Below are positions 1 through 64,000 of a DNA stretch of 64,000 nucleotides, piece by piece. The notes under the pieces were generated by a model. That model did no database searches and had not been told where the DNA came from. It saw only the letters and a list, made by a program, of their open reading frames with translations. Made by a program: the position numbers and the translations under genes. The stretch is taken from the NCBI GenBank assembly GCA_038044925.1, contig JBBSZC010000004.1, forward strand, positions 11,166 to 75,165, read 5' to 3'. Positions within the stretch are counted from its first letter, which is position 1; each line of letters opens with the position of its first letter. The DNA is from Nanobdellota archaeon (GTDB taxonomy: Archaea > Nanobdellota > Nanobdellia > Pacearchaeales > GW2011-AR1).

Positions 1-77
1 TACACCACTTAAGCGATATTTTCTCGAGGAGGAATTATAATTTAGTTTTTTCACAATTTTAGACTAGATAATAAGAA

Positions 78-539
78 TTATTCTCTAAACACATATCTTC
101 CTCTATCTTTGTAAACGACTTCTCCTCTAAATTGTTCTCCCTTTTGATATAATTGAGATTGATAAGCTTGATTTAGAACTGATGCTACTTCATCAGCAGT
201 TTGATGATTAGTCGCATTTGGATAAGTTGCTTCCATCACATACCTTATTCCTGCATCTTTAGCTTCTCTTGCAATTTGAAGTAATTGAGGATCTCCTGTT
301 AAAGTATCTGTTCCTTCTATTAAAGAAAGTTCTAGTGGATTTGGAGTTTTAACACATTTTCTAATAAAAGGAAGTTCTTTTTCTATATCTCCTTTTATTG
401 CTTCACAATTAAAAAATGCGTATGCTTTCCCCACCTTTGTAGATTTCCTTGAATTATAGTCTTCTCTACTAGGATGAACTACAATACCTTGTCTATCAAC
501 AAAGGACATCTCTCTTGGAAATTCTATTTTGTTTGCCAT
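78..539 (-). CDS. hypothetical protein
   Basis: 153-aa ORF; no family motif recognised by eye. Confidence 0.3.
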   Translation of the reverse strand: MANKIEFPREMSFVDRQGIVVHPSREDYNSRKSTKVGKAYAFFNCEAIKGDIEKELPFIRKCVKTPNPLELSLIEGTDTLTGDPQLLQIAREAKDAGIRYVMEATYPNATNHQTADEVASVLNQAYQSQLYQKGEQFRGEVVYKDRGRYVFRE

Positions 540-656
540 AGATTATATAGTCATATCTACTATTTAAATCTTACTATTGTTGTTACTTAATAATTACATT
601 CTATACCTTATAATTTTATTACATATAATACAAATATTTATAAACTATATTGTAAT

Positions 657-1916
657 ATGATTATTATGTTGCAAGAAATAAAGGAGATAATAACATTACA
701 GAAACGGGAAATTGAAATAAAACTCAAAGAAAAGTATATTGAAAGAAATCAGAATTTGAAACTGAATAATGATTTGATAAAAGTGATAATTGGGCCTAGA
801 AGAGCTGGAAAATCATTTTTTGCAATACACTTTTTAAACAATCAAGGGAAATTTGGCTATGTGAATTTTGACGATGAAAAATTAACAGATGTAGATAATT
901 ATGATGAAATAATTACTGCTATGAACTCTGTTTACGATAATCCTAAATTTGTTCTTTTTGACGAGATTCAAAATCTGCCTAAATGGGAGCTATTTGCCAA
1001 TAGACTGCAAAGGCAAGGATATAATTTAGTTATTACTGGAAGCAACTCAAATCTTTTAAGCAGAGAATTAGCAACACATCTTACTGGAAGACATTTATTA
1101 ACCAACATCTTTCCATTTTCTTTTAAAGAATATCTCAAATTTGAAAATAAAGAATTAATAACTGCTGAAATAAAAGAAAAGTTATCACAATACTTACTTA
1201 ATGGGGGTTATCCAGAAATATTGTCAAAAAAAGTTGAATTAAAAGAATATCTATCCAATTTGTTTAATTCAATATTATACAAAGACATAGTAAAAAGATA
1301 TAAAATAAGAAATCCTAAACAGATTGAGGATTTAGCGCTTTATCTTATTTCAAATATTGCAAAGGAATATTCTTATAATTCCTTAACAAATATTGGGAAA
1401 ATTAAAAGTTCGCATACAACAGAAAAATACATTGGTTATTTAGAAGAATCTTTTATTTTGTTTAGTCTAAGTAGATTTTCATATAAAGTTAAAGAGCAAT
1501 TATCTTCAAACAAAAAAATTTATTGTATAGATAATGGATTTATTCAAGCAAAGGCATTTAAAATAAGCCCGGATATAGGGAAACTTTATGAAAATATAGT
1601 TGCCTGTAAATTAAAAAAAGAAGAAATAGATGTAAAATCAAATTTTTATTATTGGAAAAACCAACAGCAAGAAGAAGTTGATTTTGTTATAAAAGAAGGA
1701 ATAAAAATTAAACAATTAATTCAAGTTTGCTTTAATATAAAAGATTTAGAAACTAAAAATAGAGAAATAAGAGCTTTAATTAAAGCAAGTAAAGAACTTA
1801 AATGCAATAATCTTTTGATAATAACCGAAGATACAGAAAGTGAAGAAAAAACAGAATGGTTTGGAGATAAGGCAGTTATAAAATTTATTCCATTATGGAA
1901 GTGGCTTTTAGATTAA
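657..1916 (+). CDS. AAA+ ATPase of the AAA_14/DUF4143 family
   Basis: Walker A IIGPRRAGKS and Walker B LFDEIQ; C-terminal DUF4143-like region typical of archaeal COG1373 ATPases. Confidence 0.8.
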   Translation: MIIMLQEIKEIITLQKREIEIKLKEKYIERNQNLKLNNDLIKVIIGPRRAGKSFFAIHFLNNQGKFGYVNFDDEKLTDVDNYDEIITAMNSVYDNPKFVLFDEIQNLPKWELFANRLQRQGYNLVITGSNSNLLSRELATHLTGRHLLTNIFPFSFKEYLKFENKELITAEIKEKLSQYLLNGGYPEILSKKVELKEYLSNLFNSILYKDIVKRYKIRNPKQIEDLALYLISNIAKEYSYNSLTNIGKIKSSHTTEKYIGYLEESFILFSLSRFSYKVKEQLSSNKKIYCIDNGFIQAKAFKISPDIGKLYENIVACKLKKEEIDVKSNFYYWKNQQQEEVDFVIKEGIKIKQLIQVCFNIKDLETKNREIRALIKASKELKCNNLLIITEDTESEEKTEWFGDKAVIKFIPLWKWLLD

Positions 1917-1930
1917 TTATATATCACGAG

Positions 1931-1970
1931 GAAAAATGTCAGGAAGTTAATCCTTAGGATTAAGTAATTC
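1931..1970 (+). repeat. direct repeat copy 1 flanking the TA cassette; 22-bp core TTAATCCTTAGGATTAAGTAAT (7-bp stem, 3-nt loop hairpin)
   Basis: Core identical to 2667-2688; the upstream gaaaa(a)tgt also matches. Confidence 0.8.
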
Positions 1971-2049
1971 ATTGAGTAAATTGTTGGTTCTTTAATCCTA
2001 TTCTCTCATAAAACAAAAAATATATAAACTATAGTCATTCTATAGAACT

Positions 2050-2289
2050 ATGGTAACAACAATTCAATTAAATGAGAATGTAAAAAATGCTCTAGATAGA
2101 TTAAAATCTAATAAAGAAACCTATGAAGACATAATTGTTAAGATGATTAATCAAATAGATGAACAGAAAAGAAAGCATATTGAACTGATGATCGAAGGGG
2201 CTAAGGAAACTGCTGAAGAAAGTTTAAAGATTACAAAAGAATTTGAGGCAATTGAAGAAGATTTTGATTGGGAATGGAAAGATAACTAA
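2050..2289 (+). CDS. putative antitoxin (RHH-like) of the MazF-family toxin
   Basis: 79-aa ORF ending 2 nt before the toxin start; N-terminal TTIQLNENVKNALDRLK resembles a ribbon-helix-helix strand-helix. Confidence 0.5.
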   Translation: MVTTIQLNENVKNALDRLKSNKETYEDIIVKMINQIDEQKRKHIELMIEGAKETAEESLKITKEFEAIEEDFDWEWKDN

Positions 2290-2290
2290 A

Positions 2291-2635
2291 ATGGAAATCA
2301 AGAAAGGGGATGTTGTTCTGGTAAATTTTGAACCTGTCAGGGGAAGTGAGCAGAGAGGGATTAGACCTTCACTAATTATACAAAATGATATTTTTAATAA
2401 GTACTCGCCAACTACAATTGTTGCCCCAATAACTTCAAAATTATTCAAAAAAGAATATCCTACTAATGTTTTTATAAAAAAAGAGGATTCAAAACTCAAT
2501 AGGGATTCAACTATTTTGTTAAATCAAATTAAAACCATTGATAAATCAAGAATCATAAAAAAGATAAGTTTGGTAGATATTTTTACTATGAACAAAGTGG
2601 ATAGAGCAATTAAGGTTAGTCTGGCAATTGATTAA
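2291..2635 (+). CDS. mazF: MazF/PemK-family endoribonuclease toxin
   Basis: KGDVVLVNFEPVRGSEQRGIRPSLIIQ and later IVAPITS match the MazF/PemK signature; start taken at the internal ATG at 2291 just after the antitoxin stop. Confidence 0.8.
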   Translation: MEIKKGDVVLVNFEPVRGSEQRGIRPSLIIQNDIFNKYSPTTIVAPITSKLFKKEYPTNVFIKKEDSKLNRDSTILLNQIKTIDKSRIIKKISLVDIFTMNKVDRAIKVSLAID

Positions 2636-2650
2636 TTCTAGATAATTAAG

Positions 2651-2690
2651 GAAAATGTTGCTATCTTAATCCTTAGGATTAAGTAATCGT
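2651..2690 (+). repeat. direct repeat copy 2 flanking the TA cassette
   Basis: 22/22 core identity with 1947-1968. Confidence 0.8.
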
Positions 2691-2703
2691 GTAGGTATGT
2701 TAC

Positions 2704-3357
2704 CTAAATTTCCATTAAAACCTCTCCTATGTTAACAACTCTCGCATCAGCGTCCATATCTAATCTTGGACAAGCAGTATTTATCCATGAGCCAATATGC
2801 GGGAAATTATCGAGATCTTTAAAATTTATATCGCTGGTGAGGAATAAATATGGAATCTTATTATTTTTTTCAAGCTTGTTCTTTATTTCTATTGCTTTTT
2901 TAAAATTCTCTTGTCCTGGTTTTAGAGAAACTATAATTCCAATGCTTTTTGAATGAAGGTATTTAATATAAGATGCTTGTTTTTTTCTTTTGAATAAATC
3001 TATTTCATTATTGTTAATTTTGTAAAAAGAATTTCCTTCTAATATATAAACAGGAATTTTACTTTCTAATTGAAATGCTATATTTATTGCGTGAAATTTT
3101 CCAGAGCCTATTAATATAACTGCATTTTCTTCCCTTAGATTTATTTTTGAACAGCCTAAAACCTGAGAGAATTGCCTTATTTTATGTTTTTTATTAAGAA
3201 TATTTTTTATTTCAAGTGCCTCATCTTGGAATTGTATAGAATAATAAATAGCTATATTTTTTGGCAGTTTTAATTTTTTTAAATTTGAAATTAATATGTT
3301 TCTGTCTAAATGAGATATTCTCTTTGCAGATATTAATATAGTTTTCATGAAAAACAT
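2704..3357 (-). CDS. Dph2-like (diphthamide synthesis radical-SAM) domain protein, apparently shortened
   Basis: C-terminal SWINTACPRLDMDAD resembles the conserved Cys region of Dph1/Dph2; only 217 aa. Confidence 0.35.
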   Translation of the reverse strand: MFFMKTILISAKRISHLDRNILISNLKKLKLPKNIAIYYSIQFQDEALEIKNILNKKHKIRQFSQVLGCSKINLREENAVILIGSGKFHAINIAFQLESKIPVYILEGNSFYKINNNEIDLFKRKKQASYIKYLHSKSIGIIVSLKPGQENFKKAIEIKNKLEKNNKIPYLFLTSDINFKDLDNFPHIGSWINTACPRLDMDADARVVNIGEVLMEI

Positions 3358-3539
3358 TAAGAAACAGGGGTTTTAAAGTTTTTGAATTAAGGATAATTCA
3401 CCCCGCATCAGGCTTATAGCCATGATGCTACGCTAAGAAATAAATTAATGTAGAAAACTTCAACTAATATGATTGCATATTTATAAATAACACCTAATTA
3501 ATTTGTGAATGTAATGAACAGAAATTAAGAGTAGACGAT

Positions 3540-3780
3540 GGCTGAATGTCAAGAACTATACACTAAAGCTTCAGGAATGTAAATTCCTGACAGTCATCAA
3601 AAATCTTTGATTTTTGAGATGTATAGCGTGTTCTTCTAGTTCTTGAGCACACTCAAGACATCAAGATTTGCTTTAAGTTCTTGCAAATCTTGTGGCCGTC
3701 AAGATGCTTTGCATCTTGAGGTTTGCTTTTCCTTTCTCACGAACTAAAATAAGGAGTTTACATAAAATGCAAATCTTGAT
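3540..3780. other. array of imperfect palindromes (CAAGAT...ATCTTG arms); candidate structured ncRNA or operator array in a 420-bp intergenic region
   Basis: Hairpins at 3572-3589, 3597-3617, 3642-3657, 3662-3692 (10-bp stem) and 3700-3718; unusually long intergenic gap. Confidence 0.25.
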
Positions 3781-3783
3781 GTA

Positions 3784-4182
3784 TTAATATTCAAATTTGT
3801 TTGTTTTTTTGTCTTCTTTTGGGACTATAGTTTCTTTGTGGATCTTTGCGAATGAAGGAGTTACAATAACTATATTTTCTCCGAAACCTGCAATGCTTCC
3901 TTCAAGAGCTTCTGTTGTTTTTTTTATTTTTGATACTGCCCTCTTTAATTCAATAGAATCCTTTTGTCTAAGAGTTTTAATATCTATTACTGCAATTGTG
4001 TAGCCTTCCCTCAAAGAAGTTAAAATTTCATTGACATCTTCATAATTTTTTAAGAAAAATAATTTTACAAGAACCTTGCTGTCTTTTTCTTTTGCACCTA
4101 AATCCAATTCAAGATACTCGTCGCCTGAATATTCGTCGTTGAGAGAACCTCTCAACCTCTTTCTTAATCTATCAAACACCAT
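3784..4182 (-). CDS. sepF: cell division protein SepF (DUF552)
   Basis: YEDVNEILTSLREGYTIAVIDIKTL...GENIVIVTP matches the SepF family; FtsZ is 3 kb away. Confidence 0.75.
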   Translation of the reverse strand: MVFDRLRKRLRGSLNDEYSGDEYLELDLGAKEKDSKVLVKLFFLKNYEDVNEILTSLREGYTIAVIDIKTLRQKDSIELKRAVSKIKKTTEALEGSIAGFGENIVIVTPSFAKIHKETIVPKEDKKTNKFEY

Positions 4183-4247
4183 GATTTAATGAATTTATAT
4201 CAATTTATAAATATTTCGTAACTATTTTGTATATTTTAGAGATTTAA

Positions 4248-4577
4248 TCACTTTTTTTTAGAATTATCCCTCAAAATCTCTTCTCTAAGTTGAATTAGCC
4301 CTTCTTTTAAAGAATTCTCTTGTTTTTCCAGTGAATTTAAACGCAAATCAAGAAGCTTTTCTTTACTCTTTAACTCTTCAGTGATCTTTTCTTTGTCAGT
4401 TTTAAACATTATCTGCCCTACAACCTTAAAAATCTCGTCTGAAGATTTTCCTAACTCCTCTAAAGAAGATTGTGTTTCAGAAATCTCTAGTTGAAATGCT
4501 TGTTTTTGAATAAGTATGGCTTGCAGATTTTGCTCTATTATCTGAAGCTCTTGAATCTTTTCTTGTTTTTCAGCCAT
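4248..4577 (-). CDS. pfdB: prefoldin beta subunit
   Basis: 109-aa coiled-coil/beta-hairpin/coiled-coil layout with FKVVGQIMFKTDKEK in the middle; conserved archaeal L37ae-RpoP-prefoldin neighbourhood. Confidence 0.75.
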   Translation of the reverse strand: MAEKQEKIQELQIIEQNLQAILIQKQAFQLEISETQSSLEELGKSSDEIFKVVGQIMFKTDKEKITEELKSKEKLLDLRLNSLEKQENSLKEGLIQLREEILRDNSKKK

Positions 4578-4721
4578 TTTTGTTTATACAGCTTTTATCT
4601 TTCTATTAAAAGTTCGAGGCTTGTAGAAGATTTTACTTCCGCAGTAAGGACAGAGGAATCTTTTTTCAAGATTCGTGTTTGTTATCTTCTTTTCACACTT
4701 GAAACATTTATATTGTGCCAT
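4578..4721 (-). CDS. rpoP: DNA-directed RNA polymerase subunit P (Rpo12/RpoP)
   Basis: 47-aa ORF not in the track: MAQYKCFKCEKKITNTNLEKRFLCPYCGSKIFYKPR, a CxxC...CPYCG zinc ribbon. Confidence 0.7.
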
Positions 4722-4736
4722 TTTTAGTTTTTTATT

Positions 4737-4955
4737 CTAATCTAAGTAAAAAGTATTTGAAGCAAATTTTTTTCTGCATTTTTTACATTGCCAAATTCCT
4801 TTTGAAACTCTTTTTACTCCAAATCTATTGCAAAAGGTACATTTTTGTTTTTGTCTTTGTTTTGATTCAACTTTTACTAACTTGTCTTTTACTTTCTTTC
4901 CGTATCTTGCTCCAAACCTTCCTGCTGATTTTGCTTTTTTTAGTTTTGTTGCCAT
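4737..4955 (-). CDS. rpl37ae: ribosomal protein L37Ae (eL43)
   Basis: GRFGARYG...CTFCNRFGVKRVSKGIWQCKKC zinc ribbon. Confidence 0.85.
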   Translation of the reverse strand: MATKLKKAKSAGRFGARYGKKVKDKLVKVESKQRQKQKCTFCNRFGVKRVSKGIWQCKKCRKKFASNTFYLD

Positions 4956-4968
4956 ATTAAGTATAAAA

Positions 4969-5083
4969 TGGGGATACGCGGATTTGAACCGCGGTCGCGA
5001 GGTGTTTAGGAAGCGTCTTAAGATATCCTCCTCGAGACTTCTTCACCCAAACCTCGAAGGCTACCAGACTACCCCATATCCCC
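4969..5083 (-). tRNA. tRNA-Pro (anticodon TGG) with an intron of about 42 nt after position 37
   Basis: Reverse complement gives GGGGATA acceptor, D loop AGTCTGGTAG, anticodon stem CGAGG/CCTCG, loop TTTGGG with a spliced-in A at position 38, T arm CGCGGTTCAAATCCGCG, 3' TATCCCC-A. Confidence 0.7.
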
Positions 5084-5115
5084 TTAAATTAAGAGAGCTG
5101 GGAGATATTTATAAA

Positions 5116-5850
5116 TTATTTCTTTTCTGGCTTTGCTAAAGGCTTTTCTTCTTTAGCCTTTTCTGGTTCTTTCTTAATTTCTGTAGTTCCAGTAGCTGCT
5201 ACAGGTGTTCCGGCTAGAGCTTTTTTAGCTTCTGCTTCTGCAGCTGCAGCTTCAGCAGCAGCTTTTTCCTGCTGTAATAATTTCTCTTGAGCTTCTTTAA
5301 CTTCCTTAAAATATTTATCCAATTCTATTTTCTTATCAGAAGAGGTTTGAGTTCTTTCTTCTTTAATTTCTCTATCATATTTTCCTTTTTCAATTTCCCT
5401 AATTGCTTCAACTGCAGGTTTATTTTCTATTAAAATTCCTAAGGAAACACATGTTCCGGCAATTGTTTTTACTGCAGATTTTAAATCCCTGCAAAGCATA
5501 TTTGGAAGTTTTTGTTTTGCAACTGAGATTATTTGTTCAATAGAAGCATTAGCAATGTTCATTTTTTTCTGGATTCCTGAACCTTTTTCAATTCCTAACT
5601 CTCTTTTCAATAAACCTGAAGCAGGCGGAGAAAAAACTTCTATACTGAATGTTTTTGATGATGTGTCTACATCTAATTCTGCAGGGACTTTTAATCCCTT
5701 GAAACTTGAAGTTGCTTCATTTATTTTTTGTATTACTTGCCCAATATTAATTCCTGCAGGGCCAAGCTTCTGGCTAAGAGCAGGACCTGGTTTCATTTCT
5801 CCACCCTCAACTAAAAGTTTAATTTTCATTAGTATTTCCTCCTTCTTCAC
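5116..5850 (-). CDS. rpl11: ribosomal protein L11 (uL11) with an Ala/Glu/Lys-rich C-terminal extension of about 80 aa
   Basis: MKPGPALSQKLGPAGINIGQ N-terminal motif; low-complexity tail EKAAAEAAAAEAEAKK... Confidence 0.85.
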   Translation of the reverse strand: MKKEEILMKIKLLVEGGEMKPGPALSQKLGPAGINIGQVIQKINEATSSFKGLKVPAELDVDTSSKTFSIEVFSPPASGLLKRELGIEKGSGIQKKMNIANASIEQIISVAKQKLPNMLCRDLKSAVKTIAGTCVSLGILIENKPAVEAIREIEKGKYDREIKEERTQTSSDKKIELDKYFKEVKEAQEKLLQQEKAAAEAAAAEAEAKKALAGTPVAATGTTEIKKEPEKAKEEKPLAKPEKK

Positions 5851-6280
5851 GTCTTACGACACGAATATTATCGAGCTTAATTGTTACTGGCAATGGAACA
5901 ACTGCCCCAAGCAGACTAACAACTACCTCTTCTTTTTGTTTGTCTATTCTTAAAACTTTTGCTTTTTCTTTCTTGAATGGTTCTGCAATTATTTCAACGA
6001 TGTCTCCTTCTTTTATTGAAATTGATTCTGGAGAAGGCTCTACCATATTTTTTATTTCCTCGTAAGTTATTGTTTTTCCTACAATACCTTTAACATAAGG
6101 AAGATTAAATGCGGCCTCTTCTGCTGTTTCTCTATCTTCTGTTTCTAAAAGAATATATCCTCTTAAACCATGGGGCCTTGAAACAGAAAAAACATTTAGC
6201 TGTTTTTTTTCTGCTCTTTCTGCGATTAAATCAACAGCACTTTCTTCTTTGTTTGTTGTAACTTTTATTATGAAAATCAT
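5819..6280 (-). CDS. spt5: transcription elongation factor Spt5 (NusG)
   Basis: NGN domain then KOW (KEGDIVEIIAEPFKKEKAKV); directly upstream of L11 as in archaea. Confidence 0.8.
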   Translation of the reverse strand: MIFIIKVTTNKEESAVDLIAERAEKKQLNVFSVSRPHGLRGYILLETEDRETAEEAAFNLPYVKGIVGKTITYEEIKNMVEPSPESISIKEGDIVEIIAEPFKKEKAKVLRIDKQKEEVVVSLLGAVVPLPVTIKLDNIRVVRREEGGNTNEN

Positions 6281-6390
6281 TTGTTAAAATATTATTTTTT
6301 ATTTTTATTAGTTCTAACTATCTTCTTAATTGCTAAGAAGCAGTAATAGTATTTAAAAATAGTGCTTTATAAATTTTTTGTAGGAGGTTT

Positions 6391-6774
6391 TTAAGAAGGA
6401 CTACCAAGTCTATTTCTTCCTAAATACTTTTCAAGTTTTTGGCTTAATTTCCTCCTAATAAAATCGGAATTAAGATTATATAATTTTGTTCTTAAATCTT
6501 CAACTTGCCGTCGATATTCTTGGTTATCTGGATTAGCTATGTGGTTTCTTATCATTTCCCTTTGTTCATATTCTCTTGGAAGTTCGTCTTGTTGTTTTTT
6601 ATATTCTTTTTGAACTGCTTTTTCTAATATAATAGAGTAGTCAAGAGTATATTTCCCCCGTTGTTTAATAGTTCCATGTGTAATTGTTTGAGAACCGGCA
6701 ATACCCCCCACACTCACCTCTTCAATTGAGAGAAAAACACCTTCACTTAAAATCTTTTTAGCAACAAAAAACAT
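6391..6774 (-). CDS. hypothetical protein
   Basis: 127-aa ORF between Spt5 and SecE. Confidence 0.3.
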   Translation of the reverse strand: MFFVAKKILSEGVFLSIEEVSVGGIAGSQTITHGTIKQRGKYTLDYSIILEKAVQKEYKKQQDELPREYEQREMIRNHIANPDNQEYRRQVEDLRTKLYNLNSDFIRRKLSQKLEKYLGRNRLGSPS

Positions 6775-6967
6775 ATATCTAAAATCATTTTCATTAGTTC
6801 TCCAATCGGGATGTTCCCTAAATGCTCTATCATCATTTAAATATATCTGAGGTAATAATTATTCAATTATTTTTATCCTTCTATCTATCTGTTTAATGCC
6901 CATATTGATGAGGATTAAATATGCTTTAAAAATTTATATGTTTTATTTATAAATTTTTGCTTGGTTT

Positions 6968-7153
6968 TTATTTTACGAAAAAAGAAACTAATATAGAAAC
7001 AAGAAAGCCCAATGCTCCAATTATTGCTATTCCAACTGCAGAAACTTTTGCAATCATCTCAAATTCTTTTCTTGTTGGTTTTTTAAGAACATGCCAAACT
7101 CTGATACATTTTTTTGTGAATTCTTTAAGATTATTTAAAAAAGCATTAGTCAT
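6968..7153 (-). CDS. secE: preprotein translocase SecE (Sec61 gamma)
   Basis: 61 aa; single C-terminal TM AVGIAIIGALGFLVSILVSFFV; upstream of Spt5. Confidence 0.7.
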   Translation of the reverse strand: MTNAFLNNLKEFTKKCIRVWHVLKKPTRKEFEMIAKVSAVGIAIIGALGFLVSILVSFFVK

Positions 7154-7206
7154 AATAAGATATTATAATAGGGGTTTTTAAGTTTTGCGGGAAAAAAGAA
7201 AAAACC

Positions 7207-8304
7207 TTACTCCAAAAATTCAATCCCTAACTCTTCTTCAATCTCTTTGTGCCTTCTATCCTCAAGACTATCTCCTTGTCCGACGATCTGAGAGCTCTTT
7301 ACGCCTGTGACAATCAATAAAACCCTGATAGATTTTTCCATATCTTCTGAAATCTGCGCACCCCAAATCATTTTTGCATCAGGAGATAATTTATTTCCAA
7401 CTGTTTCAATTATTGATTTGCATTCATCTAAGCTCATATCAGATCCTCCAATTATATTTATTAGAGCGCCTGTTGCATCTGAAATATCCACATCCAGCAA
7501 AGGATTTTGAATTGCCTTTTCAACAGCTTCTGTTGCCCTATTTTGAGAATCTGATTCTCCCATGCCTATTAAAGAAACTCCTCCATCTATCATTATTGCT
7601 TTTATGTCTGCAAAATCCAGATTTACAAGACCTGATTTTGTTACCAATTCTGTTGTACCTTTTACGGCATTTGTTAGAATTTCGTCTGCAATTTTAAATG
7701 CAGTATGTAACGGCAGTTCAGGAGCTAATTCCAGCAGTTTATCATTAGGAATTACTATTAATGTATCAACACTATCCTGCATTCTCTCTAAACCATTCAT
7801 TGCATTTTCGATTCTTTTTCTTCCTTCTATTGAAAATGGAAGCGTAACAATTCCAATTACTAGAGCTCCTTGTTTTTTTGCTATTTCAGCGATTATTGGA
7901 GCAGCGCCTGTTCCTGTTCCCCCCCCTAATCCGCAGGTAATAAATATCATGTCGCTTCCTAAAAGTTTTTTCTTTATTTCTGACTCTGATTCTTTTGCTG
8001 CTTCTGCCCCTATCTTTGGATTGCTTCCTGCTCCTAAACCCTGAGTTAATTCTCTTCCAATTAAAATTTTTTGGTCTGCATTAGCGTATAATAGATCCTG
8101 GGCATCTGTGTTCACTGCTATAAGTTCCCCTCCTTTAATCCCTATTTCCCTCATTCTGGAAAGAGAATTATTCCCTCCGCCTCCAACACCTATAACTTTT
8201 ATTTTTGCGTTTTGTTTTTTTAGTAATTCTTCTAATTCCTTATCTATTTCACTGACATTTGAAGAAATATCTATTCTGTGTTCATCCCTTTGTACAACTG
8301 CCAT
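7207..8304 (-). CDS. ftsZ: cell division GTPase FtsZ
   Basis: IGVGGGGNN, tubulin signature GGGTGTGAAPIIAEIAK. Confidence 0.9.
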   Translation of the reverse strand: MAVVQRDEHRIDISSNVSEIDKELEELLKKQNAKIKVIGVGGGGNNSLSRMREIGIKGGELIAVNTDAQDLLYANADQKILIGRELTQGLGAGSNPKIGAEAAKESESEIKKKLLGSDMIFITCGLGGGTGTGAAPIIAEIAKKQGALVIGIVTLPFSIEGRKRIENAMNGLERMQDSVDTLIVIPNDKLLELAPELPLHTAFKIADEILTNAVKGTTELVTKSGLVNLDFADIKAIMIDGGVSLIGMGESDSQNRATEAVEKAIQNPLLDVDISDATGALINIIGGSDMSLDECKSIIETVGNKLSPDAKMIWGAQISEDMEKSIRVLLIVTGVKSSQIVGQGDSLEDRRHKEIEEELGIEFLE

Positions 8305-8335
8305 ATTATCAAAAGAAACTTAGAGTTTATAAAAA

Positions 8336-9046
8336 TTATTGTGCACTATTTTTTGTATTTTTTGGCTTTTTTGGTTTAGGTTTCTCTGGAAGAATTTCCT
8401 CACTTACCTCTTTAATTTCCATATTTAATCCTAAAATATCCTTAAATTTATCTTTGAATAACTCTATAAATTTGGTGAATTTCTTGTCAGACTTTATTAT
8501 GATCTTATTATCTTTATCTATCTCAAAATCTAAACTTTTTCCAAAGAAAAACTCCATTAAAGAATGTACTTTTTCATTTAAATCATTGATTTTCCTTAAA
8601 ACATTAATTTCGTAGCTGACTGTTTTACCTGCTAAAGGATTATTAAAATCTGCCATTACTCTTCCGCCTGAAACAGAAATTATTTTTGCTATATTGCTGT
8701 CAAAATTAAAAATCATCCCTGGTTCTGGATTTATTTTTTGCTCTATAAATGCTTTTAATGGAATTAGTTTTATCAAAGCAGGATTTCTTTTTCCAAAAGC
8801 TTGTTCTGGCTGAAGAGTTATATTATAAGTTTTTCCTATTTCTTTATCTATTAAAAATTCATCAATTTTTTCCAAAAACATTCCATGGCCTATTGAAAAA
8901 ATAAGGGGCCTTGTTTTTTCTGCTTGAGTTGGATTTAATTTTTCCAGTTCTTTTTTTATGTTAGAATCAAATACTTCTCCTGTTTCAAATCTTCCTATAA
9001 ATTCAACTTCTATAAAGTCGTTTTTGTTTATCTTATTGTCTGCCAT
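8336..9046 (-). CDS. FKBP-type peptidyl-prolyl cis-trans isomerase (SlyD-like, with IF insert)
   Basis: NPLAGKTVSYEINVLRK FKBP C-terminal strand; domain layout of archaeal long FKBPs. Confidence 0.8.
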   Translation of the reverse strand: MADNKINKNDFIEVEFIGRFETGEVFDSNIKKELEKLNPTQAEKTRPLIFSIGHGMFLEKIDEFLIDKEIGKTYNITLQPEQAFGKRNPALIKLIPLKAFIEQKINPEPGMIFNFDSNIAKIISVSGGRVMADFNNPLAGKTVSYEINVLRKINDLNEKVHSLMEFFFGKSLDFEIDKDNKIIIKSDKKFTKFIELFKDKFKDILGLNMEIKEVSEEILPEKPKPKKPKNTKNSAQ

Positions 9047-9105
9047 TAAAAGAAAAAAAAATGGATATTTATAAATTCGAGCCCAAAAATGTATTGTAAT
9101 TTAGA

Positions 9106-9594
9106 TCAGCAAGCTTTTGATAATTCTTCAGGGAAGAAATAGGTTTCTGAAAAAACACGACCATCTCGAGTCACTGCTGGGGGCAATATCTCACCAATAA
9201 AAGAAAAACCTTGAATCTTTTCTAGTAATGTTCCGATAGATTCTGAATGTTCCAAACCTTCTAGAAAAGAACTAACTGAATCGCATTCTTTTGGTTTAAG
9301 TCTCATCATAGGATCATCACACTCAACTATAGCTCTTTTTCCTACGTAAAATCCTTGGGGTGCATAAATTCTTCCAATAGGAGTCTGTTGCCAATCAGCT
9401 CCATCAATATCTCCAGCACCACATTCTCTTCCAGTACTCCAACCCCTAATCCATACGCTGGTTTCATCTCTTTGAATAATTTTATATTTATAAATAGCTC
9501 CAAGTCCATCTTCTGTAGGAATCTTAGTTAATTTATGATCAAGAATTTCCATCCGATGGATTGTTAGTCTTTCTGTCGGTCTATTTATAATCAT
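9106..9594 (-). CDS. hypothetical protein (visibly higher GC than its neighbours)
   Basis: 162-aa ORF; GWSTGRECGAGDIDGADWQ; no family assigned. Confidence 0.3.
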   Translation of the reverse strand: MIINRPTERLTIHRMEILDHKLTKIPTEDGLGAIYKYKIIQRDETSVWIRGWSTGRECGAGDIDGADWQQTPIGRIYAPQGFYVGKRAIVECDDPMMRLKPKECDSVSSFLEGLEHSESIGTLLEKIQGFSFIGEILPPAVTRDGRVFSETYFFPEELSKAC

Positions 9595-9684
9595 ATCTTA
9601 ACTTCTGATTGATATTATTTAAAAGAATTATTGTCTTTCAAGATATATAAAAACGTTTATAAACGTATTTTTTTTGATGTTAGT

Positions 9685-10074
9685 ATGGTCTTTAAAATTA
9701 TTAATGCGACTGAAGTAAAAGTAGGTACTAATATTATTGTTGATGGAATTCCTTGTATTGTTAAGAAAATAGATATTTCTAAAACAGGAAAGCATGGACA
9801 TGCTAAATGCAGAATAGAAGCTATTGGAATAATTACTGGAGTGAAAAAGGTTTTTGTAATCCCGGGGCATAATAGACTAGAAGTTCCCAATGTTGATAAA
9901 AGAAAGGGGCAGGTTTTATCGACTGGGAATAATATTAGTATAATGGACTTAGAAAGTTTTGAAACTTTAGAAGTTCCTTGCCCAGATGAAGAAGTTAAAA
10001 ATGAAATTAACGAAGGAGATAATGTAGAGTATTGGGATATTGAAGGAGAAAAAATAATCAAAAGGAAGGTATAA
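9685..10074 (+). CDS. eif5a: translation initiation factor 5A (aIF5A), with the hypusine site
   Basis: SKTGKHGHAK hypusine loop; start taken at the internal MVFKI. Confidence 0.85.
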   Translation: MVFKIINATEVKVGTNIIVDGIPCIVKKIDISKTGKHGHAKCRIEAIGIITGVKKVFVIPGHNRLEVPNVDKRKGQVLSTGNNISIMDLESFETLEVPCPDEEVKNEINEGDNVEYWDIEGEKIIKRKV

Positions 10075-10083
10075 ATAAAAAAT

Positions 10084-10245
10084 ATGGCAAAAATAATAGA
10101 GGCATCAAATAGAATTTTTAAGAATGTTTTTGTCTGTAAAAAATGCAGCTCCAAACAAAGGGCAGACCCTTTAAAAATCTTTAATGGAAAGATAAAGTGC
10201 AGGAAATGCCACGGAAAAGCATTCCGCCCATTAAAGAGGAAATAG
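10084..10245 (+). CDS. rpl40e: ribosomal protein L40e (eL40)
   Basis: 53-aa ORF not in the track: VCKKCSSKQRADPLKIFNGKIKCRKCHGKAFRPLKRK, a C4 zinc ribbon like L40e. Confidence 0.7.
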   Translation: MAKIIEASNRIFKNVFVCKKCSSKQRADPLKIFNGKIKCRKCHGKAFRPLKRK

Positions 10246-10256
10246 AGGTAGGATAA

Positions 10257-11711
10257 ATGATAACTAATTATGAAATATTTGATATATCTGCATTAATAAT
10301 CCTTGTTGCAATATTATCTTTTTACTTGTATAAGAATAAATCAAAATTAAAAACAGAAGGAGCTTTATTATTATATAAAACTTCATGGGGGGTAAAACTT
10401 ATCGATTATATTGGGAAGAGATATAAAAATAGCTTGAAAGTTCTTAGTTATGTTTCTATATTTTTTGGATATATATTAATGATTAGCATATCTTATTTAT
10501 TTGCAAATACTTTTTGGAGTTATTTAACTAAGCCGGAGCTTGCAGAAACAATTAAAGCTCCTCCAATTGCTCCATTGATCCCTTATTTTCCGCAATTATT
10601 CGGATTGAGCAATTATTTTCCTGTTTTCTACGGACTTTATTTTATAGTTGCTATTCTTATTGTCGCTACAGTTCATGAATTTTCTCATGGAATTTTTGCT
10701 AGAAGATATGGAGTTAAAATCAAATCAACTGGATTTGCATTCTTAAAATATTTTCCCGCTATATTCGGTGCTTTTGTAGAGCAGGATGATAAAGACATGA
10801 ATAAAAAAACCAAGTTCCAGCAAATGTCAATTTTATCTGCAGGGGTCTTTGCAAATTTGATTATTACAGTGCTGTTCTTTTTCTTTGTAATTATATATTT
10901 TAATTTGATGTTCATTCCTTCTGGAGTTATTTTCAGTGGTTATAGTTATTCTCCTGTAAGTATAAATGAAATAACTTCTGTGAATGGTGTTATGATAGAA
11001 AATTCAAATTATAATAAAATACTAAATATAACTGAAAATTTTAATGAAACGGTTTTGTTTAAAGTAACTGCCGGAGATAAAAGTTATCTAGCGAATGGAC
11101 AATTTTTAAAAGCTCAAGAAAATAGCAGCTATATATATTTATTCGAAGACGCACCTGCAATAAATGTAAAGCTTAATGGGATAATTGTTAAATTAAATGA
11201 AGAAAATGTTAAAAATTTCAATGATTTTGAGAAAAAATTCTCCAAGCTTTCTCCTGGAGAAAAGATAATCATAACAACAAAAATTCCTAATGGATATAAA
11301 GAGAATGAAATTCTTTTAGGAGAAAATCCAAGAATAAACGGCAAGGCATATTTAGGAGTTATGTTTGTTAATGGAAAAAATTACTTTTATGGCGAGTTTA
11401 TACATTTTTTCACTTCACTTAAACAGGAGAATCTTTACTTTAAAGGAAATACTTTTTATGAGTCTAGGTATTTGAAATTTTCTGAATTTTTTTACTATCT
11501 GCTATGGTGGATAGTTTTCATAAACTTGCTAGTTGCATTATTTAATATGCTTCCATTAGGAATTCTCGACGGAGGAAGGTTCTTTTATTTGACTATTTTA
11601 GGAATTACAAACTCTAAAAAAATCGCAGAATTTTCATTTAAAGGAATAACTTATCTAATATTATTACTTCTTGCTTTAATCATGGTTAGATGGGTTTTTG
11701 CAATAATTTAA
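10257..11711 (+). CDS. site-2 protease (M50 family) membrane metalloprotease with PDZ-like insert
   Basis: HEFSHGIFARRYG (HExxH) in a TM helix; NMLPLGILDGG (LDG motif). Confidence 0.75.
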   Translation: MITNYEIFDISALIILVAILSFYLYKNKSKLKTEGALLLYKTSWGVKLIDYIGKRYKNSLKVLSYVSIFFGYILMISISYLFANTFWSYLTKPELAETIKAPPIAPLIPYFPQLFGLSNYFPVFYGLYFIVAILIVATVHEFSHGIFARRYGVKIKSTGFAFLKYFPAIFGAFVEQDDKDMNKKTKFQQMSILSAGVFANLIITVLFFFFVIIYFNLMFIPSGVIFSGYSYSPVSINEITSVNGVMIENSNYNKILNITENFNETVLFKVTAGDKSYLANGQFLKAQENSSYIYLFEDAPAINVKLNGIIVKLNEENVKNFNDFEKKFSKLSPGEKIIITTKIPNGYKENEILLGENPRINGKAYLGVMFVNGKNYFYGEFIHFFTSLKQENLYFKGNTFYESRYLKFSEFFYYLLWWIVFINLLVALFNMLPLGILDGGRFFYLTILGITNSKKIAEFSFKGITYLILLLLALIMVRWVFAII

Positions 11712-11885
11712 TAAAAGAAAAAGATATATAAATGAGATAATATTAAATATATTATAAAAGAGGTAAGTTAATAAAAAATGGCTAAGAAAAGAAAAGCAGC
11801 AAAGAAGAAAAGAAGATAGTTGGCCTCTTATTTTTGACTTTTTATAGTCAAAAAGATTTAAATCCTCATTCTTTATTTATTTTTT

Positions 11886-12899
11886 ATGATTACAAGCAAC
11901 TTAAAGAAAATTCTTCAAAAACAACATTATGAACTTATTGGAAAGAACGAACATTCTGCTGTTCAAATATGCAGATGGACGAAGAAATCTATAAAAAATC
12001 AGGGGGCTTGTTATAAAGAAAAATTTTATGGTATTGAAAGCCATAGATGTTGCCAGATGAGTCCTGCTGTTGTTTGGTGTGATAATAAATGTCTGCATTG
12101 CTGGAGAGCTATTGAATTAACTCTTGGAAATAATATAAAGAGTATTAACGGAAAAATAGATTCTCCTTCAGAAATTATTGATGGATGTATAAAAGCTCAG
12201 AGAAAATTATTATCCGGGTTTAAAGTAGACGAGAAATCATGGAAAAAACAACTGAGCAAAGCAGATATGAAAAAATATCAAGAATCTCAAGAGCCAATGC
12301 AGTTCGCAATTTCTCTTTCAGGAGAGCCAACATTGTATGAAAAAATTGGAGATTTGATTGAGGAGTTGAGAAAAAAAGGAAAGACTAGTTTTCTTGTTAC
12401 GAATGGATTGCATCCTGAAAAAATAATAGAACTCGAGGGGAAAAAACAATTGCCAACGCAGTTATATATTTCTGTAAATGCTCCAAATGAAGAATTATAC
12501 AAAAAAATCCATAGAAGTTCTATGAAAAATGCATGGAAAAAGTTAAACGAAACTTTAGAATTGCTTGCAAAGTTGAGAGAAAAAACAAGAACAATTTTCA
12601 GAATGAATTTGATTAGAGAATTAAATATGTACGATGAAAACATTAAAGAATATGCAGAGCTGATAAAAAAGGCAAACCCCTTATTTGTTGAATTAAAGGG
12701 ATATATGGCGGTTGGTTTTGCAAGAAAAAGGCTTGGATATGAAAAAATGCCTTCTGATAGAGAAATGAAAACTTTTGCAGAAAAATTAGCAAAAGAAATA
12801 AAATTAAAAATTCTTGACAGCCATGAATATTCTAGGGCTTATGTTTTAGGCAGAGAAGAAGATGGGGAAAGATTGAAAATTAAGGAGAGGGAGATTTGA
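11886..12899 (+). CDS. taw1: tRNA wybutosine/4-demethylwyosine synthase (Tyw1/Taw1), radical SAM
   Basis: HYELIGKNEHSAVQICRWTKKS N-terminus and CDNKCLHCW radical-SAM Cys cluster. Confidence 0.75.
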   Translation: MITSNLKKILQKQHYELIGKNEHSAVQICRWTKKSIKNQGACYKEKFYGIESHRCCQMSPAVVWCDNKCLHCWRAIELTLGNNIKSINGKIDSPSEIIDGCIKAQRKLLSGFKVDEKSWKKQLSKADMKKYQESQEPMQFAISLSGEPTLYEKIGDLIEELRKKGKTSFLVTNGLHPEKIIELEGKKQLPTQLYISVNAPNEELYKKIHRSSMKNAWKKLNETLELLAKLREKTRTIFRMNLIRELNMYDENIKEYAELIKKANPLFVELKGYMAVGFARKRLGYEKMPSDREMKTFAEKLAKEIKLKILDSHEYSRAYVLGREEDGERLKIKEREI

Positions 12900-12906
12900 T
12901 TAAATC

Positions 12907-13413
12907 TTATTTATCTCCTAAATTAAAATTTTTATATTCTCCTGTTTTTAAATCAATATAAATTCCTTCGGTATAATCAAATTTTCCTGAAAAATCCTTT
13001 TGAAAAAATTCTCTTAAAAACCATTTAGGAAAATAGTGCATAAATTCTAGATGAGTTACTGCTAAACAATTTTTAGTTGATTTGTTCTTATTTGCGAAAT
13101 TTATAAAATTTTCAAGAGCAGTTATTCCTTCTCCATATAAAGACGAATGAGTCCAAAGAGATTCCAAACATGCAGGCCACTCTCTACCATCCCGAAGGTA
13201 TTTTAGTCCATCCATTAAAACTAAAGCTGTTTCAATTGCCCTTCTTTCAGTAGAAGAAAATGGCGTGATCTTAGCGACAATATTGGGATTGACTAAACCA
13301 ATAAGTTCTTTAACTTGGGTTTTTCCTCTCTCGCTTAGTCTTCTATCTTTTGCTTCTCCGTGCCTAATTAAAAATAATCCTTCATAATTTAACTTTTCCA
13401 TCTTACAAATCAA
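12907..13413 (-). CDS. histidine phosphatase family protein (phosphoglycerate mutase-like)
   Basis: LIRHGEA RHG catalytic motif near the N-terminus. Confidence 0.7.
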   Translation of the reverse strand: MICKMEKLNYEGLFLIRHGEAKDRRLSERGKTQVKELIGLVNPNIVAKITPFSSTERRAIETALVLMDGLKYLRDGREWPACLESLWTHSSLYGEGITALENFINFANKNKSTKNCLAVTHLEFMHYFPKWFLREFFQKDFSGKFDYTEGIYIDLKTGEYKNFNLGDK

Positions 13414-13753
13414 TTACCCCGTCTCTAGTTAATGCGGCGAATCTTACTCCTACTGGGATTGATAATAATGCGGAAATCAGGGCCATGTGTTCTTTTCCAT
13501 CGCCAGATGCGATACTTAAAGCAACCTCTGTTCCATTGATTTTTCCTTTTAATTTGTCTCTAATTTCGTCTCTGAGTTCTTTAATTTTTTTCCCTGTATT
13601 TATTTCAATAAATTCTATAGGCTTTTCAATTTTAAATTCGCTTGCAAATTTATCCCCTAAAACTATAATGTTTTCCCATTCTCCATATTTAATAAGTCCT
13701 GCGACTTGCGCCCATGTTCCTTTTCCTGAAGACAATAAAGCTACTAATTCCAT
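13403..13753 (-). CDS. hypothetical protein
   Basis: 116-aa ORF; no motif recognised. Confidence 0.3.
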   Translation of the reverse strand: MELVALLSSGKGTWAQVAGLIKYGEWENIIVLGDKFASEFKIEKPIEFIEINTGKKIKELRDEIRDKLKGKINGTEVALSIASGDGKEHMALISALLSIPVGVRFAALTRDGVIDL

Positions 13754-13931
13754 GATTAAATAAAAAAACCTGTGTTTTTAAGAATTGTTAGCATAGAAAA
13801 TATTTATAAGTTATCAATAAAACTATAGAAAACCTTATAAACTAAAAATTTCTGGGAGTTTTGCATTAAATAAACCACACTACATCATTGAGAGAGATAT
13901 TCTATACTCTCGGTGCATAGGTAGTAGGTAT

Positions 13932-14570
13932 TTGACAATGGCATTAAAAGAAGAATTAGAGAAAGCTTTAGCTGAATTGAGAAAGAACAATGAAGAAAGA
14001 AAATTCAAGCAGTCAGTAGACTTAATCATAAATTTGCAAAAATTTGACGCCAAAAAGACTCCTTTAAATTTATTTGTTCAGGTTCCAAATCAAATCAAAG
14101 AGAAAAAAATTGCTGGTTTTTTAGAGATTAAACATAAAAAAATAGATATTTTTACAGATGCTGAATTTAGAAAATATTCTGATAAAAAAGAAATAAAAAA
14201 ACTTGTGAATAAATATGATTTCTTTATTGCTCAGGCTAGCCTCATGCCTAAGGTTGCATCAACTTTTGGCAGAATTTTAGGGCCTGCAGGAAAAATGCCT
14301 TCACCCCAGCTTGGAATATTAATAAATGTCGACGAAAAAAATGTAAATGAACTTCTAGAAAAAATAAATAGAAGTGTCAAGATAAGGGTAAAAGAGCCAA
14401 GCATTAAAGTTGCTATAGGAAAAGAAAACATGAAAGATGAAGAAATTATTGAAAATATATTGGCTGTTTATAATTTCGTTTTAAAAAATCTTCCAAAAGA
14501 AAAAGAGAATCTGAAAAATCTTGAAATTAAATTTACTATGAGCAAGCCTCAAAAGATAAAATTATCTTAA
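13932..14570 (+). CDS. rpl1: ribosomal protein L1 (uL1)
   Basis: L1 family sequence; L1-L10-L12 order. Confidence 0.9.
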   Translation: MTMALKEELEKALAELRKNNEERKFKQSVDLIINLQKFDAKKTPLNLFVQVPNQIKEKKIAGFLEIKHKKIDIFTDAEFRKYSDKKEIKKLVNKYDFFIAQASLMPKVASTFGRILGPAGKMPSPQLGILINVDEKNVNELLEKINRSVKIRVKEPSIKVAIGKENMKDEEIIENILAVYNFVLKNLPKEKENLKNLEIKFTMSKPQKIKLS

Positions 14571-14578
14571 GAATAAAA

Positions 14579-15376
14579 ATGAAAATTAATAGAGAAAAAC
14601 CAATACCAAAAAGAAAGATTCGGGAGGTAAAAGAATTAAAAGAGCTAGCTGGAACTAAAAGGACTATTTTAATCGCATCTATAAAAAATCTTCCAGACTC
14701 GCAATTCCAAGCAATAAAAAAGAAATTAAGAGGAAAAGCTGAAATAAAAGTTCCTAAAAAAAACATAATACTCAGGGCATTGAACTCTGTTGGAAAAGAA
14801 AATATCAATAAGCTTAGTAAAAAAATTGATGCAGATTGTGCTATAATTTTCTCTGATTTAGAAGCATATGAATTAGCAGGAGAGCTATTAAAAAATAAAA
14901 GCTCTATCAAAGCTAAGTCAGGGCAAGAATCTCCTGAAGATATAGAAATTTCAGAAGGGCCAACTGAGTTAGTCCCAGGACCTGCAATAAGCGAATTAGG
15001 AGCTTTAGGAATTCAGATAAAAATAGAAGGTGGAAAAATAATAATAAAGACTCCAAAAATAATTGCAAAAAAAGGAGAAAAAATCTCACAAGGAGCTGCA
15101 GACATAATGAATAAATTGGGCATAAAACCATTTTCAATTGGATTTGTACCTCTGGTTGCAATTGACAACAAAGAAGAAAAAATTTATACTAACATAAAAA
15201 TAGACAGAGAAGCAACATTAAAAGAATTAAAGAAAGCATTTGGAAGAGCTCTGCCTTTTGCAGTCAATTCAGGCTATGTTTCAGAAGACACAATTAAATT
15301 TTTAATAACTAAAGCGGGAAGACATGAAAAGGCCTTGTCAAAATTAATGATTAAGGAGGGAATTAATAATGAGTGA
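14579..15376 (+). CDS. rpl10: ribosomal protein L10 (uL10/P0)
   Basis: P0 N-terminal domain KREVKELKELAGTKRTILIASIKNLP. Confidence 0.85.
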   Translation: MKINREKPIPKRKIREVKELKELAGTKRTILIASIKNLPDSQFQAIKKKLRGKAEIKVPKKNIILRALNSVGKENINKLSKKIDADCAIIFSDLEAYELAGELLKNKSSIKAKSGQESPEDIEISEGPTELVPGPAISELGALGIQIKIEGGKIIIKTPKIIAKKGEKISQGAADIMNKLGIKPFSIGFVPLVAIDNKEEKIYTNIKIDREATLKELKKAFGRALPFAVNSGYVSEDTIKFLITKAGRHEKALSKLMIKEGINNE

Positions 15377-15665
15377 AGGTACAACGAGAGTTTACAGGAA
15401 AGAAGATTTTGATGAAGAGATTAAATTCGTTAATAAATTATTGAGTGATTTGGATAAACTAGATAGAGAGTGGAAAATAAGGAATGAGGCTAGAAAATAT
15501 ATGTTAATAGGAGAAATTACTGATAAAAAGTTAAATAAAGAACCTAGAAAGTTTTATGAAAATGAAAGAGAGGGTATATTAAATCATATAAGAGTTATAC
15601 AATCTAATATTATTGCATATTATGTCTTTAATACTCCTCAAGAAAATCGTAAAGGGGATAGATAA
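15369..15665 (+). CDS. hypothetical protein inserted between L10 and L12
   Basis: 98-aa ORF overlapping the L10 stop by 8 nt. Confidence 0.35.
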   Translation: MSEGTTRVYRKEDFDEEIKFVNKLLSDLDKLDREWKIRNEARKYMLIGEITDKKLNKEPRKFYENEREGILNHIRVIQSNIIAYYVFNTPQENRKGDR

Positions 15666-15733
15666 ACAAAAATGGAATACATAAAAAAACAGGAATTTTT
15701 TTAGCATCCCATTTTTAACGAAATAAATAAAAA

Positions 15734-16024
15734 ATGGAATACATATACAGTGCACTTTTGTTGCACAAACTTGGAAAAGAAATAAACGAAGAAAATATCC
15801 GAAAGCTTGTAGAAGCAGCTGGAGCAAGTGCTGATGATTCAAAAATCAAGTCAGTAGTTGCTAGTTTAAAGGGTGTTGATATAGTAGCTGAACTTGCAAA
15901 TGCAAGTATGGCTGTTGCTGCGCCTGCACAATCTGGAGCAGTCGCTGAAGCAAAAAAAGAAGAAAAGCCAAAAGAAGAGAAAAGAGAAGCTGCAGCAGAA
16001 GGATTAAGCGCACTCTTCGGATAA
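15734..16024 (+). CDS. rpl12: ribosomal stalk protein L12 (P1)
   Basis: N-terminal dimerisation helix, Ala-rich hinge, acidic EEKREAAAEGLSALFG tail. Confidence 0.85.
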   Translation: MEYIYSALLLHKLGKEINEENIRKLVEAAGASADDSKIKSVVASLKGVDIVAELANASMAVAAPAQSGAVAEAKKEEKPKEEKREAAAEGLSALFG

Positions 16025-16181
16025 TTTTACTTTTAATTTTGCATGTCCGAAGAGCCTCATATTCATAGTTTGACTTTTTTTAATAGCCCTCAAAAGGTGG
16101 AAAAATATGTCATTAACTTTGCAATGTTTTCATAAAAATAATTCAAGATAGTTTTTTAAATATCTTTTTCTTATTTTCCTA

Positions 16182-17372
16182 ATGAAGGTTGTGATTTTGG
16201 GTTATGGTTCTGTGGGATCTGTATTGTCTAAGATGCTTTCAAAAGAAAAAAGAGTAAAGGAAATTATATGCTGCGGTATAAATTTTAAGAGAAAGCAAGA
16301 AGATGAAAGAGTTATCCATAAAATAATTGATTTAACTGATGAAAAAAAGCTCGTAGAATTTCTTAACAAAGAAAAGCCAGATGCTGTTGTTAATGCTACC
16401 CATCCGAAATTTAATTTGAATATAATGAAGGCTTGCATCAAAGCGAAAGTTAATTACATTGATACAGCTTCTTTTTGGGATTTTGACCCTAATCCAAAAG
16501 CTAAAATTCCATATAAGATGGAACAAACAGACCACAATAAGGATTTCCTTAAGAATAACAAGATTGGTTTAATCGAAGCAGGGGTTGCTCCAGGAATGGA
16601 TAATTTAATGGCTGCAGAATGCGCTTCTGAATTAGATGAAGTTGATTATATTAAAATTAGGATGGTTGAAGACACTGGAAGCAACGAGATTTATTTTCCG
16701 TGGAATAAAGAATGGTTGCTTGATGAACTTAGCACTAAACCAATAGTTTACGAAAATGGAGTTTTCAAATTAGTTGACAGTTTTGGAGCCGAAGAAGAAT
16801 ACACTTTCCCTGAACCGATTGGAAAAAGAAAAACCTACTACTTTGCGCAGGATGAGGTTGGTTCAATTCCGTTGCATATAAAAACCAAAAAACTAGATGT
16901 AAAAATTCATGACAATAATATTAGTGTTTTCAAAACCTTACTTGCTTTAGGATTGCTTTCTGAGAAAAAAATTTCAGTTGATGGAGTTAAAGTTAAACCA
17001 TTAAGCGTTTTAACAAAACTTTTGCCAAATCCTATTCCCGGAGAAGAGAAGAAATTTCCTGAAGCAAGGTTTGCTATGTCTGTTGAAGCCATTGGAAAAA
17101 TAAACAAAAAGAAAAAGATAGTCAAATGTTCAATAGTTTTTCCAGCCCAAAAAGATATCAACAAGTTAGGACTTGATGCCAATTTTATTTCTTATCCAAC
17201 AGCGCTATCTATAAAGCTCTTTCTTATGGAAATACCAAACATAACAAAAAGAGGAGTCTTTCCTCCAGAAATTCTCGAGAAAGTTATCAGAAAAAGAATA
17301 TTAAATGAATTGAAAAAAATCAAACAAATAAATTTTACAAAGAAAATGGTAGCATGTTTTAGCCAGATATAG
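16182..17372 (+). CDS. saccharopine dehydrogenase-like NAD(P)-binding oxidoreductase (homospermidine/carboxynorspermidine synthase-like)
   Basis: MKVVILGYGSVGS Rossmann start; family-typical length and layout. Confidence 0.65.
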   Translation: MKVVILGYGSVGSVLSKMLSKEKRVKEIICCGINFKRKQEDERVIHKIIDLTDEKKLVEFLNKEKPDAVVNATHPKFNLNIMKACIKAKVNYIDTASFWDFDPNPKAKIPYKMEQTDHNKDFLKNNKIGLIEAGVAPGMDNLMAAECASELDEVDYIKIRMVEDTGSNEIYFPWNKEWLLDELSTKPIVYENGVFKLVDSFGAEEEYTFPEPIGKRKTYYFAQDEVGSIPLHIKTKKLDVKIHDNNISVFKTLLALGLLSEKKISVDGVKVKPLSVLTKLLPNPIPGEEKKFPEARFAMSVEAIGKINKKKKIVKCSIVFPAQKDINKLGLDANFISYPTALSIKLFLMEIPNITKRGVFPPEILEKVIRKRILNELKKIKQINFTKKMVACFSQI

Positions 17373-17490
17373 TAGATAAAACAGGGATGCATAAAGTGAA
17401 GTTACACGTATTCTAGATAATTTAGAAGGAAGGGGTTTGATAGAGAGAAAGAGAAGGGGGATGTCAAGCATTATTATTTTGAATAGAACT

Positions 17491-17578
17491 AATTGAAACT
17501 AGTTACTTACAAACCTATATAAGCAGTTTCAATTTCACTTTTTTATATTTTCAGCATAAACAGAAAATAATTGAAACT
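17491..17578. promoter_or_regulatory. three copies of AATTGAAACT (two direct at 17491 and 17569, one inverted at 17525) upstream of the metal gene cluster; candidate operator
   Basis: 10-mer repeated three times within 90 bp just upstream of ATG 17583; an ArsR-family regulator is encoded in the cluster. Confidence 0.3.
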
Positions 17579-17582
17579 AACA

Positions 17583-19325
17583 ATGAAAAAAACAATCAAA
17601 CTCAAGGGAATGAGCTGCAACTCGTGTTCAATGCTTATAGAGAAATCACTTAAGGACAAAGTTAATAATGTATCTGCAAGTTTCTCAAAAGAAGAAGTAG
17701 AAGTAGATTTTGATGAAAATAAGATATCTGAAAAAGAGATTATTGAAGAAATTGAAAAAATAGGTTATGAATGCGAGAATTGTGAAATAATTGATTCCGA
17801 AGAGGATATTGAGAATTTAACTAAACAAAGAAAAGACCTAAAAGATCTATTTTTGAATGAGGAGATTTCTTCCGAACAATATGAGAATTTAAAAAAAGAA
17901 GTAGATGTGAAGATTTCAAAATTAGAAGAAAAAAAAAGAAAACAAGTTAAAAAATCAAATGATGGACATAACAAAGATGATTTAATAAAAAATTCTAAAG
18001 TAAACTATTCAGAAAGCCATAAAAAATCAAAGAAACATAATGAAGAGATAGAATCTTCAGAAGAGACTGCTTCAAAAAAGAATTTCTTTTCAAACTATAG
18101 CACTTCTGATAAAATAGGATTTGTTTTTGCTATTCTTTCTTTTCTTTTACTAGTATTCGTATTGTATCATTTCTTTTTAGGGCATATTAAAATTCCAGAA
18201 GTTGCGCTACCGCAAGTTGGAGACAAAGTCGGATTAGGATTATTATTTCTTGTAGGAATCTTAACTGGATTTCATTGCGTATCAATGTGCGGAGGCTTTG
18301 TTGTTTCATATACTGCTAAAAATGCATTAAATGGACATAAGAGCTATGGACAGCATCTTGCTTATGGCGGTGCAAAAGTTATTTCTTATACAATAATTGG
18401 AGGAGTGTTTGGGTTAATTGGTGGAATATTCGCATTTAGCATTGGACTTCGGGCAGGAGTTGCAATATTTGCAGGAATATTTATGGTATTTTATTCTTTA
18501 AGCATGTTTGGATTCAAGTTTTTTAGAAGATTTCAATTAAATCCAAAATTTTTGACAAAGTATACAATGAAAGCATCAGCTAATGCTAAAGGTCCGTATA
18601 AAGGTCCTATTGTTACAGGATTGTTAAATGGTCTATTTATTGCATGCGGTCCGCTTCAAGCAATGTATCTTTATGCTGCAGGAACCGGAAGCTTTGCAGG
18701 TGGAGCAACTGCCATGGCAGTTTTCGGATTAGGAACACTTCCTGTAATGATTAGTTTTGGAGCTTTTGCTTCTGTAATTAGCCATAAAACAACTCAGAAA
18801 ATATTGAAAATTTCAGCTGTGATTGTATTAATATTAGGATTAATAATGTTAAATAGAGGATTGTCTATGATTGGAAGCCCGTATAGTTTTTCATCAATTC
18901 AATCAAAGCTGGCTGGAAACTCTGCAGTGGCAGGAGGAACATCGGCGGTTTTAACAGATGGAGGAGTTCAGGAAGTTAATATGGATGTTTCTGGATCAGG
19001 ATATTCACCAAATTCTTTTGTATTAAAAAAAGGCGTTCCTGTTAAATGGAATGTTAATGTAAAACAATTAACAGGTTGTAATCAAGAATTAGTATTAAAT
19101 CAGTATGGCATTGATAAAAATTTGAAGGATGGTTTGAATGTTATTGAATTCACACCAGATAAAGTAGGAACAATTACATTTAGCTGTGGAATGGGAATGC
19201 TTAAAGGAAGTTTTATTGTAACTGAAACAGGAACCGCAAACCAAGAACAAGTTAAAGCTGCAACACCGCCAAAGGGAATGCAATGCGGAGGAGCTAGTGG
19301 TGGAGGATGCGGTTGTGGAGGTTAA
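17583..19325 (+). CDS. multidomain metal-handling membrane protein: N-terminal HMA domain, charged linker, polytopic DsbD_2/UreH-like TM domain (HCVSMCGG), C-terminal cupredoxin-like domain, Gly/Cys tail
   Basis: LKGMSCNSCS (MxCxxC); TM block with GFHCVSMCGGF; C-terminal domain alignable to the COX II-like ORF at 20338; tail CGGASGGGCGCGG; canonical ATG at 17583 (track used TTG 17571). Confidence 0.55.
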   Translation: MKKTIKLKGMSCNSCSMLIEKSLKDKVNNVSASFSKEEVEVDFDENKISEKEIIEEIEKIGYECENCEIIDSEEDIENLTKQRKDLKDLFLNEEISSEQYENLKKEVDVKISKLEEKKRKQVKKSNDGHNKDDLIKNSKVNYSESHKKSKKHNEEIESSEETASKKNFFSNYSTSDKIGFVFAILSFLLLVFVLYHFFLGHIKIPEVALPQVGDKVGLGLLFLVGILTGFHCVSMCGGFVVSYTAKNALNGHKSYGQHLAYGGAKVISYTIIGGVFGLIGGIFAFSIGLRAGVAIFAGIFMVFYSLSMFGFKFFRRFQLNPKFLTKYTMKASANAKGPYKGPIVTGLLNGLFIACGPLQAMYLYAAGTGSFAGGATAMAVFGLGTLPVMISFGAFASVISHKTTQKILKISAVIVLILGLIMLNRGLSMIGSPYSFSSIQSKLAGNSAVAGGTSAVLTDGGVQEVNMDVSGSGYSPNSFVLKKGVPVKWNVNVKQLTGCNQELVLNQYGIDKNLKDGLNVIEFTPDKVGTITFSCGMGMLKGSFIVTETGTANQEQVKAATPPKGMQCGGASGGGCGCGG

Positions 19326-19326
19326 T

Positions 19327-19581
19327 ATGAAAAAAATCAATCTTGTTATTCTTTTTGCATTTTTAATTAGTCTAAGCTTAATTGCAAATATTTCCGCTCT
19401 TGAAAATAATGCTAATAGTTGTCTGATGGGAGGAGTAATGTATGGATTTAATGGGAGTTATGGTTCAGGAACAATGATCTTGAGCTGGACTGTCTCTATA
19501 CTACTGATTGTGCTAATTATTGCTGGAATTTATTGGTTTATAAAATCTGCAAATAATAAAACTTCCGGAGGTAAAAAATGA
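19327..19581 (+). CDS. small secreted/membrane protein
   Basis: Signal-like N-terminus MKKINLVILFAFLISLSLIA plus a C-terminal TM. Confidence 0.35.
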   Translation: MKKINLVILFAFLISLSLIANISALENNANSCLMGGVMYGFNGSYGSGTMILSWTVSILLIVLIIAGIYWFIKSANNKTSGGKK

Positions 19582-19769
19582 AAGCAAATTTAAATATCAA
19601 AGGAATGCACTGCAAAAGTTGCGTTAAATTAATTGAAAGCGAGTTTCAAGATAAAGTTAATAGAATAAAGGTTGAAGAAAATGGCAAAGCTACTATTGAC
19701 TTTGACGAGAAAAAGATAAGTCTTCAGAATATCAAAGACACTATAAAAGAACTGGGCTATCAAGCTTAA
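19578..19769 (+). CDS. copZ: heavy-metal-associated (HMA) copper chaperone, CopZ-like
   Basis: IKGMHCKSCV MxCxxC motif; 63 aa. Confidence 0.75.
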   Translation: MKANLNIKGMHCKSCVKLIESEFQDKVNRIKVEENGKATIDFDEKKISLQNIKDTIKELGYQA

Positions 19770-19781
19770 TTATAAATCAAA

Positions 19782-20312
19782 ATGGCAGAAAAAACAAGAT
19801 GTGAAGAATGTGATAGAAATTTTCCAAGTTTGGATGCGTTATCAATGCATAACACCGCTAAACATAGTTCTACAATCGTAGAGAAAAAGAGATTATCAAA
19901 AAAATCAATTATGACCCTAGTGATTATAGCAATAATTTTGATTAGTGGTTTTTGGTTTGTTTATAATTCTTCAGGAAGAAATACTACTGGCAATGTAGTT
20001 AATGAAAATACTCTCAAAGATAATAAGGATAGCTCTAATCCATCAACAAATAACGAAATACAAAAAATAACATTAAGCATGAAGAACAATTATTATCCAA
20101 ATACTATTACTGTAAAATCCGGAGTTCCAGTTGAAATAACTTTAGATAGCAGTGTTGGAGGTTGTTATAGATCATTTAGTATACCTAAATTGGGTGTTTC
20201 TAAACGTTCGTCTAACCCTTCAGATACAATAAAGTTTACTCCAAGTCAAAAAGGAACTTTTAGATATCAATGCAGTATGGGCATGGGAACTGGAACTATA
20301 ATTGTAGAGTAA
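19782..20312 (+). CDS. membrane protein with N-terminal C2H2 zinc finger, one TM and a C-terminal cupredoxin-like domain
   Basis: CEECDRNFPSLDALSMHNTAKH fits C-x2-C-x12-H-x4-H; TM LVIIAIILISGFWFV; C-terminal domain homologous to 18.99-19.3 kb and 20.34-20.69 kb. Confidence 0.5.
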   Translation: MAEKTRCEECDRNFPSLDALSMHNTAKHSSTIVEKKRLSKKSIMTLVIIAIILISGFWFVYNSSGRNTTGNVVNENTLKDNKDSSNPSTNNEIQKITLSMKNNYYPNTITVKSGVPVEITLDSSVGGCYRSFSIPKLGVSKRSSNPSDTIKFTPSQKGTFRYQCSMGMGTGTIIVE

Positions 20313-20337
20313 AAAAGAAAGGAGGTTAAAAAACAAA

Positions 20338-20694
20338 ATGAATAAAACAGCAGTTATTATTGGGGTTGTGGCGATACTTTTAGTAAGCAGTATTTTTGTG
20401 TTGAAATCCTTTACAGGAAATTCTATTCAAGAAAAGGATGTAAAAGAATTTACAATTAAAGCATTTAGATTTGGCTACGCTCCCGGCACAATAACAGTAA
20501 ATCAAGGAGACAAAGTTAAACTAATAATAAATAATACAGATACTCTTCATGGAATAAGAATACCTGACTTAGCCGTTAGGGGAGATGAAATTTTAGAGTT
20601 TACAGCAGATAAACAAGGAGAATTTACTTGGTATTGCGCTAATATGTGTGGAAAAGACCATATGCAAATGCAAGGTAAATTATTAGTGAAATAA
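20338..20694 (+). CDS. cytochrome oxidase subunit II-like cupredoxin (CuA-type motif) with N-terminal TM
   Basis: HGIRIPDL and YCANMCGKDHMQM match the COX II H...CxxxCxxxHxxM CuA ligand pattern. Confidence 0.6.
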   Translation: MNKTAVIIGVVAILLVSSIFVLKSFTGNSIQEKDVKEFTIKAFRFGYAPGTITVNQGDKVKLIINNTDTLHGIRIPDLAVRGDEILEFTADKQGEFTWYCANMCGKDHMQMQGKLLVK

Positions 20695-20695
20695 G

Positions 20696-20920
20696 ATGAT
20701 ATTGATAATAGGGCAAACACTTATTTATTGGACAGGAATACTAACCGGGATTTTCTTTATTTTTTCTTTTTTAGGGTGTTGTTGTCATACTAAACTTTGC
20801 AAATATTCTATTTTCGGAAAAGTAGGAAAGTATCATAAATTTTTTATTTATCTTGCTTTATTATTTTTTATCATACATGCATCTCTTGCAATAATGACTA
20901 AATTTGGAGTAATCATTTAG
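20696..20920 (+). CDS. small Cys-rich membrane protein
   Basis: Two TM helices flanking GCCCHTKLCKY. Confidence 0.3.
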   Translation: MILIIGQTLIYWTGILTGIFFIFSFLGCCCHTKLCKYSIFGKVGKYHKFFIYLALLFFIIHASLAIMTKFGVII

Positions 20921-20939
20921 AACCGAAAGGTTTAAATAC

Positions 20940-21344
20940 TTGAACAATTGTTCAATTAATACAATGAAACAAACACAAGAAACAAAACAACCAGCAGACA
21001 AGAAGGTCATTCAGTTTTTTTCTAGCCTTGCCGACGAAACAAGACTAAAAATATTGTTAAGCCTGACAAAGGGTCCAAAAACTGTTAATGGGATATATGA
21101 TTATGTTGGAAGAGAAAAAGTATCATTATCTGCTATTTCACATCAATTAAAATTTTTAAGCGATATAGACATGGTCCAACATAAAAGAAATGGTCAGGAA
21201 AAGAATTTCGAGTTATCAAATGATTTCTGTTGGTGTATAATAAGAGATGTTTTCAAACACTTTGATGGAAATTCAAAAAAATTCAATGAGTGCTGCGGAT
21301 GTTCAGATAAAAAATCAGAGAAAAGAGGGGGAGGACAAGATTAA
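20940..21344 (+). CDS. ArsR/SmtB-family metal-responsive transcriptional regulator with a Cys-rich C-terminus
   Basis: HTH LADETRLKILLSLTKGPKTVNGIYDYV; C-terminal CWC...CCGCSD. Confidence 0.75.
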   Translation: MNNCSINTMKQTQETKQPADKKVIQFFSSLADETRLKILLSLTKGPKTVNGIYDYVGREKVSLSAISHQLKFLSDIDMVQHKRNGQEKNFELSNDFCWCIIRDVFKHFDGNSKKFNECCGCSDKKSEKRGGGQD

Positions 21345-21963
21345 AAAGACAAATGTTTCAACAAACCCCATTAGCGGAAAAATAATTGCGATTGTATTGA
21401 CAGTTGCAATATTGATCATAGGAACTTTCTTTTATTTTATTGCTAGTGGCAATTCTAGCGGGGCTGTTGTAAGTAATTCTGGAGAAATGAATTCAAATGT
21501 TCCTCAAGAACAGATGAAAACTAATGATAATTCTAATACTATCGGAAGCAATCTAGAAGAACCAATGAATGGTAAGGGTTCTAGTGAAGAAGAAACGCAA
21601 AATTCTAATTCTCTATTCAATCATATTTTGCAGGAAAATAAAATTTATATTAAAATAAATTCTGAAGGAATGCAAAAGTTGTTTTATTATTCTCCAGTCA
21701 ATGAACCAATTAATGTTCCATTATCAGAAGGAAATATCGGAGAATATCAAATTCATTCTATTGGCGGGCAAAAATATTATCCTTTAATTGTGGGCTATGA
21801 AGAAGCCAAAATAATGAGACAAGAGGGTCTTTTTTCTAATATTGGAGACCCAATTAAAAATTTCTTTGGAAAAAATGTTGTAATAGTCGGAGTAATGCAA
21901 AGAACAGGCGGAATGATGGATATGGTTCATTTAATACCTTTAAGTGAAGGAGAGTGGAATTAA
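21286..21963 (+). CDS. membrane-anchored extracytoplasmic protein with a Met-rich motif (putative copper binding)
   Basis: TM IIAIVLTVAILIIGTFFYFIA; C-terminal MQRTGGMMDMVH; start uncertain (overlaps the ArsR 3' end). Confidence 0.4.
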   Translation: MSAADVQIKNQRKEGEDKIKKTNVSTNPISGKIIAIVLTVAILIIGTFFYFIASGNSSGAVVSNSGEMNSNVPQEQMKTNDNSNTIGSNLEEPMNGKGSSEEETQNSNSLFNHILQENKIYIKINSEGMQKLFYYSPVNEPINVPLSEGNIGEYQIHSIGGQKYYPLIVGYEEAKIMRQEGLFSNIGDPIKNFFGKNVVIVGVMQRTGGMMDMVHLIPLSEGEWN

Positions 21964-21964
21964 A

Positions 21965-24157
21965 ATGGTTCAAAAACTTAACCTTAGCATTACTGGAATG
22001 CATTGTCAAAGTTGCGTAACTTTATTGACAAAGGGGATTCAAAGAGACCCGGGAGTAAAGTATGTAAATGTTAATTATGCAACTGAAAAAGCCGCTGTGG
22101 AATTTGATGAGTCTAAAACAAATCATGATAAGATAATTCAAATTATTTCAGGATTAGGATACAGCGCAAGACCCATTACAGGAGAAACTAATCCAGAATA
22201 TGAAAATCAAAAGAAACAGGCCGAAATAAAGAAACTAAAAAATACTTTTATATTCAGCTTAATATTTGCATTTCCTGCGTTGATGATAGGTATGGTTTTA
22301 ATGTGGTTTGGAATAGATGTTCCTTATAAAAATTTTATTTTATTTTTGCTTGCAACGCCTGTCCAATTTATTGTAGGATGGGATATTTACAAAAGTGCAT
22401 TTGGAGCATTAAAAAATAAGTCTGCTAATATGGATAGTTTGATCGCTATTGGAACAAGTGCGGCTTATTTCTATAGTCTTTATGTTATTATGTTTAGTCC
22501 AATGGGCGATCAATATTTTGAAGCAGCAGCTGTCCTAATCACATTTGTAATCTTGGGGAGATATTTAGAAGCTGTTGCAAAAGGAAAAACAAGCGAAGCA
22601 ATAAAAAAACTAATGAATCTATCTCCAAAAATAGCAACAGTTATAAGAAATGGGCAAGAAGTCAAGATTCCTGTTGATGAAGTAGTTGTTAATGATGTTG
22701 TAATTGTTAAACCTGGTGAAAAAGTTCCAGTTGATGGCGTAATTATTGAAGGAGAAAGTGCTATTGATGAATCTATGATTACCGGAGAATCAATGCCAAT
22801 TGAAAAAAATAAAGGAGATACTGTTATTGGAGCAACAATCAATAAACATGGTTCGTTTAAATTCAAAGCAACAAAAGTTGGGGCAAATTCTACTTTAGCA
22901 CAAATCATAAAACTAATAGAAGATGCACAGGGAAAGAAAGCTCCAATTCAAAGATTTGCAGATAAAATTTCGGCTTATTTTGTTCCCGCAGTAATCTTAA
23001 TAGCTATCTTATCATTTGTAGTATGGTATTTTGTTGTTGGTCAAACATTTGAATTTTCTTTAATAATTGCAGTTTCTGTTCTAGTTATAGCATGTCCTTG
23101 CGCTTTGGGATTAGCAACTCCAACTGCTATAATGGTTGGAACAGGAAAAGGAGCTGAAAAAGGTATTTTAATCAAAGGCGGAGACGCTCTTGAAACAGCC
23201 CATAAACTTTATGCAGTAGTATTTGATAAAACAGGAACCTTAACTCAAGGAAAACCAGAAGTTACTGATGTTGTATCTGTAAAAAATATGGATGAAGATG
23301 AAGTTTTGAAATTTGCAGCAAGTGTTGAACAATTTAGCGAACATCCATTAGCTCAGGCTATTGTAAACAAGACAAAAGAGAAAAATATCAAATTAGAAGA
23401 CATAAAGAACTTTAAAGCAATCCCAGGACATGGTGTTGAAGGGATGTTAAAAAGAAAGAAAATAATTGTAGGAAAGCCCGAATATATTAGAAAACTTGCA
23501 GGTCTTGGATCATTTGAAAATAAAATTGCAGAACTAGAAGGAAATGGAAAGACTGTTGTTGTTCTTTGCATTGATAAAAAGGTAGAAGGATTCATAGGAA
23601 TTGCAGATACTCCTAGACAAGATTCAATAGAAGCAGTTAAGGAATTGCAAAAACAAAAAATCTATGTTTATATGATTACTGGAGATAATAAAAGAACTGC
23701 TAATGCTATTGCTAAACAATTGGGAATTACGCATGTTATATCTGAAGTTCTTCCTGAAGACAAAGCTAAACATGTTAAAGAATTGCAGAAAAAAGGAAAA
23801 GTTGCAATGGTTGGAGATGGAATTAATGATGCTCCTGCGCTAGCTCGAGCAGATATCGGTATTGCAATTGGTTCTGGAACTGATGTTGCAATGGAAACAG
23901 GCAATGTTGTTTTAATGAATAATAAAACAACAGATGTTGCAAAAGCGATTAAATTAAGCAAGGTTACAATCAGAAAAATAAAACAGAATATGTTCTGGGC
24001 ATTATTCTATAATGCTCTTGGAATACCTATTGCAGCAGGAGCATTATATTCCTCAACAGGCTGGTTATTATCACCAATAATTGCAGGAGGAGCAATGGCT
24101 TTGTCATCAGTTAGTGTTGTTCTAAATACATTAATGATGAAGAGGACTAAAATTTAA
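21965..24157 (+). CDS. copA: copper-translocating P1B-type ATPase CopA
   Basis: HMA ITGMHCQSCV; TGES; CPC in ACPCALGLATP; DKTGTLT; GDGINDAP. Confidence 0.9.
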   Translation: MVQKLNLSITGMHCQSCVTLLTKGIQRDPGVKYVNVNYATEKAAVEFDESKTNHDKIIQIISGLGYSARPITGETNPEYENQKKQAEIKKLKNTFIFSLIFAFPALMIGMVLMWFGIDVPYKNFILFLLATPVQFIVGWDIYKSAFGALKNKSANMDSLIAIGTSAAYFYSLYVIMFSPMGDQYFEAAAVLITFVILGRYLEAVAKGKTSEAIKKLMNLSPKIATVIRNGQEVKIPVDEVVVNDVVIVKPGEKVPVDGVIIEGESAIDESMITGESMPIEKNKGDTVIGATINKHGSFKFKATKVGANSTLAQIIKLIEDAQGKKAPIQRFADKISAYFVPAVILIAILSFVVWYFVVGQTFEFSLIIAVSVLVIACPCALGLATPTAIMVGTGKGAEKGILIKGGDALETAHKLYAVVFDKTGTLTQGKPEVTDVVSVKNMDEDEVLKFAASVEQFSEHPLAQAIVNKTKEKNIKLEDIKNFKAIPGHGVEGMLKRKKIIVGKPEYIRKLAGLGSFENKIAELEGNGKTVVVLCIDKKVEGFIGIADTPRQDSIEAVKELQKQKIYVYMITGDNKRTANAIAKQLGITHVISEVLPEDKAKHVKELQKKGKVAMVGDGINDAPALARADIGIAIGSGTDVAMETGNVVLMNNKTTDVAKAIKLSKVTIRKIKQNMFWALFYNALGIPIAAGALYSSTGWLLSPIIAGGAMALSSVSVVLNTLMMKRTKI

Positions 24158-24158
24158 A

Positions 24159-24293
24159 ATGGATTGCTGCAGTTCTACTAAATCAGAAGATTGTTGCGAA
24201 GATAAAACTTTTGCAGTTGCAATGACAATACTAATTTTATTAATTTTGGGCTTGCTTTCATATATTTTCTTTTTTAATGGAGGATTAAGATGA
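24159..24293 (+). CDS. 44-aa Cys-rich micro-protein with one TM
   Basis: ORF not in the track: MDCCSSTKSEDCCEDK then hydrophobic helix; starts 2 nt after the CopA stop. Confidence 0.35.
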   Translation: MDCCSSTKSEDCCEDKTFAVAMTILILLILGLLSYIFFFNGGLR

Positions 24294-24335
24294 ATAAAAA
24301 TCATAACTGCAAAAAAAGTAAAAGTAAAAAAAGAT

Positions 24336-24602
24336 TTATTTGGAGTATTTATTATAAATAATAGCAAATACCCATCCTGCAACAAATCCAATTACTGTAA
24401 TGACGACAGTTCCGATCAAACCTTGCATTATATTAGGAGTTGTTTTAATCGCGTTTAAATCAATTCCATGAAAAAATAAATTAAAAAATTTTGTAGAAGA
24501 ATCTCCCAAAAATAAAACTGCTAGCAAACAAAGAATCGATAGAATAAATGTTATTGATGCAAGAGCTATTCCAGTTCCTTTAGGACTAATTTTTTGTGCC
24601 AC
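24336..24602 (-). CDS. small two-TM membrane protein
   Basis: 88-aa ORF with two hydrophobic helices. Confidence 0.35.
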   Translation of the reverse strand: MAQKISPKGTGIALASITFILSILCLLAVLFLGDSSTKFFNLFFHGIDLNAIKTTPNIMQGLIGTVVITVIGFVAGWVFAIIYNKYSK

Positions 24603-24827
24603 TTTTACCTCCTTATGACTTCAAAGAAATTAACAATTTTAAACCTTTCTGTCTTTTAAAGTTAAACTCTGCAAAATTGGGCAGCAGGGGTACTTAAGAA
24701 TTTTAAATCAGATGTAATCAAAGAAATAATTTTAGTTCTGTTTGATTAGGAAGATTATAATGTTTATAAAAAAGTGCTAGGTTTTTAGAATGAAAACAGA
24801 TTTAAATGAGATTATAATTGATTAACC

Positions 24828-26390
24828 ATGATTGAGTTATTAAAAAAATATTTTGGTTATAATGAATTTAGGCCCATGCAATTAGATATTATAGACCATG
24901 TTCTAAAAAATAAAGATTCTCTTGTGATTATGCCAACAGGCGGTGGAAAGTCTATTTGTTACCAGCTTCCCACATTAAAGTTGGAAGGGCTTACTCTAGT
25001 TATTTCGCCTCTTATCTCTTTAATGAAAGACCAAGTAGATAGTTTAAGAGCGAATGGCATTAATGCAGAGTACATTAATTCAACTCTCTTTCCTGAGGAG
25101 ATTAGTTTAATTCAAGATAAAATTCAAAAAAAAGAAATAAAACTTCTTTATATTGCTCCTGAAAGATTAGCATTAGAAGAGTTTAAAGTATTTTTGAGTA
25201 CATTGCAGATTAGTTTAATTGCTATAGATGAAGCCCATTGTATTTCTGAATGGGGTCATGATTTTCGACCAGAATATAGAAATTTAAAATCTTTAAGAAT
25301 ACTTTTTCCAGACGCCCCCATAATCGCTTTAACCGCAACAGCTACAGAAAGAGTAAGAATAGACATATTAAAACAATTATCCTTAAGAGAGCCTAAACTA
25401 TTCATCTCGAGTTTTAATAGAAAAAATCTAAATTTAATGGTTGTAGAAAAAAAGAAAACTGTGGAAAGGATTATAAAAATGCTTGAAGAATATGCAGATG
25501 AATCAGTTATTATCTACTGTTTTTCTCGTAAGGATTCTGAAAACATTGGTGAAAGATTAAGAAATCATGGATTTGATGCTCTTCCCTATCATGCAGGACT
25601 TGATAATGAAACAAGAAAAAAGAATCAGGACATGTTTATTAAAGATAAAGTTAATATTATTGTAGCAACAATTGCATTTGGAATGGGCATTAATAAACCA
25701 GATGTTAGATTAATTATTCATCATACTTTTCCAAAAACACTTGAAGGTTATTATCAGGAAATAGGAAGGGCAGGAAGGGATGGGCTTTCAAGTGATTGTG
25801 TGCTTTTTTATTCAAGAGGAGATAGAAGAAAGCATGAATTTTTTATTGATAAAATAGAAGATGAAACGACAAAGAACAATGCAAGAACTAAATTAAATCA
25901 GGTCATGAATTATTGTGAAGATCTTTCTTGCAGAAGAAAACAAATACTCAAATATTTTGGAGAGGATTTTTTAGAGGCTAACTGCGGAGCCTGTGATTCC
26001 TGCATGGATTTATCAAAACCTGGGAAAACAGAGCAGAAAGTCTTAATTTCAAAAGAAAAAGGGAAAGTTATAGAATATAACCATGAATTATTTGAGAAAT
26101 TGAGAATTCTAAGAAAGAAGATTGCTACTCAAAGAAATGTTCCTCCTTTTATAATATTCGGAGATGTTTCATTAAGAGAAATGGCTAGCCATCTTCCAAG
26201 TAATAATGAAGAATTCTTAAATATTAAAGGAGTTGGACAGCAAAAATTAAAAGATTTTGGAGACTTGTTTCTAGATGCCATTAAAAACTACCTAAAAGAA
26301 AAAAGAGATGGAGATAATGGGGATATCTTAGATTATGCTCAAGATGAAAATAACTCCGGAACAGATTATCATGAAAGATTAAAAAAATAA
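24828..26390 (+). CDS. recQ: RecQ-family ATP-dependent DNA helicase with HRDC-like C-terminus
   Basis: FRPMQLDII, MPTGGGKSICYQLP, DEAHCISEWGHDFR, zinc-binding Cys cluster; C-terminal region HRDC-like. Confidence 0.85.
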   Translation: MIELLKKYFGYNEFRPMQLDIIDHVLKNKDSLVIMPTGGGKSICYQLPTLKLEGLTLVISPLISLMKDQVDSLRANGINAEYINSTLFPEEISLIQDKIQKKEIKLLYIAPERLALEEFKVFLSTLQISLIAIDEAHCISEWGHDFRPEYRNLKSLRILFPDAPIIALTATATERVRIDILKQLSLREPKLFISSFNRKNLNLMVVEKKKTVERIIKMLEEYADESVIIYCFSRKDSENIGERLRNHGFDALPYHAGLDNETRKKNQDMFIKDKVNIIVATIAFGMGINKPDVRLIIHHTFPKTLEGYYQEIGRAGRDGLSSDCVLFYSRGDRRKHEFFIDKIEDETTKNNARTKLNQVMNYCEDLSCRRKQILKYFGEDFLEANCGACDSCMDLSKPGKTEQKVLISKEKGKVIEYNHELFEKLRILRKKIATQRNVPPFIIFGDVSLREMASHLPSNNEEFLNIKGVGQQKLKDFGDLFLDAIKNYLKEKRDGDNGDILDYAQDENNSGTDYHERLKK

Positions 26391-26554
26391 GAGAAAGTTA
26401 TGCTAATGCTTATGAACCCTGGAAACAAGAAGAAGATGAAAAATTAAAAATATTAAATTATGAAAATAAAACTATTTCTGAAATTGCACAAATTCTAATG
26501 CGACAGCCTAGTGCGATTAGGTCAAGATTAAGGAAATTTGGTTTAGCAAAGTGA
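26375..26554 (+). other. ORF without a start codon in the -1 frame directly after RecQ, encoding a Myb/SANT-like HTH; possible frameshift-fused RecQ extension
   Basis: EPWKQEEDEKLKILNYENKTISEIAQILMRQPSAIRSRLRKFG; entered from the RecQ frame by a -1 slip in A7 at 26381-26387. Confidence 0.3.
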
Positions 26555-26686
26555 TTATGGCAGTAATTTTACACTAAAAGAATAAAAACTTCATGATACA
26601 TAATTTGTAACACATTTTGTAACACTTTTTATATCATTTTACCGACGGTACGCAAAATTTATATAGTTTGAAGTACTAATTATTTT

Positions 26687-26884
26687 ATGAATAAATACTA
26701 CCAAAAGATGATTTATTTTCCTGAAATATTTGGAAATGTAATTGATGAATTTGATAAACTTATTGTAAAAGATCTTAGATACGCAGAACCTAAGATAAAA
26801 GGCAAAGGGTCTTTCAGTAAATTTGTAAGAGTTCGTATGCTTGTCTATATTAAAAGAAGAAACGAGGAATTGATACAGGAGTAG
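26687..26884 (+). CDS. hypothetical small protein
   Basis: 65-aa ORF. Confidence 0.25.
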   Translation: MNKYYQKMIYFPEIFGNVIDEFDKLIVKDLRYAEPKIKGKGSFSKFVRVRMLVYIKRRNEELIQE

Positions 26885-26982
26885 AAGGAGAAAGAAAGCA
26901 ATTACCTTCTAATAAAAGGTCTTCTGAGATTCATATTATTTTGTAAAGGTTTTTTGAAACATTTTTGTTTGTGTATTAAAAA

Positions 26983-27273
26983 TTACCATTCAACTTTTAG
27001 ACAAGCAGGAAGTTTCCCTTTCAATCTTTTTTGTTCTGCAAAATAATGTTTTCTACATAAATAACTCCATCCTTTCTTTTTGCTATTTTTCATTGCACAT
27101 GGATAAACTTCTGCATAAGCTATATTTGTGCATTTTCCTTTAAAGTCACAGCATGGAAATTTTTTTCTATTTTTCAATATTTTAAATCTTATTATAGAAT
27201 CTGCTTTTTCATTCTTATTTTTGAGAATTCTTAATTTTCCCTGTTTATCATAATATTTTTTTATAATTTTCAT
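26983..27273 (-). CDS. small Cys/His-rich (zinc-ribbon-like) protein
   Basis: PCCDFKGKC...YPC...LCRKHYF; start set at the ATG 2 nt after the upstream gene stop. Confidence 0.3.
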   Translation of the reverse strand: MKIIKKYYDKQGKLRILKNKNEKADSIIRFKILKNRKKFPCCDFKGKCTNIAYAEVYPCAMKNSKKKGWSYLCRKHYFAEQKRLKGKLPACLKVEW

Positions 27274-27274
27274 T

Positions 27275-27607
27275 TCAGTAGTGAAACCTTCTTCCATAAT
27301 CTTTATGATTAAACCACTCAAGGATAACTGCTAATATCTGAACTTTATTTGGAGTTTTAATAGTATAAATCAGTCTCCATCTATCTGGCAAATCATATTT
27401 CCAAAGATTATTTATTTGGTATTTTTGTATATATTCTTTTGGAAAAAGTCTTTTTGGAATGGGAATTCCACAAAAAGCATTTTGTTTTATATCCCCTATT
27501 GCTCTCTTAATATACTCTTTAATTTCATCGCTTTCTTCTAATTCAACAAATTCTTTTTCAATCTTATCTTCAGCAAAAACAACTTCAGAGGGTTTTAAAA
27601 ATCTCAT
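27275..27607 (-). CDS. RelE/ParE-superfamily toxin-like protein
   Basis: C-terminal WKYDLPDRWRLIYTIKTPNKVQILAVILEWFNHKDY resembles the RelE/YoeB core strands and a Tyr near the C-terminus. Confidence 0.45.
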   Translation of the reverse strand: MRFLKPSEVVFAEDKIEKEFVELEESDEIKEYIKRAIGDIKQNAFCGIPIPKRLFPKEYIQKYQINNLWKYDLPDRWRLIYTIKTPNKVQILAVILEWFNHKDYGRRFHY

Positions 27608-27608
27608 A

Positions 27609-27878
27609 TTAGTATCTTTTTCTATTCATAAATTTTTTTGCAGATTCTGGGCTCCAAATATAGACTAAGATTCCTTCTTTGCTTACTGCTATCTTGTTTA
27701 TGCTTTGTAAATAATTCAAGATAACTAAATAAGTCTGCCACATAACTTTTTTAGGTAATTTTTTCCATAATTCTGTTCTATTAAATTCTCCACTATATTC
27801 TTCAATAGTTCTCTCTACCATTAAAACTGTTTCTAAAGTCGGGCTTCTTGCTATTGGATTTATTCTTTCTGTTTCCAT
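27609..27878 (-). CDS. hypothetical small protein (candidate partner of the RelE-like ORF)
   Basis: 89-aa ORF ending 1 nt before the RelE-like start. Confidence 0.3.
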   Translation of the reverse strand: METERINPIARSPTLETVLMVERTIEEYSGEFNRTELWKKLPKKVMWQTYLVILNYLQSINKIAVSKEGILVYIWSPESAKKFMNRKRY

Positions 27879-27925
27879 AATATATTATATATCAATTGAT
27901 ATATAAATCTTTCGTTTTATGTAGC

Positions 27926-27946
27926 TAACTTAATCCTAAGGATAAA
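27926..27946 (-). repeat. inverted copy of the palindromic repeat core (ATCCTTAGGATTAAGT) directly abutting the 3' end of tRNA-Arg
   Basis: Reverse complement TTTATCCTTAGGATTAAGTTAG shares a 16-nt core with the TA-flanking repeats. Confidence 0.6.
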
Positions 27947-28082
27947 CGCCCCCACGAGGATTTGAACCTCGGTCTCAACCTTCTTACTTTATCTCCTTGA
28001 AATCTAGGAGAGGTAGTGTCAGGAGAACCTTGGTTCTCCCACATCCGCAAGGTCGTGTTCTATCCAACTGAACTATAGGGGC
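27947..28082 (-). tRNA. tRNA-Arg (anticodon GCG) with an intron of about 63 nt
   Basis: Reverse complement: acceptor GCCCCTA/TGGGGGC, D arm GTTC-AGTTGGATA-GAAC, anticodon stem CGACC/GGTTG, loop TTGCGG plus spliced-in A, T arm CGAGGTTCAAATCCTCG, discriminator G. Confidence 0.6.
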
Positions 28083-28141
28083 TGAAAAATTAAATAAAAG
28101 ATAGGATTTAAAGTTTTATAAATTAAGCAAAAATTAAAAAA

Positions 28142-30178
28142 TTACTTTTTTAAAAATTCCTTTATCAATCTATAAACTTCAGGATATTTTTCAGTATTTG
28201 ATAAATCTCTATGGAAATATGAGAAAGTGCTATCTCCACATCCTCCATGAATAATACGATTTTCATAACCCTCTAAAAATGCGCTTGATTCTGTTACAAT
28301 TCCATCTCCTTGTTCTCCAGACATATCACAGCCAGTACCAAATATATTATATACAGGAACTTTTATTTTTTCGCTGTTTTTTAATTTATTAATAAACAAA
28401 CTATCTGCTGCAAGGTCGTTGCATTCTGCTTTTGAACCAAAGACATAACAATAAGTCTTAACTGTCCCTGTTATTCCACTATTTGGGGTGCCTAGAAGGA
28501 TTATTTTATCTATACTATCTTCTCCAAAAATCTGTGCATACCTCCTTGCTACTAAACCTCCCATACTATAACCTACTAAAACAACTTTGCCTCTGTTTGT
28601 TTTGAATTTTACTTCTTCAACAAGCTCCCTCAATCTTATTGCATAAGTATCTATATTATCTGTTTTTGTCTGAACTAAGATTGTCTCTTCTGTATTTTTA
28701 TATAAATCAAAATAATAGCTGCCAGAAAATGTAATTGGTTCTCTTATTAATCCAGACAACCCAAAGAGTTTCTCGTCTTTATCACTTAGCCAGATTATCC
28801 CCCCATTTAAAAAACCCTCTTGTTCTAATTTTTGCTGAATGCCAATAAAAGAATCTAAACTATGTTCTGAAGAAGTTTTTCTATTGAAATCATGTCCGTG
28901 TAAAAATATTACGGGATATAATTGCCTATTATTTTCGCAGGTTTTATCACAACACGCGGAGCAATTTCCTTGAATACAGCATTCTGGATCCGGTTCTTTG
29001 AGTGATGTAAATATATCGATATTTTCTTTTTGAGGAAGCTGTATCTTAATTAAAGTTGAATCATTTATAATTTCTTTTGCAGAACAACATGTATCTGAAA
29101 TAGTTTTTATTTTTTCTTTAATTTCATTTATATCCAAATAAATACTATTCATTCCGTTTATTTTATTCTGAAAAAGTAAAGAAGAATTTTGAATAGAATT
29201 AAATTGTTTTATCAGGGCATCTATATTATTAGAAATTTCTGCTGAAGTTTTTATTTTATTTAAATCTTTTAATTCCTGTTTTATTGACGTTAGATTATCA
29301 ATAAAAAGATTATACTTGTATATTTCACCAATAGTTTTATTAAAATTTATTTTTAAATCGTCTACTGATTTACTAAGAATTAATATGTTTTGGGAGAGAG
29401 CATCACTATATTTCTGCATTTCCCATTGTGATTTCAAACCATTTGCAGTTTTATTAATTTCAAACAAAGAATTGCTTATATTTCCTATTTGTAATTTAAA
29501 ATTTATTATATCTAAAGAATTTATGTTTTTATTTAATTCTAAAATTAGCTTTTCTGATTTTAAGTTTATATTTTCTATGTCGTTAATTAAAGAAGAAAGT
29601 TTTATTTTGGAAGAATCCTTGATTAACTTCTCTTTTTCATTTAAATCGTAGTTTAAAGTTACAATAGTTCTTCTAATAGTGTTCTGCTCTTTTGTATGGC
29701 ATAGTTCTGTCTTTACGCTCCTGCATTTAATATCAAAAGCATATATCTCTTGCCCTTTTCCGTATTTGTCTGTAGTTAGGGAATATTCTTTTGAGACTGG
29801 AATTATTGATTTAGTTTCAAAGCTCCCTAAGTCTATCTGCTCGCCTGTAGCTAAATTATTAAATTCGTAAGAACATACTGAAGTACAAAATGGATTAATA
29901 ATTACATAAGTCTTAAAGTTTATGTTTTGTTTTTCACCATAAGAAAGAAATAAGTTTTCATTATCTACGTTTAATTTTACTACAGTATCTGTTCCCAAAA
30001 GCAGATCTAGATATAAATATAGTTTAGCTCCAAATAAAAAGAGAATTATAACTATAAAAAGAATTATCATAAATATAAAAAAACTCTTCAAAAAGCCCTT
30101 TTTATCTACGTCTCTTTTACTTTTCATAAAGATAGTAAATATCAAGAATATAAAAAGGTATTGAGAACGCTCCTGCAA
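28142..30178 (-). CDS. membrane-anchored extracellular protein: N-terminal TM, long coiled-coil/Asn-rich stalk, Cys-rich linker, C-terminal alpha/beta-hydrolase (lipase-like) domain
   Basis: GxSxG nucleophile elbow VLVGYSMGGLVARRY; CCIQGNCSACCDKTCE Cys cluster; heptad-like Leu/Ile/Asn repeats. Confidence 0.55.
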   Translation of the reverse strand: MQERSQYLFIFLIFTIFMKSKRDVDKKGFLKSFFIFMIILFIVIILFLFGAKLYLYLDLLLGTDTVVKLNVDNENLFLSYGEKQNINFKTYVIINPFCTSVCSYEFNNLATGEQIDLGSFETKSIIPVSKEYSLTTDKYGKGQEIYAFDIKCRSVKTELCHTKEQNTIRRTIVTLNYDLNEKEKLIKDSSKIKLSSLINDIENINLKSEKLILELNKNINSLDIINFKLQIGNISNSLFEINKTANGLKSQWEMQKYSDALSQNILILSKSVDDLKINFNKTIGEIYKYNLFIDNLTSIKQELKDLNKIKTSAEISNNIDALIKQFNSIQNSSLLFQNKINGMNSIYLDINEIKEKIKTISDTCCSAKEIINDSTLIKIQLPQKENIDIFTSLKEPDPECCIQGNCSACCDKTCENNRQLYPVIFLHGHDFNRKTSSEHSLDSFIGIQQKLEQEGFLNGGIIWLSDKDEKLFGLSGLIREPITFSGSYYFDLYKNTEETILVQTKTDNIDTYAIRLRELVEEVKFKTNRGKVVLVGYSMGGLVARRYAQIFGEDSIDKIILLGTPNSGITGTVKTYCYVFGSKAECNDLAADSLFINKLKNSEKIKVPVYNIFGTGCDMSGEQGDGIVTESSAFLEGYENRIIHGGCGDSTFSYFHRDLSNTEKYPEVYRLIKEFLKK

Positions 30179-30291
30179 AATTCAGTAATTAAAATTCCTG
30201 AAACACAAAATGCGAAGCATTTTGTTGCAATCGAACCTGGAACACTAGTTCAATTCCAGAAAAGTATAATTTCGGTTTGCTCAATTATAAA

Positions 30292-30303
30292 ACGCCCCCG
30301 CCA
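30292..30303. repeat. partial duplicate of the tRNA-Ser 3' end (ACGCCCCCGCCA), putative att-like site
   Basis: 12/12 identity with 31676-31687, a GC-rich 12-mer in a roughly 29% GC genome. Confidence 0.5.
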
Positions 30304-30382
30304 TAAGTTAACAGGGTATAACAACGCCTTCTTTTAATTATTCATTTTGTCGAGGAGAATAGAGTTTTTAAATCTTGTCGAG

Positions 30383-31282
30383 CTAAAACCTAATTCTCTC
30401 TTCTTTCATTAGTTCAATTAAAAATTTAACAAGTGGTCTTAAATCTCCTTTTAATTGTGAAGTTTCAAGAGCATTATAATATTCGTGTTTTCTTTTATTG
30501 GGGATATTTATCATAGGATACCCCTTTTTATGAAGTATAAAATTCATTAATAATCTTCCAACTCTTCCATTTCCATCAACGAAAGGGTGAATTGTTTCAA
30601 AAGCTGAATGAAAATAAGCAGATAAAACCAATGGATGAATCTTATTCTTATTTTTAGTATACCAAGAAAGCAAAGAAGCCATTTCTTTTGAAACTTCCTC
30701 TGGTTTTGGTGGCAACCATTCAGTTCCCCTAATATAAACTTGCAGAGTTCTATATTTTCCTATCTGATTATTTAATTCTGGTTTTAATATATTCTTGACT
30801 ACAATCTCATGTAATTCTAAAATTAAATCCTTAGTAATTTCTTGCCTCGTTTTAAGGATATAATCAAAAGCCTCTTTATGATTAACAATTTCATTTATCT
30901 CTCTCAGAGATTTTCTTGGAGTTATATTTTCAAATAAAAGCTGAGAAGTTTCTTGAAGTGTTAATGTGTTTCCCTCAATATTAGTAGAATCGTAAGTGAA
31001 TAAAGAAACAAAAGATTCATATCTATTTTCCAAATTTGCTTTTGGTTGCTTTGCATATTCTTTTTTTATTTTTTCAATTTCTTCTTTCTCTTTATCTGTT
31101 AATAGAGTATTAAGCAAGTTAAGTTCTCTATCTGCTTTCTTCTCTTCTTCAATTAATTTCTTCTTATCTAAATTTAACCCCAGATAAATTCTTTTTTTTA
31201 TTATATCCTTTCCCTTTCTTATAGAAATAACTCTATAATAATACTTTTTCCCATTTCTTTCTTTTATCTCTGTATAAACCAT
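30383..31282 (-). CDS. Fic/Doc-family (Fido) protein
   Basis: Canonical Fic motif HPFVDGNGRVGRLL. Confidence 0.8.
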   Translation of the reverse strand: MVYTEIKERNGKKYYYRVISIRKGKDIIKKRIYLGLNLDKKKLIEEEKKADRELNLLNTLLTDKEKEEIEKIKKEYAKQPKANLENRYESFVSLFTYDSTNIEGNTLTLQETSQLLFENITPRKSLREINEIVNHKEAFDYILKTRQEITKDLILELHEIVVKNILKPELNNQIGKYRTLQVYIRGTEWLPPKPEEVSKEMASLLSWYTKNKNKIHPLVLSAYFHSAFETIHPFVDGNGRVGRLLMNFILHKKGYPMINIPNKRKHEYYNALETSQLKGDLRPLVKFLIELMKEERIRF

Positions 31283-31400
31283 AATATTCTATACGTCTAC
31301 GTCATTTAAATATCTTTTGGTGTAGTAGACGTACATGTTCTTAATTGACAAAGATTAAAAGAAGGTCAATATAAATCAATACTAACAGAAAAAGAAATAA

Positions 31401-31634
31401 TTAAAAATCTTCGGCCATGTCTTCATATTCACTTAAGTCTAATTTTCCACTATCAACTTTCTCTCTTAATTTTTTCACCTTTTCAGTTGATTCTTCAATC
31501 TTGTCTTTTCCAATAGAAGAAACAAAAAGATTTAATTCTATTAAATTAAATTCATTATCAACTGCCTTAATTCTTACATCAAGGTTTCTATGATGTATTG
31601 GAATTTTAAGATTAACCATAGAATACAGAAGCAA
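31401..31634 (-). CDS. hypothetical small acidic protein
   Basis: 77-aa ORF between Fic and tRNA-Ser. Confidence 0.25.
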   Translation of the reverse strand: MLLYSMVNLKIPIHHRNLDVRIKAVDNEFNLIELNLFVSSIGKDKIEESTEKVKKLREKVDSGKLDLSEYEDMAEDF

Positions 31635-31676
31635 CCCCCTTATTTAAGAGTTGCTAACTGTAATGAAAACATTACA

Positions 31677-31756
31677 CGCCCCCGCCAGGAATCGAACCTG
31701 GGAGCCCAAAGGGCATGGTTCTCAAGACCATTGCTCTACCACTGAGCGACAGAGGC
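31677..31756 (-). tRNA. tRNA-Ser (anticodon TGA), no intron
   Basis: Reverse complement: GCCTCTG acceptor, D arm GCTC-AGTGGTA-GAGC, anticodon stem ATGGT/ACCAT, loop CTTGAGA, long variable arm, T arm CCAGGTTCGATTCCTGG. Confidence 0.7.
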
Positions 31757-31835
31757 TTAAAAATAATAAGAGAATTCAGTTTTAAAGGTTTGCCTTTGTA
31801 AAGAATATTAAAATCAAAAAAACCCTCTCGTCTTA

Positions 31836-31950
31836 CCACACACTAAAGTGTGTGGTTTGTTCGTTGGGTTTTTAGGATACAGAAAACAACAGATAGTTGC
31901 AAAGCAACTATCTACTGCCTAAAGGCAGTAGTTTAATTTGTTTTCTGTAT
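31836..31950. other. highly structured element: hairpin CCACACAC-TAAA-GTGTGTGG, then a 13-bp closing stem (ATACAGAAAACAA/TTGTTTTCTGTAT) enclosing two hairpins with AAA/TAAA loops
   Basis: Perfect complementarity read from the sequence; lies between the PH-domain gene and tRNA-Ser. Confidence 0.3.
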
Positions 31951-31970
31951 TATATGATTTAGAAAAAAAA

Positions 31971-32501
31971 TTATAATCCGTCTGAAAAATTCTTGTGAGT
32001 CTTTTTTATTACAAATTCCCTTATCCTTTCTGCATCTTCTATTGAAACTGCTGGAATATATCCTTCTGTAGTCCCTCCAAGTCCCCTAGCAGGCATAGAA
32101 TATCCTGCTGTTTGAATATTTATAGATGAAAATCCAAATATCCTTGCTATTACTCCTCTTTGAATATCTACATTTTGGACTCTTTCATAAGGAATATTAG
32201 AATATCTTTTCCAGATTATCCCTCTTTCTAATTTTAAATTAGTATTAGTGAATTCGTAAAACCACCTATTATAAGACATTCTTGCATAAATCTCTCCAAT
32301 AATTATTACTAACAATAAACCGGCTATAGCTAATAAAATAATAAAGATAAAAATAGAGCTCAAATTAGCACTAGTTCTTGTTGCGTTGAAAAACATACTA
32401 ACTCCAAAAAATAATAATAGGATAATTGCAATTATAAATGTAGAATAAAAACTAACTCTGAATAACCATCTTGCTCCTGGATGTAACCTTGTTTTTACCA
32501 T
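31971..32501 (-). CDS. bacterial-PH (YdbS/DUF304-like) domain membrane protein
   Basis: Two N-terminal TM helices then a PH-like region. Confidence 0.55.
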   Translation of the reverse strand: MVKTRLHPGARWLFRVSFYSTFIIAIILLLFFGVSMFFNATRTSANLSSIFIFIILLAIAGLLLVIIIGEIYARMSYNRWFYEFTNTNLKLERGIIWKRYSNIPYERVQNVDIQRGVIARIFGFSSINIQTAGYSMPARGLGGTTEGYIPAVSIEDAERIREFVIKKTHKNFSDGL

Positions 32502-32556
32502 ATCTATAACTCTAATATATGCTTTAAAAAACTATCTTTTTAATTGAGTTGCAAAA

Positions 32557-32856
32557 TTATAATCCAAAAAGCCTTTTCCACCAAGGTTTTTGGTAGTCAA
32601 TTGTTTTATAGAGATGCCCATTTTCCTCAAAATTATCATAAGTTATCTTAGGTTTTTCCATTTCCTTTTGTCTTTCCTGCTCTTCTTTTCTCTCTTGTTC
32701 AATGATTTCTAAGGCTTTTGAAATTTCAAATCTAGAATAACCCTCGCTTACTAAAGCCCATCTAAGGGTCTCTACAGAATAACCTTTAGCGAGGTTTTTA
32801 TTAATATGCCTTGCTAATTCATTTATCTTATTGGTCCCACGCGGCCTATAATCCAT
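32557..32856 (-). CDS. hypothetical protein
   Basis: 99-aa ORF. Confidence 0.3.
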   Translation of the reverse strand: MDYRPRGTNKINELARHINKNLAKGYSVETLRWALVSEGYSRFEISKALEIIEQERKEEQERQKEMEKPKITYDNFEENGHLYKTIDYQKPWWKRLFGL

Positions 32857-32895
32857 ATTAAAAACTGTTTTTAGGAGTTTATAAAAATTTATATC

Positions 32896-34377
32896 TTAGG
32901 ATATTTTAATTGGTTTTTCTATTTTATAGAACTTTATTGCCTCTTTTATCCTTGATTTAGATTCTGCATAAATAGTAAGAATTTTGTCAGATTTTAAGAT
33001 TTTTTCTCCAAGATGATGGTATAAATAAAGCCCTGCTTTTTTATCTACAGGACAGCCTGCAACTAATGCTAAAGAATTTATTTTTTTATTATTTATCTCT
33101 ATTATTTTCCCTGTTTTTTTGGAAAAAATATCTTTAAAATAATTTGATTTTTTTAAGCGTAATAATTTCTCTGGTTTGCCTTCTTGTGCTTTAATTATAT
33201 CTTTAAATTTTTCAAATGCCCTGCCTGAACAGAGAATTTCCTTAGCTAAAATATATCCCTGGCCTTTTTTGGCTTTGCCTGTCATTTCTAAAAGTTGTCC
33301 AGAAAGAAAAAGAGATTTTTCTTCTAAATCTCTAGGGGATTCTTGTTTATTATCTAAAACTCTTACTATATCTATTAATTCCATTATAGGGCCTATACCG
33401 TTTCCTATAGGCTCGTCTCCTTTTGTCAAAACAGCCTTAACATGCTTGTGAAAATATTTTCCTATTTTTTCGAATTTACCCTTAATTTTAAGCGCATTCT
33501 CTTTTGAAACTTTTGCAAATTTGCCATAAGGAATATCAATGAGGATGTAATTGCTGTTTACTGCGAGTTTTTTTGCGAATATGGACGCAATCATCTGGGC
33601 TTCTGGATCTATCTTTAATTGTTTTTCTATCTGAATAATTTTTGAGTCTGCTGGAACTAATTCTAAAGCTCCTCCCCAGACAATACATGCATTTGTTTTT
33701 TTGACTATCTTTTTTATTTGAATTGGAGTGAATTCTACTTTAGCTATTGCTTCTATTACATCTGCTGTTCCTGCTGCAGAAGTTATTGCTCTAGAAGAGT
33801 TTTTAGGCATTGTCAAACCAGCAGAAGCGCAAATAGAAACAATAATGGGAGTTGTTCTATTTCCAGGAATTCCCCCTATGCAATGTTTATCTGCGATTAA
33901 TTTTGATTTAAAATTAAGCTTACTTCCAGAATTAACTATAGCGTTTATCAGGCTTATTGTTTCTGAAAAGTTCATTTTATTTTTATACATTCCTGAAACA
34001 AACAGGGCTATCTCTGATTCAGAAAGAGAATTATCGGCTATATCTTTTATAATTGCATCAATTTGTTTTCTAGAAAGTCTTTTTCCATTTAGCTTATCTT
34101 TTATGAAGTTTAAACTTTCCGGATAGTTTGCAAGATTAACATCTACTTTTTGCCCTTGATAAAGATTTAATCTTTCTTTTATTTCCGAAGAAACTGCTAT
34201 TTCATTTTCTTTTACAAGTTTTCCTACGGTGTCTACAATTGTAAATAGTTCATGAGAATTAATTTTTATTGAAATCCTGTCCCTCAAATGAACTCCTAAT
34301 TTTTCTGCTGTTCCTTCATTAAGCATTGCTACAGGTACTCCTGCAGACCATTTTAAAATTCTTATTTTAAGCTCCAT
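32896..34377 (-). CDS. deoA: AMP phosphorylase / thymidine phosphorylase family (archaeal DeoA-like)
   Basis: Family layout with DKHCIGGIPGNRTT in place of the DKHSTGGVGD phosphate-binding motif. Confidence 0.8.
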   Translation of the reverse strand: MELKIRILKWSAGVPVAMLNEGTAEKLGVHLRDRISIKINSHELFTIVDTVGKLVKENEIAVSSEIKERLNLYQGQKVDVNLANYPESLNFIKDKLNGKRLSRKQIDAIIKDIADNSLSESEIALFVSGMYKNKMNFSETISLINAIVNSGSKLNFKSKLIADKHCIGGIPGNRTTPIIVSICASAGLTMPKNSSRAITSAAGTADVIEAIAKVEFTPIQIKKIVKKTNACIVWGGALELVPADSKIIQIEKQLKIDPEAQMIASIFAKKLAVNSNYILIDIPYGKFAKVSKENALKIKGKFEKIGKYFHKHVKAVLTKGDEPIGNGIGPIMELIDIVRVLDNKQESPRDLEEKSLFLSGQLLEMTGKAKKGQGYILAKEILCSGRAFEKFKDIIKAQEGKPEKLLRLKKSNYFKDIFSKKTGKIIEINNKKINSLALVAGCPVDKKAGLYLYHHLGEKILKSDKILTIYAESKSRIKEAIKFYKIEKPIKIS

Positions 34378-34397
34378 CCTATTTAAAAATGAAATTA

Positions 34398-35447
34398 TTA
34401 TTTATTTTCTGGTTCTTGTAAAAGTCCAGGAATTCTTTTTTTCCTGTAAATCTCTAAAACAATTAGAAGATAGGCTAAAATTAATGGTCCTAAAAGAAAT
34501 CCTAATATCCCAAATATAAATAATCCCCCAATCATACCTATTAAGATTATGGAAGAGTGCAGTTTAGTCATTCTAGAAATAAATATTGGCCTTATAAAAT
34601 TATCAATTAAAGAGGCCAAACTTCCAAAGATTAAAACTCCTATTGCTGGAACAAAATTTCCTGCTGCCAGCAAATAAATAAAAACAGGCACCCAAATGAT
34701 AAAAGGCCCTATCATTGGAAGTATTGCTGTACCTATAGTTACTAGTGTAAGCAATAAAGCATTAGGAACTCCAAATGCAAAATACCCTATACCTGCTACA
34801 ATGCCTTGTAGAATTCCAATAATTACTTGCCCATATAGAATTGATTTTGTTATTGCGTTTGTTTGTTCGAAAAATCTCTTTTCTACATCTTTTGAAAATG
34901 GAAGCAAGCTTCTCACATAATCACTGAAATATTCTCCATCCCGTAAAACATAGAACATAACAAAAAAAACTACTAAAACTTGAAGAGAAAGTATAGGTAA
35001 ATTGATTAAAGTATCTGAAAGATATCCTGTAAAACTACTTAGAGTTTTAGAAGCCATTGCAGTAATTACTGAGTTTATCTCTGATGAAACTAAATCTGAT
35101 TCGGCAAGAGAGGGAAATATTTTTATTAATGGGGAAAATAAATCCATTTCTTTTACAGAATTGTATACTGTAAAAACCTGTTTTAAAATTACTGGAAGAA
35201 AAAAGGCAATTGGAATAGTTATTGTTGCTATAAAAATAAATGTAATTAAAAAAGCCGAGACATTTTTATTTTTAATATATTTATTGATGAAGTTTTGAAC
35301 AGGGCTGAAAATAAATGCCAGTAAAATTCCAAATATTATAGATAAAACTAGGGGTTTTATAATAAAAAAAGATAAGACTAATAAACTCCCCAAAATTACG
35401 ACTCCTATAATTCTCTTTAAATATTCTTCTTCCATTATAAGAGACAT
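34398..35447 (-). CDS. AI-2E family transporter (UPF0118/PerM-like)
   Basis: 8-TM topology and family-typical sequence. Confidence 0.75.
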   Translation of the reverse strand: MSLIMEEEYLKRIIGVVILGSLLVLSFFIIKPLVLSIIFGILLAFIFSPVQNFINKYIKNKNVSAFLITFIFIATITIPIAFFLPVILKQVFTVYNSVKEMDLFSPLIKIFPSLAESDLVSSEINSVITAMASKTLSSFTGYLSDTLINLPILSLQVLVVFFVMFYVLRDGEYFSDYVRSLLPFSKDVEKRFFEQTNAITKSILYGQVIIGILQGIVAGIGYFAFGVPNALLLTLVTIGTAILPMIGPFIIWVPVFIYLLAAGNFVPAIGVLIFGSLASLIDNFIRPIFISRMTKLHSSIILIGMIGGLFIFGILGFLLGPLILAYLLIVLEIYRKKRIPGLLQEPENK

Positions 35448-35655
35448 CCCCTGGTTTTCTTCTTAGAACTTAAAAATTTCTGGAACTCTAACTCTTGCGA
35501 GTTAAAGTTTATGAAACTTCCCTTGAATTTGTGCTCATGGCTGATTATCATTTTTCTTTATTTAAAGAAGGTTATCTCTATTTATAAAATTTTGTAAGTG
35601 TTAAAAAAATAAATTAAATGAAAAAGTTTATAAGTGAAATTTCAAGAATAGTAAT

Positions 35656-36378
35656 ATGAATTTTATAAAAAAGGTATTTGACAAGAAAGTTGATGAAATT
35701 GTACATATACAATTTAAAAAATTTAGCAGGGGGAAATTTATAGACAAGGCTGTTATAAAAGCAAAAAGAGATGGCAAAGGAAACTTTACTATAATTACGA
35801 CTTATGAGTTTGCTAATGATCTCGTTAGAGATGTTGCAGAAAAATTAGGAAATATTAAAACTAATGTTAAAGGGGTTCTTGTTTCCACAAATGATTTGAC
35901 AGGAGAGCTGGATTTTAATAGCAAGAAGCAATTCATAGGGGTTAAGCAATATAGAATAGATAAAGAAATGACTGGAAATGAAATAATTGGCATTTTAAAC
36001 AAATTTCCAAAAGCTTTTTTTGCCTTGAGTTTTAATGTTGATTCTGGAGGAAATTCAACTGAATTAAAAATAAAAGAAAAGGCTCCAAAGTCTGCTAAAC
36101 CCAGCAATAAGACAGATGAGAAACCTAATCCTGATTTTTGTAAACTTAAAACATCGGATAAAGAACTTGCAGAGAGTTTTGTTTTTGAAAAAATGGATTT
36201 TAAATTAGCAGAGATAAGCCATGATTTTATAATTAAAGAGATAGTAATTCCTGAAGAGCTGAAAAAAGAGAATGACTTTGCAAAGATAAGAGAGTTTTCA
36301 AGAAGAAGGGGGGTTGTGATAAGGAAAGCGATTATTGATGGCAGGGAAATAAGAAGAGAGATTGATTTTGAGGTGTGA
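35656..36378 (+). CDS. hypothetical protein
   Basis: 240-aa ORF convergent with the RT gene. Confidence 0.3.
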   Translation: MNFIKKVFDKKVDEIVHIQFKKFSRGKFIDKAVIKAKRDGKGNFTIITTYEFANDLVRDVAEKLGNIKTNVKGVLVSTNDLTGELDFNSKKQFIGVKQYRIDKEMTGNEIIGILNKFPKAFFALSFNVDSGGNSTELKIKEKAPKSAKPSNKTDEKPNPDFCKLKTSDKELAESFVFEKMDFKLAEISHDFIIKEIVIPEELKKENDFAKIREFSRRRGVVIRKAIIDGREIRREIDFEV

Positions 36379-36403
36379 AGGGGAAGAATGAAGAATTGTT
36401 AAG

Positions 36404-37455
36404 TTAAAGGGAGCTAGGGATGGGTGCATAAATAGCTTTTACAACATTCCTCCTTAACTTAAAGCTATTAGCCCACTTTGCATAGGCGTTCCAACCATTA
36501 AAACTTTCTAATAGTTTTTCCTTACTTAATTCTCCGCTTTTGTGTTGTCTTATTCTGAATATTATATTTCTTAAATTTTTCTTTCTTAACAAGTTATAGT
36601 GATAGAATTTTCTAAACCCTACAAAATCAATTCCTCTTGATAGAGGAATTATTTTAGATTTCTGAGAATGTAGTTCTAGCTTTAATTTTTCTTTCAATAA
36701 TCTGTTTATTTGCTCTTTCCACACTTCTAGTTGTTCCTTAGAATTATGAAGAATAACAAAATCATCTACATATCTAATATAATATCTAGCCCGTAACTTA
36801 TTCTTAACAAACCAATCCAATTCGTGAAGATAAACGTTGGCGAAGAATTGGGAGGTTAGATTGCCGAGAGGCATTCCTTTCTCGCAAAAACTCGTTCGCC
36901 CCCCCCCCCGAACGAGTTCGGGCTGTTATTAAGAATCTGACCAATCAACCAAATAACTTTTTTATCTTTAATCTTTCTGCTTAAAATTTCTATTAAAATC
37001 TTGTAATTAACTTCTTTAAAATAATGCTTTATGTCTGCTTTCAAACAAAAGGAAATTCTGCTATTGTTTTTAGTAACTTTTCTCTGAAATAATTCAAATC
37101 TTTTAAGTGCAAATAAATTCCCCTTTCCTACTCTGTTCGCACAAGAATCATAAATAAAAGATTTGTCAAAAAGTGGCTCAATTATTCTAACAACTGCATG
37201 ATGAACTATTCTATCGGGAAAGGCAGACTTTGAAATTTTGCGGGTTTTTGGGTCTCTTAACACAAAGTTCTTTAGAGGTTCTGGCTTATATGTCTGATTT
37301 TTTAGCTTATCTGACAAGCTGATTAGATTTTTAAATAAATTAGCTTCAAATTCAATAACATAGTTCTTTTTAGTCTTGCCTTTTCTTGCTTTTCTCCAAG
37401 CAAGAATTAAGTTAGACAAATTATAAATCTGCTCATATAAGTTATTAGTTTCCAT
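36404..37455 (-). CDS. DGR-type reverse transcriptase, split into two ORFs (37455-36856 and 36874-36404) by a frameshift inside a G11 homopolymer
   Basis: N-terminal LILAWRKARKGK; motif 3 ADIKHYFKEV; motif 4 KGMPLGNLTSQFFANVYLHELD; motif 5 YVDDFVI; adding one G (12 instead of 11) gives continuous ...NSFGGGGRTSFCEKGMPLGN... Confidence 0.8.
36891..36917. repeat. C11 (G11 on the coding strand) homopolymer flanked by a 10-bp inverted repeat, AACTCGTTCG-C(n)-CGAACGAGTT, inside the RT gene
   Basis: 11 consecutive C at 36899-36909 in a roughly 29% GC genome; flanking arms perfectly complementary. Confidence 0.85.
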
Positions 37456-37484
37456 AATAAGTATAAAGTCTTAGGAGTTAGAGC

Positions 37485-37576
37485 TATTCCAGACGCATAA
37501 CCATACTCGACATCAGCATGGTAGTTGCCATTGACATTCAACCTGTCACCATTCCAGTTCGAATTCACCGCGGATA
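37485..37576 (-). other. DGR template repeat (TR)
   Basis: About 89-nt repeat of the VR; at all 13 mismatches TR has A on the coding strand; TR codons AAT/AAC dominate. Confidence 0.85.
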
Positions 37577-37746
37577 GTTATGTAGCCAGTTTACCTTCCT
37601 ATCACTGAAATTCCTCGTAAGGAAAATCTGTATTTTATGACTTAAAATAAAATCAAATATGTCTTGATAAATTGGCATGTAGCCCTAGCTTATCGCTAAG
37701 ACAAAAATTAACTAAAATAAGAATTAATAAACCTTTACTTATTTTT

Positions 37747-38442
37747 TTACGAAGCGCCTTCGGCGCTTTTTGGCAATACCCCAGACGCAAAACCATACCC
37801 GACATCAGCATGGTAGTAGCCATGGACATACAACCTGACACCAAGCCAGTCCGAATCCACCGCGGTATATTTTTTCAAATCTCTATTTTGAGAGTCTAAA
37901 GCACCAACATAAGGTGCTTTTCTGCTTATTTTTTCAGCAACTCTTGCTACAACATCTTCAGCGAAATCTTTATCTGTAACTTGTCCAATTATATAAGAAT
38001 TTGCAACTAAATCTGAAACTGACTGGTTTCCTGTCTTAAATCCATATTTAACTAATCTTACTGCCTTATCTCCATCTTTCATTCTTTTTATTAAACTTGC
38101 CCTATCTGTTGGCATAGTTCCATCAATATTATCATAAAGAATAACATCTTCTTTTCCCCATAAATTCTCAGTAGTCGTCAATAGCCATTGGTTTTTTACT
38201 CTGGAAACTATATCCTTGCATTGTTTATTATCTGGATTGCTTAATGCAAAATCTATTAAAGAAAATGTCTGGGCAGTTGTAGGTCTTAGTAATTTTCCTT
38301 TTGTAATTGCACCCATAACTTTTTGGTGAGTTCCTGGTCCTTCAAGAGGATAAGCACTTGTTAAAATCCCATTTCCGTGCTTATAATCCATTTCGGTTCT
38401 AGCTATTCTTATTCTTCCACCATTTAGTTCTTTAGTTATCAT
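37747..38442 (-). CDS. DGR target (variable) protein with C-terminal VR; N-terminal domain of unknown family
   Basis: 231-aa ORF; the last roughly 40 aa are encoded by the VR; no obvious signal peptide. Confidence 0.75.
   Translation of the reverse strand: MITKELNGGRIRIARTEMDYKHGNGILTSAYPLEGPGTHQKVMGAITKGKLLRPTTAQTFSLIDFALSNPDNKQCKDIVSRVKNQWLLTTTENLWGKEDVILYDNIDGTMPTDRASLIKRMKDGDKAVRLVKYGFKTGNQSVSDLVANSYIIGQVTDKDFAEDVVARVAEKISRKAPYVGALDSQNRDLKKYTAVDSDWLGVRLYVHGYYHADVGYGFASGVLPKSAEGAS
37750..37773 (-). promoter_or_regulatory. GC-rich stem-loop (7-bp stem AAGCGCC/GGCGCTT, 4-nt loop) 8 nt downstream of the VR
   Basis: Perfect GC-rich hairpin in an AT-rich context, at the position of the homing-enhancing hairpin of characterised DGRs. 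Confidence 0.5.
37777..37868 (-). other. DGR variable repeat (VR) encoding the C-terminus of the target protein
   Basis: See TR; VR reads ...TAVDSDWLGVRLYVHGYYHADVGYGFASGV versus TR SAVNSNWNGDRLNVNGNYHADVEYGYASGI. Confidence 0.85.
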
Positions 38443-38463
38443 AGTTTTTATAGAAATATAAAC

Positions 38464-38473
38464 TTTATAAATC
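38464..38473 (-). promoter_or_regulatory. TATA-box-like TTTATAAA about 28 nt upstream of the DGR target ATG (leaderless-type promoter candidate)
   Basis: AT-rich box at the spacing expected for archaeal promoters. Confidence 0.25.
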
Positions 38474-38791
38474 TTTCGATTACGTTGTATCTATATAGTA
38501 GTTACTCTTACTTAGTATGACATCCTCCGAAAAGTTTATTTATGAGAAACCTCTAGCTACATTGTTGTGATTCAATGAGCTACAACTAGCTCATTTTTTA
38601 TAATCAGATTAGAAATAAATAATTATCGAGAATCAGACGCAATTCATCTGTCCGCTAAAGCAGACAGATTTCTTGCGAAGCTTTAACAATTCAGAAGAAT
38701 GAAAAGCCTTAAAAACCCACTTTTTCTATGTATTTTATTCCAGGTAAATTAAAATGTTATCCGCACAATTGATAAGTATCATAAATAAGAA

Positions 38792-39733
38792 ATGGCAGCA
38801 CCAAGAGCACCAAGAAAAGGAAGTTTACAAATCTGGCCTAGAAAAAGGGCTAGAAAGTTTTTACCTAGAGTAAACTGGAGTGGAATTAATTCTGGAAAAA
38901 ATCTTAAAGGTTTTATATGCTATAAAGCGGGAATGAGTTCTGCTTATGTAAAAGACAATACTCCTAATTCTATGACAAAAGACAGGACAAAAATAATTCC
39001 GGTAACAATTCTTGAGTGTCCTCCTATGAAGATACTCTCTATACGATTCTATAAATATGGAAAAGTTGCAAAAGAGGTTTTAAATGAAGGATTAGAAAAG
39101 GAATTAAAAAGAAAATTAAAACTTCCTAAAATCTATAAAAATAAATTAGAAAATATTAAATTAGAAGATTACGATGATGTTAAGGTTATTGTTTATTCTT
39201 TGGTTAAAAAAACAAACATAAAAAAAACTCCAGACTTATCAGAATTAGGATTGAATGGGCGTTTAGATGATAAAATGAATTTTATTAAAGATAACTTACA
39301 TAAGGAGATTTCTGTAACTCATATTTTTGGAAAAGGAAATCTTGTTGATTTAAGGGGTTTGACAAAGGGTAAGGGATTACAGGGGCCTGTAAAAAGATTT
39401 GGAATCACTCTCAAATCTCATAAGTCAGAAAAGGGTGTGAGAAGACCTGGAAGTTTGGGTCCATGGCATCCTGCAAGAGTAACTTTCAGAGCTCCTATGG
39501 CAGGGCAATTAGGGATGTTTTCAAGAGTAATTTATAATAACAAATTAGTGGATATTGGAAAAGCTGAAGAAAAATTTAAAGGGATTAAAAATTACGGAGA
39601 TATTAAAACAGATTACGTGGTAGTTTATGGCTCTGTACAAGGGCCAGCAAAAAGACAATTATTAATGACTTCTGCTCTTAGAGAAACAAGAAAACAAGCT
39701 AAAAAAAATTATGAGGTTATTGAGTTAAGATGA
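38792..39733 (+). CDS. rpl3: ribosomal protein L3 (uL3)
   Basis: Family similarity; first gene of the L3-L4-L23-L2 operon. Confidence 0.9.
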   Translation: MAAPRAPRKGSLQIWPRKRARKFLPRVNWSGINSGKNLKGFICYKAGMSSAYVKDNTPNSMTKDRTKIIPVTILECPPMKILSIRFYKYGKVAKEVLNEGLEKELKRKLKLPKIYKNKLENIKLEDYDDVKVIVYSLVKKTNIKKTPDLSELGLNGRLDDKMNFIKDNLHKEISVTHIFGKGNLVDLRGLTKGKGLQGPVKRFGITLKSHKSEKGVRRPGSLGPWHPARVTFRAPMAGQLGMFSRVIYNNKLVDIGKAEEKFKGIKNYGDIKTDYVVVYGSVQGPAKRQLLMTSALRETRKQAKKNYEVIELR

Positions 39734-40551
39734 ATGAAAAAATAAATGTTTTAGATATTCAAGGAAAGAAAATAAAAGAAATTGAGATGCCTGAATTTTT
39801 CAAGCAGAAAATAAGAGAAGATATAATCTCTAAAATAATAGAATCAAGAAAATCAAAACAGCCTTATGCTCCTTCACCTGTTGCAGGAAAACAGCACTCT
39901 GCTTCAGGACTAATAAGACACAGAAGACATGTCTGGAAAACTCATTATGGGCAGGGAAGGTCAAGAATTCCAAGAAAAATAATTTCTAAGAAAGGAAACA
40001 GAATAAACTGGATTGGGGCTGAAATTCCATCTACTAGGGGAGGTAGAAGAGCGCATCCTCCTAGAGTTGAAGGAACCATTAATGCTAATAAAATAAACAG
40101 AAAAGAATTGAGAATCGCCTTGCTGTCTGCTTTAAGTGCAAGTGCAAACCCAAAAGAAATAAAAAAGAAATATGAAAATTTAAGAGAAAAAAATATTAAT
40201 GCTCCGTTTGTTGTGGACGGAAAAATAACAGAATTGAAAACAAAGGAAGTTGTAGAAACCTTAGGAAAGGTTTTGGGGGAGGCTTTTGGTGCTGCTATTT
40301 CAAAAAAATCAATAAGAGCTGGAAAAGGAAAGCGAAGAGGGAGAAAATACAAAGAAACAGCAGGAGCCTTAATTGTTTTAGGAAACAGCGAAAAAATAAA
40401 AACAAATATTATTGAAAGCAAGAATGTTTCAAACCTTAATGTTATTGATTTATCTAATGGTGGACAAGGAAAATTAACAATTTATACTGAAAATGCAATT
40501 AAAGATTTAAATGAAAGGCTTAATAAAACTAAGGAGGAAAAAGAAAAATGA
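39730..40551 (+). CDS. rpl4: ribosomal protein L4 (uL4)
   Basis: Family similarity and position. Confidence 0.85.
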   Translation: MNEKINVLDIQGKKIKEIEMPEFFKQKIREDIISKIIESRKSKQPYAPSPVAGKQHSASGLIRHRRHVWKTHYGQGRSRIPRKIISKKGNRINWIGAEIPSTRGGRRAHPPRVEGTINANKINRKELRIALLSALSASANPKEIKKKYENLREKNINAPFVVDGKITELKTKEVVETLGKVLGEAFGAAISKKSIRAGKGKRRGRKYKETAGALIVLGNSEKIKTNIIESKNVSNLNVIDLSNGGQGKLTIYTENAIKDLNERLNKTKEEKEK

Positions 40552-41225
40552 TATCTTTAGATATAGAAACAAGTGGAATTGATATGTCTTGTTGTGGAAT
40601 TTGGCAGATTGGTGCACTAGAAATAGAAAATCCAGAAAATGTCTTTTTGCAGGAAGCACGAATTGATGCTTTAGATATTATTGAACCAGAAGCTCTAGTT
40701 GTTACAGAAAAAACCGAAGAAGAATTAAGAAGTAGGGGAAAACAATCTCAAAGAGGATTAATACAAAGTTTTCTAGAGTGGAGGGGGTTTTGTGAAGTAA
40801 AGACCGCATTATGCCACAATCCGCAATTTGATATTGGATTTATAACTCTTAAATCTTTAAAATATTTTAAAAAAGATCCATTTTGGCCAATCTATCATAG
40901 AGCATTTGATTTGCATACTCTCGCACAACAAAGATATTTTCAAGAAAATGGAAGATTTTTAATTGATGGGGATCATAGCGATATGGGTTTATCTAAAATA
41001 TTAAAATTTGTGGGAATAGAAGATAAAAGAAGAGCAATTAAAGATGGAAAAGTAGAAAGAGAAGGCAACCCCCATAACGCATTAGAAGATGCAAAATTAA
41101 CTGCAGAATGCTTTTCAAGATTAATTTATGGAAAAACCATTTTTCCAGAATATACTAAATTTAAAGTTCCAGAATATCTATTAAATCCAAGAATAAAGAA
41201 TAAAAATGAAACCAATTATTACTGA
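40548..41225 (+). CDS. DEDDh 3'-5' exonuclease (DnaQ/RNase T-like) embedded between L4 and L23
   Basis: Exo I LDIETSG, Exo II HNPQFDIGFI, Exo III HNALEDA; overlaps both neighbours. Confidence 0.75.
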   Translation: MISLDIETSGIDMSCCGIWQIGALEIENPENVFLQEARIDALDIIEPEALVVTEKTEEELRSRGKQSQRGLIQSFLEWRGFCEVKTALCHNPQFDIGFITLKSLKYFKKDPFWPIYHRAFDLHTLAQQRYFQENGRFLIDGDHSDMGLSKILKFVGIEDKRRAIKDGKVEREGNPHNALEDAKLTAECFSRLIYGKTIFPEYTKFKVPEYLLNPRIKNKNETNYY

Positions 41226-41442
41226 AAAAGCTGTAATGATGATTGAAGCTAAAAACACTTTAGTATTTGAAATGGGAATTAAAATAAAAAAACCAGAAAT
41301 TAAAAAAGAATTTGAAGAAGTTTTTAATGTTAAAATAAAAAGGATAAATACCCACATAAAAGACAATAAAAAATATGCTTATATTCAATTAAAGCCAGAA
41401 TTTCCTGCTATTGATATAGCAACGAAATTAGGATTGATGTAA
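41206..41442 (+). CDS. rpl23: ribosomal protein L23 (uL23)
   Basis: Family similarity. Confidence 0.8.
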   Translation: MKPIITEKAVMMIEAKNTLVFEMGIKIKKPEIKKEFEEVFNVKIKRINTHIKDNKKYAYIQLKPEFPAIDIATKLGLM

Positions 41443-41443
41443 A

Positions 41444-41818
41444 ATGGCAGAGAAAAATACTGAAATAATCCGAGCAATTAATAATCTAAATAGTAACGAA
41501 GCCTTAAAAATTGGTATCTGTAGAGAGTCTCATGGGACAGATGAGGGACCTTTATTTCATGCTTATATGGAAATAGAAGGGAAGGAAGTTTATTTAACTG
41601 CCCATTGCTGTGAATTAAGCTTTGCAGTAGATTTATCAGATAAATTAAATAAAATAGGCGTAGAAAGAGTGATTCTCTCTCCTCTTAATATTAAAAAACA
41701 TCAAAAAAATTATTCCGTCTCTAAAAGTGATTTAGATTTGTTGAGAGGATTATTATCAAGGAATGGGATTCAAACCGAGATAGATTTAGAACATTTAACT
41801 TTAAATAAATTTTATTAA
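41444..41818 (+). CDS. hypothetical protein inserted between L23 and L2
   Basis: 124-aa ORF; no ribosomal protein family recognised. Confidence 0.35.
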   Translation: MAEKNTEIIRAINNLNSNEALKIGICRESHGTDEGPLFHAYMEIEGKEVYLTAHCCELSFAVDLSDKLNKIGVERVILSPLNIKKHQKNYSVSKSDLDLLRGLLSRNGIQTEIDLEHLTLNKFY

Positions 41819-41819
41819 A

Positions 41820-42518
41820 ATGGGAAAGACAATAATTCAACAAGCGCGAGGGCATGGAAGCATGACTTATCAAGTCAGAAAAAAAGCTTATATTTACAGA
41901 ATTGGATATCCAAGGAATTTAACAGGAATTGGAGAAGTCGCAAGACTCTTCAATTCATCAGCACATTCAACACCTATGGCGGAAATAAGATGGCAGGGTA
42001 AAAAATTTTATATTCCTGCATTTAAAGGAATGTATGAAGGACAAGAAATAAATTTTAATGAAAAAACAATAATTGAAGGAAATATTTTGAAATTAAAAGA
42101 TATTCCAATTAATACAAATATTTATTGCATAGAATCAAGACCTAATGATGGGGGAGTTTTTGTAAGAACTAGCGGAAATAATGCAGTAGTTAATAGAGTT
42201 GTTGGAGAAAAAATTGAGATTTTAATGCCTTCAAAAAAAGGAAAAGAATTTAATGAAAATTGCAGAGCTGTTATTGGAGTTATTGCAGGAGCAGGAAGAT
42301 TAGATAAGCCATTTGTAAAAGCAGGAAGCAAATTTTTTAAGATGAAAGCGAGAAATAAATTTTGGCCGAGAACTTCAGCTGTGAAGTTTAATGCGATAGA
42401 TCACCCATTTGGAAGTGGTAGAGGTAAAAGAATTAAGAGTAAGATTGCTAAGAGAAACGCACCTCCTGGAGCCAAAGTAGGATTAATAAGACCAAAGAGA
42501 ACTGGTAGGAAAAGATAA
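41820..42518 (+). CDS. rpl2: ribosomal protein L2 (uL2)
   Basis: Family similarity. Confidence 0.85.
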
Positions 42519-42519
42519 A

Positions 42520-42924
42520 ATGACAGAAGAAAAAGAAACTAAAAAACAATTTACATATAGGGGAAAGACCCTTGAAGACTTGAAAAAGCTAGATGTAAGA
42601 GAATTTGCAAAGTTAGTAAAATCTAAAGATAGAAGATATATTTTAAGCCAATTTCAAGATATAGAGAAATTTATCCATAGAAGCAAAGAAAAATTAGGAA
42701 AAAAGAAACAAATAAAGACCCATAATAGAAGAATAGTAATTGTCCCAGAAATGGTTGGAATGAAAATCGGTGTGTATAACGGGAAACAATTCCTTCCGGT
42801 TGATATTACTGAAGATATGCTTGGTTATAAATTAGGAGAGTTTGCTCCAACAAGATCAAAGGTCAAACATGGAAGCGCAGGAATTGGTGCTACAAAGGGA
42901 TCAAAATCTAAAGCCAAGAAATAA
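42520..42924 (+). CDS. rps19: ribosomal protein S19 (uS19)
   Basis: [35 protein letters not shown]. Confidence 0.85.
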
Positions 42925-42926
42925 AA

Positions 42927-43472
42927 ATGGATAACAGAGAAACAATAAAACACAACGAGAAAGAAGAACATATTCATAAAGAACATAGTCACACTCAAAA
43001 ACATAATCATGCTCATGAAGAAAAAGCAGGAGGAAAAACTAAAAAGAAAGAGCCAGAACACAAAATCAAGAAAGAAGAAGCAGTAATTAATGCTAAAAGC
43101 CTTCCAATATCAACAAAAAAGGCAGGAGCGTTTTGTAATTTTGTCAAGAAAAAATCCATAGAAAAAGCATTAGATGATCTTCAAAAAGTAGTCCTTATGA
43201 AAAAGGCAGTTCCGAGTAAAGGAGAATTTGCGCATAGAAAAGGAAAAGGAATTGCCGGAGGAATATATGCAACAAATACAGCAAAGTGTTTTATAATGCT
43301 TGTGAGAAGTTTAAGCGCAAATGCAACATATAATGGACTTGAAGACCCAATAATTGTTGAAGCTTTTGCAAATAAAGCAATGATGCCTTATGGAAGATTT
43401 GGAAGAACTAGAAAAAAAAGAACTCATGTTACAATTATAGCAAGAGAGAGAAAAACTGGAAGGAAAAAATAA
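42927..43472 (+). CDS. rpl22: ribosomal protein L22 (uL22) with a His/Lys-rich N-terminal extension of about 45 aa
   Basis: L22 core from about residue 50; N-terminus HNEKEEHIHKEHSHTQKHNHAHEEK. Confidence 0.8.
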   Translation: MDNRETIKHNEKEEHIHKEHSHTQKHNHAHEEKAGGKTKKKEPEHKIKKEEAVINAKSLPISTKKAGAFCNFVKKKSIEKALDDLQKVVLMKKAVPSKGEFAHRKGKGIAGGIYATNTAKCFIMLVRSLSANATYNGLEDPIIVEAFANKAMMPYGRFGRTRKKRTHVTIIARERKTGRKK

Positions 43473-43474
43473 AC

Positions 43475-44182
43475 ATGGAAGAGAAAAAAATAGTTGAATT
43501 AAAAAAAGAAGAATTTGCTATTAGAGAAAATATTAAAAATATTCTTGGAAAAGGAAAAATAAGCAGAGTTGGAATAGAATACACGCCAATCGGAGAAAAA
43601 ATAATTGTTTCAACAAACAAACCAGGATTAGTAATAGGGAGAAAAGGAGAAAAAATAGAAGAGTTAACAAATGTTTTAAAGAAAAAATTCAAACTTGAAA
43701 ATCCACATATAGAAATTAATGAAATATTAAAGCCGGAATTTGATGCGCAATTGATTGCAGATGAAATAGCAATGAGTTTAGAGAGATTAGGGCCTATGAA
43801 ATTCAAAGTTATTGCATATAAAACTCTGCAGAAAGTTATGAATGCTGGAGCAATGGGATGTGAGCTGAGATTATCTGGAAAATTGCCTTCGAGCAGAGCA
43901 AAACAATGGAGATTCTCACAAGGATATTTGAAAAAAACAGGAGATACTGCTAAAGTTGTAGACAGGGCGCAAGCAGTTGCACAGACAAAGCCAGGAACAG
44001 TTGGAATAAAAGTAAGTATTTTGTCTCCTGATGCTCCATTGCATGATAAAATAGAGGTAAATGATGAGTTATTAAGAAGATTGAGAATGAATGTTTCTTC
44101 AGAAAAGGAAAAAATAGAAGAAAAACCAAAGAAAAAAACGAAAAAAACAACAAAGAAAACCAAAAAGGAAAAACTTGAATAA
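43475..44182 (+). CDS. rps3: ribosomal protein S3 (uS3) with Lys-rich tail
   Basis: KH domain and S3 C-terminal domain. Confidence 0.85.
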   Translation: MEEKKIVELKKEEFAIRENIKNILGKGKISRVGIEYTPIGEKIIVSTNKPGLVIGRKGEKIEELTNVLKKKFKLENPHIEINEILKPEFDAQLIADEIAMSLERLGPMKFKVIAYKTLQKVMNAGAMGCELRLSGKLPSSRAKQWRFSQGYLKKTGDTAKVVDRAQAVAQTKPGTVGIKVSILSPDAPLHDKIEVNDELLRRLRMNVSSEKEKIEEKPKKKTKKTTKKTKKEKLE

Positions 44183-44184
44183 AA

Positions 44185-44406
44185 ATGGCAGTATTAAAAA
44201 TTAAAGATATTAAAAACATGAGCAAGGAAGATATAGAGAAGAAATTAAAAGAATTAAAATTTGAATTAATTAAATCAAAGGCTAATGCGGCGAAATCCGG
44301 CAAATCGAATAAAAGAGAAATAAAAAAAATAATTGCTAGAATACTCACACTCAACAAAAGTTCTCCTTTAAATATGGAAACTTCAGAGAGAAAAACAACA
44401 AAATAA
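44185..44406 (+). CDS. rpl29: ribosomal protein L29 (uL29)
   Basis: Family similarity. Confidence 0.8.
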   Translation: MAVLKIKDIKNMSKEDIEKKLKELKFELIKSKANAAKSGKSNKREIKKIIARILTLNKSSPLNMETSERKTTK

Positions 44407-44410
44407 CAAT

Positions 44411-44710
44411 ATGGATATATGTCCAAAATGCGGCCTGCCAATGCAGGCATGTGTATGCGAACAAATCGTAAAGAGTTCGCAGAGAATAAAAATATCTCTT
44501 GAAAAAAAGAGATATGGTAAAATAGCTACGATAGTGACTGGATTTGACAAGGGATTTGACATGAAAAAAATCGCAAAAGCTCTAAAAAATGAGCTTGCTT
44601 GCGGAGGAACATACAGAGACGGCGAAGTCGAACTTCAAGGAGACCACAAGAAAAAAGTAAAACCAATCCTTATAAAGCTGGATTTTGAAGAAAGTTCAAT
44701 AGAAGAGTAA
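44411..44710 (+). CDS. sui1: translation initiation factor SUI1 (aIF1)
   Basis: N-terminal CPKCG...CVC zinc site; ACGGTYRDGEVELQGDHKKKVKPILIKLDF. Confidence 0.8.
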   Translation: MDICPKCGLPMQACVCEQIVKSSQRIKISLEKKRYGKIATIVTGFDKGFDMKKIAKALKNELACGGTYRDGEVELQGDHKKKVKPILIKLDFEESSIEE

Positions 44711-44789
44711 AACAAAAAACGCATACACAAAAAATTGAAGGTGAAAAAGAGCTCTCTTTTAAAAAGAGACTTCAGAGAGAAAAGAAAAA

Positions 44790-45176
44790 ATGGAAAAAGA
44801 AAAAACAATAAAACAAGAGAAAGGGAAAAAGATAGTCGAAACTCCAAACAACATTTGTAATGATGTAGACTGCCACATTCATGGAAATTTAAAGGCAAGG
44901 GGAAAGACTTTTGAAGGAACTGTTATCAAAAAATTCCCTAAGAGAATTGTAATAGAGTTTGAAAGAAGCATTTATGTAAAAAAATACGAGAGATATTCTA
45001 AATCAAGAACAAGAATTCATGCAAGACTCCCAAAATGCATGGAAGATTCGATGAAAATAGGAGATTATATTAAAGTTCAAGAATGCAGACCTTTAAGCAA
45101 GATAATCCATTTTGTAGCAATAGAAAAAATAAAAGATGCTCAAGATAAATTAAATTTAAGAGATAAAGGAAAATGA
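44790..45176 (+). CDS. rps17: ribosomal protein S17 (uS17)
   Basis: Family similarity. Confidence 0.8.
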   Translation: MEKEKTIKQEKGKKIVETPNNICNDVDCHIHGNLKARGKTFEGTVIKKFPKRIVIEFERSIYVKKYERYSKSRTRIHARLPKCMEDSMKIGDYIKVQECRPLSKIIHFVAIEKIKDAQDKLNLRDKGK

Positions 45177-45574
45177 AAGCTGTATCAGCAAGAACAACAG
45201 CAGGATTGAATTTAGGCTCGTTAATGGTAGCTGCAGATAATAGCGGAGCAAAAGTTGTTAAAATAACAGGAGTAAAAAAATCAAAGGCTAAAAAAGGAAA
45301 ACAGACTAATGCTAAAGTTGCTGACTGGATTAAAGTATCTATAAGAAAAGGAATTCCAGAAATGAAGGGAAAAGTGTTTGATGCTGTTATTGTAAGGCAG
45401 AAAAAATCTTATAGAAGATTAACAGGAGAAAGAGTTGCATTTGAAGATAATGCTGTCGCAATACTCAAGGATGAAAAAGGAAACCCAAAAGGAACGCAAA
45501 TAAAGGGCCCTATTGCAAGGGAGGTTTTAGAGCGATGGGCGCAAGTTGCTAAAATCGCCTCTATAATTTATTAA
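45173..45574 (+). CDS. rpl14: ribosomal protein L14 (uL14)
   Basis: Family similarity. Confidence 0.85.
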   Translation: MKAVSARTTAGLNLGSLMVAADNSGAKVVKITGVKKSKAKKGKQTNAKVADWIKVSIRKGIPEMKGKVFDAVIVRQKKSYRRLTGERVAFEDNAVAILKDEKGNPKGTQIKGPIAREVLERWAQVAKIASIIY

Positions 45575-45575
45575 A

Positions 45576-45794
45576 ATGAAAAAAGAACAAGAATATCTAC
45601 CAGAATATTATGAAGAGATACCATATAATGAAGTACTTAGGGAATTTCGAAAGGGACTCCTGGAAGATTTAGGACAATCAGAACCGAAATACCTGATAGG
45701 AGCACTCGTCGATTTAATTGGATCATTTTTAGGGCATGAAATAATGAGGGGTTTAAATAAACATTTTCCTAATCAATCAAGAGGTCAAAAATGA
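45576..45794 (+). CDS. hypothetical small protein inserted between L14 and L24
   Basis: 72-aa ORF tightly packed between the neighbours. Confidence 0.35.
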   Translation: MKKEQEYLPEYYEEIPYNEVLREFRKGLLEDLGQSEPKYLIGALVDLIGSFLGHEIMRGLNKHFPNQSRGQK

Positions 45795-46246
45795 AGAAAG
45801 ATTTTTCAAAATCGTGGAAATCAAGCAAACAACCGAGAAAACAGAGAAAATACCTGGCAAAAGCCCCGTTGCACTTAAGAAGAAAATTTTTGAGCGCTAA
45901 TCTCGCGAAAGATCTTAGAAAAAAACATGGAAGAAGAAACATAGAAATAAGAAAAAATGACAAAGTTAAGATTATGAGGGGAAAATTCAGGGGCAAACAA
46001 GGAAAAGTCTTAAAAGTTAATTCAAAAAAACAAAGAGCATATGTAGAAGGAATGCAAGTTAAGAAACACGACGGAAGCAAGGCTAATGTTTCTATTGCTA
46101 TTTCAAATTTGCAGATAATTGAATTAAACTTGGATGATAAAATGAGAATCAAACAGAGCTCTCTTTTGAAAAAAGAGGCTTCAGAGATGGAAAAGGAAAA
46201 CAGAAAAGAAAAATTAAAGGAAGAAAATAAGGGGAAAGATAAATAA
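45791..46246 (+). CDS. rpl24: ribosomal protein L24 (uL24) with Lys/Glu-rich tail
   Basis: KOW motif. Confidence 0.85.
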   Translation: MKKDFSKSWKSSKQPRKQRKYLAKAPLHLRRKFLSANLAKDLRKKHGRRNIEIRKNDKVKIMRGKFRGKQGKVLKVNSKKQRAYVEGMQVKKHDGSKANVSIAISNLQIIELNLDDKMRIKQSSLLKKEASEMEKENRKEKLKEENKGKDK

Positions 46247-46247
46247 A

Positions 46248-46898
46248 ATGTACTTAAAAAGACAAGCAACTCCAAGAAGCTGGCCAATACCAAGAAAGGG
46301 TACAGCCTATGTAGTAAGGCCTAAATCTGATTTAACAAATGGAATCCCTACATTAATAGTCCTGAGAGATATGTTGAAAATAACAAGAAATAGAAATGAA
46401 GCAAAGAAATCATTAAGATTAAAACAAATAAAAATAAATGGAAAAATTGTTTTTGATGATAGAAGACCATTAAAGCTTTTTGATATATTAACAATTATCC
46501 CTATTCAAAAAAATTATAGATTATCTTTGGATGAAAAAGGAAAATTCAAATTAGAAGAAGTAAAAGATAAAGAGGCTGAGAGGAAAATTGTGAAAGTAAT
46601 AAATAAGAAAACATTAAAAAATAAAAAAATACAATTGAATTTCAGCGACGGAACAAATAGCATTTCACATATAAAATGCAATGTAGGTGATTCCGTAATT
46701 GTTTATTTTAAAGATAATAAAATAGAGAAATGCTTGGAATTAAAAGAAAGGGTGGATGTTTTAGTTATAGGTGGAAAACATATAGGAGCTCATGGAAAAA
46801 TAGAAAAATTAGATAACAAGCAAAAAATGGTAGAGTTAAATACTAAAGAGGATAAGAAAATAAATGTGCTAATTAAACAAATAATAATTATCGAATAA
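46248..46898 (+). CDS. rps4e: ribosomal protein S4e (eS4)
   Basis: Family similarity. Confidence 0.85.
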   Translation: MYLKRQATPRSWPIPRKGTAYVVRPKSDLTNGIPTLIVLRDMLKITRNRNEAKKSLRLKQIKINGKIVFDDRRPLKLFDILTIIPIQKNYRLSLDEKGKFKLEEVKDKEAERKIVKVINKKTLKNKKIQLNFSDGTNSISHIKCNVGDSVIVYFKDNKIEKCLELKERVDVLVIGGKHIGAHGKIEKLDNKQKMVELNTKEDKKINVLIKQIIIIE

Positions 46899-46899
46899 T

Positions 46900-47403
46900 A
46901 TGGATAAACAAAACCCAATTTTAAAAGTAGAGATAGAGAAAGTTGTTCTAAGTTTAGGCGGAACTGCAGAAAATTTAGAGAAGGGGGTTAAATTGCTAAA
47001 AATTATTACTGGAAAAAAACCAGCAAAGATGAAATCCAAAAAAAGAATCCCTGCATTTGGAGTGAGGCCTGGTTTGGAAGTTGGGGCTGTTGTAACAATA
47101 AGAAAAAATTTTGAAGAATTGCTTAAAAGAATGCTGGCAGCAGAAGAGAATGAGATAAGAAGAAAACAAATAAGTGAAAATTCATTTTCCTTTGGAATTA
47201 AAGAGTATATAGAAATACCTGGAATTGAATATCAGAGAGATATTGGAATTATGGGGTTGGATGTAACTGTTGTTTTTAGGAGAATAGGGGGGAGGGTTAA
47301 ACTAAAAAAAATAAAGACTGGGAAGGTCTCTAAAAAACAAAATATTTCCAAAGAAAAAATAATTAAATTTATGGAAGACAATTTCCAGACAAAATTTGTA
47401 TAA
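46900..47403 (+). CDS. rpl5: ribosomal protein L5 (uL5)
   Basis: Family similarity. Confidence 0.85.
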   Translation: MDKQNPILKVEIEKVVLSLGGTAENLEKGVKLLKIITGKKPAKMKSKKRIPAFGVRPGLEVGAVVTIRKNFEELLKRMLAAEENEIRRKQISENSFSFGIKEYIEIPGIEYQRDIGIMGLDVTVVFRRIGGRVKLKKIKTGKVSKKQNISKEKIIKFMEDNFQTKFV

Positions 47404-47411
47404 AAATTAAA

Positions 47412-47642
47412 ATGACTGCAAGTGATTGGAAAAAAATATTGAAGCAATTGAAGAACAAACCTGCAGTTGCACAGAAATTCCTAAAACACAACAAGCCTAA
47501 AGAAAGAAAATATGGAATAAGTGTAAATAAATGCGAAAGATGCGGGAGATTTGGAGCACATATAGGAGCATATAATTTGAACCTATGCAGACACTGCTTC
47601 AGAGAAATAGCAAAGGAAATTGGATTTAAAAAATATTCATAA
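47412..47642 (+). CDS. rps14: ribosomal protein S14 (uS14, zinc type)
   Basis: CERCGRFGAHIGAYNLNLCRHCFRE. Confidence 0.8.
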   Translation: MTASDWKKILKQLKNKPAVAQKFLKHNKPKERKYGISVNKCERCGRFGAHIGAYNLNLCRHCFREIAKEIGFKKYS

Positions 47643-47659
47643 AATACAAGGAGAATAAG

Positions 47660-48040
47660 ATGTCACAAGATATAATTGCTGATGCATTAAACAAGATAAA
47701 AAACGCAAAGAATGCAAGAAAGGATAAGGTAAAAATAACCCATATCTCAAATTTCTTAATTGAAATTTTCAAAATAATGAAGCAGAGGGAAGCAATAAAA
47801 AATTATAAGATAAATGGAAAAGAAAAAAGCATAGAAATAACAATTGGAGATATTCTTGATTGCAGGGCTATAAAGCCGAGATTTACTATAAAGAAAGATC
47901 AGATTGAAAAATACATAAGAAGATATCTTCCAGCAAGAGGAATTGGAACAATAATAGTGTCTACAAATAAAGGATTAATAACCCATGAAGAGGCAATAGA
48001 ACAAAACATAGGAGGATGCTTGATAGCATATTTCTATTAA
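47660..48040 (+). CDS. rps8: ribosomal protein S8 (uS8)
   Basis: Family similarity. Confidence 0.85.
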   Translation: MSQDIIADALNKIKNAKNARKDKVKITHISNFLIEIFKIMKQREAIKNYKINGKEKSIEITIGDILDCRAIKPRFTIKKDQIEKYIRRYLPARGIGTIIVSTNKGLITHEEAIEQNIGGCLIAYFY

Positions 48041-48041
48041 A

Positions 48042-48584
48042 ATGAAAAAAGAATTATCGCAAGAAATTGAAATACCCTTGGGAGTTGAGGTTAGTATAGA
48101 TAAAAATGTCATAAAAGTAAAAGGGAAACTTGGAGAAAACAAAAAAGAATTTCAAATTGGCAAGGCAAAAATAGAGAAAAAAGACAATAAAATAATAATT
48201 GAATGCAAAAAATCTTCCAAAAAAGAAAAGAGACTTATGAATACAACAATAAAACACATAAAAAATATGATTCATGGAGTCCAGGAAAAATTTGAATACA
48301 CATTAAAAGTATGTTTCTCGCACTTCCCAATGGGTGTTGAAGTTAAAGAAAATGAAGCAATTGTCAAAAATTTCTTAGGAGAAAAAATATCAAGAAAAGT
48401 ACAAATACTTCCGGGAGCAGAAGTCGAAATTAAAAAAGACATTATAATTGTAAAATCAATAAACAAAGAAATAGCAGGACAAACTGCAGCTAATTTTGAA
48501 AAGGCTACTATTGTTCCCAGAAAAGACAGGAGAACTTTCCAAGATGGAATATTTATAACTAATAAAGCTGGGAGGGAAATGTAA
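48042..48584 (+). CDS. rpl6: ribosomal protein L6 (uL6)
   Basis: Family similarity. Confidence 0.85.
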   Translation: MKKELSQEIEIPLGVEVSIDKNVIKVKGKLGENKKEFQIGKAKIEKKDNKIIIECKKSSKKEKRLMNTTIKHIKNMIHGVQEKFEYTLKVCFSHFPMGVEVKENEAIVKNFLGEKISRKVQILPGAEVEIKKDIIIVKSINKEIAGQTAANFEKATIVPRKDRRTFQDGIFITNKAGREM

Positions 48585-49036
48585 TGAAATTTATAAGAAG
48601 AAACTATAAGAGACATCCTAGTATAGGAAAAGGTAGAAAGAAAAAGCATATCTGGAGAAAACCTAAAGGAAGGGACAATAAAATGAGAGAGAAAAGAAGA
48701 GGTTATCCTGCAACAGTCAGCATAGGATATGGAAATTCTAGAAAACTCAAAGGAAAGATCAATGAAAAAACACCTATAGTTGTAATTACCCTTAAAGATT
48801 TAGAGAAAATAGGAAAAGACTCAATAGCGATTTTAGGGAATATAGGAAATAAGAAAAAAATAGAAATTGTAAAAAAAGCAAATGAGAAGAAAATAGAAAT
48901 ATTTAATTTGAATATAAAAAAATTCCTGAAAAAAATTGAAAGGAAAATAAATCAAAAGAAAGAAGCAGAAAAAAATTCTGAAAAAAAGCCAGAACAAAAA
49001 GCAAAGAAAGATATTAAGGAGGATAAGAAAGAATGA
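48584..49036 (+). CDS. rpl32e: ribosomal protein L32e (eL32)
   Basis: Family similarity. Confidence 0.8.
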   Translation: MKFIRRNYKRHPSIGKGRKKKHIWRKPKGRDNKMREKRRGYPATVSIGYGNSRKLKGKINEKTPIVVITLKDLEKIGKDSIAILGNIGNKKKIEIVKKANEKKIEIFNLNIKKFLKKIERKINQKKEAEKNSEKKPEQKAKKDIKEDKKE

Positions 49037-49437
49037 ACCTGTCTAAGAAAAAGGCCCTGGCAGTTAGAACATTTGGGGTTGGAAAAGAAAGAATAATGTT
49101 TGTAAAATCAAGATTGGATGAGATAAAAGAAGCAATAACAAAGCAAGATATAAGGGATTTGGTTCGTGAAGGAGCAATAATAATAAAAAGAATAAAGGGA
49201 AGGAAAGGAGTAAATAAAAGAAAATCAAGAAGCCCTGGAAATATAAGAAAAATAGCGAGAAGCTCTAAAAGAGAATATATATTGAGCACAAGAAAGTTAA
49301 GAAGATTTGCAAATGAAATGAAAAAACAAGAAAAAATAACTAAAGATGAATCAAATGAAATAAGGAAAAAAATAAGAAATAGAATATTCAAAAGCAAAGC
49401 ACATTTAAAGGAATATATACAGGAGTTAACGAAGTAA
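49033..49437 (+). CDS. rpl19e: ribosomal protein L19e (eL19)
   Basis: Family similarity. Confidence 0.8.
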   Translation: MNLSKKKALAVRTFGVGKERIMFVKSRLDEIKEAITKQDIRDLVREGAIIIKRIKGRKGVNKRKSRSPGNIRKIARSSKREYILSTRKLRRFANEMKKQEKITKDESNEIRKKIRNRIFKSKAHLKEYIQELTK

Positions 49438-49453
49438 ATCGTGTTTAATTAAA

Positions 49454-49963
49454 ATGAAAAAAACATTTAAAAGAAGAAGAAAAGAAGAAAAAACAGATTA
49501 TGGAAAGAGATTAAAGCTATTGAAAGCCGGGGCTCCAAGATTAATATTTAGAAAGACAAATAGATATATTATAGCCCAGTATGTAGAAAGCAAGCAGGCC
49601 CAAGACAAAGTTGTTTTTGGATTAGATTCCAGGAAATTGCTTAACCATGGTTGGGCTGAAGAAATGAGTGGAAGTTTAAAATCTATAACTGCAGCATATT
49701 TAACTGGTTTGCTTGCAGGAAAAACTATTTTAAATGATAAATTGAAAACTCCTATACTTGACATTGGTATGATAAGAAGTACTCCTAAATCAAAAGTTTA
49801 TGGGTTTCTTAAAGGAGTTATAGATGCAGGAGTAAAAATGGAATTCAATAAAAACAAAGAAATTTTTCCAAGTGAAGACAGCATAAAAGGAAAAAATTTG
49901 AAAAATAAAATATACGGCCAGTTCGATAAAATTAAATCCAATATAGTTAAGGGAGAGAAATAA
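49454..49963 (+). CDS. rpl18: ribosomal protein L18 (uL18)
   Basis: Family similarity. Confidence 0.85.
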   Translation: MKKTFKRRRKEEKTDYGKRLKLLKAGAPRLIFRKTNRYIIAQYVESKQAQDKVVFGLDSRKLLNHGWAEEMSGSLKSITAAYLTGLLAGKTILNDKLKTPILDIGMIRSTPKSKVYGFLKGVIDAGVKMEFNKNKEIFPSEDSIKGKNLKNKIYGQFDKIKSNIVKGEK

Positions 49964-49965
49964 AA

Positions 49966-50712
49966 ATGTCAGAAAAAAATAATCTTGAAGAAATTGAAAT
50001 GATTAAAGAACCTATAGAGTTAATCGAAAAACAGTTAATTAAAGAAATACCTGTAAAAAAAGAAGTAGAAAAAATTGTTTCTTGGACTCCAAAAACAAAA
50101 CTTGGCAGAAGGGTAAGAGCTGGAGAAATAAAAAATATAAATGAAATTCTTGATAATGATATGAAAATACTTGAGGTAGAAATAGTTGATTCTTTATTAG
50201 ATTTAAAATCAGATTTAATATTAATTGGACAGTCAAAGGGAAAATTTGGAGGGGGAAAAAGAAGGGCTTGGAAACAAACTCAAAGAAAAACAAAAGAGGG
50301 GAATATTCCTACATTCTCTGCAATGGTAGTTGTTGGAGACGAAAACGGGCATGTTGGGGTTGGAAGCGGAAGAGCGAGTGAAACTCTTCCTGCAAGAGAT
50401 AAATCTTTAAGAAAAGCAAAATTAAATATCTTTAAAGTAAACAGGGCTTGTTCAAGTTTTGATTGTTCTTGCAGTGAAAAACACACTATTCCATTTAAAG
50501 TTACTGGAAAATCAGGAAGTGTTGAGGTTAATTTAATTCCTGCACCGCAAGGAACAGGATTAGTTGTCGCAAGAGAACTAAAAAAAGTATTAAGCCTTGC
50601 TGGAATTAAAGATTGTTATAGTAAAACTTTTGGAAGCAGAAGAACAACTGCTAATCTTGTTAAAGCTTGTGTGGATGCTCTTAAAAAAGCTTCAAGGAGA
50701 TCTAAAAAATGA
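49966..50712 (+). CDS. rps5: ribosomal protein S5 (uS5)
   Basis: Family similarity. Confidence 0.85.
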   Translation: MSEKNNLEEIEMIKEPIELIEKQLIKEIPVKKEVEKIVSWTPKTKLGRRVRAGEIKNINEILDNDMKILEVEIVDSLLDLKSDLILIGQSKGKFGGGKRRAWKQTQRKTKEGNIPTFSAMVVVGDENGHVGVGSGRASETLPARDKSLRKAKLNIFKVNRACSSFDCSCSEKHTIPFKVTGKSGSVEVNLIPAPQGTGLVVARELKKVLSLAGIKDCYSKTFGSRRTTANLVKACVDALKKASRRSKK

Positions 50713-50978
50713 AAACAGGAAAAATGGTTAAAATAGGGGAAGATGAATTTGAAGATGAACGAATTGTTTTTGATGTACTTAGAATCCCAGTTAATGCCTT
50801 AGAAACTAGTCTAAATAAGATCAGGAGTATAGATGAGAAAAAAAATTTCTTTGAATATGTAGAAGCAGCATTTGAATATATTAAAAAAAGAGATATTGTA
50901 AGGAAATTTAATTTATTATCAAAAGAAACTGTTCGCCAATATAATAAACAATATAGTGAGATAGTTTTTGGAGTTTAA
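50709..50978 (+). CDS. hypothetical small protein inserted between S5 and L30
   Basis: 89-aa ORF overlapping the S5 stop. Confidence 0.35.
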   Translation: MKTGKMVKIGEDEFEDERIVFDVLRIPVNALETSLNKIRSIDEKKNFFEYVEAAFEYIKKRDIVRKFNLLSKETVRQYNKQYSEIVFGV

Positions 50979-50979
50979 A

Positions 50980-51402
50980 ATGATAGCCATAATAAGAATA
51001 AGGGGGCAGGTGGGAGTTGATAGAAATATAAAAGAAACTCTCTCGAGATTAAGATTAAGAAGAAAATTTATATGTATTGTTCTAATCAAACCTGGAAAAG
51101 AAAAATTAGGCATGGTTAAAAAATTAAGAGATTTTGTTGCTTTTGGAGATATTAAAGAAGATACATTCCAAAAATTAATGGAAAAAAGAGGAAGATTAAT
51201 TGATAAAACTAAAAAAACTGATTTGAAAACTGCAACAAGAGAATTAATTGCTGGAAAAAAGGATTATGAAGAATTGAATATAAAGCCTTTTTTCAGGCTT
51301 CATCCACCAAGAGGAGGAATAGATTCAAAGATACATTTTCCTAAAGGAGTTTTGGGCGATAATGGAGAAGAAATAAATAAATTAATAGAGAGAATGCTGT
51401 AA
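50980..51402 (+). CDS. rpl30: ribosomal protein L30 (uL30)
   Basis: MIAIIRIRGQVGV start. Confidence 0.8.
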   Translation: MIAIIRIRGQVGVDRNIKETLSRLRLRRKFICIVLIKPGKEKLGMVKKLRDFVAFGDIKEDTFQKLMEKRGRLIDKTKKTDLKTATRELIAGKKDYEELNIKPFFRLHPPRGGIDSKIHFPKGVLGDNGEEINKLIERML

Positions 51403-51403
51403 A

Positions 51404-51898
51404 ATGACAATCAAAACACACAAAACAAGAAAGTCCAAAAAGATGCGTGGGAGAAAAGCAGGAACTCATGGATGGGGTGCTAGAAAGAAACATAAGAAAA
51501 AGGGGCATAGGGGCGGAAAAGGAATGGCTGGAACAGGAAAAAGAGCAGACCAAAAGAAAACATTAATAACTAAACTCTATGGAAATAATTATTTTGGAAA
51601 ACAAGGAATAACAAGCAGGGGAACAGAGAAAGATAAGAGAAAAAGAATAAACTTGCAGACTGTTGAAGACAATCTTGATAATTATGTTAGAAAAGGAATT
51701 GCTAAAAAAACAAAAGATGGATTTGAAATAAATCTTAAAGGATATAAAATTCTTGGAGATGGGGAAATAAGAAACAAATTAATTATAAAAGCAAAAGAAG
51801 CTTCAGAAAGTTCAATTGATAAAGTAAAAAAGGCTGGTGGAGAAATATATATTGATAAAAAAGTAGTGAAAGAAAAGATAGATTCATCTGCTGAATAG
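51404..51898 (+). CDS. rpl15: ribosomal protein L15 (uL15)
   Basis: Family similarity. Confidence 0.85.
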   Translation: MTIKTHKTRKSKKMRGRKAGTHGWGARKKHKKKGHRGGKGMAGTGKRADQKKTLITKLYGNNYFGKQGITSRGTEKDKRKRINLQTVEDNLDNYVRKGIAKKTKDGFEINLKGYKILGDGEIRNKLIIKAKEASESSIDKVKKAGGEIYIDKKVVKEKIDSSAE

Positions 51899-51900
51899 TT

Positions 51901-52077
51901 GATAAAAAATGGCGATAAAGAAAACAGGCAACACCAAAAACTATAAGTTTTTGGATGCCCCAAGAATTATAAATTCTTGCGGTTTTCTAATCAGCCATTT
52001 TAAAATAAAAAATATGATAAAAAATGGCGATAAAGAAAACAGGCAATTTTCTAATCAGCCATTTTAAAATAAAAAAT
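51901..52077 (+). repeat. two 31-nt units (U1 at 51901 and 52016; U2 at 51983 and 52047), each duplicated upstream of secY; the second U2 copy forms a 13-bp hairpin with the secY start
   Basis: Exact 31/31 duplicates; AATCAGCCATTTT...AAAATGGCTGATT spans the ATG at 52076. Confidence 0.7.
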
Positions 52078-53554
52078 GGCTGATTTAAGAAATATATTTA
52101 ACTTCATTCCAGAAGTTACAAAACCCGAGGAAAAAAAATTAAGTTTTAATACTAAACTTAAGTGGACTCTTGTGATATTAGTCGCTTTTTTTGTTCTTGC
52201 TAATGTTCCTCTTTATGGATTGTCAAATAATGCCCTCGAGAGATTTAAATACTTAGCTATAATCCTTGGAACAGATTTTGGAAGTATTATTTCTTTAGGT
52301 ATTGGCCCTATAGTTATGGCTTCTATTATACTGCAGTTATTAACTGGTGCAGAAATTTTAAAGATAGATACATCTTCAGAAGAAGGAAGAAAATTTTTCC
52401 AAGGAATTCAAAAATTATTAGTTTTATTTTTCATAATCTTTGAAGCATTGGTTTATGTATTAATGCAAGGACTTCAAGCAATGCCTGGATTAGCTCCTAT
52501 AGTTATAGCTCAATTAATTTTAGGAGGATTAGCAATCTTTTATATGGATGAAGTTACAACTAAATGGGGATTTGGTTCAGGAGTTAGTCTATTTATTGGA
52601 GCAGGAGTTTCATGGAGATTAATCACCTCAGCATTCCAGTTTATAAATCAGCAAGGAGAAAATTGCCTTTTGAATTTTTCTGGGACTGCTTGCAGCGGTA
52701 AGTTTTTTGTAATGATACAATCCATAATAAATAATGCTCCTACAGAATTTATATCTGCATTAGCTGCTGTTCTTGTAACAGCTATAATATTTTTAATTAT
52801 TGTATGGGTTCAGTCTTTAAAGGTTGAAATTCCTTTAAGTTTTGGAAGAATAAGGGGCTATTCTGTCAAGTGGCCTTTATCATTTTTTTATGCTTCTGTT
52901 ATTCCAGTAATATTAACTGCAGCATTAATTGCAAATTTGCAGTTGCTTGGAGGAATAGTAGAAAATGCTGCTTCCATCTGCATTAATCCAGAAATTGCAT
53001 CTAATATAACAAATGCAACAATTTCTGAAGGATGTACAGGAATAGCAAAGGTATCTTCGTATTTCACTTTTTTAGGGCATTTTATTAATGGGCAAGCAGT
53101 TTCAGGTTTTGCTTTCTGGTTAGGTTCCACTGATATTTTGCAATTGACTCTAAAGGGGGGGTTTTTGTGGATATATCTGCTTCAATCAATAACGCATATA
53201 TTCTTTTTTGTTTTGTTTTCAACAGTGTTTGCTATATTTTGGGTTAAAACATCTGGAATGGATTCAAAGGCGCAAGCAAATAAAATAGCTGCGTCTGGGC
53301 TGCAAATTGCTGGATTCAGACAAGATAATAGGGTTTTAGAAAGTATATTAGACAGGTACATCATGCCTTTAACAGTGATGGGAGGAATTGCCGTTGGTTT
53401 ATTGGCTGCTATTAGTGATTTATTAGGTGCTTTGGTTGGAGGAACTGCAATACTGCTAGTTATTATGATAATGTTCCAGTTCTACCAGAATATTGCTAAA
53501 GAGCACCAAGTAGATATGAATCCTTCTGTAAGAAAATTTATTAGCGGTGCATGA
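52076..53554 (+). CDS. secY: preprotein translocase SecY
   Basis: 10-TM SecY family; follows L15. Confidence 0.9.
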   Translation: MADLRNIFNFIPEVTKPEEKKLSFNTKLKWTLVILVAFFVLANVPLYGLSNNALERFKYLAIILGTDFGSIISLGIGPIVMASIILQLLTGAEILKIDTSSEEGRKFFQGIQKLLVLFFIIFEALVYVLMQGLQAMPGLAPIVIAQLILGGLAIFYMDEVTTKWGFGSGVSLFIGAGVSWRLITSAFQFINQQGENCLLNFSGTACSGKFFVMIQSIINNAPTEFISALAAVLVTAIIFLIIVWVQSLKVEIPLSFGRIRGYSVKWPLSFFYASVIPVILTAALIANLQLLGGIVENAASICINPEIASNITNATISEGCTGIAKVSSYFTFLGHFINGQAVSGFAFWLGSTDILQLTLKGGFLWIYLLQSITHIFFFVLFSTVFAIFWVKTSGMDSKAQANKIAASGLQIAGFRQDNRVLESILDRYIMPLTVMGGIAVGLLAAISDLLGALVGGTAILLVIMIMFQFYQNIAKEHQVDMNPSVRKFISGA

Positions 53555-53816
53555 GAATAAGAAAAAATATTGATCTTCGTAAAAATGAGCTAATATTAAA
53601 CACTCTATAAATTAATTATATAGTCAAGGACGCTGAAATTTATCTATTTGCGCCTTGACTATTGAGGGAAAGTCATACAATTTTGGTCAATTATTTACGA
53701 CTTTCACTATATTTCAAAATTAATTAATCTGCGAACTAAGTGAGCAAAAATAATGATAAAGTGTTTTAGCTGTAAGTATATATAACATTTAAAAATGCCT
53801 GTTCGCTATTTTAAAG

Positions 53817-54353
53817 ATGGATAAAAAAGGAAGTTTCAAGCTTATATTTTTAGTAATGATTCTTTCAATAGTAATTGCAGGTTTATGGAATTCTATTCCC
53901 GCAATAAAAAATTCTGTGCATGCAATTTTAGATCCTAGTGCTGGAAAATTATTAAATTGGAATGTTACCTATGGGATGTTAATAGCAGTTTTTATTATAA
54001 CTTTAATCTCTACATTAGTGCAAAAGTATGGAACTAATCAAGCAGAAATAAGAAGACTGAAAAAAGAACAGAAAGATATTAATGAAAGGGCAAAACAATT
54101 AAAAGATAATCCTGAAAAAATGATGGAAGTGCAGAAGGAATTAATGCCTTTAACAGGAGAATTGATGAAACACAGCATGAGGCCTTTAATTTTTACAGCT
54201 GTGCCGTTTGTCTTGTTCTTTAGATGGTTTGCAGATTATTTTGCTATTATGCCTGACTTTAAGTTTTTTGGATTTTTTTCTTGGTTTTGGTTTTACCTTT
54301 TATCTGCAATAATTATCAGCATGATTCTAAGAAAATTTTTAAAAGTAGAATAA
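53817..54353 (+). CDS. DUF106 (EMC3/TMCO1-like; archaeal YidC/Oxa1-type insertase homolog)
   Basis: Three-TM topology with an intervening coiled coil; typical position downstream of secY. Confidence 0.6.
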   Translation: MDKKGSFKLIFLVMILSIVIAGLWNSIPAIKNSVHAILDPSAGKLLNWNVTYGMLIAVFIITLISTLVQKYGTNQAEIRRLKKEQKDINERAKQLKDNPEKMMEVQKELMPLTGELMKHSMRPLIFTAVPFVLFFRWFADYFAIMPDFKFFGFFSWFWFYLLSAIIISMILRKFLKVE

Positions 54354-54404
54354 GGAAAAATTCCTATACACAAGCTTTTTAACCCCTAATTTTTTTAGTT
54401 CTGA

Positions 54405-54815
54405 ATGAATAAAGAAGAATTAATTTATAAGATAGGGATTTTAGAACAGCAATCAGAGCAATTGCAAAGGCAACTGCAAATGATAGAACAAAGCTTTAAT
54501 GAACTATCCAAATTAAAAATAGATTTAGAAGATTTAAAAAATTCTAAGGGCAAAGAAATAATGGCTCCTATTGGGAGAGGAATATTCATAAAATCTAAAA
54601 TAATAGAAGAGAATCTTTTAGTAGATATAGGAAGCAAAAATCTTGTTGTAAAAAGCATTGCTGAAACCCAAGAACTCATTCAAGAGCAAATAAAAAAACT
54701 CCATGAAGTCCAAGAATTTATGAATTCTTCATTGCATGAACTGGGGCATGAAATGGAAAAGGCGGTTGAAGAAATCCAAAAAGAAATTGAAGGAAAAAGA
54801 GAAAAAAGTGAATAA
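54405..54815 (+). CDS. pfdA: prefoldin alpha subunit
   Basis: Coiled coil, two beta hairpins (MAPIGRGIFIKSKI...DIGSKNLVVKS), coiled coil. Confidence 0.7.
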   Translation: MNKEELIYKIGILEQQSEQLQRQLQMIEQSFNELSKLKIDLEDLKNSKGKEIMAPIGRGIFIKSKIIEENLLVDIGSKNLVVKSIAETQELIQEQIKKLHEVQEFMNSSLHELGHEMEKAVEEIQKEIEGKREKSE

Positions 54816-54937
54816 ATATAGAAAAAATAGTTATCGCCTTTTTTATTATAGAATAGTTATAATGTGCTTATTATATCCAAAAATTATTTATATATTTTTA
54901 TTAAAATGCTTAACCTAAAAACATAAAAACCAATAAA

Positions 54938-55756
54938 CTAATTATATTTCTCTGCGATTTTTACAAAATTAGAATATCTTTTAATTCCAAATTCTGTTAT
55001 TATCGCTTTGATATATTTCTTTTCTACAAATTCAAATGCCGGGTTTTTTATCTTAATTCCTTTTGGAGCTCTATCCCATATTTCATTTAATTTTCTCTGT
55101 TCTATAGGGATTTTCTTTTTTGTGAATTTCCAGGAATCAGCTATAATATAAACAGGGATTTTATGTTCTTTTGCAATATCAGCGATTAAACCGCTTCCAA
55201 TCTTATTAATAATTCCTTTTTTTGTCAAGGCATCTGCTCCAAGGAAAATTTTATTAATTTTCTCTAAGCCTTTTTGTGACAATATGATGTTTAAAGCAGA
55301 ATCAACAAACATTGTTACTTTTATTTTTGCATTTCTCAATTCTAATGCTGTTTTTCTTCCTTGAAATAAAGGGCGTGTTTCTGTATTATATATTTGAAAT
55401 TTTTTTCCTTTTTTCTTTGCATAAATTAAAGCATTTACAACATTTGTAGAATGGCAATGAGTAAGGATAGTATTGTTATTTTTTATAATTCTTAAAACAC
55501 TTTTGTTTATTTTTTCTTGAGAATCCTTGAAATGAACGATAATTTTATTTTTTGGGTAGCCTTTCTCTGCTAAATCTAAAACATTTTCCATCATTGGTTC
55601 TGTTGGTCTTGATAAAAGGAGTTGTTTTTTAGATTTTTTTCCAGGAGCTAAAAGATATGCGTTTAAAGCTCCTTTTGCAATGTTTCTTGCTCCCTGAATT
55701 CTAACAGATTTTATATCCTTCAGTATTTTATTAAACCTCTTTTGATTTTTTGACAT
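54938..55756 (-). CDS. eIF-2B alpha/beta/delta-family protein, likely ribose-1,5-bisphosphate isomerase
   Basis: Family layout with LTHCHS motif; AMP phosphorylase is also in the window. Confidence 0.65.
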   Translation of the reverse strand: MSKNQKRFNKILKDIKSVRIQGARNIAKGALNAYLLAPGKKSKKQLLLSRPTEPMMENVLDLAEKGYPKNKIIVHFKDSQEKINKSVLRIIKNNNTILTHCHSTNVVNALIYAKKKGKKFQIYNTETRPLFQGRKTALELRNAKIKVTMFVDSALNIILSQKGLEKINKIFLGADALTKKGIINKIGSGLIADIAKEHKIPVYIIADSWKFTKKKIPIEQRKLNEIWDRAPKGIKIKNPAFEFVEKKYIKAIITEFGIKRYSNFVKIAEKYN

Positions 55757-55921
55757 TATGTATATTTTGTAAAAACGTTAAATATATATATATTTCTATT
55801 AAAGTTTGCGTCTTACTTAAGTGAGATTAAATAAAAGTAAAGAAAATATGAAGTTTTCTAATTCCCCATTTTGAGGGAATTAGTTAACAAAATAGAGAAT
55901 GATGAAAGGAGGTGAGTAAAA

Positions 55922-56467
55922 ATGGTGAATAATAATGGAATTTCAGTCTGGGGAGTGATTATAATTTCTCTAGTAGTTGCTGTTATTGCGAGTGTAATAA
56001 CAACACAAGTGACTGGGAATCCTGTTAAAGTTGAAACGACTACAGGAGCTTTTGCCGATGTTTATACAAAATCTGAAATTGATACTCTGTCAAAGAATAT
56101 TAATGCTGCTGCTTGCAATAAAGATACTTTTTGTGAAACAAACTATATATACACAGATAAAATTTTAAGCTACTATAGAGATTCTTTTGGGAAGATGCGT
56201 TCAACAAATCTAAGTTTTATTGATGGAAACTTAATAACTCAAGGGCCGGGTAGAGGAGGTATACAATTTTATAATGAATATATAAAAGCTCCTCTTGGGA
56301 GTGGCAGTAATATAAAAATAAGTAACCTTGAAGTTGTTGGAACTGAAATACCTAATTTTCCTGGATCATTTAATAAACCTGGATATATAATCATGTATGA
56401 CTCAACAGGAACTAGTTGGAAATGCGGTGTGAGTACAACTGGACAATTTAGTTGTATTAGATATTAG
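55922..56467 (+). CDS. secreted/membrane-anchored hypothetical protein
   Basis: N-terminal hydrophobic helix, then Cys-containing Gly/Ser/Thr-rich domain. Confidence 0.35.
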   Translation: MVNNNGISVWGVIIISLVVAVIASVITTQVTGNPVKVETTTGAFADVYTKSEIDTLSKNINAAACNKDTFCETNYIYTDKILSYYRDSFGKMRSTNLSFIDGNLITQGPGRGGIQFYNEYIKAPLGSGSNIKISNLEVVGTEIPNFPGSFNKPGYIIMYDSTGTSWKCGVSTTGQFSCIRY

Positions 56468-56565
56468 ATTATAGATAGAAGTTAATTTTTTATTTTTTTC
56501 TTTTTATTTTTTTTATATTTCTCTTCTTCGCGAACATTTTTAAATTCTATTTTTCTTACTAAATC

Positions 56566-57426
56566 ATGATTGAGATAATTCTTGGGGAGGTAGATGCAGA
56601 AAAGAATTCTTGGAAGATGTTTTTTATTGGATTAGTCTTTGCATCTCTATCTATATTATTAGTTCATTGGTTTTTTTCAGCAGATATAGTTTTGTCACAA
56701 TATTCTGGAATGATTGTTGTTACTTTTTGTGTGATGTTTTCCTTGCCTTTCATGTATAAAATGATTAAAAGAGAAGAGGAGGAGGATGAAGAAGTTGAGG
56801 GTTTTTTTAGTGTGTGGAAAATGCACAAAGATGCTTTGTATGCTTTTATGTGGCTGTTTTTGGGGTTTATTGTTGCTTTTTCTTTTTGGTTTATATTATT
56901 GCAAAATTCTAGTCTTTTAAATGCGCAGATACAAACTTATTGCATGATTAATAGCCCTGGAAATATAGATAATTGCGTGGCTCAATATGATTTTACAAGG
57001 CAGATAAGTTCAACAGGAGCTATAACAAAAGAGTTGAGATTTTTGTCAATTTTAGAAAATAATGTTTATGTTATGATATTTACTCTTGTATTCTCTCTAA
57101 TCTTTGGAGCAGGAGCAATATTTGTCCTTGCTTGGAATGCAAGTGTAATATCTGGAGCTGTTGGGATTTTTACTAAATACAAAATTTCAGAAATCCCTTT
57201 AGGAGTTGTTAGATATATGATTCATGGTTTTCCTGAAATTGCAGCATATTTCATAACTGCTTTAGCCGGAGGGATTGTAGGGGTTGGAGTTATAAGAAAC
57301 GGAATTAGAAATAGAAAATTCTTAAGAATACTTGAAAATTCAATAATCTTATTATTTATAGCAATACTAATTCTTATAGTAGCTGCTGCGATTGAAGTAT
57401 ATATAACTCCTTTATTTTTAAGTTAA
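56566..57426 (+). CDS. SpoIIM-like (DUF95) membrane protein
   Basis: Multi-TM with an acidic loop EEEEDEEVEG. Confidence 0.5.
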   Translation: MIEIILGEVDAEKNSWKMFFIGLVFASLSILLVHWFFSADIVLSQYSGMIVVTFCVMFSLPFMYKMIKREEEEDEEVEGFFSVWKMHKDALYAFMWLFLGFIVAFSFWFILLQNSSLLNAQIQTYCMINSPGNIDNCVAQYDFTRQISSTGAITKELRFLSILENNVYVMIFTLVFSLIFGAGAIFVLAWNASVISGAVGIFTKYKISEIPLGVVRYMIHGFPEIAAYFITALAGGIVGVGVIRNGIRNRKFLRILENSIILLFIAILILIVAAAIEVYITPLFLS

Positions 57427-57492
57427 ATTTCAAGAACAAATATAATTTCTATTAAGCAAAATACTTAAATATAGTCAATTTCTCAAACTGCT

Positions 57493-57633
57493 ATGAGATA
57501 CATATGTAAAAGTTGCCGTTATCGGTTTAATTCAGAAAAAGAACAAAAAGGGAAAAAATGCCCTTATTGTGGAGGCAAAAATTTAGTAGAAGAACCGCTT
57601 GCACAAGAGCTTTTAAATGATACAGAAGAATAA
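57493..57633 (+). CDS. 46-aa zinc-ribbon protein
   Basis: ORF not in the track: CKSCRY...CPYCGG. Confidence 0.4.
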   Translation: MRYICKSCRYRFNSEKEQKGKKCPYCGGKNLVEEPLAQELLNDTEE

Positions 57634-57634
57634 A

Positions 57635-60391
57635 ATGGACATTGAAAGCCTTTCTGAAAAAGAAGTAATAGAACAAAGAAAAAAGAGTATAAACGAGTTT
57701 CTAACTAAAAAAAAGCAATGGATTTATTATCTAATTCTTTCCTTAATTATATTTTTGGGGGTGTATATAAGAACTCTAAATATTTCAAAATTAAAAGATA
57801 TAACAACAGGAACCTGGACATTAGGACCTGATTTAGATCCTTTTCTTTTTTTAAGGTGGGCAAAAGAAATAGTAGAAAATGGAAGCTTAATGACTCATGA
57901 TATAATGAGATATGTTCCTTTAGGATATGATACTGCTGGAGAGATGAAATTGCTAGCTTATATGATAGCGTGGTTTCATAATATACTTTCATTCTTCCCT
58001 CTTACAGATAATGTTACTTATTCTGCAATAATATTTCCTGTAGCAATGTTTGCTTTAACCACAATTGCTTTCTTTTTATTTGCTAGGAAAATATTCTTTA
58101 AAGAATCAGATTTGATAAAAAATTCAATCGCTTTAATAGCAACATTATTATTCGTTTTAGTTCCTTCTTTACTTCCTAGGACAATTGCTGGAATTCCTGA
58201 AAAAGAATCTGTCGCTTTTTTCTTTATGTTTATGGCTTTTTATTTCTTTATTAGTGCTTTCACAAGTGAAAAAAGAAATAAATCATTTATATTATCTGTA
58301 CTTGCTGGAATTTCGACAGGACTAATGGCTTTGGTTTGGGGGGGAGTTATATTTATTTTCTTTACAATACCTGGAGCTGTTTTCTTATCCTTTATTTTAG
58401 GAAAAGTTGGGAAAAAAGAATTAATATGCTATGGTATGTGGGTTTTTTCATCCTTTGCTATAATGATGCCTTTTTCCACAAGATATACTTTATGGAATTT
58501 AGCAATATCTACCTCTACTGGTTTTGGATTAGGAATATTAATAATACTTTTATTCAGCTTACTTTTCTATAAAGATAAAAAAATAGAAAAATTAGAAGAA
58601 AAAACCAAAATTCCTAGAGAAATCTTACTTGCCCTAATCTTTTCATTGATTATGCTTATAGTAATATCAATAATTTTGGGTCCTGGGTTTATCTTAGGGC
58701 AAATAAATGAAATTCAAAATAATTTAATAGAGCCATCTTCAACAAGGTTTAGTTTTACTGTAGCTGAAAACAAACAACCCTACTTTAATAATGATTGGAA
58801 AGATAATTTCGGGCCAATTTTGTATAATATTCCTATTTATTTTTGGCTTTTCTTTTTTGGCTCAGTTCTTTTATTTTTTAATATGATCTCTGCATTAGGC
58901 AAAAAAGAGAAATTAAAATTAACTATCGGATATATATTATTTTTAATATGCTTAATATTCAGCAGATATTCAGCATCTAGTATATTTAATGGGGTAAATG
59001 GGACAAGCATTGTTACTTATTTTGCCGGGTGGATAATCTTAATATATTTATCAGCAGAGACTTATTATAAAAATTTTAAAAAAGAAAAATTAGAAGTTTT
59101 TAAGAAATTTAATTTTGCATATATATTATATTTTATAATATTAACTTTAGGAATTATTGGGGCTAGGGGAGGTATAAGGCTTATTATGGTGCTTGGATCA
59201 ATAAGCCCCATAGCAGTTTCTTTTTTAATAGTCAAGACAATAAACAAGTCATTTAAAGAAAAAAAAGAAAGCAGTGAAGAAGCTAAAAATGAAGATAGTA
59301 AAATTTTAATGAAATTTATAGCAGTAGTTTTTATATTACTTTCTGCTTTTATAGTATATAATTATTATATTTTAGATAAATCCAATGCTGAAAACTTTGC
59401 CCCCGGAGCATATCAATGGCAATGGCAAGAAGCAATGTCTTGGGTTAGAAGCAACACATCTCAAAATGCTGTTTTTGCACACTGGTGGGATTATGGCTAT
59501 TGGGTTCAGTCTATTGGAGAAAGAGCAACAATATTAGACGGGGGAAATGCAATAGTATACTGGGATTATTTAATGGGAAGATATGTATTAACAGAGCCAG
59601 ATGATTCTAAAACTTTAGAATTTTTATATACCCATAATGCGACTCATCTATTAATTGATTCAACTGAAATTGGAAAATATACTGCATTTTCAAGCATAGG
59701 CTCTGATGAAAATTATGATAGATTTTCATGGATATCAATATTTTTGTTAGAGGAGGGAAAAATAACAGAAACTGGCAATAAAACTATTTATCTATATTCT
59801 GGAGGAAGTGCGACTGATGAAGATATTGTGTGGAAAGAAAATAATAATGAAATTTTCCTTCCTGCAAAAAAAACAATTGTGGGCGGGGTAATATTACAAT
59901 TAGATCAAAAAGGAAAATTTTCTCAGCCACAAGCAGCATATTTCTATCAAAACAAGCAATATAATATTCCTCTAAAATATCTTTATGTTGAAAAAGACCA
60001 AAAAATAACTACTTTTGATTCTGGTTTAGAGGCAGGAATATTTTTATTCCCAAAAATTAATGTTGATGCTGATAATAAAGCTGGAATTAATTATTATGGC
60101 GCTTCTTTATATTTAAGCAGGCGTACAATAAACTCTAAGATAGCACAATTATACTTATTCGATAAAAAAACAGATTCTTTTAAAATAACCCATATTGAAA
60201 GCAATCAGATAATAAACTCATTAAAGGGGCAGGGTACAGATTTAAAAGAATTTATATATTATAGTGGATTTCAAGGTCCGATTAAAATTTGGGAAATAAA
60301 TTACCCCAGCACAATTAAAGCAAACCCTGAATACTTAAAAACAGATTATCCAAATAAGTCCATAGAGATAGCTAAACCTGGAGAATATTAA
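57635..60391 (+). CDS. aglB: oligosaccharyltransferase AglB (STT3)
   Basis: WWDYGYWV motif, 13 N-terminal TMs; start taken at ATG 57635. Confidence 0.85.
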   Translation: MDIESLSEKEVIEQRKKSINEFLTKKKQWIYYLILSLIIFLGVYIRTLNISKLKDITTGTWTLGPDLDPFLFLRWAKEIVENGSLMTHDIMRYVPLGYDTAGEMKLLAYMIAWFHNILSFFPLTDNVTYSAIIFPVAMFALTTIAFFLFARKIFFKESDLIKNSIALIATLLFVLVPSLLPRTIAGIPEKESVAFFFMFMAFYFFISAFTSEKRNKSFILSVLAGISTGLMALVWGGVIFIFFTIPGAVFLSFILGKVGKKELICYGMWVFSSFAIMMPFSTRYTLWNLAISTSTGFGLGILIILLFSLLFYKDKKIEKLEEKTKIPREILLALIFSLIMLIVISIILGPGFILGQINEIQNNLIEPSSTRFSFTVAENKQPYFNNDWKDNFGPILYNIPIYFWLFFFGSVLLFFNMISALGKKEKLKLTIGYILFLICLIFSRYSASSIFNGVNGTSIVTYFAGWIILIYLSAETYYKNFKKEKLEVFKKFNFAYILYFIILTLGIIGARGGIRLIMVLGSISPIAVSFLIVKTINKSFKEKKESSEEAKNEDSKILMKFIAVVFILLSAFIVYNYYILDKSNAENFAPGAYQWQWQEAMSWVRSNTSQNAVFAHWWDYGYWVQSIGERATILDGGNAIVYWDYLMGRYVLTEPDDSKTLEFLYTHNATHLLIDSTEIGKYTAFSSIGSDENYDRFSWISIFLLEEGKITETGNKTIYLYSGGSATDEDIVWKENNNEIFLPAKKTIVGGVILQLDQKGKFSQPQAAYFYQNKQYNIPLKYLYVEKDQKITTFDSGLEAGIFLFPKINVDADNKAGINYYGASLYLSRRTINSKIAQLYLFDKKTDSFKITHIESNQIINSLKGQGTDLKEFIYYSGFQGPIKIWEINYPSTIKANPEYLKTDYPNKSIEIAKPGEY

Positions 60392-60392
60392 A

Positions 60393-61391
60393 ATGGAACC
60401 TATCCTTATACTCCCATTACTTATGGGGTTTTTTGCATGCTTTTTTCTTGTTCCTATCTGGATTAAAAAAGCCAAAAATATTGGGTTAATTTGGGAGGAT
60501 ATGAATAAGCCAGGACACCCAAAAAATGTTGCTGGATCTGGAGGAATAGTTGTAATAATGGCTTTTATCTTAGGAATTTTAAGCTATATCGCAATAATCA
60601 CTTTTTATTTTAAAGATAATAATTTGATAAATATATTTGCGCTCTTAACTACAATTATAATTGCTTCTATGATTGGATTTGTGGATGATTTATTTGGGTG
60701 GGTTCATGGAGGGCTATCAGCAAAGTTTAGAATTTTTTTATTGATTTTTGCCGCTATTCCTCTATCTGTTATAAATGCAGGAAATTCTACAATGATTGGA
60801 ATACAATTAGGATTGTTATATCCTTTAGTGCTTATCCCATTAGGAATAATTGGTGCAGCAGCAACTTTTAATTTTTTAGCGGGATATAATGGATTAGAAG
60901 CAAGCCAAGGCATTATTATTCTTAGTGCACTGGCTTTTGTATGCTGGGTAATTGGAGAGAGCTGGCTGGCATTAATAGCATTAATAATGGTTTTTTGTCT
61001 TTTTGCATTTTATATTTTTAATAAATATCCTGCAAAAATATTTCCTGGAGATGTTTTAACTTACGGAGTTGGAGCAATGATTGCAATCATCGCCATACTT
61101 GGAAATATTGAAAAAATAGCTGTTTTCTTTTTCATTCCTTATATAATTGAAACCTGTCTTAAAATTAGAGGGAAATTAAAAAAACAAAGCCTAGCTAAAG
61201 TAAATAAAGATGGAGATTTAGAAATGCCTTATGAAAAAATATACGGGTTGGAACATTTAGCAATCTATTTATTAAAAAAGATGAAAAAAAACGGAAAAGT
61301 TAAGGAAAGAGAGGTTGTTTATTTTATAAATTTATTTCAAATACTGGTAATTTTAATTGGGTTGGCATTATTTAAAAATTCTATTTTTTAA
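60393..61391 (+). CDS. glycosyltransferase family 4 (MraY/WecA-like UDP-HexNAc:dolichol-P HexNAc-1-P transferase)
   Basis: Polytopic; VGFVDDLFG DDxxD-like loop. Confidence 0.7.
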   Translation: MEPILILPLLMGFFACFFLVPIWIKKAKNIGLIWEDMNKPGHPKNVAGSGGIVVIMAFILGILSYIAIITFYFKDNNLINIFALLTTIIIASMIGFVDDLFGWVHGGLSAKFRIFLLIFAAIPLSVINAGNSTMIGIQLGLLYPLVLIPLGIIGAAATFNFLAGYNGLEASQGIIILSALAFVCWVIGESWLALIALIMVFCLFAFYIFNKYPAKIFPGDVLTYGVGAMIAIIAILGNIEKIAVFFFIPYIIETCLKIRGKLKKQSLAKVNKDGDLEMPYEKIYGLEHLAIYLLKKMKKNGKVKEREVVYFINLFQILVILIGLALFKNSIF

Positions 61392-61399
61392 ATGTAATA

Positions 61400-62632
61400 A
61401 TGATAAAAAAATTTCTTTCAAGCGAGCTTAGTAAAGGCATAGTAATACTATTTTTTTCTATGTTAGTTTATAATTTTATAAATTTTATTTTCCATTTTTT
61501 TATGGGAAGGGTTTTAGGGCCAAATGATTATGGAACTTTGGCTGTTTTGATGTCTATGATATACCTCTTTGGTATACCTGTGGAAGCAATACAAAATATG
61601 ATTACTAAATATACTTCTAAATTTAATATAAATAATGAAAATGGAAAAATTAAATTTTTAATGAAAAGGGCCCTTGGAAAGGGATTTTATATCTCTATTT
61701 TTTTATTTGGAATATTAATTATATTTTCTATTTTTCTATCTTTCTTTCTAAAAGTAAGTTTTTGGCTACTTTTAATAACTGACTTGGCGATATTTTCTTC
61801 TTTTTCATTGCCTGTTATTAGGGGGGTTCTTCAAGGACGAAAAAAATTCTTCAAATTAGGGAACAGTATGATAATTGAAACCTCTTTTAAATTAATATCC
61901 TCTTTATCTTTAGTAATCCTTGGATTAAAGGTATTTGGAGCAATAATAGGGGTTATATTTGGACTTCTTGCAAGTTTAATTTTTAGTTTATACTTTAATA
62001 AAGATATATTGCAAGAAAGAGAAGAAAAAATATCTTTTAAGTATATTTACTCTGAAAGTGTGCCTTATCTTATTGTTGTTGTAACAATACTTACTTTTTT
62101 CAGTTTAGACATTATCCTAGCTAAAAGATTTTTTTCTCCTGAGTTAGCAGGACAATATTCTGTTCTATCTATGCTTGGAAAAATGATTTTCCTTGGAACT
62201 TTTGCAATAAGCAAAGCAATGTTCCCTATCGCCTCTGAGAGATTTGAAAAAAAAGAAAATTCATCACAGCTTTTTAAAAAATCTTTAATATTAATAAGTA
62301 TATTATGCTTAATTGGCATAGCAATATATTATCTTTTTCCTGAAGAAATAGTTTGGTTGCTTTATGGTGAAAAATACTTAGAAATTTCCCATTTATTGGT
62401 TTATTCAGCAATATCTTTAAGTTTTTTATCCTTGAGCAATATCATACTATTATATTCTCTGTCTATTAATAGGATAAAAAAAGGGTATTTGTTGATTGGA
62501 TTTATAATTATTGAAATAGTTTTATTATTTGCTTTGGATAGTAGCATTGAAAGATATATAATGGGGTTTATGATTTCTAATATAGTAATGTTTATAGGAA
62601 GCCTTTTTTCTCTAGTAGAATGGAAAATATAG
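61400..62632 (+). CDS. oligosaccharide/polysaccharide flippase (Wzx/MOP superfamily)
   Basis: 12-TM layout. Confidence 0.6.
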   Translation: MIKKFLSSELSKGIVILFFSMLVYNFINFIFHFFMGRVLGPNDYGTLAVLMSMIYLFGIPVEAIQNMITKYTSKFNINNENGKIKFLMKRALGKGFYISIFLFGILIIFSIFLSFFLKVSFWLLLITDLAIFSSFSLPVIRGVLQGRKKFFKLGNSMIIETSFKLISSLSLVILGLKVFGAIIGVIFGLLASLIFSLYFNKDILQEREEKISFKYIYSESVPYLIVVVTILTFFSLDIILAKRFFSPELAGQYSVLSMLGKMIFLGTFAISKAMFPIASERFEKKENSSQLFKKSLILISILCLIGIAIYYLFPEEIVWLLYGEKYLEISHLLVYSAISLSFLSLSNIILLYSLSINRIKKGYLLIGFIIIEIVLLFALDSSIERYIMGFMISNIVMFIGSLFSLVEWKI

Positions 62633-62678
62633 AAATCAATAAAATTTCTAATTTCCCATTTTAAAAAAACAACAAAAA

Positions 62679-63467
62679 ATGGAAAAAGTCAGTATAATAA
62701 TCCCCGCTTATAATGAAGGGGGTAGAATAAGAAAAACCTTAAAAGAATACGCTTTTTTTTTCTCAAAAATAAAAAAAGAAAAGGCGGTGGATTTTGAAAT
62801 ATTAGTAGTTTTAAATAATTGCAAGGACAATACTCTTGAAGTTGTTGAAGAATTTATTAAAAAAAATAAAGAAATATTATATTTAAACCTTAATCGTAAA
62901 GGAAAAGGATTGGCGATAACTGAAGGATTTAAAAATGCTTTAACCAGAAAAAATGATTTAATTGGTTTTGTGGATGCTGATATGGCAACTTCTCCAGAAG
63001 AATTTTATCGTCTTATTCAAAAAATTGGAAAATATGATGGGGCTATTGCAAGCAGGTGGAAGGGGGAGAGTATAATTAAAACAAAACAGCCGTTGCTTAG
63101 AAGAGTTTTATCAAGGGGTTTTAATTTTATTGTTAGAATCTTCTTTTTATTCCCTTATACAGATACCCAATGTGGCGCAAAAATATTCAAAAGAGAAGTT
63201 ATTAAAAATGTAGTAAATGAACTGAATATTACTCATTGGGCATTTGATATAAATTTGCTGTATTTATGCAAAATTAAAAAATTTATAATTAAAGAGATTT
63301 CTACAGTGTGGGAAGATAAAAAAGAATCCAAAATAAATATAAAAAAGGCCCCAATACAGATGTTTTTTGGGATAGTGAGGCTGCGAATATTATACTCCCC
63401 GCTAAGATCATTAATAAAAATATATGATAGATTCCCTAAAAAAATTAAATTTCATAAAAATGATTAA
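62679..63467 (+). CDS. glycosyltransferase family 2 (dolichyl-phosphate sugar transferase-like)
   Basis: SIIIPAYNE start; DAD motif VDADMA. Confidence 0.75.
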   Translation: MEKVSIIIPAYNEGGRIRKTLKEYAFFFSKIKKEKAVDFEILVVLNNCKDNTLEVVEEFIKKNKEILYLNLNRKGKGLAITEGFKNALTRKNDLIGFVDADMATSPEEFYRLIQKIGKYDGAIASRWKGESIIKTKQPLLRRVLSRGFNFIVRIFFLFPYTDTQCGAKIFKREVIKNVVNELNITHWAFDINLLYLCKIKKFIIKEISTVWEDKKESKINIKKAPIQMFFGIVRLRILYSPLRSLIKIYDRFPKKIKFHKND

Positions 63468-64000
63468 AAAATGCCCTGTTTGCGGGAAAGATAAAATAAT
63501 TGTTTTATATAAGAATTTAAAGGACAAGGATTTTTTTATAGATGGAATCTTTAGATTATTAAAATGCAAATGCTGCGGGTTGGAATTTTTAGAACCAAGA
63601 TTAAATGAAAAAGAATTATCTAAATATTATCCGAAAAATTATTACTCTTTTTATAATTACAATAAGCTGGCACTTTTGTATCATAAAATATCTGCATATT
63701 ATTACTCAAGAAAAGGTGGGGTGATTAAATTTTTATTAGAACCATTTAGACCTTTATTTTATACATATTATATTAAATGGGGTAAATCTGTACTAGAAAT
63801 TGGCTGTGGAAATGGAATGAAATTGCATATTTACCAAAAATATGGAATGAAAACCGCAGGGATAGAACCATATATAGAAAAAATAACTGAAGCAGAGAAA
63901 AAAATCGGAGTTATAAAAACTACAATAGAAAAAGCCCCTTATAAAAAAAACAGTTTTGATTATATAATCCTTAAAGAAGTATTAGAACATATTCCTGATC
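63460..64000 (+). CDS. class I SAM-dependent methyltransferase with N-terminal zinc ribbon (partial; runs off the window)
   Basis: CPVCG...CKCCG; motif I LEIGCGNG. Confidence 0.55.
   Translation, partial: MIKKCPVCGKDKIIVLYKNLKDKDFFIDGIFRLLKCKCCGLEFLEPRLNEKELSKYYPKNYYSFYNYNKLALLYHKISAYYYSRKGGVIKFLLEPFRPLFYTYYIKWGKSVLEIGCGNGMKLHIYQKYGMKTAGIEPYIEKITEAEKKIGVIKTTIEKAPYKKNSFDYIILKEVLEHIPD

What the first reader, a model, noticed from the sequence alone, without database searches (positions are those of the whole stretch)
1931..2690. MazEF toxin-antitoxin cassette bracketed by about 40-bp direct repeats with a palindromic core
Identical 22-bp cores TTAATCCTTAGGATTAAGTAAT (1947-1968 and 2667-2688), with additional upstream similarity, flank exactly the two-gene antitoxin/MazF unit (2050-2635). 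Each core is an imperfect palindrome (7-bp stem, 3-nt loop). This looks like a cassette delimited by recombination or insertion sites (integron- or MITE-like), not chance.
Basis: seen in the sequence. Interest (0 to 1): 0.6.

Follow-up and report, generated by a model that had tools for sequence, protein, structure and literature searches.

The report
Mobile toxin–antitoxin cassette in tiny archaeon
The repeats are real and look like the conserved attachment-site arms of small gene cassettes that, in many ultra-small (DPANN) archaea, pile up next to the arginine tRNA gene and share their end sequences with integrase-carrying plasmid-like elements; this toxin–antitoxin pair is one such cassette.

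Summary
Observation confirmed. Each copy lies 30 nt after a stop codon, and none of 100 shuffles gave a match.

The motif is neither a local duplication nor a general terminator. The same 21-mer is exact in 63 loci from about 47 Pacearchaeota/Woesearchaeota/Nanoarchaeota species genomes. There it bounds 0.4-2 kb cassettes carrying toxin-antitoxin pairs, nucleotidyltransferase/HEPN pairs and methyltransferases. These cassettes are stacked after the 3' end of tRNA-Arg(GCG) and separated by an 11-nt copy of that tRNA end (TCGTGGGGGCR).

Homology between species stops at these sites. A mazEF pair 73%/64% identical sits in a complete cassette in another genome. Three relatives have dph2 directly abutting a membrane-protein gene, whereas this genome has a 2.7 kb, two-cassette island there.

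The same left arm lies directly upstream of a 400-445 aa tyrosine integrase in about 9 kb primase-carrying elements.

Best reading: an integrase-less (CIME-like) cassette at a secondary site. It is not an integron or a MITE. The two repeats are the right arms of two consecutive cassettes. Mobilisation in trans is inferred, and no integrase is in the window.

The parts
1..32 (+). Left-end arm of cassette A (variant 'Y3': CACCACTTAAGCGATATTTTCTCGAGGAGG). Its decayed core (tatctAGCAAGGGGCA) and palindrome TTAATCCTTAGGGTTAA lie just before the window start, at L006 7676-7708, directly after the stop codon of a conserved 128-aa membrane-protein gene.
   Evidence: the same Y3 sequence occurs in L067
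78..539 (-). 153-aa ORF with no Pfam match; cargo of cassette A
657..1916 (+). AAA_14/DUF4143 ATPase gene; cargo of cassette A. Two other DUF4143 genes lie near such sites in other loci.
1917..1968 (+). Right-end arm of cassette A. P box (..ATCACGAGGAAAAATGTCAGGAAG), 17-bp palindrome O (1947-1963) and GTAAT.
   Evidence: nhmmer E 1.6e-11 to the P-O-X profile
1969..2014 (+). Decayed junction and left end of the mazEF cassette. Core remnant TCATTGAGTAA (1969-1979, 5/11 match to TCGTGGGGGCA), half palindrome TTAATCC (1992-1998), and CTCTCATAAAAC (2003-2014), matching the start of the conserved left arm (ATCTCCTACATAAACC).
   Evidence: read; DNA homology to the L043 cassette begins at about 2010
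2020..2045 (+). TATA-like box ATATATAAA (2020-2028) and CTATAG-N5-CTATAG dyad (2029-2045) just upstream of mazE. Likely promoter and operator, conserved in L043.
   Evidence: function inferred
2050..2289 (+). Antitoxin gene (79 aa; DUF7557/VapB-like)
   Evidence: 64% aa identity to the L043 homolog
2291..2635 (+). MazF/PemK toxin gene (114 aa)
   Evidence: E 1.6e-34; 73% aa identity to the L043 homolog; PemK is the commonest family among small ORFs near these sites, 7 of 119
2636..2697 (+). Right-end arm of the mazEF cassette. P' (..AATTAAGGAAAATGTTGCTATC), palindrome O (2666-2682), GTAA (2683-2686) and core copy TCGTGTAGGTA (2687-2697, 8/11 match). Followed by TGTTACCTAAAT, which resembles the family-2 palindrome and overlaps the dph2 stop codon.
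   Evidence: E 9.1e-11
2704..3357 (-). dph2-like gene (diphthamide synthesis). Conserved chromosomal flank that marks the right border of the island.
27947..28082 (-). tRNA-Arg(GCG) with a 63-nt intron. This is the primary target of the element family; its last 11 nt are TCGTGGGGGCG.
   Evidence: tRNA-Arg(GCG) also abuts the motif in L015, L038 and L040
27911..27946 (-). Third motif copy: palindrome TTTATCCTTAGGATTAA plus GTTAGCTACATAAAACGAA (a truncated left arm) immediately 3' of the tRNA.
   Evidence: E 7e-8 to the O-Y profile
26983..27878 (-). Cargo genes downstream of the tRNA-Arg site: an 89-aa ORF, a 110-aa weak YoeB/ParE-like ORF and a 112-aa Cys-rich ORF. Homologous ORFs occur in cassettes of L062 and L011. 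No right end was recognisable.

Best explanation
The mazEF pair is an integrase-less integrative cassette. It belongs to a family of elements in Pacearchaeota/Woesearchaeota-type DPANN archaea that insert by site-specific recombination at the 3' end of tRNA-Arg(GCG). A complete unit reads: 11-nt core TCGTGGGGGCR (the last 11 nt of the tRNA); 17-bp palindrome O; a left arm of about 110 nt (CTACATAAACCGAATAACT plus repeated GTTGAAC boxes); promoter and 1-3 cargo genes; a right arm of about 22 nt (P, ..CACGAGGAAAAAGTTGGGGAG); palindrome O; GTAA; core. Each unit ends in a new copy of the core, so the next element can insert behind it and tandem arrays build up. Autonomous members of about 9 kb carry a 400-445 aa tyrosine integrase directly behind the same left arm, plus an archaeo-eukaryotic primase, a roughly 600-aa helicase-like protein and a resolvase. 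The small cassettes keep both arms but have lost these genes, like bacterial CIMEs, and are presumably moved in trans by such an integrase. In this window two cassettes sit at a secondary site between a membrane-protein gene and dph2: the 153-aa ORF plus ATPase, then mazEF. The two 22-mers are the right arms of these two consecutive cassettes. Recombination between them would delete mazEF precisely. Shown: the site architecture, its tRNA-Arg anchoring, cassette-bounded homology between species, the island as an insertion relative to relatives, and the physical linkage of the left arm to an integrase gene. Inferred: that this integrase acts on the arms, that cassettes move in trans, and where the strands cross (within or next to the 11-mer, or in the central 7 bp of the palindrome).
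For: The 21-mer is exact in 63 loci from about 47 species-representative genomes. Flanks fall into four classes in all combinations: tRNA-end-O-left arm 25, right arm-O-core 32, tRNA-end-O-core 6, right arm-O-left arm 4. tRNA-Arg(GCG) abuts the motif in L015, L038, L040 and in the window. Left-end and right-end sites pair up co-oriented 400-2000 nt apart; 40 of 53 cassette ORFs are co-oriented. 32 of 40 right arms lie 16-59 nt after a stop codon. Tandem junctions read P-O-GTAA-TCGTGGGGGCA-O-left arm. Inter-species homology blocks end at the sites: a RelE cassette at 84-89% nt identity in 5-6 species, ending 0-30 nt from O, and a methyltransferase cassette at 87.7% bounded by both sites. L043 carries a mazEF pair 73%/64% identical inside a full cassette in a different context. 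Relatives L089, L091 and L093 have dph2 and the membrane-protein gene 0-52 nt apart or overlapping; the window genome has 2.7 kb between them and L063 has a different island there. Integrase link: in L103 and L107/L108 the integrase start lies about 50-150 nt after core-O-left arm; in L109 it lies about 700 nt after, in L051 96 nt after a core, and in L106 it lies nearby in inverted orientation. A 47%-identical integrase in L110 sits after tRNA-Glu plus a different 7+3+7 palindrome, so the architecture is kept while specificity changes. Cargo near the sites is dominated by MazF, PIN, HEPN, nucleotidyltransferases and methyltransferases, with no recombinase inside cassettes.
Against: There is no integrase in the 64 kb window, and only 1 of the 63 genome loci has one next to a site, so trans-mobilisation is inferred. 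The right end of the integrase-bearing elements was not found to be P-O-core. One close integrase homolog (L115, 75% identity) lacks the O-left arm. The window cassette's left end and both flanking cores are decayed (5/11 and 8/11), so it may no longer be mobile. All five contigs from the source aquifer carry the cassette, so no within-population presence/absence was seen. At the secondary site the island carries core copies at both borders although relatives have none there, which a simple reciprocal crossover does not explain.
Confidence: 0.7

Rival explanations
1. Portable expression signals rather than recombination sites. The right arm plus palindrome acts as a 3' end or stability hairpin, and the left arm as a promoter or operator module. 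Cassettes are swapped between genomes only by homologous recombination across these conserved linkers, with no dedicated recombinase.
For: The right arm always follows a stop codon by about 30 nt. The left arm ends in a TATA-like box before the first gene. Most loci have no recombinase nearby. Conserved linkers of 70-180 nt could serve as homology arms.
Against: There is no oligo-T tract after the hairpin, which is the usual archaeal terminator signal (established knowledge). The motif occurs only three times in 64 kb containing dozens of genes. The first copy abuts the last base of an intact tRNA, and each unit is followed by an 11-nt copy of the tRNA end, which is the signature of site-specific integration. 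The left arm sits directly before an integrase gene in autonomous elements. There is no RNA covariation and no Rfam match.
Confidence: 0.12
2. An integron-type system. The inter-cassette junction is an attC-like single-strand hairpin recombined by an IntI-like integrase, so the arrays would be clusters of attC sites lacking an integrase (CALINs), as reported for archaea.
For: The arrays consist of short, mostly co-oriented cassettes rich in toxin-antitoxin genes. The tandem junction folds as a 66-nt imperfect hairpin in single-stranded DNA (dG -15 kcal/mol, z -4.55). GTTGAAC and GTTGGGG boxes resemble GTTRRRY. Archaeal integrons, including in Nanoarchaeota, are published, with toxin-antitoxin genes making up 10.5% of annotated cassette proteins (PMC9668308).
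Against: Box order is GTT...(T)AC, the reverse of RYYYAAC...GTTRRRY. The sequence is conserved between cassettes and between species, whereas attC sites keep structure rather than sequence. Cassettes have their own TATA boxes. The array is anchored on a tRNA end with an 11-nt repeat. The linked integrases are part of primase-carrying elements, not an intI-attI platform. The motif is absent from the held supplements of PMC9668308.
Confidence: 0.06
3. Single-strand transposition of the IS200/IS605 type (palindrome-associated elements). A Y1 HUH transposase would recognise the subterminal hairpin O at both ends and insert 3' of ..GGGCR.
For: The same hairpin lies near both ends on the same strand. 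Insertion is orientation-specific. The flank on the left is a fixed short sequence.
Against: No Y1 transposase appears among the commonest families of 119 small ORFs near the sites (only the top 25 of 49 families were listed). Autonomous relatives carry a tyrosine integrase instead. The 11-mer is present on both sides.
Confidence: 0.04
4. Chance, or a purely local duplication of the 3' flank of the ATPase gene created when mazEF was inserted.
For: The 58-nt similarity begins at both stop codons.
Against: 0 of 100 shuffles reproduce the match. The same sequence is exact in about 47 other species genomes in the same structural role.
Confidence: 0.01

Closest known systems
CIMEs (cis-mobilizable elements) and tandem accretion at tRNA genes in bacteria (ICESt1/CIME of Streptococcus; reviewed in PMC5704250)
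   Same: The elements have lost integrase and transfer genes but keep both att sites. They are stacked in tandem at the 3' end of a tRNA gene because each integration recreates a target. Toxin-antitoxin and defence genes are the cargo.
   Different: These are archaeal (DPANN). The units are much smaller (0.4-2 kb). The arms are kept nearly identical across dozens of species. The parent element is a primase-carrying plasmid- or virus-like element, not a conjugative element. Mobilisation has not been shown.
Archaeal tRNA-targeting integrative elements with tyrosine integrases (reviewed in PMC8371274)
   Same: A tyrosine integrase gene lies next to the att site. Integration is at a tRNA gene with a duplicated tRNA segment. 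Tandem integrations and integrase-less remnants are known.
   Different: That review does not mention DPANN, Pacearchaeota or Woesearchaeota. Here the duplicated block is only 11 nt. It is flanked on both sides by a 17-bp 7+3+7 palindrome. The integrase gene is not split by integration, unlike SSV-type integrases.
Integron gene cassettes and attC arrays, including archaeal integrons (PMC9668308)
   Same: Arrays of short, mostly co-oriented cassettes enriched in toxin-antitoxin and methyltransferase genes, each followed by a palindromic site. Most arrays have no integrase nearby.
   Different: The site is conserved in sequence, its box polarity is reversed, it is anchored to a tRNA end, and cassettes carry their own promoters. 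No IntI-attI platform was found.
MazEF/PemK type II toxin-antitoxin modules
   Same: A small antitoxin gene lies 1 nt upstream of a PemK-fold toxin gene, with a dyad operator-like sequence at the promoter.
   Different: The antitoxin is DUF7557/VapB-like rather than the canonical MazE (AbrB fold). Activity was not tested.
MITEs and IS200/IS605-derived palindrome-associated elements
   Same: Short, non-autonomous, with hairpin-forming ends. A non-coding element of about 200 nt from a sister family occurs in L063.
   Different: The mazEF unit codes for proteins. Its ends are in direct rather than inverted orientation. No transposase is linked.

Membership tests
Type II toxin-antitoxin, MazF/PemK | Toxin with a PemK/MazF domain | tested here: met
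   PF02452 E 1.6e-34, covering residues 4-110 of 114
Type II toxin-antitoxin, MazF/PemK | Small antitoxin gene immediately upstream in the same operon | tested here: met
   79-aa ORF 2050-2289, 1 nt before mazF; DUF7557 E 6.6e-7, VapB-like E 2e-4; the pair is conserved in L043
Type II toxin-antitoxin, MazF/PemK | Toxicity neutralised by the antitoxin | not testable with these tools
   needs expression experiments
Integron gene cassette (attC) | Inverse core RYYYAAC at the 5' side and core GTTRRRY at the 3' side of the site | tested here: not met
   The junction reads GTTGGGGAG ... ATCTCCTAC, which is the opposite polarity
Integron gene cassette (attC) | Structure conserved but sequence variable between cassettes | tested here: not met
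   The 21-mer is identical in 63 loci and about 47 genomes
Integron gene cassette (attC) | IntI integrase with attI at the head of the array (or a CALIN without it) | tested here: inconclusive
   The head of the array is tRNA-Arg. No integrase is in the window. The linked integrases belong to primase-carrying elements. The IntI-specific domain was not examined.
MITE | Terminal inverted repeats, no coding capacity, target-site duplication | tested here: not met
   Two genes are present. The ends are P-O (right) and O-left arm (left) in direct orientation. The flanking 11-mers are copies of a tRNA end, not a duplication of the local target.
tRNA-targeting tyrosine-integrase integrative element | Sits at the 3' end of a tRNA gene and is flanked by a repeat of the tRNA 3' segment | tested here: met
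   Met for the family. For the mazEF unit itself the flanking cores are decayed copies (5/11 and 8/11) at a secondary, non-tRNA site.
tRNA-targeting tyrosine-integrase integrative element | Element encodes its own integrase | tested here: not met
   No integrase is in the cassette or the window. One is present in relatives L103, L107/L108 and L109 behind the same left arm.
CIME-like integrase-less element | Retains the att arms but lacks integration and transfer genes | tested here: met
   The right arm is intact (E 9.1e-11 to the profile). The left arm is reduced to a remnant. The cargo is only mazEF.
CIME-like integrase-less element | Excised or integrated by the integrase of a related element | not testable with these tools
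   needs read-level junction detection or biochemistry
IS200/IS605-derived palindrome-associated element | Y1 HUH transposase in autonomous copies | tested here: not met
   None among the commonest Pfam families of 119 small ORFs near the sites. This is a weak test: only the top 25 of 49 families are listed.

The most novel reading that the evidence does not exclude
DPANN archaea of the Pacearchaeota/Woesearchaeota type have an integron-like gene-capture system built on a different chemistry. Hundreds of 0.4-2 kb defence and toxin-antitoxin cassettes each carry both att arms of a tyrosine-integrase plasmid family. They are actively excised, exchanged between species and re-stacked behind tRNA-Arg(GCG), or behind copies of its last 11 nt, by integrases supplied in trans. 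The near-perfect conservation of the arms across about 47 species would then reflect selection for continued mobility rather than recent common descent.
Probability: 0.35. Interest if true: 0.78.

Novelty: new variant of a known kind. Interest (0 to 1): 0.62.

Why it matters
DPANN archaea have tiny genomes and depend on hosts, and how they acquire and exchange accessory and defence genes is poorly known. This finding defines a concrete, sequence-searchable attachment site: an 11-nt tRNA-Arg end plus a 17-bp palindrome with conserved arms. It also defines a linked integrase family of at least 1,100 proteins at E<=1e-30. Together these appear to organise much of the toxin-antitoxin and defence cargo into cassette arrays in many species. 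That makes cassette flux in these uncultured lineages measurable from metagenomes. It also gives a defined integrase and att-site pair that could be tested biochemically, and possibly used as an integration tool for archaea that currently lack genetics.

Tried and rejected
- Structured RNA: Rfam found nothing at the repeats, in the left arms of 15 loci, or at E<=1 over 1880-2760. RNAalifold on 23 left arms predicted only the O hairpin, with no covariation. Rejected.
- Viral origin: a scan of IMG/VR with the 17-mer gave 17 hits, all in unrelated contexts and so chance. The integrase has no close relative in IMG/VR.
- Recombinase inside or beside cassettes: a crude motif screen, tblastn and Pfam on 243 ORFs found only one adjacent integrase in the 63 genome loci.
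- Close relatives of the source strain for a presence/absence test: the nearest Dph2 homologs are at most 54% identical. All five contigs of the same population carry the cassette.
- Right end of the tRNA-Arg island in the window: not recognisable.
- Right end of the integrase elements: no P-O-core found.
- Cross-domain transfer suggested by locus L027, labelled 'Paceibacterota bacterium': rejected, because the contig encodes archaeal PolD DP2.
- Literature search for the motif sequences found nothing relevant.
- The single metagenome scan went on the tandem-junction pattern. In hindsight the predicted empty-site sequence would also have been worth scanning, since that collection contains the source aquifer's contigs.
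Full report
**Observation.** No dinucleotide-preserving shuffle (0 of 100) gave any match with up to 3 mismatches. The similarity extends to 58 nt at 78% identity, 1911-1968 vs 2630-2687, and begins at two stop codons (family D13). The core is a perfect 7-bp stem with a 3-nt loop. Between the copies lie a 79-aa antitoxin (DUF7557/VapB-like) and a 114-aa MazF/PemK toxin. Upstream is an AAA_14/DUF4143 ATPase gene (657-1916). Downstream, in convergent orientation, is a dph2-like gene (2704-3357). Each core starts exactly 30 nt after the stop codon of a co-oriented gene. A third copy with 3 mismatches lies at 27925-27946 on the minus strand. It directly abuts the 3' end of a tRNA found by Rfam.

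**Source.** The window has about 30% G+C. It is 100% identical over the compared stretches to a Nanoarchaeota/Woesearchaeota-type MAG contig (GCA_964363295.1) and to contigs from 0.1-µm filtrates of the Hainich aquifer. All five contigs covering the region carry the cassette.

**The motif elsewhere.** A scan of one genome per species for TTWATCCTTAGGATTAAGTWA returned 63 loci from about 47 different Pacearchaeota/Woesearchaeota/Nanoarchaeota MAGs. Chance expectation for this pattern in that collection is about one hit by my estimate. The flanks fall into a small number of classes.
- On the left there is either the 3' end of a tRNA or a copy of it (..CTCGTGGGGGCR, 'B'), or a purine-rich box that follows a stop codon (..ATCACGAGGAAAAAGTTGGGGAG, 'P').
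- On the right there is either GTAA plus TCGTGGGGGCR ('X'), or a conserved left arm ('Y') that starts (GTTAG|ATCTC)CTACATAAACCGAATAACT. The Y arm continues for about 110 nt with an inverted and a direct repeat of GTTGAAC-type boxes and ends in a TATA-like box.
- All four combinations occur: B-O-Y 25, P-O-X 32, B-O-X 6, P-O-Y 4, plus partial sites.
- Where ARAGORN finds the abutting tRNA, it is tRNA-Arg(GCG) (L015, L038, L040).
- TCGTGGGGGCR is the last 11 nt of that tRNA: the end of the T stem, the 3' acceptor strand and the discriminator base.
- Tandem junctions read P-O-GTAA-TCGTGGGGGCA-O-Y.

**Cassettes.** B-O-Y and P-O-X sites pair up in the same orientation 400-2000 nt apart. They enclose 1-3 ORFs, and 40 of 53 ORFs are co-oriented with the sites. 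32 of 40 P-O sites lie 16-59 nt after a stop codon. The cargo is dominated by the following families.
- MazF/PemK: 7 of 119 small ORFs.
- PIN and HEPN domains.
- Polβ-type nucleotidyltransferases: 10 of 124 larger ORFs.
- SAM methyltransferases and RelE-type pairs.

No recombinase family is among the common families. An all-against-all comparison shows that inter-species homology is cassette-shaped.
- A RelE toxin-antitoxin cassette of about 600 nt is 84-89% identical in L025, L027, L033, L035 and L066. The alignments end 0-30 nt from the palindrome.
- A methyltransferase cassette (L016/L026, 87.7% identity) is bounded by both sites, including the 11-mers.
- L025 and L027 show the same 'P-O ... 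P-O' picture as the window.

**The window's cassette in context.** A mazEF pair 73%/64% identical at the protein level occurs in L043. It lies inside a complete unit in another genomic context: gene-P-O'-core-O'-Y-promoter-CTATAG-N5-CTATAG-mazEF-P'-O-GTAA-TCGTGGGGGCG. DNA homology with the window starts at about 2010 and runs to the right-end site. In the window the stretch 1969-2014 is a decayed version of core + palindrome + start of Y: TCATTGAGTAA .. TTAATCC .. CTCTCATAAAAC. The upstream 22-mer therefore belongs to the right arm of the preceding ATPase cassette, and the downstream one to the right arm of the mazEF cassette.

**Synteny.** In three relatives (L089, L091, L093) dph2 and a 129-aa membrane-protein gene converge and are 0-52 nt apart or overlap. 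In the window's genome the same two genes are separated by about 2.7 kb. The stretch begins immediately after the membrane-protein stop codon with a decayed core, a palindrome variant (TTAATCCTTAGGGTTAA) and a variant left arm (L006 7676-7742). It then contains the 153-aa ORF, the ATPase, mazEF and the final P-O-core. L063 has a different island at the same place: one cassette plus a non-coding sister-family element of about 200 nt. The region is thus an insertion at a secondary site. In the window, the left border core matches the consensus only in its right half (AGCAA|GGGGCA) and the right border core only in its left half (TCGTG|TAGGTA). This is what a crossover inside the 11-mer would leave. 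It is a single post hoc observation, and L063 has intact cores on both sides.

**Enzyme.** A scan of metagenome contigs for the tandem junction gave 10 loci. Two of them contain homologs of the one integrase seen next to a site in the genome loci (L051).
- In L103 the order is P-O-GTAA-core-O-Y-TATA-integrase (437 aa; Phage_integrase plus SAM-like N-terminal domain). Small ORFs, an archaeo-eukaryotic primase domain protein, a 594-aa protein and a resolvase follow.
- The integrase family has 1,101 members at E<=1e-30, almost all 390-445 aa. Where sources name an organism it is Pacearchaeota, Woesearchaeota or Nanoarchaeota.
- Close homologs mostly have core-O-Y upstream. L107/L108 (72% identity) has it about 48 nt before the start, with a cassette array upstream. 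L109 (69%) has it about 700 nt upstream. L115 (75%) lacks it.
- More distant members keep the architecture with other specificities. In L110 (47%) the order is tRNA-Glu 3' end | TTTAACCTTAGGTTAAA (7+3+7 palindrome) | promoter | integrase. L116 (51%) has core-like sequences plus other palindromes.
- In the window itself tRNA-Ser (31677-31756, minus strand) is followed by another palindrome (TGTAATGTTTTCATTACA) plus GTTAGC, a 72-aa ORF and a Fic/DOC gene. An exact 11-nt repeat of the tRNA-Ser 3' end follows at 30293-30303. This is a second small cassette built the same way.

**Mechanism.** The best-supported reading is site-specific integration by this tyrosine-integrase family at the tRNA-Arg 3' end. 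The circular form of an element would carry P-O-GTAA-core-O-Y. The core is shared with the tRNA, and the two palindromes and the repeated GTTG boxes are candidate integrase-binding sites. Integration leaves the tRNA intact and places a second core at the far end, which can receive the next element. This explains the arrays. The cassettes keep the arms but not the integrase (CIME-like; definition in PMC5704250). Three points are not shown: that the integrase acts on these arms, that cassettes move in trans, and the exact crossover point. The palindrome has the 5+7+5 geometry of a T arm, so crossover in its central 7 bp remains possible, and either placement predicts the same junction classes. 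Two facts argue for selection on the arms rather than passive decay: their near-identity across about 47 species, and the fact that the cargo differs between units. This argument is itself an inference.

**Rivals.**
- Expression-signal linkers exchanged by homologous recombination (0.12). This fits the position after stop codons and before TATA boxes, but not the tRNA anchoring, the 11-nt repeats, the rarity of the motif (3 copies in 64 kb) or the integrase linkage.
- Integron attC (0.06). The junction folds into a 66-nt imperfect hairpin as single-stranded DNA. However, the box polarity is reversed, the sequence is conserved, and there is no IntI-attI platform. The motif is absent from the held supplements of the archaeal integron paper.
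- IS200/IS605-like single-strand transposition (0.04). No Y1 transposase was found.
- Chance or local duplication. Refuted.

**Novelty.** tRNA-targeting tyrosine-integrase elements, tandem accretion and integrase-less derivatives are known kinds (PMC8371274, PMC5704250). I found no description of this DPANN family, its composite site or its cassette arrays. I classify it as a new variant of a known kind. 'Integron- or MITE-like' describes the behaviour loosely but not membership.

Noticed in passing
window 30293-31756 (minus strand): A second tRNA-anchored mini-island. tRNA-Ser(TGA) 31677-31756 is followed by palindrome TGTAATGTTTTCATTACA (31659-31676) plus GTTAGC, a 72-aa ORF (31401-31619), a Fic/DOC gene (30383-31282), and then an exact 11-nt repeat of the tRNA-Ser 3' end TGGCGGGGGCG at 30293-30303.
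   Followed up: partly
window 36404-38442 (minus strand): A diversity-generating retroelement. Reverse transcriptase split into two ORFs (36404-36874 and 36856-37455). Template repeat 37489-37573. Rfam RT-16 RNA at 37577-37701. Variable repeat 37781-37865 inside ORF 37747-38442. All 10 differences between the two repeat copies fall at T on the plus strand of the template copy, which is A on the coding strand.
   Followed up: partly
window 3357-3784: A 430-nt gene-free stretch between dph2 and sepF with three hairpins sharing CAAGAT/ATCTTG-type stems. No Rfam match at E<=1. Four independent contigs of the same population end at window 3574-3600. Relatives have an 80-90 aa ORF here.
   Followed up: partly
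L063 4335-4545 (minus strand); also the left or right flanks of L020, L026, L032, L033, L034, L041: A sister family with palindrome TTAACCTAAGGTTAA and inverted boxes ATCGACGCTGA / TCAGCGTCGAT near both ends. In L063 it is a non-coding, MITE-like unit of about 200 nt flanked by the same 11-nt cores.
   Followed up: partly
L027 (DAOTCN010000002.1, 379 kb): The record is labelled 'Candidatus Paceibacterota bacterium' but encodes the archaeal DNA polymerase D large subunit (DP2). It carries the same RelE cassette between P-O sites, so the label is probably wrong and this is not cross-domain transfer.
   Followed up: yes
window 51966-52075, 55837-55882, 62627-62672: Four copies of a 46-nt motif (..TTTTCTAATCAGCCATTTTAAAATAAAAA) at 70-80% identity, apparently upstream of genes. 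Possibly a shared promoter or leader element.
   Followed up: no
L107 7560-7620 and 9770-9826: Some cassettes end without the palindrome, in a different right arm (..ATCATAAAAAGTGTGATACGAA | TCGTGGGGGCG). The P-O arm is therefore one of several right-end types used with the same core.
   Followed up: no

What the first reader, a model, noticed from the sequence alone, without database searches (positions are those of the whole stretch)
17491..24293. Compact copper/metal homeostasis island with unusual domain fusions
About 7 kb is co-directional throughout. The genes in order: an HMA-polytopic(HCxxMCGG)-cupredoxin fusion; a small secreted protein; CopZ-like HMA; a C2H2-ZnF/TM/cupredoxin protein; a COX II-like CuA cupredoxin; a CCC-motif membrane peptide; an ArsR regulator with Cys tail; a Met-rich exported protein; CopA; and a 44-aa MDCC...CC peptide. 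This is far richer than a simple copZ-copA pair, for a genome that looks otherwise reduced.
Basis: partly seen in the sequence, partly recalled or inferred. Interest (0 to 1): 0.6.

Follow-up and report, generated by a model that had tools for sequence, protein, structure and literature searches.

The report
Ten-gene archaeal copper-handling locus
This is a real, tightly packed ten-gene copper-handling locus of a tiny-genome (DPANN) archaeon: an ordinary copper pump and chaperone joined to membrane proteins that appear to place copper-binding domains on the outside of the cell, in a layout that recurs in many uncultured relatives but has not been studied experimentally.

Summary
Ten co-directional genes lie at 17583-24293, and every domain call checks out: HMA, DsbD_2, three cupredoxins, C2H2 finger, ArsR and CopA.

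The interpretation needs sharpening.
1. The two "unusual fusions" are not rare. The HMA-DsbD_2-cupredoxin protein has more than 2,600 homologues; it precedes copA in 46 of 52 DPANN loci and in one Clostridium relative. The zinc finger-TM-cupredoxin protein has 277 homologues.
2. Their cupredoxins are CupA-type Cu(I) chaperone domains, with the Cys...CxMxM ligands kept. Charge-based topology places them outside the cell.
3. The CuA-type protein matches the enigmatic DPANN "nosZ-like" proteins in kind. All nine close orthologue loci sit among cop genes.
4. The locus has two transcription units, each with a conserved palindromic operator. One operator (consensus TGAAAC-N2-GTTTCA) lies beside the TATA box before gene 1: 66 sites in related loci against 4.5 expected. 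The other (TTGAACAATTGTTCAA) lies between the TATA box and the ArsR start, and I first misread it as a TTG start.
5. The membrane-bound DUF7343 regulator that normally precedes gene 1 survives here only as a decayed remnant.

"Met-rich" and "CCC" are not conserved features.

Verdict: an expanded variant of a widespread, uncharacterised DPANN cop locus. The mechanism is inferred, not shown.

The parts
17312..17490 (+). Decayed remnant (in-frame stop plus frameshift) of the C-terminal winged-helix part of a membrane-anchored DUF7343/MarR-like regulator
   Evidence: tblastn of the L001 regulator gives two pieces in different frames, 68% and 93% identity, joint E 2e-16. The intact gene lies directly upstream of the g1 homologue in most related loci.
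17494..17507 (.). Operator 1: imperfect palindrome TGAAACTAGTTACT (family consensus TGAAACTAGTTTCA)
   Evidence: 66 matches in 1.33 Mb of related loci against 4.5 in shuffles (maximum 9). 63 are followed by a TATA-like box. Within the window alone it is not significant.
17516..17522 (+). TATA-like box (TATATAA) of transcription unit 1
   Evidence: The aligned consensus places TTATAA 9 nt after the palindrome. Sequence read.
17526..17531 (.). GTTTCA half-site just downstream of the TATA box; part of the inverted repeat 17491-17505 / 17520-17534
   Evidence: The gtTTca element is conserved in the consensus.
17565..17579 (+). Third copy of AATAATTGAAACTA, in the leader just before the g1 start codon
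   Evidence: Direct repeat D1, 93% identity. Three of the seven AATTGAAAC matches in the window fall within 17491-17577.
17583..19325 (+). g1: cytoplasmic HMA domain, Lys/Glu-rich linker, 7-TM DsbD_2 core (HCxxMCGG in TM1, CGP in TM4), extracellular CupA-type cupredoxin, Cys/Gly tail
   Evidence: Pfam. CupA 2mry/4f2e at 4.8e-13. Foldseek TM-score 0.89-0.91 to 4f2e and 4f2f. Invariant C12, C15, H231, C232, M235, C236, C355, C499, C535, M537, M539. K+R counts in loops give N-in, C-out.
19327..19581 (+). g2: small envelope protein with signal peptide, C..M motif, GxYGxG, TM anchor and IYWLIKSANKKK tail
   Evidence: No Pfam family. Homologues in more than 13 loci just after g1, and similar peptides after copA in other loci.
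19578..19769 (+). g3: CopZ-like HMA copper chaperone (GMHCKSC)
   Evidence: HMA 37.8 bits against a cut-off of 24.8. The CopZ equivalog models score below their cut-offs.
19782..20312 (+). g4: cytoplasmic C2H2 zinc finger, one TM helix, extracellular CupA-type cupredoxin (GC...CSMGM)
   Evidence: Pfam. 4f2f at 2.9e-9 and CupA at 6.3e-7. Zinc finger and ligands are conserved in orthologues. Family of 277 proteins.
20338..20694 (+). g5: membrane-anchored stand-alone CuA-type cupredoxin
   Evidence: COX2 above cut-off and L-NosZ CuA region 4.4e-18. T. thermophilus CuA 6.7e-8. The ligand set is kept in the orthologues, with only the final Met varying in two (L011, L067). Same kind as the DPANN 'nosZ-like' proteins.
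20696..20920 (+). g6: 2-TM protein with near-invariant W12, G14, C28, H47, H61; usually follows g5
   Evidence: 20 cluster representatives among 1.84 billion proteins. Alignment. Adjacent to g5 or a g5-like gene in L016, L017, L022, L074, L079, L080, L081.
20931..20938 (+). TATA box (TTTAAATA) of transcription unit 2
   Evidence: Conserved upstream of every g7 orthologue whose upstream DNA could be read.
20940..20955 (.). Operator 2: perfect 16-bp palindrome TTGAACAATTGTTCAA between the TATA box and the leaderless g7 start
   Evidence: Only exact copy in the window. Present upstream of the g7 orthologues, with symmetric variants such as TTGAGCAATTGCTCAA.
20964..21344 (+). g7: ArsR/SmtB-type regulator (126 aa) with conserved FCWC and a C-terminal Cys pair
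   Evidence: HTH_5 34.7 bits against a cut-off of 22. Alignment. Public gene calls give 126 aa.
21286..21963 (+). g8: single-pass membrane protein with a conserved C-terminal extracytoplasmic domain of about 110 aa and unknown fold
   Evidence: 53 homologues, all hypothetical, none with a Pfam domain. Always lies between g7 and copA. AF2 model pLDDT 56; the best fold match (LolE/MacB periplasmic domain) has E 0.024, which is not significant.
21965..24157 (+). g9: CopA, P1B-1 Cu(I)-exporting ATPase with one HMA domain
   Evidence: TIGR01511 658 bits. Motifs GMHCQSC, TGES, CPC, DKTGT, GDGIND, YN(x4)P, MALSS.
24159..24293 (+). g10: 44-aa peptide, N-terminal CC...CC followed by one TM helix; lineage-specific
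   Evidence: One orthologue, in L074: same length, all Cys kept, 7 synonymous and 5 non-synonymous codon changes. Absent from about 100 other loci.
24336..24602 (-). DUF5676 2-TM protein, convergent with the locus; probably an associated gene
   Evidence: PF18926 at 2.7e-19. A DUF5676 or closely similar small 2-TM gene lies next to copA in L005, L011, L039, L054, L074, L075.

Best explanation
This is a two-promoter copper-defence locus of a Pacearchaeota/Nanoarchaeota-type DPANN archaeon.

Unit 2 (g7-g8-g9-g10) is a classical efflux unit. The ArsR-type repressor g7 sits on the 16-bp palindrome between the TATA box and its own leaderless start, and releases it when its Cys sites bind Cu(I). CopA then pumps Cu(I) out of the cytoplasm.

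Unit 1 (g1-g6) is an envelope module.
- CopZ (g3) hands cytoplasmic Cu(I) to the HMA domain of g1.
- The 7-TM DsbD_2 core of g1 carries invariant His/Cys/Met residues in TM1 and a Cys-Gly-Pro in TM4. It connects the HMA domain to a CupA-type Cu(I)-binding cupredoxin on the outer face. My preferred reading is that it passes Cu(I) itself across the membrane.
- g4 provides a second outward-facing CupA-type domain, and g2 a Cys/Met peptide at the membrane surface.
- g5 (CuA centre) and g6 (2-TM His/Cys protein) add a redox-active copper site outside the cell.
- Together these would bind, buffer and perhaps redox-convert copper at the surface of a cell that has little other defence.

Shown: gene content, domain identities, ligand conservation, synteny and the conserved operators.
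Inferred: topology, direction of copper flow, which regulator binds which operator, and copper responsiveness.
For: - Domain and motif identities.
- The four CupA ligands are invariant across 52 g1 homologues and present in the g4 orthologues that cover the domain.
- copA lies within 6 kb downstream of the g1 homologue, on the same strand, in 46 of 52 loci. The same pairing occurs in a Clostridium-class bacterium.
- HMA-DsbD_2 proteins (COG2836) were inferred to belong to the copper-responsive CsoR regulon of gut Firmicutes (PMC4938975).
- Positive-inside counts in g1: inner loops 2.9, 7.2 and about 3 K+R; outer loops 0.5, 0.2 and 0.0.
- g4 has KKRLSKK on the zinc-finger side of its TM helix.
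- All nine close g5 orthologue loci (50-83% identity, L074-L082) carry cop genes.
- Operator 1 occurs 66 times against 4.5 expected, and 63 copies have a TATA-like box after them.
- Operator 2 plus its TATA box stands in front of the g7 orthologues, with symmetric base changes.
- Gaps and overlaps are tight within each unit.
Against: - There are no expression, binding or transport data.
- DsbD/CcdA relatives move reducing equivalents, not metal. The TM core has no solved homologue, and its AF2 confidence is only 60-80.
- Streptococcal CupA works on the cytoplasmic side, so an outward-facing CupA domain has no precedent. Topology here rests on charge counts alone.
- g8 has no conserved soft-metal ligands. 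g6, g8 and g10 have no assignable function.
- Operator 1 tracks the DUF7343 regulator, which is a pseudogene here, so control of unit 1 in this genome is unclear.
- More distant g5 relatives are mostly not next to cop genes.
Confidence: 0.6

Rival explanations
1. g1 is a DsbD/CcdA-like conduit for reducing equivalents, not for copper. It would take electrons on the cytoplasmic side and keep the Cys ligands of the outward-facing CupA-type domains (its own, g4's and g2's) reduced so that they can bind Cu(I). This would resemble ScsB feeding ScsC in Salmonella.
For: - DsbD_2 147.7 bits and DsbD_TM 38.6 bits, with Cys in TM1 and TM4 as in CcdA/DsbD.
- Relatives carry thiol-redox genes near the locus: a weak DsbA-like hit (22.6 bits, below the 25.6 cut-off), DsbB, glutaredoxin and peroxiredoxin.
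- Some g4 relatives are fused to thioredoxin (P0252).
Against: - TM1 carries H-C-x-x-M-C, with invariant His and Met. This looks like a metal site rather than a single redox Cys.
- The cytoplasmic partner domain is an HMA metal-binding domain, not a thioredoxin.
- No thioredoxin-like gene lies in this locus.
Confidence: 0.25
2. The envelope module exists mainly to build a cuproprotein. g1 and g4 would deliver Cu(I), and reduce the Cys pair, to load the CuA centre of g5, as PCuAC and Sco do in bacteria. g5/g6 would then carry out an unknown extracellular electron-transfer job.
For: - g5 keeps the CuA ligand set.
- All nine close orthologue loci (L074-L082) carry cop genes.
- g5 and g6 are a recurrent adjacent pair.
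Against: - g1 is far more widespread than g5. Only about 9 of some 70 g1 loci carry a g5 orthologue.
- The commonest arrangement is g1-copZ-copA, which points to detoxification.
Confidence: 0.1
3. The locus handles another thiophilic metal, such as Hg, Ag or Cd, rather than copper.
For: - HMA domains also score against the MerP, MerTP and ZntA models.
- ArsR-family sensors and Cys-rich peptides are not copper-specific.
Against: - CopA has the Cu(I)/Ag(I) P1B-1 signature CPC, YN, MxxSS, and passes TIGR01511.
- The CupA-type and CuA sites are copper sites.
- The window encodes no MerA or MerB.
Confidence: 0.05
4. g5 is a respiratory or N2O-reducing enzyme subunit that merely happens to lie here, as its 'nosZ' or 'COX2' database labels would suggest.
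For: - Best NCBIfam hit is the CuA region of clade III NosZ, 65 bits.
- Zhang et al. 2024 considered N2O reduction for this kind of protein.
Against: - At 118 aa there is no room for a CuZ domain.
- It scores far below the NosZ and CoxB cut-offs.
- No oxidase subunit I or other respiratory gene turned up in the window proteins scanned or in the annotated flanks.
- Complementation of a nosZ mutant failed in the cited study.
- Linkage to cop genes is consistent among close orthologues.
Confidence: 0.03

Closest known systems
Streptococcus pneumoniae copY-cupA-copA operon (CupA, PDB 4f2e/2mry; CopA metal-binding domain, 4f2f)
   Same: - The g1 C-terminal domain and the g4 domain share the cupredoxin fold (TM-score 0.89-0.91, 32-37% identity) and the Cys...Cys-x-Met-x-Met ligands.
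- Both are membrane-tethered.
- Both are encoded next to a Cu(I) P-type ATPase and a copper-sensing repressor.
   Different: - CupA faces the cytoplasm and feeds a CopA whose own metal-binding domain is also a cupredoxin.
- Here the domains are predicted to face outward, and CopA carries a ferredoxin-like HMA domain served by a CopZ.
- One domain here is fused to a 7-TM DsbD_2 protein and the other to a zinc finger.
- The regulators are ArsR and DUF7343 types, not CopY.
- The review read describes CupA as limited to a few streptococci.
HMA-DsbD_2 membrane proteins of Firmicutes (COG2836; labelled 'sulfite exporter TauE/SafE family' or 'heavy metal transport/detoxification protein')
   Same: - Same HMA plus DsbD_2 core.
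- Acetoanaerobium noterae has the full HMA-DsbD_2-CupA-like protein followed directly by copA.
- The group was inferred to be in the CsoR copper regulon.
   Different: - The group has no experimentally defined function that I could find.
- The archaeal loci add g2, g4, g5, g6, g8 and different regulators.
DsbD/CcdA/ScsB thiol-disulfide electron transporters (including the Scs copper-tolerance system)
   Same: - A 6-TM core with Cys in TM1 and TM4 and Pfam DsbD_TM/DsbD_2 similarity.
- ScsB/ScsC links this fold to copper tolerance (from my own knowledge).
   Different: - There are no thioredoxin-like or Ig-like partner domains.
- There is an extra N-terminal TM helix.
- TM1 has HCxxMC rather than a lone Cys.
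- An HMA domain sits on the cytoplasmic side.
- No PDB relative of the core is detectable by sequence profile or by Foldseek.
DPANN 'nosZ-like' CuA-only proteins (Zhang et al. 2024, mBio, PMC10936187)
   Same: - g5 is a short Sec-type protein with a CxxxCxxxH CuA motif and no CuZ domain.
- It comes from an archaeon of the same phyla.
- Its score against a NosZ model is similar to those reported.
   Different: - That study reported acyl-carrier-protein genes as the usual neighbours and considered N2O reduction.
- Here, and in the nine loci with close orthologues, the gene sits inside a cop locus, usually followed by g6.
- I did not test membership in their clade with their sequences.
Canonical archaeal cop cluster (regulator, CopZ/CopM chaperone, CopA, as in Saccharolobus) and the bacterial copZ-copA pair
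   Same: Unit 2 together with g3 is regulator, HMA chaperone and P1B-1 ATPase.
   Different: - The regulator is ArsR-type rather than the Lrp/TRASH CopR (from my own knowledge).
- Seven further genes are interleaved.
Mer transport relay (MerP to MerT to the N-terminal domain of MerA)
   Same: A works-like analogy only: a thiophilic metal handed between an HMA domain, Cys pairs within a small membrane protein, and a soluble domain on the other side.
   Different: - The fold is different and the presumed direction is opposite.
- The mer models score far below their cut-offs.

Membership tests
P1B-1 Cu(I)-exporting ATPase (CopA) | Transmembrane metal-site signature CPC, YN(x4)P, MxxSS, plus DKTGT, TGES and GDGxND | tested here: met
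   All motifs found in g9.
P1B-1 Cu(I)-exporting ATPase (CopA) | Score above the curated cut-off of a copper-ATPase model | tested here: met
   TIGR01511 scores 658.3 against a cut-off of 397. The E. coli CopA equivalog NF007952 scores 678 against 1316, which is not met.
CopZ-type HMA chaperone | Ferredoxin-like HMA domain with MxCxxC | tested here: met
   g3 scores 37.8 bits on HMA against a cut-off of 24.8 and has GMHCKSC. The CopZ exception models score 47-48 bits against cut-offs of 91-95.
CupA-type cupredoxin Cu(I) chaperone | Cupredoxin fold | tested here: met
   The g1 model gives TM-score 0.89 to 4f2e and 0.91 to 4f2f. g4 matches both by sequence.
CupA-type cupredoxin Cu(I) chaperone | S1/S2 ligands: Cys, then Cys-x-Met-x-Met | tested here: met
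   The ligands align with CupA. They are invariant in 52 g1 homologues and present in the g4 orthologues that cover the domain.
CupA-type cupredoxin Cu(I) chaperone | N-terminal anchor with the domain facing the cytoplasm | tested here: not met
   The positive-inside rule puts both domains outside. This is a prediction only, with no experimental topology.
CupA-type cupredoxin Cu(I) chaperone | Partner CopA with a cupredoxin-type metal-binding domain | tested here: not met
   The N-terminal domain of g9 is HMA at 55.4 bits, with no cupredoxin domain.
DsbD/CcdA thiol-disulfide transporters | Polytopic core matching the DsbD_TM or DsbD_2 models | tested here: met
   DsbD_2 scores 147.7 against 24.9, and DsbD_TM 38.6 against 27.1.
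DsbD/CcdA thiol-disulfide transporters | Essential Cys in TM1 and in TM4 | tested here: met
   C232 and C236 (TM1) and C355 (TM4) are invariant. They are embedded in HCxxMCGG and CGP.
DsbD/CcdA thiol-disulfide transporters | Thioredoxin-fold partner or domains, and electron-transfer activity | tested here: not met
   The locus encodes no thioredoxin-like domain. Activity cannot be tested with these tools.
CuA-centre proteins (COX subunit II / NosZ) | Ligand set His...Cys-x3-Cys-x3-His-x2-Met | tested here: met
   g5 has TLHG...CANMCGKDHMQM. The His/Cys ligands are kept in eight orthologues, and the final Met is replaced in two.
CuA-centre proteins (COX subunit II / NosZ) | Membership of CoxB or NosZ by curated cut-off; presence of subunit I or a CuZ domain | tested here: not met
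   CoxB scores 42.9 against 147.7. NosZ models score 32-65 against 625-700. The protein is 118 aa. No oxidase gene was found in the window proteins scanned. The rest of the genome was not available.
DPANN 'nosZ-like' CuA proteins | Short Sec-type protein with a CuA motif, no CuZ domain, DPANN host; placement in the published clade | tested here: inconclusive
   The descriptive features are met. I made no tree with the published sequences.
ArsR/SmtB metalloregulators | Winged-helix HTH_5 domain | tested here: met
   HTH_5 scores 34.7 against 22. NF033788 scores 48.9 against 55, just below cut-off.
ArsR/SmtB metalloregulators | Palindromic operator overlapping its own promoter | tested here: met
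   TTGAACAATTGTTCAA lies between the TATA box and the start codon and is conserved across orthologues. Binding itself was not tested.
ArsR/SmtB metalloregulators | A recognised metal-sensing site (alpha3N or alpha5) | tested here: inconclusive
   FCWC and a C-terminal Cys pair are conserved. They do not correspond to a site type I can assign, and metal specificity is unknown.

The most novel reading that the evidence does not exclude
DPANN archaea, and some Clostridia, may possess a non-ATPase copper pathway. In it a DsbD_2-type membrane protein would shuttle Cu(I) between a cytoplasmic HMA domain and an outward-facing CupA-type cupredoxin. That would make the 'TauE/SafE-like' HMA-DsbD_2 proteins a new class of Cu(I) translocators, controlled by a membrane-embedded one-component sensor (DUF7343) through the operator TGAAAC-N2-GTTTCA. 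The puzzling 'nosZ-like' CuA proteins of DPANN would then be components of this surface copper system rather than N2O reductases.
Probability: 0.3. Interest if true: 0.7.

Novelty: new variant of a known kind. Interest (0 to 1): 0.5.

Why it matters
- Copper handling appears to be one of the few accessory systems that these very small genomes keep and even elaborate. That says something about the chemistry these cells meet at the surface, or at the interface with a host cell.
- The locus gives a concrete genomic context for three uncharacterised families: HMA-DsbD_2-cupredoxin, zinc finger-TM-cupredoxin and CuA-only 'nosZ-like' proteins.
- It extends CupA-type Cu(I) sites from a few streptococci to a large archaeal group.
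- It provides two sharply defined promoter-operator pairs. These could be tested in vitro without cultivating the organism.

Tried and rejected
- Look-up of the exact g1 product (P0001) found no contig. The source contigs were reached through g8 instead.
- No solved structure matches the g1 membrane core, either by Foldseek or by a sequence profile at E up to 10.
- The g8 model is poor (pLDDT 56). Its best fold match, a LolE/MacB-type periplasmic domain at E 0.024, is not significant, so I treat it only as a lead.
- Literature searches for DsbD_2 plus copper, COG2836, DUF7343, and TauE SafE plus copper plus CopZ found no functional study.
- I first accepted the TTG start of g7 and a 'conserved N-terminal Cys'. 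I dropped this when the DNA showed the conservation to be a TATA box plus palindrome, with the ATG start used by public gene calls.
- I first thought g10 might be spurious, since it has no homologue in 73 loci. The L074 orthologue and its substitution pattern argue for a real but very narrow gene.
- 'Met-rich' for g8 and 'CCC' for g6 are rejected as family features.
- Horizontal acquisition is not supported by composition.
- Operator 1 is not significant within the window alone. Its support comes only from cross-locus conservation.

Full report
**1. Setting**

The window is archaeal and AT-rich, with GC about 0.30. It carries ribosomal protein genes L1, L10 and P1 just upstream of the region, a large ribosomal operon further on, and an intron-bearing tRNA.

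Identical copies of the region occur on contigs assembled independently from 0.1-µm-filtered Hainich aquifer samples, and in the MAG GCA_964363295.1. All 67 related genome loci come from Nano-, Pace-, Woese- or Undinarchaeota MAGs, apart from a few labelled Methanosarcinales or simply 'archaeon'.

**2. The observation**

Ten co-directional ORFs occupy 17583-24293, with spacings of -59 to +43 nt. The domain searches confirm each call:

| Gene | Coordinates | Result |
|---|---|---|
| g1 | 17583-19325 | HMA 3e-11, DsbD_2 5e-43, Cupredoxin_1 4e-8 |
| g2 | 19327-19581 | no family |
| g3 | 19578-19769 | HMA 2.5e-9 |
| g4 | 19782-20312 | C2H2 finger 1.7e-5, Cupredoxin_1 6e-11 |
| g5 | 20338-20694 | COX2 above cut-off; best NCBIfam hit is the CuA region of clade III NosZ, 4.4e-18 |
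| g6 | 20696-20920 | no family |
| g7 | 20964-21344 | ArsR HTH_5 1.6e-8 |
| g8 | 21286-21963 | no family |
| g9 | 21965-24157 | TIGR01511 copper ATPase, 658 bits against a cut-off of 397 |
| g10 | 24159-24293 | no family |

g9 carries CPC, YN(x4)P, MALSS, DKTGT, TGES and GDGIND. GC content does not set the region apart from its flanks, so 'island' should not be read as 'foreign DNA'.

**3. What the cupredoxins are**

Sequence searches against solved structures give the following:
- The C-terminal domain of g1 matches S. pneumoniae CupA at 4.8e-13.
- The g4 domain matches the pneumococcal CopA metal-binding domain at 2.9e-9 and CupA at 6.3e-7.
- In both cases the CupA ligands align: one Cys, then Cys-x-Met-x-Met.

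An AlphaFold model of g1 has mean pLDDT 69. Its HMA and cupredoxin domains score 80-95, and its membrane core 60-80. The model superposes on CupA and on the CopA metal-binding domain with TM-scores of 0.89 and 0.91.

Across 52 homologues the four ligands are invariant (C499, C535, M537, M539). So are the HMA CxxC, the H231-C232-x-x-M235-C236 of TM1 and C355-G-P of TM4. These two domains are therefore Cu(I)-chaperone-type cupredoxins, not electron carriers.

g5 is different. It aligns with the CuA domain of Thermus ba3 oxidase at 6.7e-8 and keeps His...Cys-x3-Cys-x3-His-x2-Met. The His and Cys ligands hold in all eight orthologues, and the final Met is replaced in two of them.

**4. Topology (inferred)**

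The g1 model has seven long helices after the linker. Averaged over the alignment, the loops I assign to the cytoplasm carry 2.9, 7.2 and about 3 Lys+Arg. The alternate loops carry 0.5, 0.2 and 0.0. That gives HMA inside and the cupredoxin plus Cys/Gly tail outside.

- g4 has KKRLSKK on the zinc-finger side of its single helix, so its cupredoxin should also face outward.
- g5 has an N-terminal signal-anchor.
- g2 has a signal peptide and a C-terminal anchor with a basic tail.

None of this was tested experimentally.

**5. How common the parts are**

| Gene | Family size and spread |
|---|---|
| g1 | More than 2,600 homologues; the 120 listed carry nearly the same Pfam set. Public labels: 'sulfite exporter TauE/SafE family protein' or 'copper chaperone CopZ'. 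|
| g4 | 277 homologues, more than 100 full length including the finger. |
| g2 | Follows g1 in at least 13 loci; similar Cys/Met-Gly-Tyr-TM peptides follow copA elsewhere. |
| g6 | 20 cluster representatives among 1.84 billion proteins. Only W12, G14, C28, H47 and H61 are nearly invariant, so 'CCC' is not a family feature. |
| g8 | 53 homologues, all unnamed, confined to the same archaeal group. No conserved Cys or Met, so 'Met-rich' is not a family feature. |
| g10 | One orthologue, in the closest relative L074: same length, all Cys kept, 7 synonymous against 5 non-synonymous codon changes. Synonymous divergence per codon equals that of copA. Probably real but very narrow. |

A full HMA-DsbD_2-CupA-like protein also sits directly upstream of copA in the Clostridium-class bacterium Acetoanaerobium noterae.

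The g8 model is poor, and its best fold match, a LolE/MacB-type periplasmic domain, is not significant.

**6. Synteny**

In 46 of 52 loci with enough downstream sequence, copA lies on the same strand within 6 kb of the g1 homologue. The median gap is roughly 300 nt, usually holding a copZ. The window, with 2.6 kb and seven genes in between, is at the expanded end of this range.

The full order g1-g2-g3-g4-g5-(g6)-g7-g8-g9 recurs in L011, L008, L017, L074 and L075.

When I selected loci by g5 instead, all nine loci with close orthologues (50-83% identity, L074-L082) carried cop genes. Only two of 25 more distant relatives did, although many of those contigs are short.

The convergent gene just downstream (24336-24602) is a DUF5676 2-TM protein. 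Genes of this kind lie next to copA in several other loci.

**7. Two promoters and two operators**

Upstream of g1:
- An imperfect palindrome TGAAACTAGTTACT lies at 17494-17507.
- A TATA-like box follows at 17516-17522.
- A GTTTCA half-site lies at 17526-17531.
- A third copy of the motif lies at 17565-17579.

Within the window alone this is not significant. Across the related loci, however, the pattern G[AT]AAC-N2-GTT[AT]C occurs 66 times against 4.5 in shuffles (maximum 9). Sixty-three copies are followed by a TATA-like box. Nearly all lie about 50 nt before the first gene of a cop unit, and the consensus is TGAAACTAGTTTCA-N9-TTATAA-N4-GTTTCA.

Upstream of g7, I had taken a TTG at 20940 as the start, because 'MNNCS' looked conserved. 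The DNA shows otherwise:
- A TATA box TTTAAATA lies at 20931-20938.
- It is followed by the perfect 16-bp palindrome TTGAACAATTGTTCAA at 20940-20955.
- The ATG at 20964 lies about 29 nt from the centre of the TATA box.

This arrangement is conserved upstream of the g7 orthologues, with symmetric variants such as TTGAGCAATTGCTCAA. Public gene calls also use the ATG, giving 126 aa.

The locus is therefore two units: g1-g6, and a leaderless g7-g8-g9-g10. This fits relatives in which the ArsR-g8-copA block stands apart from the g1 block.

**8. A lost regulator**

In most related loci (62 of 107 fetched), a membrane-anchored winged-helix regulator ends just before operator 1. It has two TM helices, a CxHGPxCxM loop and a DUF7343/MarR-like domain.

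In the window only its last 55 codons or so survive, at 17312-17490. They are broken by a stop codon and a frameshift, and they abut a saccharopine-dehydrogenase-like gene. Three independent assemblies show the same junction, and no intact copy lies elsewhere in the 64 kb.

Co-occurrence makes DUF7343 the likeliest partner of operator 1, and g7 the likeliest partner of operator 2. Both assignments are inferences.

**9. Mechanism**

My preferred model is as follows.
- Unit 2 is a self-repressed CopA efflux unit.
- Unit 1 is an envelope module. CopZ loads the HMA domain of g1, and the His/Cys/Met-lined DsbD_2 core links it to an outward-facing CupA-type site.
- g4 and g2 add further surface Cu(I) sites.
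- g5 and g6 add a redox-active copper centre.

The main rival is that the g1 core moves reducing equivalents, as its DsbD and CcdA relatives do, to keep the surface thiols able to bind Cu(I). Thiol-redox genes near relatives' loci, and thioredoxin-fused g4 relatives, favour this. The HCxxMC motif and the HMA partner domain argue against it.

A maturation role for the CuA protein is possible, but it cannot explain the much wider spread of g1. A respiratory or N2O-reducing role for g5 is unlikely, for these reasons:
- The protein is only 118 aa.
- It scores far below the family cut-offs.
- No oxidase gene was found among the window proteins scanned.
- Complementation failed in the published study.

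**10. Comparison with what is known**

- The review read describes CupA as a cytoplasm-facing chaperone found in only a few streptococci. The domains here share its fold and ligands, but not its topology or its partner type.
- HMA-DsbD_2 proteins were placed in the CsoR copper regulon of gut Firmicutes by a computational study. I found no functional work on them.
- Short CuA-only 'nosZ-like' proteins of DPANN were described by Zhang et al. 2024, with function unknown. Their cop context here is a new angle on that question.
- I found nothing on DUF7343.

**11. Verdict**

This is a genuine copper locus and a member of a widespread, unstudied DPANN layout. It is distinguished by extra envelope genes and by loss of the usual upstream regulator. 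I rate it a new variant of a known kind, with interest 0.5.

Noticed in passing
window 17312-17490: A pseudogene remnant of a membrane-anchored DUF7343/MarR-like regulator, fused out of frame to the 3' end of a saccharopine-dehydrogenase-like gene (16182-17372). Relatives keep the intact regulator at this position.
   Followed up: yes
window 24336-24602 (- strand): A DUF5676 2-TM protein lies convergent with the locus. Genes of this kind recur beside copA in L005, L011, L039, L054, L074 and L075, so DUF5676 may be copper-associated.
   Followed up: partly
window 36404-37701 (- strand): An Rfam RT-16 RNA motif (37577-37701, 62.7 bits) lies directly upstream of a reverse-transcriptase gene. That gene is split into two overlapping ORFs (36856-37455 and 36404-36874; RVT_1 weak, and 1.3e-9). 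This looks like a retroelement-like unit in a DPANN genome.
   Followed up: partly
window 27947-28082 (- strand): Rfam finds a tRNA 136 nt long (49.8 bits) that ARAGORN misses. It is presumably an intron-containing archaeal tRNA.
   Followed up: no
L025 9947, 16593, 19617: Three copies of operator 1, each with its TATA box, stand in front of three separate cop units: the g1 homologue, a g4-like cupredoxin and copA. The motif therefore defines a small regulon. L003, L032, L057 and L067 also hold two copies each.
   Followed up: partly
L001 8456-17475: A close relative carries further genes downstream of g4: a second DUF7343 paralogue, a 326-aa protein with a weak DsbA-like hit, hemerythrin genes, DsbB, another cupredoxin and a ferric-reductase-like protein. 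This is a redox-flavoured extension that the window lacks.
   Followed up: no
L015 13900-14046; L070 13832-13993; L044 11529-11738; L057 13740-13961; L022 16625-16933: Small g2-like peptides (Cys/Met, Gly/Tyr-rich stretch, TM helix, basic tail) follow copA in other DPANN loci. They may form an unannotated family of copper-associated membrane peptides.
   Followed up: partly
L016 15384-15590; L065 6996-7166: Other small membrane ORFs rich in His and Cys follow copA in these loci. They are not related to g10.
   Followed up: no
window 30383-31282 and 657-1916: A Fic-domain protein and an AAA_14/DUF4143 ATPase are encoded elsewhere in the window. Neither is linked to the finding.
   Followed up: no

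What the first reader, a model, noticed from the sequence alone, without database searches (positions are those of the whole stretch)
26375..26554. RecQ ends in a slippery A7 run, followed in the -1 frame by a Myb/SANT-like HTH ORF lacking a start codon
The RecQ stop is ...TTAAAAAAATAA. A -1 slip in AAAAAAA (26381-26387) continues into 56 more codons encoding EPWKQEEDEKLKILNYENKTISEIAQILMRQPSAIRSRLRKFG, a W-x2-EED...IA..L..R Myb-like helix-turn-helix. There are three explanations: programmed frameshifting producing a RecQ-HTH isoform, a homopolymer sequencing error in a fused gene, or gene decay.
Basis: partly seen in the sequence, partly recalled or inferred. Interest (0 to 1): 0.55.

Follow-up and report, generated by a model that had tools for sequence, protein, structure and literature searches.

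The report
RecQ gene broken by one-base deletion
A DNA-repair helicase gene (RecQ) of an uncultured groundwater nanoarchaeon has lost one A from an A8 run, which cuts off its small C-terminal DNA-binding-type domain; this is an ordinary homopolymer frameshift mutation, not a conserved recoding signal.

Summary
RecQ (24828-26390, 520 aa) ends ...HERLKK* on A7+TAA. The -1 frame stays open to 26554 and has no usable start codon.

That -1 peptide is the missing C-terminus of the same protein. It matches residues 515-571 of the closest orthologue (79% identity, E=2e-29). Dozens of Nanoarchaeota/Pacearchaeota RecQ orthologues of 570-582 aa read straight through this point.

The closest relative has A8 exactly where the window has A7. 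Other relatives have AAGAAAA, AAGAGAA or AGGAAAA there, so neither a slippery run nor a frame break is conserved. No RNA structure follows the site (z=0.07).

A7 is identical in two separately sequenced and separately assembled replicate samples. The window's tail shows a small excess of lineage-specific amino-acid changes (7 nonsynonymous to 1 synonymous, against 8:18 in intact relatives).

Best reading: a real, fairly recent one-base deletion leaves a truncated but probably working RecQ, since natural tail-less relatives exist. Slippage may occasionally restore the tail, which is untested. An assembly error or a selected recoding site is less likely.

The tail is a three-helix HTH, Myb/homeodomain-like in fold only, from a widespread module with no Pfam family. 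Interest is low.

Seen in passing: a complete diversity-generating retroelement (DGR) whose reverse transcriptase (RT) is frame-broken at a G11 run.

The parts
24828..26390 (+). RecQ ORF as it stands (520 aa): DEAD/Helicase_C core, RecQ zinc-binding domain, HRDC, a variable linker, and the first 9 residues (TDYHERLKK) of the conserved tail module. No RQC winged helix.
   Evidence: Pfam DEAD 2.3e-27, Helicase_C 3.6e-22, RecQ_Zn_bind 3.9e-18, HRDC 3.3e-22; TIGR01389 recQ 641.8 bits. Identical to NCBI MEK6875268.1.
26381..26387 (+). A7 homopolymer, the site of the one-base deletion. In the zero frame it reads (tt)A AAA AAA, immediately before the stop.
   Evidence: The closest relatives L003/L087/L088/L092, and L096-98, have A8 in frame at the homologous position. 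Others have AAGAAAA, AAGAGAA or AGGAAAA.
26388..26390 (+). TAA stop created by the frame change. In the intact gene these bases are parts of the Ile and Arg/Lys codons.
26387..26554 (+). Orphaned C-terminal tail in the -1 frame (55 codons plus TGA). It encodes a three-helix HTH module: NAYEPW...EED..L......EIAQIL.RQPSAIRSRL.KFGL.
   Evidence: BLASTP to the P0002 C-terminus, E=2e-29. All invariant columns kept. AlphaFold2 pLDDT 84 with helices 18-29, 34-41 and 45-55.
26375..26386 (+). Start of the -1 open stretch, right after the TGA at 26372-26374. It overlaps the end of RecQ and has no start codon or Shine-Dalgarno-like motif.

Best explanation
In this Nanoarchaeota population the ancestral gene encoded a 575-aa RecQ: helicase core, Zn domain, HRDC, linker, and a C-terminal three-helix HTH tail. 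The Lys-Lys-Ile codons TTA AAA AAA ATA formed an A8 run.

Replication slippage removed one A, giving A7. The zero frame now meets TAA at once, and the last 55 codons sit in the -1 frame with no start codon of their own.

The main product is therefore a 520-aa RecQ without the HTH. It is probably still an active helicase, because every catalytic domain is intact and tail-less relatives exist naturally.

The tail is a young remnant: still open, with conserved residues intact, but apparently under relaxed constraint. Because the break lies in A AAA AAA directly before a stop codon, occasional -1 ribosomal slippage or RNA-polymerase insertion of an A could restore some full-length protein. That would be an incidental by-product, not an evolved programme.

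Shown here: the homology, the A8/A7 difference, the lack of conservation of the site, and reproducibility across assemblies. Inferred: that the deletion is real in the cells, that the truncated enzyme works, and that any slippage rescue occurs.
For: 1. Fused ancestry. 573-582-aa orthologues at 66-87% identity cover 100% of the conceptually repaired protein. Their sequences read ...DYHKRLKKIKENYANAYEPW... with the same spacing as the window's repaired ...DYHERLKKIRESYANAYEPW....

2. The closest relative's DNA is AGATTAAAAAAAATAAAAGAG (A8); the window has A7.

3. Of 45 metagenome loci carrying both RecQ body and tail (some are duplicates of one sequence), 42 are in one frame. None is broken at this site.

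4. A7 is identical in L001 and L002, each 100% identical to the window over 7,563 bp. These come from replicate filters. Each was made into its own NextSeq library and assembled on its own with metaSPAdes (PMC8672522). The window's own 122-kb NCBI contig carries the same 520-aa protein.

5. Lineage-specific changes in the tail are 7 nonsynonymous to 1 synonymous in the window. The four intact relatives together have 8:18 (Fisher p=0.011), and the window's own RecQ body has 28:39 (p=0.022).

6. Tail-less RecQ is viable in this clade. In P0095, P0071 and P0041 (498-505 aa) the next gene follows within 20-50 nt, leaving no room for a remnant.

7. Related loci carry independent breaks, mostly at nucleotide runs. 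L113 has C5->C4 inside HRDC. L125 has at least two frame changes plus a stop in the tail region. L004 has A7->A6 near the end. L095 has a break in the linker that is not at a homopolymer.

8. 24 of the window's 27 A/T runs of 8 or more lie inside ORFs, so such mutational hot spots are abundant.
Against: No reads were available, so A7 rests on consensus sequence from roughly 6x-coverage contigs of one well and one sampling date.

The tail has no stop codon, and it departs from residues invariant in the other 14 tails at only one column (K->R). That fits a very recent event, an artefact, or continued use.

The relaxed-constraint signal rests on 8 substitutions and was a post-hoc test.

The repaired 575-aa allele is absent from the 15-billion-protein collection. 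This is weak evidence in either direction.
Confidence: 0.64

Rival explanations
1. Sequencing or assembly artefact. The real genome has A8 and an intact 575-aa RecQ, and the consensus dropped one A in the homopolymer.
For: The tail is perfectly open and keeps all conserved residues. Contig coverage is only about 6x. The same window holds a second one-base-short homopolymer break, G11 in the DGR reverse transcriptase. Several low-coverage relatives also show frame breaks, mostly at nucleotide runs.
Against: A7 is identical in at least two separately prepared, sequenced and assembled replicates and in the NCBI MAG contig. From general knowledge, Illumina indel error at an 8-mer A-run is low and not systematic. 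A8 runs are assembled in frame in relatives, including contigs of the same project type. 24 other A/T runs of 8 or more in the window sit in frame in ORFs. The window's tail shows an excess of nonsynonymous lineage-specific changes, which an artefact would not produce.
Confidence: 0.15
2. Selected recoding. The A AAA AAA-TAA site is used for -1 ribosomal frameshifting or transcriptional slippage, producing a fixed ratio of RecQ-short and RecQ-HTH isoforms.
For: A canonical X XXY YYZ heptamer (A AAA AAA) sits in the zero frame directly before a stop. The nearly identical A-AAA-AAT drives 5-10% -1 frameshifting in the archaeal fucA1 gene (PMC1616953). Poly-A transcriptional slippage gives two functional TssM isoforms in Citrobacter (PMC4256274). 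The tail is still intact.
Against: The arrangement is unique to this population. All close relatives are in frame, and most lack any A-run at the site. There is no downstream stimulatory structure: MFE -5.2 kcal/mol, z=0.07. A7 is shorter than the 9-11 nt runs documented for efficient transcriptional slippage (PMC5009743; PMC4256274). There is a hint of relaxed, not maintained, constraint on the tail.
Confidence: 0.09
3. Standing polymorphism or phase variation. A7 and A8 alleles coexist and interconvert by slippage, switching the HTH tail off and on, and the assemblies happened to report the majority A7.
For: Homopolymers are classic contingency sites (general knowledge). Indels at nucleotide runs recur in this gene family (L004, L113, L125). 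A G11 break lies in the neighbouring DGR RT.
Against: No A8 version of this protein exists in any assembly searched. An A8 tract is short for high-frequency switching. There is nothing to suggest that on/off switching of a RecQ tail would be useful.
Confidence: 0.1

Closest known systems
Sulfolobus solfataricus fucA1 (alpha-L-fucosidase), expressed by programmed -1 frameshifting at A-AAA-AAT (PMC1616953)
   Same: An archaeal gene split into two ORFs related by a -1 shift at an A-rich X XXY YYZ heptamer. The downstream part lacks its own start. Full-length orthologues exist elsewhere.
   Different: fucA1 frameshifting was shown experimentally (5-10%) and depends on the heptamer. Here nothing is measured, no flanking stimulator is predicted, the break sits at the very end of the gene, and all catalytic domains lie upstream. 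The closest relative simply has one more A.
Citrobacter rodentium tssM1 and endosymbiont (Buchnera, Blochmannia) poly-A frameshifts rescued by transcriptional slippage (PMC4256274; PMC5009743)
   Same: A C-terminal domain is put out of frame at a poly-A run just before a premature stop, and adding an A to the mRNA would restore it. The genome is AT-rich and reduced, with many poly-A tracts.
   Different: The documented cases have runs of about 9-11 A. Here the run is only 7. In tssM1 both isoforms were shown to be required. Here tail-less relatives show the tail is dispensable.
Ordinary homopolymer-indel pseudogenisation or truncation
   Same: A one-base change in run length relative to an in-frame orthologue, an immediate stop, a downstream remnant still recognisable, and no conservation of the lesion.
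   Different: Nothing essential differs. Only the youth and intactness of the remnant, and its position on a slippery heptamer, leave room for residual expression.
RecQ helicases with accessory C-terminal HTH domains (e.g. HTH_40, PF14493)
   Same: A RecQ core plus HRDC followed by a small helix-turn-helix module. A roughly 682-aa subgroup of the same clade carries HTH_40 and this tail together (P0008).
   Different: The tail module itself matches no Pfam family above threshold. This clade lacks the RQC winged helix typical of bacterial RecQ.

Membership tests
RecQ family DNA helicase (TIGR01389 / TIGR00614) | Superfamily-2 helicase core (DEAD plus Helicase_C) | tested here: met
   Pfam DEAD 2.3e-27 and Helicase_C 3.6e-22. 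TIGR01389 641.8 bits against a cut-off of 640.2; TIGR00614 511.8 bits.
RecQ family DNA helicase (TIGR01389 / TIGR00614) | RecQ zinc-binding domain and HRDC domain | tested here: met
   RecQ_Zn_bind 3.9e-18 (residues 331-392) and HRDC 3.3e-22 (residues 420-485).
RecQ family DNA helicase (TIGR01389 / TIGR00614) | RQC winged-helix domain between the Zn domain and HRDC | tested here: not met
   No RQC hit at E<=1. The TIGR01389 match covers model positions 3-397, then resumes at HRDC. The whole clade shares this shortened layout.
Programmed -1 ribosomal frameshift site | X XXY YYZ slippery heptamer in the zero frame | tested here: met
   (tt)A AAA AAA at 26381-26387, followed by TAA.
Programmed -1 ribosomal frameshift site | Stimulatory RNA structure a few nucleotides downstream | tested here: not met
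   Folding 26376-26480 gives MFE -5.2 kcal/mol, z=0.07, and 97 of 200 shuffles fold at least as well.
Programmed -1 ribosomal frameshift site | Conservation of the two-frame arrangement and shift site in orthologues | tested here: not met
   42 of 45 related loci are in one frame, and none is broken here. The homologous site reads A8, AAGAAAA, AAGAGAA, AGGAAAA or GAA/CAA-interrupted.
Programmed -1 ribosomal frameshift site | Detectable trans-frame product at a defined ratio | not testable with these tools
   Needs proteomics or a reporter assay.
Programmed transcriptional slippage site | Long homopolymer, about 9 or more A/T in documented cases | tested here: not met
   The run is A7. Documented cases have 9-11 (PMC5009743; PMC4256274).
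Myb/SANT DNA-binding domain (PF00249 / PF13921) | Score above the Pfam gathering threshold | tested here: not met
   Myb_DNA-bind_6 scores 17.0 bits against 22.9. Myb_DNA-binding scores 13.3 against 24.4. Sigma70_r4_2, HTH_5 and HTH_38 score about equally weakly.
Myb/SANT DNA-binding domain (PF00249 / PF13921) | Three-helix bundle with a helix-turn-helix | tested here: met
   AlphaFold2 model with pLDDT 84 and three core helices. The Foldseek hits with the highest match probability are Tc3 transposase and TyrR DNA-binding domains, Reb1 (Myb-like; rmsd 1.2 A over 40 residues) and Cbp2 2lvs. No hit has E<=1e-3. Profile search against PDB: 2lvs E=0.0012, c-Myb repeats E about 0.4.
Myb/SANT DNA-binding domain (PF00249 / PF13921) | Three regularly spaced Trp/aromatic core residues | tested here: inconclusive
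   Only one invariant Trp (NAYxxW). The other core positions are Leu/Ile.
Homopolymer-indel truncation (pseudogene-type lesion) | An in-frame orthologue differing by one base in run length at the same site | tested here: met
   L003/L087/L088/L092 have A8 against the window's A7.
Homopolymer-indel truncation (pseudogene-type lesion) | The lesion is real in the DNA, not an assembly error | tested here: inconclusive
   It is reproduced in independent replicate libraries and assemblies. No reads were inspected.
Homopolymer-indel truncation (pseudogene-type lesion) | Relaxed selection on the orphaned part | tested here: inconclusive
   7 nonsynonymous to 1 synonymous unique changes, against 8:18 in relatives (p=0.011). 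Counts are small, there is no stop codon yet, and pairwise dN/dS is still 0.19-0.26.

The most novel reading that the evidence does not exclude
The A AAA AAA-TAA junction works as a recoding site, by -1 ribosomal frameshifting or RNA-polymerase slippage, in a DPANN archaeon. One gene would then yield mostly tail-less RecQ plus a minor RecQ-HTH isoform. That would be only the second archaeal -1 frameshifting case after fucA1, caught close to its evolutionary origin from a simple deletion.
Probability: 0.08. Interest if true: 0.6.

Novelty: new member of a known kind. Interest (0 to 1): 0.2.

Why it matters
For annotation, the deposited 520-aa RecQ (MEK6875268.1) is a truncated form of a 575-aa protein. 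The 165 nt after it are not intergenic DNA but an orphaned domain.

More broadly, this is a clean small example of how AT-rich, reduced DPANN genomes lose accessory domains through homopolymer slippage. The same RecQ clade shows intact, freshly broken, decayed and cleanly tail-less states.

The tail is a widespread three-helix HTH module (NAYxxW...RQPxAIRSRL) with about 4,700 cluster representatives. It is often tandem and has no Pfam family above threshold, so it may merit a family definition. None of this is surprising to a specialist.

If residual frameshifting were shown, the site would become a useful natural substrate for studying archaeal -1 frameshifting.

Tried and rejected
1. A genome-contig scan with the full-length alignment used generic helicase motifs as patterns. 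The tail-only alignment against metagenome contigs did the job.

I re-ran it with the pure -1 frame peptide.

3. A Foldseek search of PDB gave no hit with E<=1e-3 for this 59-residue model. Only the fold class can be stated.

4. I looked for a frameshift-stimulating RNA structure and found none. The promoter and terminator pattern scans were uninformative. They model a bacterial sigma-70-type promoter and an intrinsic terminator, and this is an archaeon.

5. I considered independent translation of the tail and rejected it. There is no ATG/GTG/TTG before codon 42 of 59 and no GGAGG-like motif, although such motifs precede many genes in the window.

6. My first window-wide screen for split genes flagged only RecQ. 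It missed the G11-split reverse transcriptase, because a chance ATG lies near that junction. The claim that RecQ is the only broken gene in the window was therefore dropped. Other overlapping same-strand ORF pairs proved to be distinct genes.

7. Pairwise dN/dS alone could not date the lesion, because dS to the nearest relative is about 0.65. Lineage-specific counts were used instead, and they are only suggestive.

Full report
**Observation.** The + strand ORF 24828-26390 encodes a 520-aa protein ending ...TDYHERLKK*. Its last codons are AGA TTA AAA AAA TAA, with the A7 run at 26381-26387. In the -1 frame a TGA lies at 26372-26374. From 26375 that frame stays open to the TGA at 26552-26554 and reads KIKKIRESYANAYEPWKQEEDEKLKILNYENKTISEIAQILMRQPSAIRSRLRKFGLAK. 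The only ATG/GTG/TTG in it is the Met 18 codons before the end. Every coordinate and sequence detail in the finding is therefore correct. The window is 30% GC and has 157 A/T runs of 7 or more, so an A7 run or a 59-codon open stretch means little in isolation. The case rests on homology.

**What the two pieces are.** The upstream ORF is a RecQ helicase with DEAD, Helicase_C, RecQ_Zn_bind and HRDC domains. It passes the TIGR01389 cut-off but has no RQC winged helix. I searched with the conceptually repaired 575-aa protein against 5.8 billion proteins.
- The window's own 520-aa protein appears (P0001, "MAG: Nanoarchaeota archaeon", NCBI MEK6875268.1), covering 90% of the query.
- The next-best hits are dozens of orthologues of 570-582 aa at 66-87% identity that cover 99-100% of the query.
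- Their C-termini read ...ETDYHKRLKKIKENYANAYEPWKEEDDLRLK.LNSENKTISEIAQILMRQPGAIRSRLRKLGL... This matches the window's zero-frame end joined to its -1 frame, with identical spacing.
- The -1 peptale alone aligns to residues 515-571 of P0002 at 79% identity, E=2e-29.
- The conserved module starts upstream of the break (DYHxRL), so the frame change cuts through a conserved element rather than lying between two genes.

**The lesion at DNA level.** The closest relative (L003, and also L087, L088 and L092) has AGA TTA AAA AAA ATA AAA GAG, which is A8 in frame, where the window has A7. Other close relatives have TTA AAG AAA ATA, TTG AAG AGA ATA or TTA AGG AAA ATA. More distant ones have GAA- or CAA-interrupted sequences. 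The run is thus an accident of Lys-Lys-Ile codon choice in one sub-lineage, and the window differs from it by loss of a single A. Of 45 metagenome loci carrying both the RecQ body and the tail (some are duplicates of one sequence), 42 are in one frame and none is broken at this site.

**Is it programmed recoding?** The heptamer A AAA AAA followed by a stop is formally slippery. It closely resembles A-AAA-AAT of Sulfolobus fucA1, which gives 5-10% -1 frameshifting (PMC1616953). Three defining features of a programmed site are nevertheless absent.
- The arrangement is not conserved (above).
- No RNA structure follows the site: MFE -5.2 kcal/mol, z=0.07.
- At 7 nt the run is shorter than the 9-11 nt tracts documented for efficient transcriptional slippage (PMC5009743; PMC4256274).

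Low-level incidental slippage remains mechanistically plausible. It is an inference and was not measured.

**Is it an artefact?** The exact 520-aa protein occurs on at least four contigs. L001 (Hain_H43_01um_R3) and L002 (Hain_H43_01um_R2) are each 100% identical to the window over 7,563 bp, including A7. According to the study that produced these data, each replicate filter was made into its own library. Each was sequenced on a NextSeq 500 (2x150) and assembled separately with metaSPAdes (PMC8672522). The window's own 122-kb NCBI contig carries the same protein. A8 runs are assembled in frame in relatives, and 24 of the window's 27 A/T runs of 8 or more lie in frame inside ORFs. A random consensus error repeated in independent assemblies is unlikely. 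However, coverage is only about 6x and no reads could be inspected, so I leave about 15% for an artefact.

**Evidence for a real lesion with some age.**
- Nei-Gojobori estimates against close relatives give dS of about 0.65. The dN/dS ratio is 0.09-0.12 for the body, 0.4-1.0 for the linker and 0.19-0.26 for the tail. Intact relatives compared with one another give 0.06-0.26 for the tail.
- Counting changes unique to each lineage, the window's tail has 7 amino-acid changes against 1 synonymous change. The four intact relatives together have 8:18 (Fisher p=0.011), and the window's own body has 28:39 (p=0.022). This fits relaxed constraint after the frameshift. The counts are small, the test was post hoc, and the changes are conservative (K->R, N->S, D->E, R->K, S->Y).
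- No stop codon has yet arisen in the tail, so the event is recent on this time scale.

**Is the truncated protein viable?** Probably. Relatives of 498-505 aa (P0095, P0071, P0041) end in the linker after HRDC, and the next gene follows within 20-50 nt, so they are naturally tail-less. The clade in fact shows every stage.
- Intact tail: most loci.
- Tail plus an inserted HTH_40 domain: the roughly 682-aa forms such as P0008.
- Freshly broken: this window.
- Decayed: L125 (=P0020), with at least two frame changes and a stop in the tail region, one of them AAAAGAAAA->AAAAAAA.
- Absent: the tail-less relatives above.
- Other breaks: C5->C4 inside HRDC in L113, a linker break in L095 that is not at a homopolymer, and A7->A6 altering the last residues in L004.

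Repeated loss or damage of the C-terminal part, mostly through slippage at nucleotide runs, is thus a pattern in these AT-rich genomes.

**What the tail is.**
- AlphaFold2, run with the 15-sequence tail alignment, gives a confident model: pLDDT 84, and above 90 in the core. It has an N-terminal helix followed by three helices at residues 18-29, 34-41 and 45-55.
- Foldseek against PDB gives no hit with E<=1e-3. The hits with the highest match probability are small HTH DNA-binding domains: TyrR, the Tc3 and Mos1 transposases, Myb-like Reb1 (rmsd 1.2 A over 40 residues, 35% identity) and the archaeal CRISPR-repeat-binding protein Cbp2 (2lvs). GerE and sigma region 4 rank lower.
- A profile search of PDB sequences finds 2lvs at E=0.0012 and c-Myb repeats at E of about 0.4.
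- Pfam hits (Myb_DNA-bind_6, Sigma70_r4_2, HTH_38, GcrA) are all below their gathering thresholds.

"Myb/SANT-like" is therefore fair as a fold description but not as family membership.

The module is widespread. A profile search of 1.84 billion cluster representatives finds 4,725 hits at E<=1e-3 and 777 at E<=1e-10. The module is usually C-terminal and often in tandem, with up to 10 copies. It also occurs as stand-alone proteins of 60-80 aa that have their own start. In metagenome contigs it is fused to DUF433, DUF3276, a 3'-5' exonuclease, and an RNA-polymerase alpha-CTD/sigma-r4 protein. A role in nucleic-acid binding or targeting, possibly compensating for the missing RQC winged helix, is my inference.

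**Context in the window.** A screen of all gene ends flagged RecQ as the only gene whose stop is spanned by a long start-less open stretch. Inspecting G/C homopolymers then revealed a second break. The reverse transcriptase of a complete diversity-generating retroelement is split at a G11 run. The window therefore holds at least two genes that are one base short at a homopolymer. This raises the prior for both artefacts and genuine slippage mutations. Poly-G is a known weak spot of two-colour Illumina chemistry (general knowledge), whereas A7/A8 is not.

**Verdict.** The feature is real, and it is the orphaned C-terminal domain of RecQ. My estimates are:
- about 0.64 for a genuine, recent one-base deletion in an A8 run that truncates RecQ;
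- about 0.15 for an assembly artefact;
- about 0.10 for A7/A8 polymorphism;
- about 0.09 for selected recoding.

It is a new instance of a well-known kind of lesion, and interest is low (0.2). The main practical value is correcting the annotation. The un-named HTH module and the broken DGR are side observations.

Noticed in passing
window 36404-38442 (- strand); G11 at 36899-36909: A complete diversity-generating retroelement. The target gene is 37747-38442, with the variable repeat at 37781-37865. The template repeat is 37489-37573: 85 nt with 10 mismatches, all template-A to variable-N. The reverse transcriptase is 36404-37455. The RT is split into 199-aa and 156-aa ORFs at a G11 run that forms the loop of a perfect 10-nt inverted repeat (AACTCGTTCG-G11-CGAACGAGTT). 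G12 or G9 would restore a 350-aa RVT_1 protein (Pfam E=6.8e-20 across the junction). The same fragment is on at least 2 contigs. This could be a poly-G sequencing artefact, a phase-variable switch of the DGR, or an inactivating mutation.
   Followed up: partly
L125 (Ga0213870_1003220) 2400-2560; L113 1640-1665; L095 2440-2470; L004 about 2590-2625: Related RecQ genes carry independent frame breaks. L125 (=P0020) has at least two frame changes and a stop in the linker/tail, including AAAAGAAAA->AAAAAAA. L113 has C5->C4 in the HRDC 'NVPPF' motif. L095 is broken in the linker, and its tail is called as a separate 77-aa protein (P0128). L004 (P0006) has A6 instead of A7, changing the last residues (RLKNLV* instead of RLKKFGLID*).
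   Followed up: partly
tail module, window 26387-26551; loci L137-L166; proteins P0121-P0270: The tail (consensus IKxxYxNAYEPWxxEEDxxLxxL...EIAxxLxRQPxAIRSRLxKLGL) is a widespread three-helix HTH module with no Pfam family above threshold. It has 4,725 cluster representatives at E<=1e-3 and occurs in up to 10 tandem copies. It is also fused to DUF433, DUF3276, a 3'-5' exonuclease and an RNAP alpha-CTD/sigma-r4 protein, and occurs as stand-alone 60-80-aa proteins in higher-GC contigs that are probably bacterial.
   Followed up: partly
RecQ clade, P0002-P0120: This Nanoarchaeota/Pacearchaeota RecQ clade lacks the RQC winged-helix domain altogether. It exists in three layouts: about 500 aa with no tail, about 575 aa with the tail, and about 682 aa with HTH_40 plus the tail. 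This hints at exchange between co-occurring ultra-small lineages.
   Followed up: no
P0125 (73 aa): This protein has an fmt-like N-terminus (MKIIFFGSSKFSVPAV) joined directly to a RecQ tail identical to that of P0003. It is probably a chimeric assembly or a rearrangement.
   Followed up: no
window 7919-7926 (C8), 53155-53161 and 58338-58344 (G7): Further G/C homopolymers of 7-8 nt, unusual in a 30% GC genome, lie inside ORFs. I did not check whether they coincide with frame problems.
   Followed up: no
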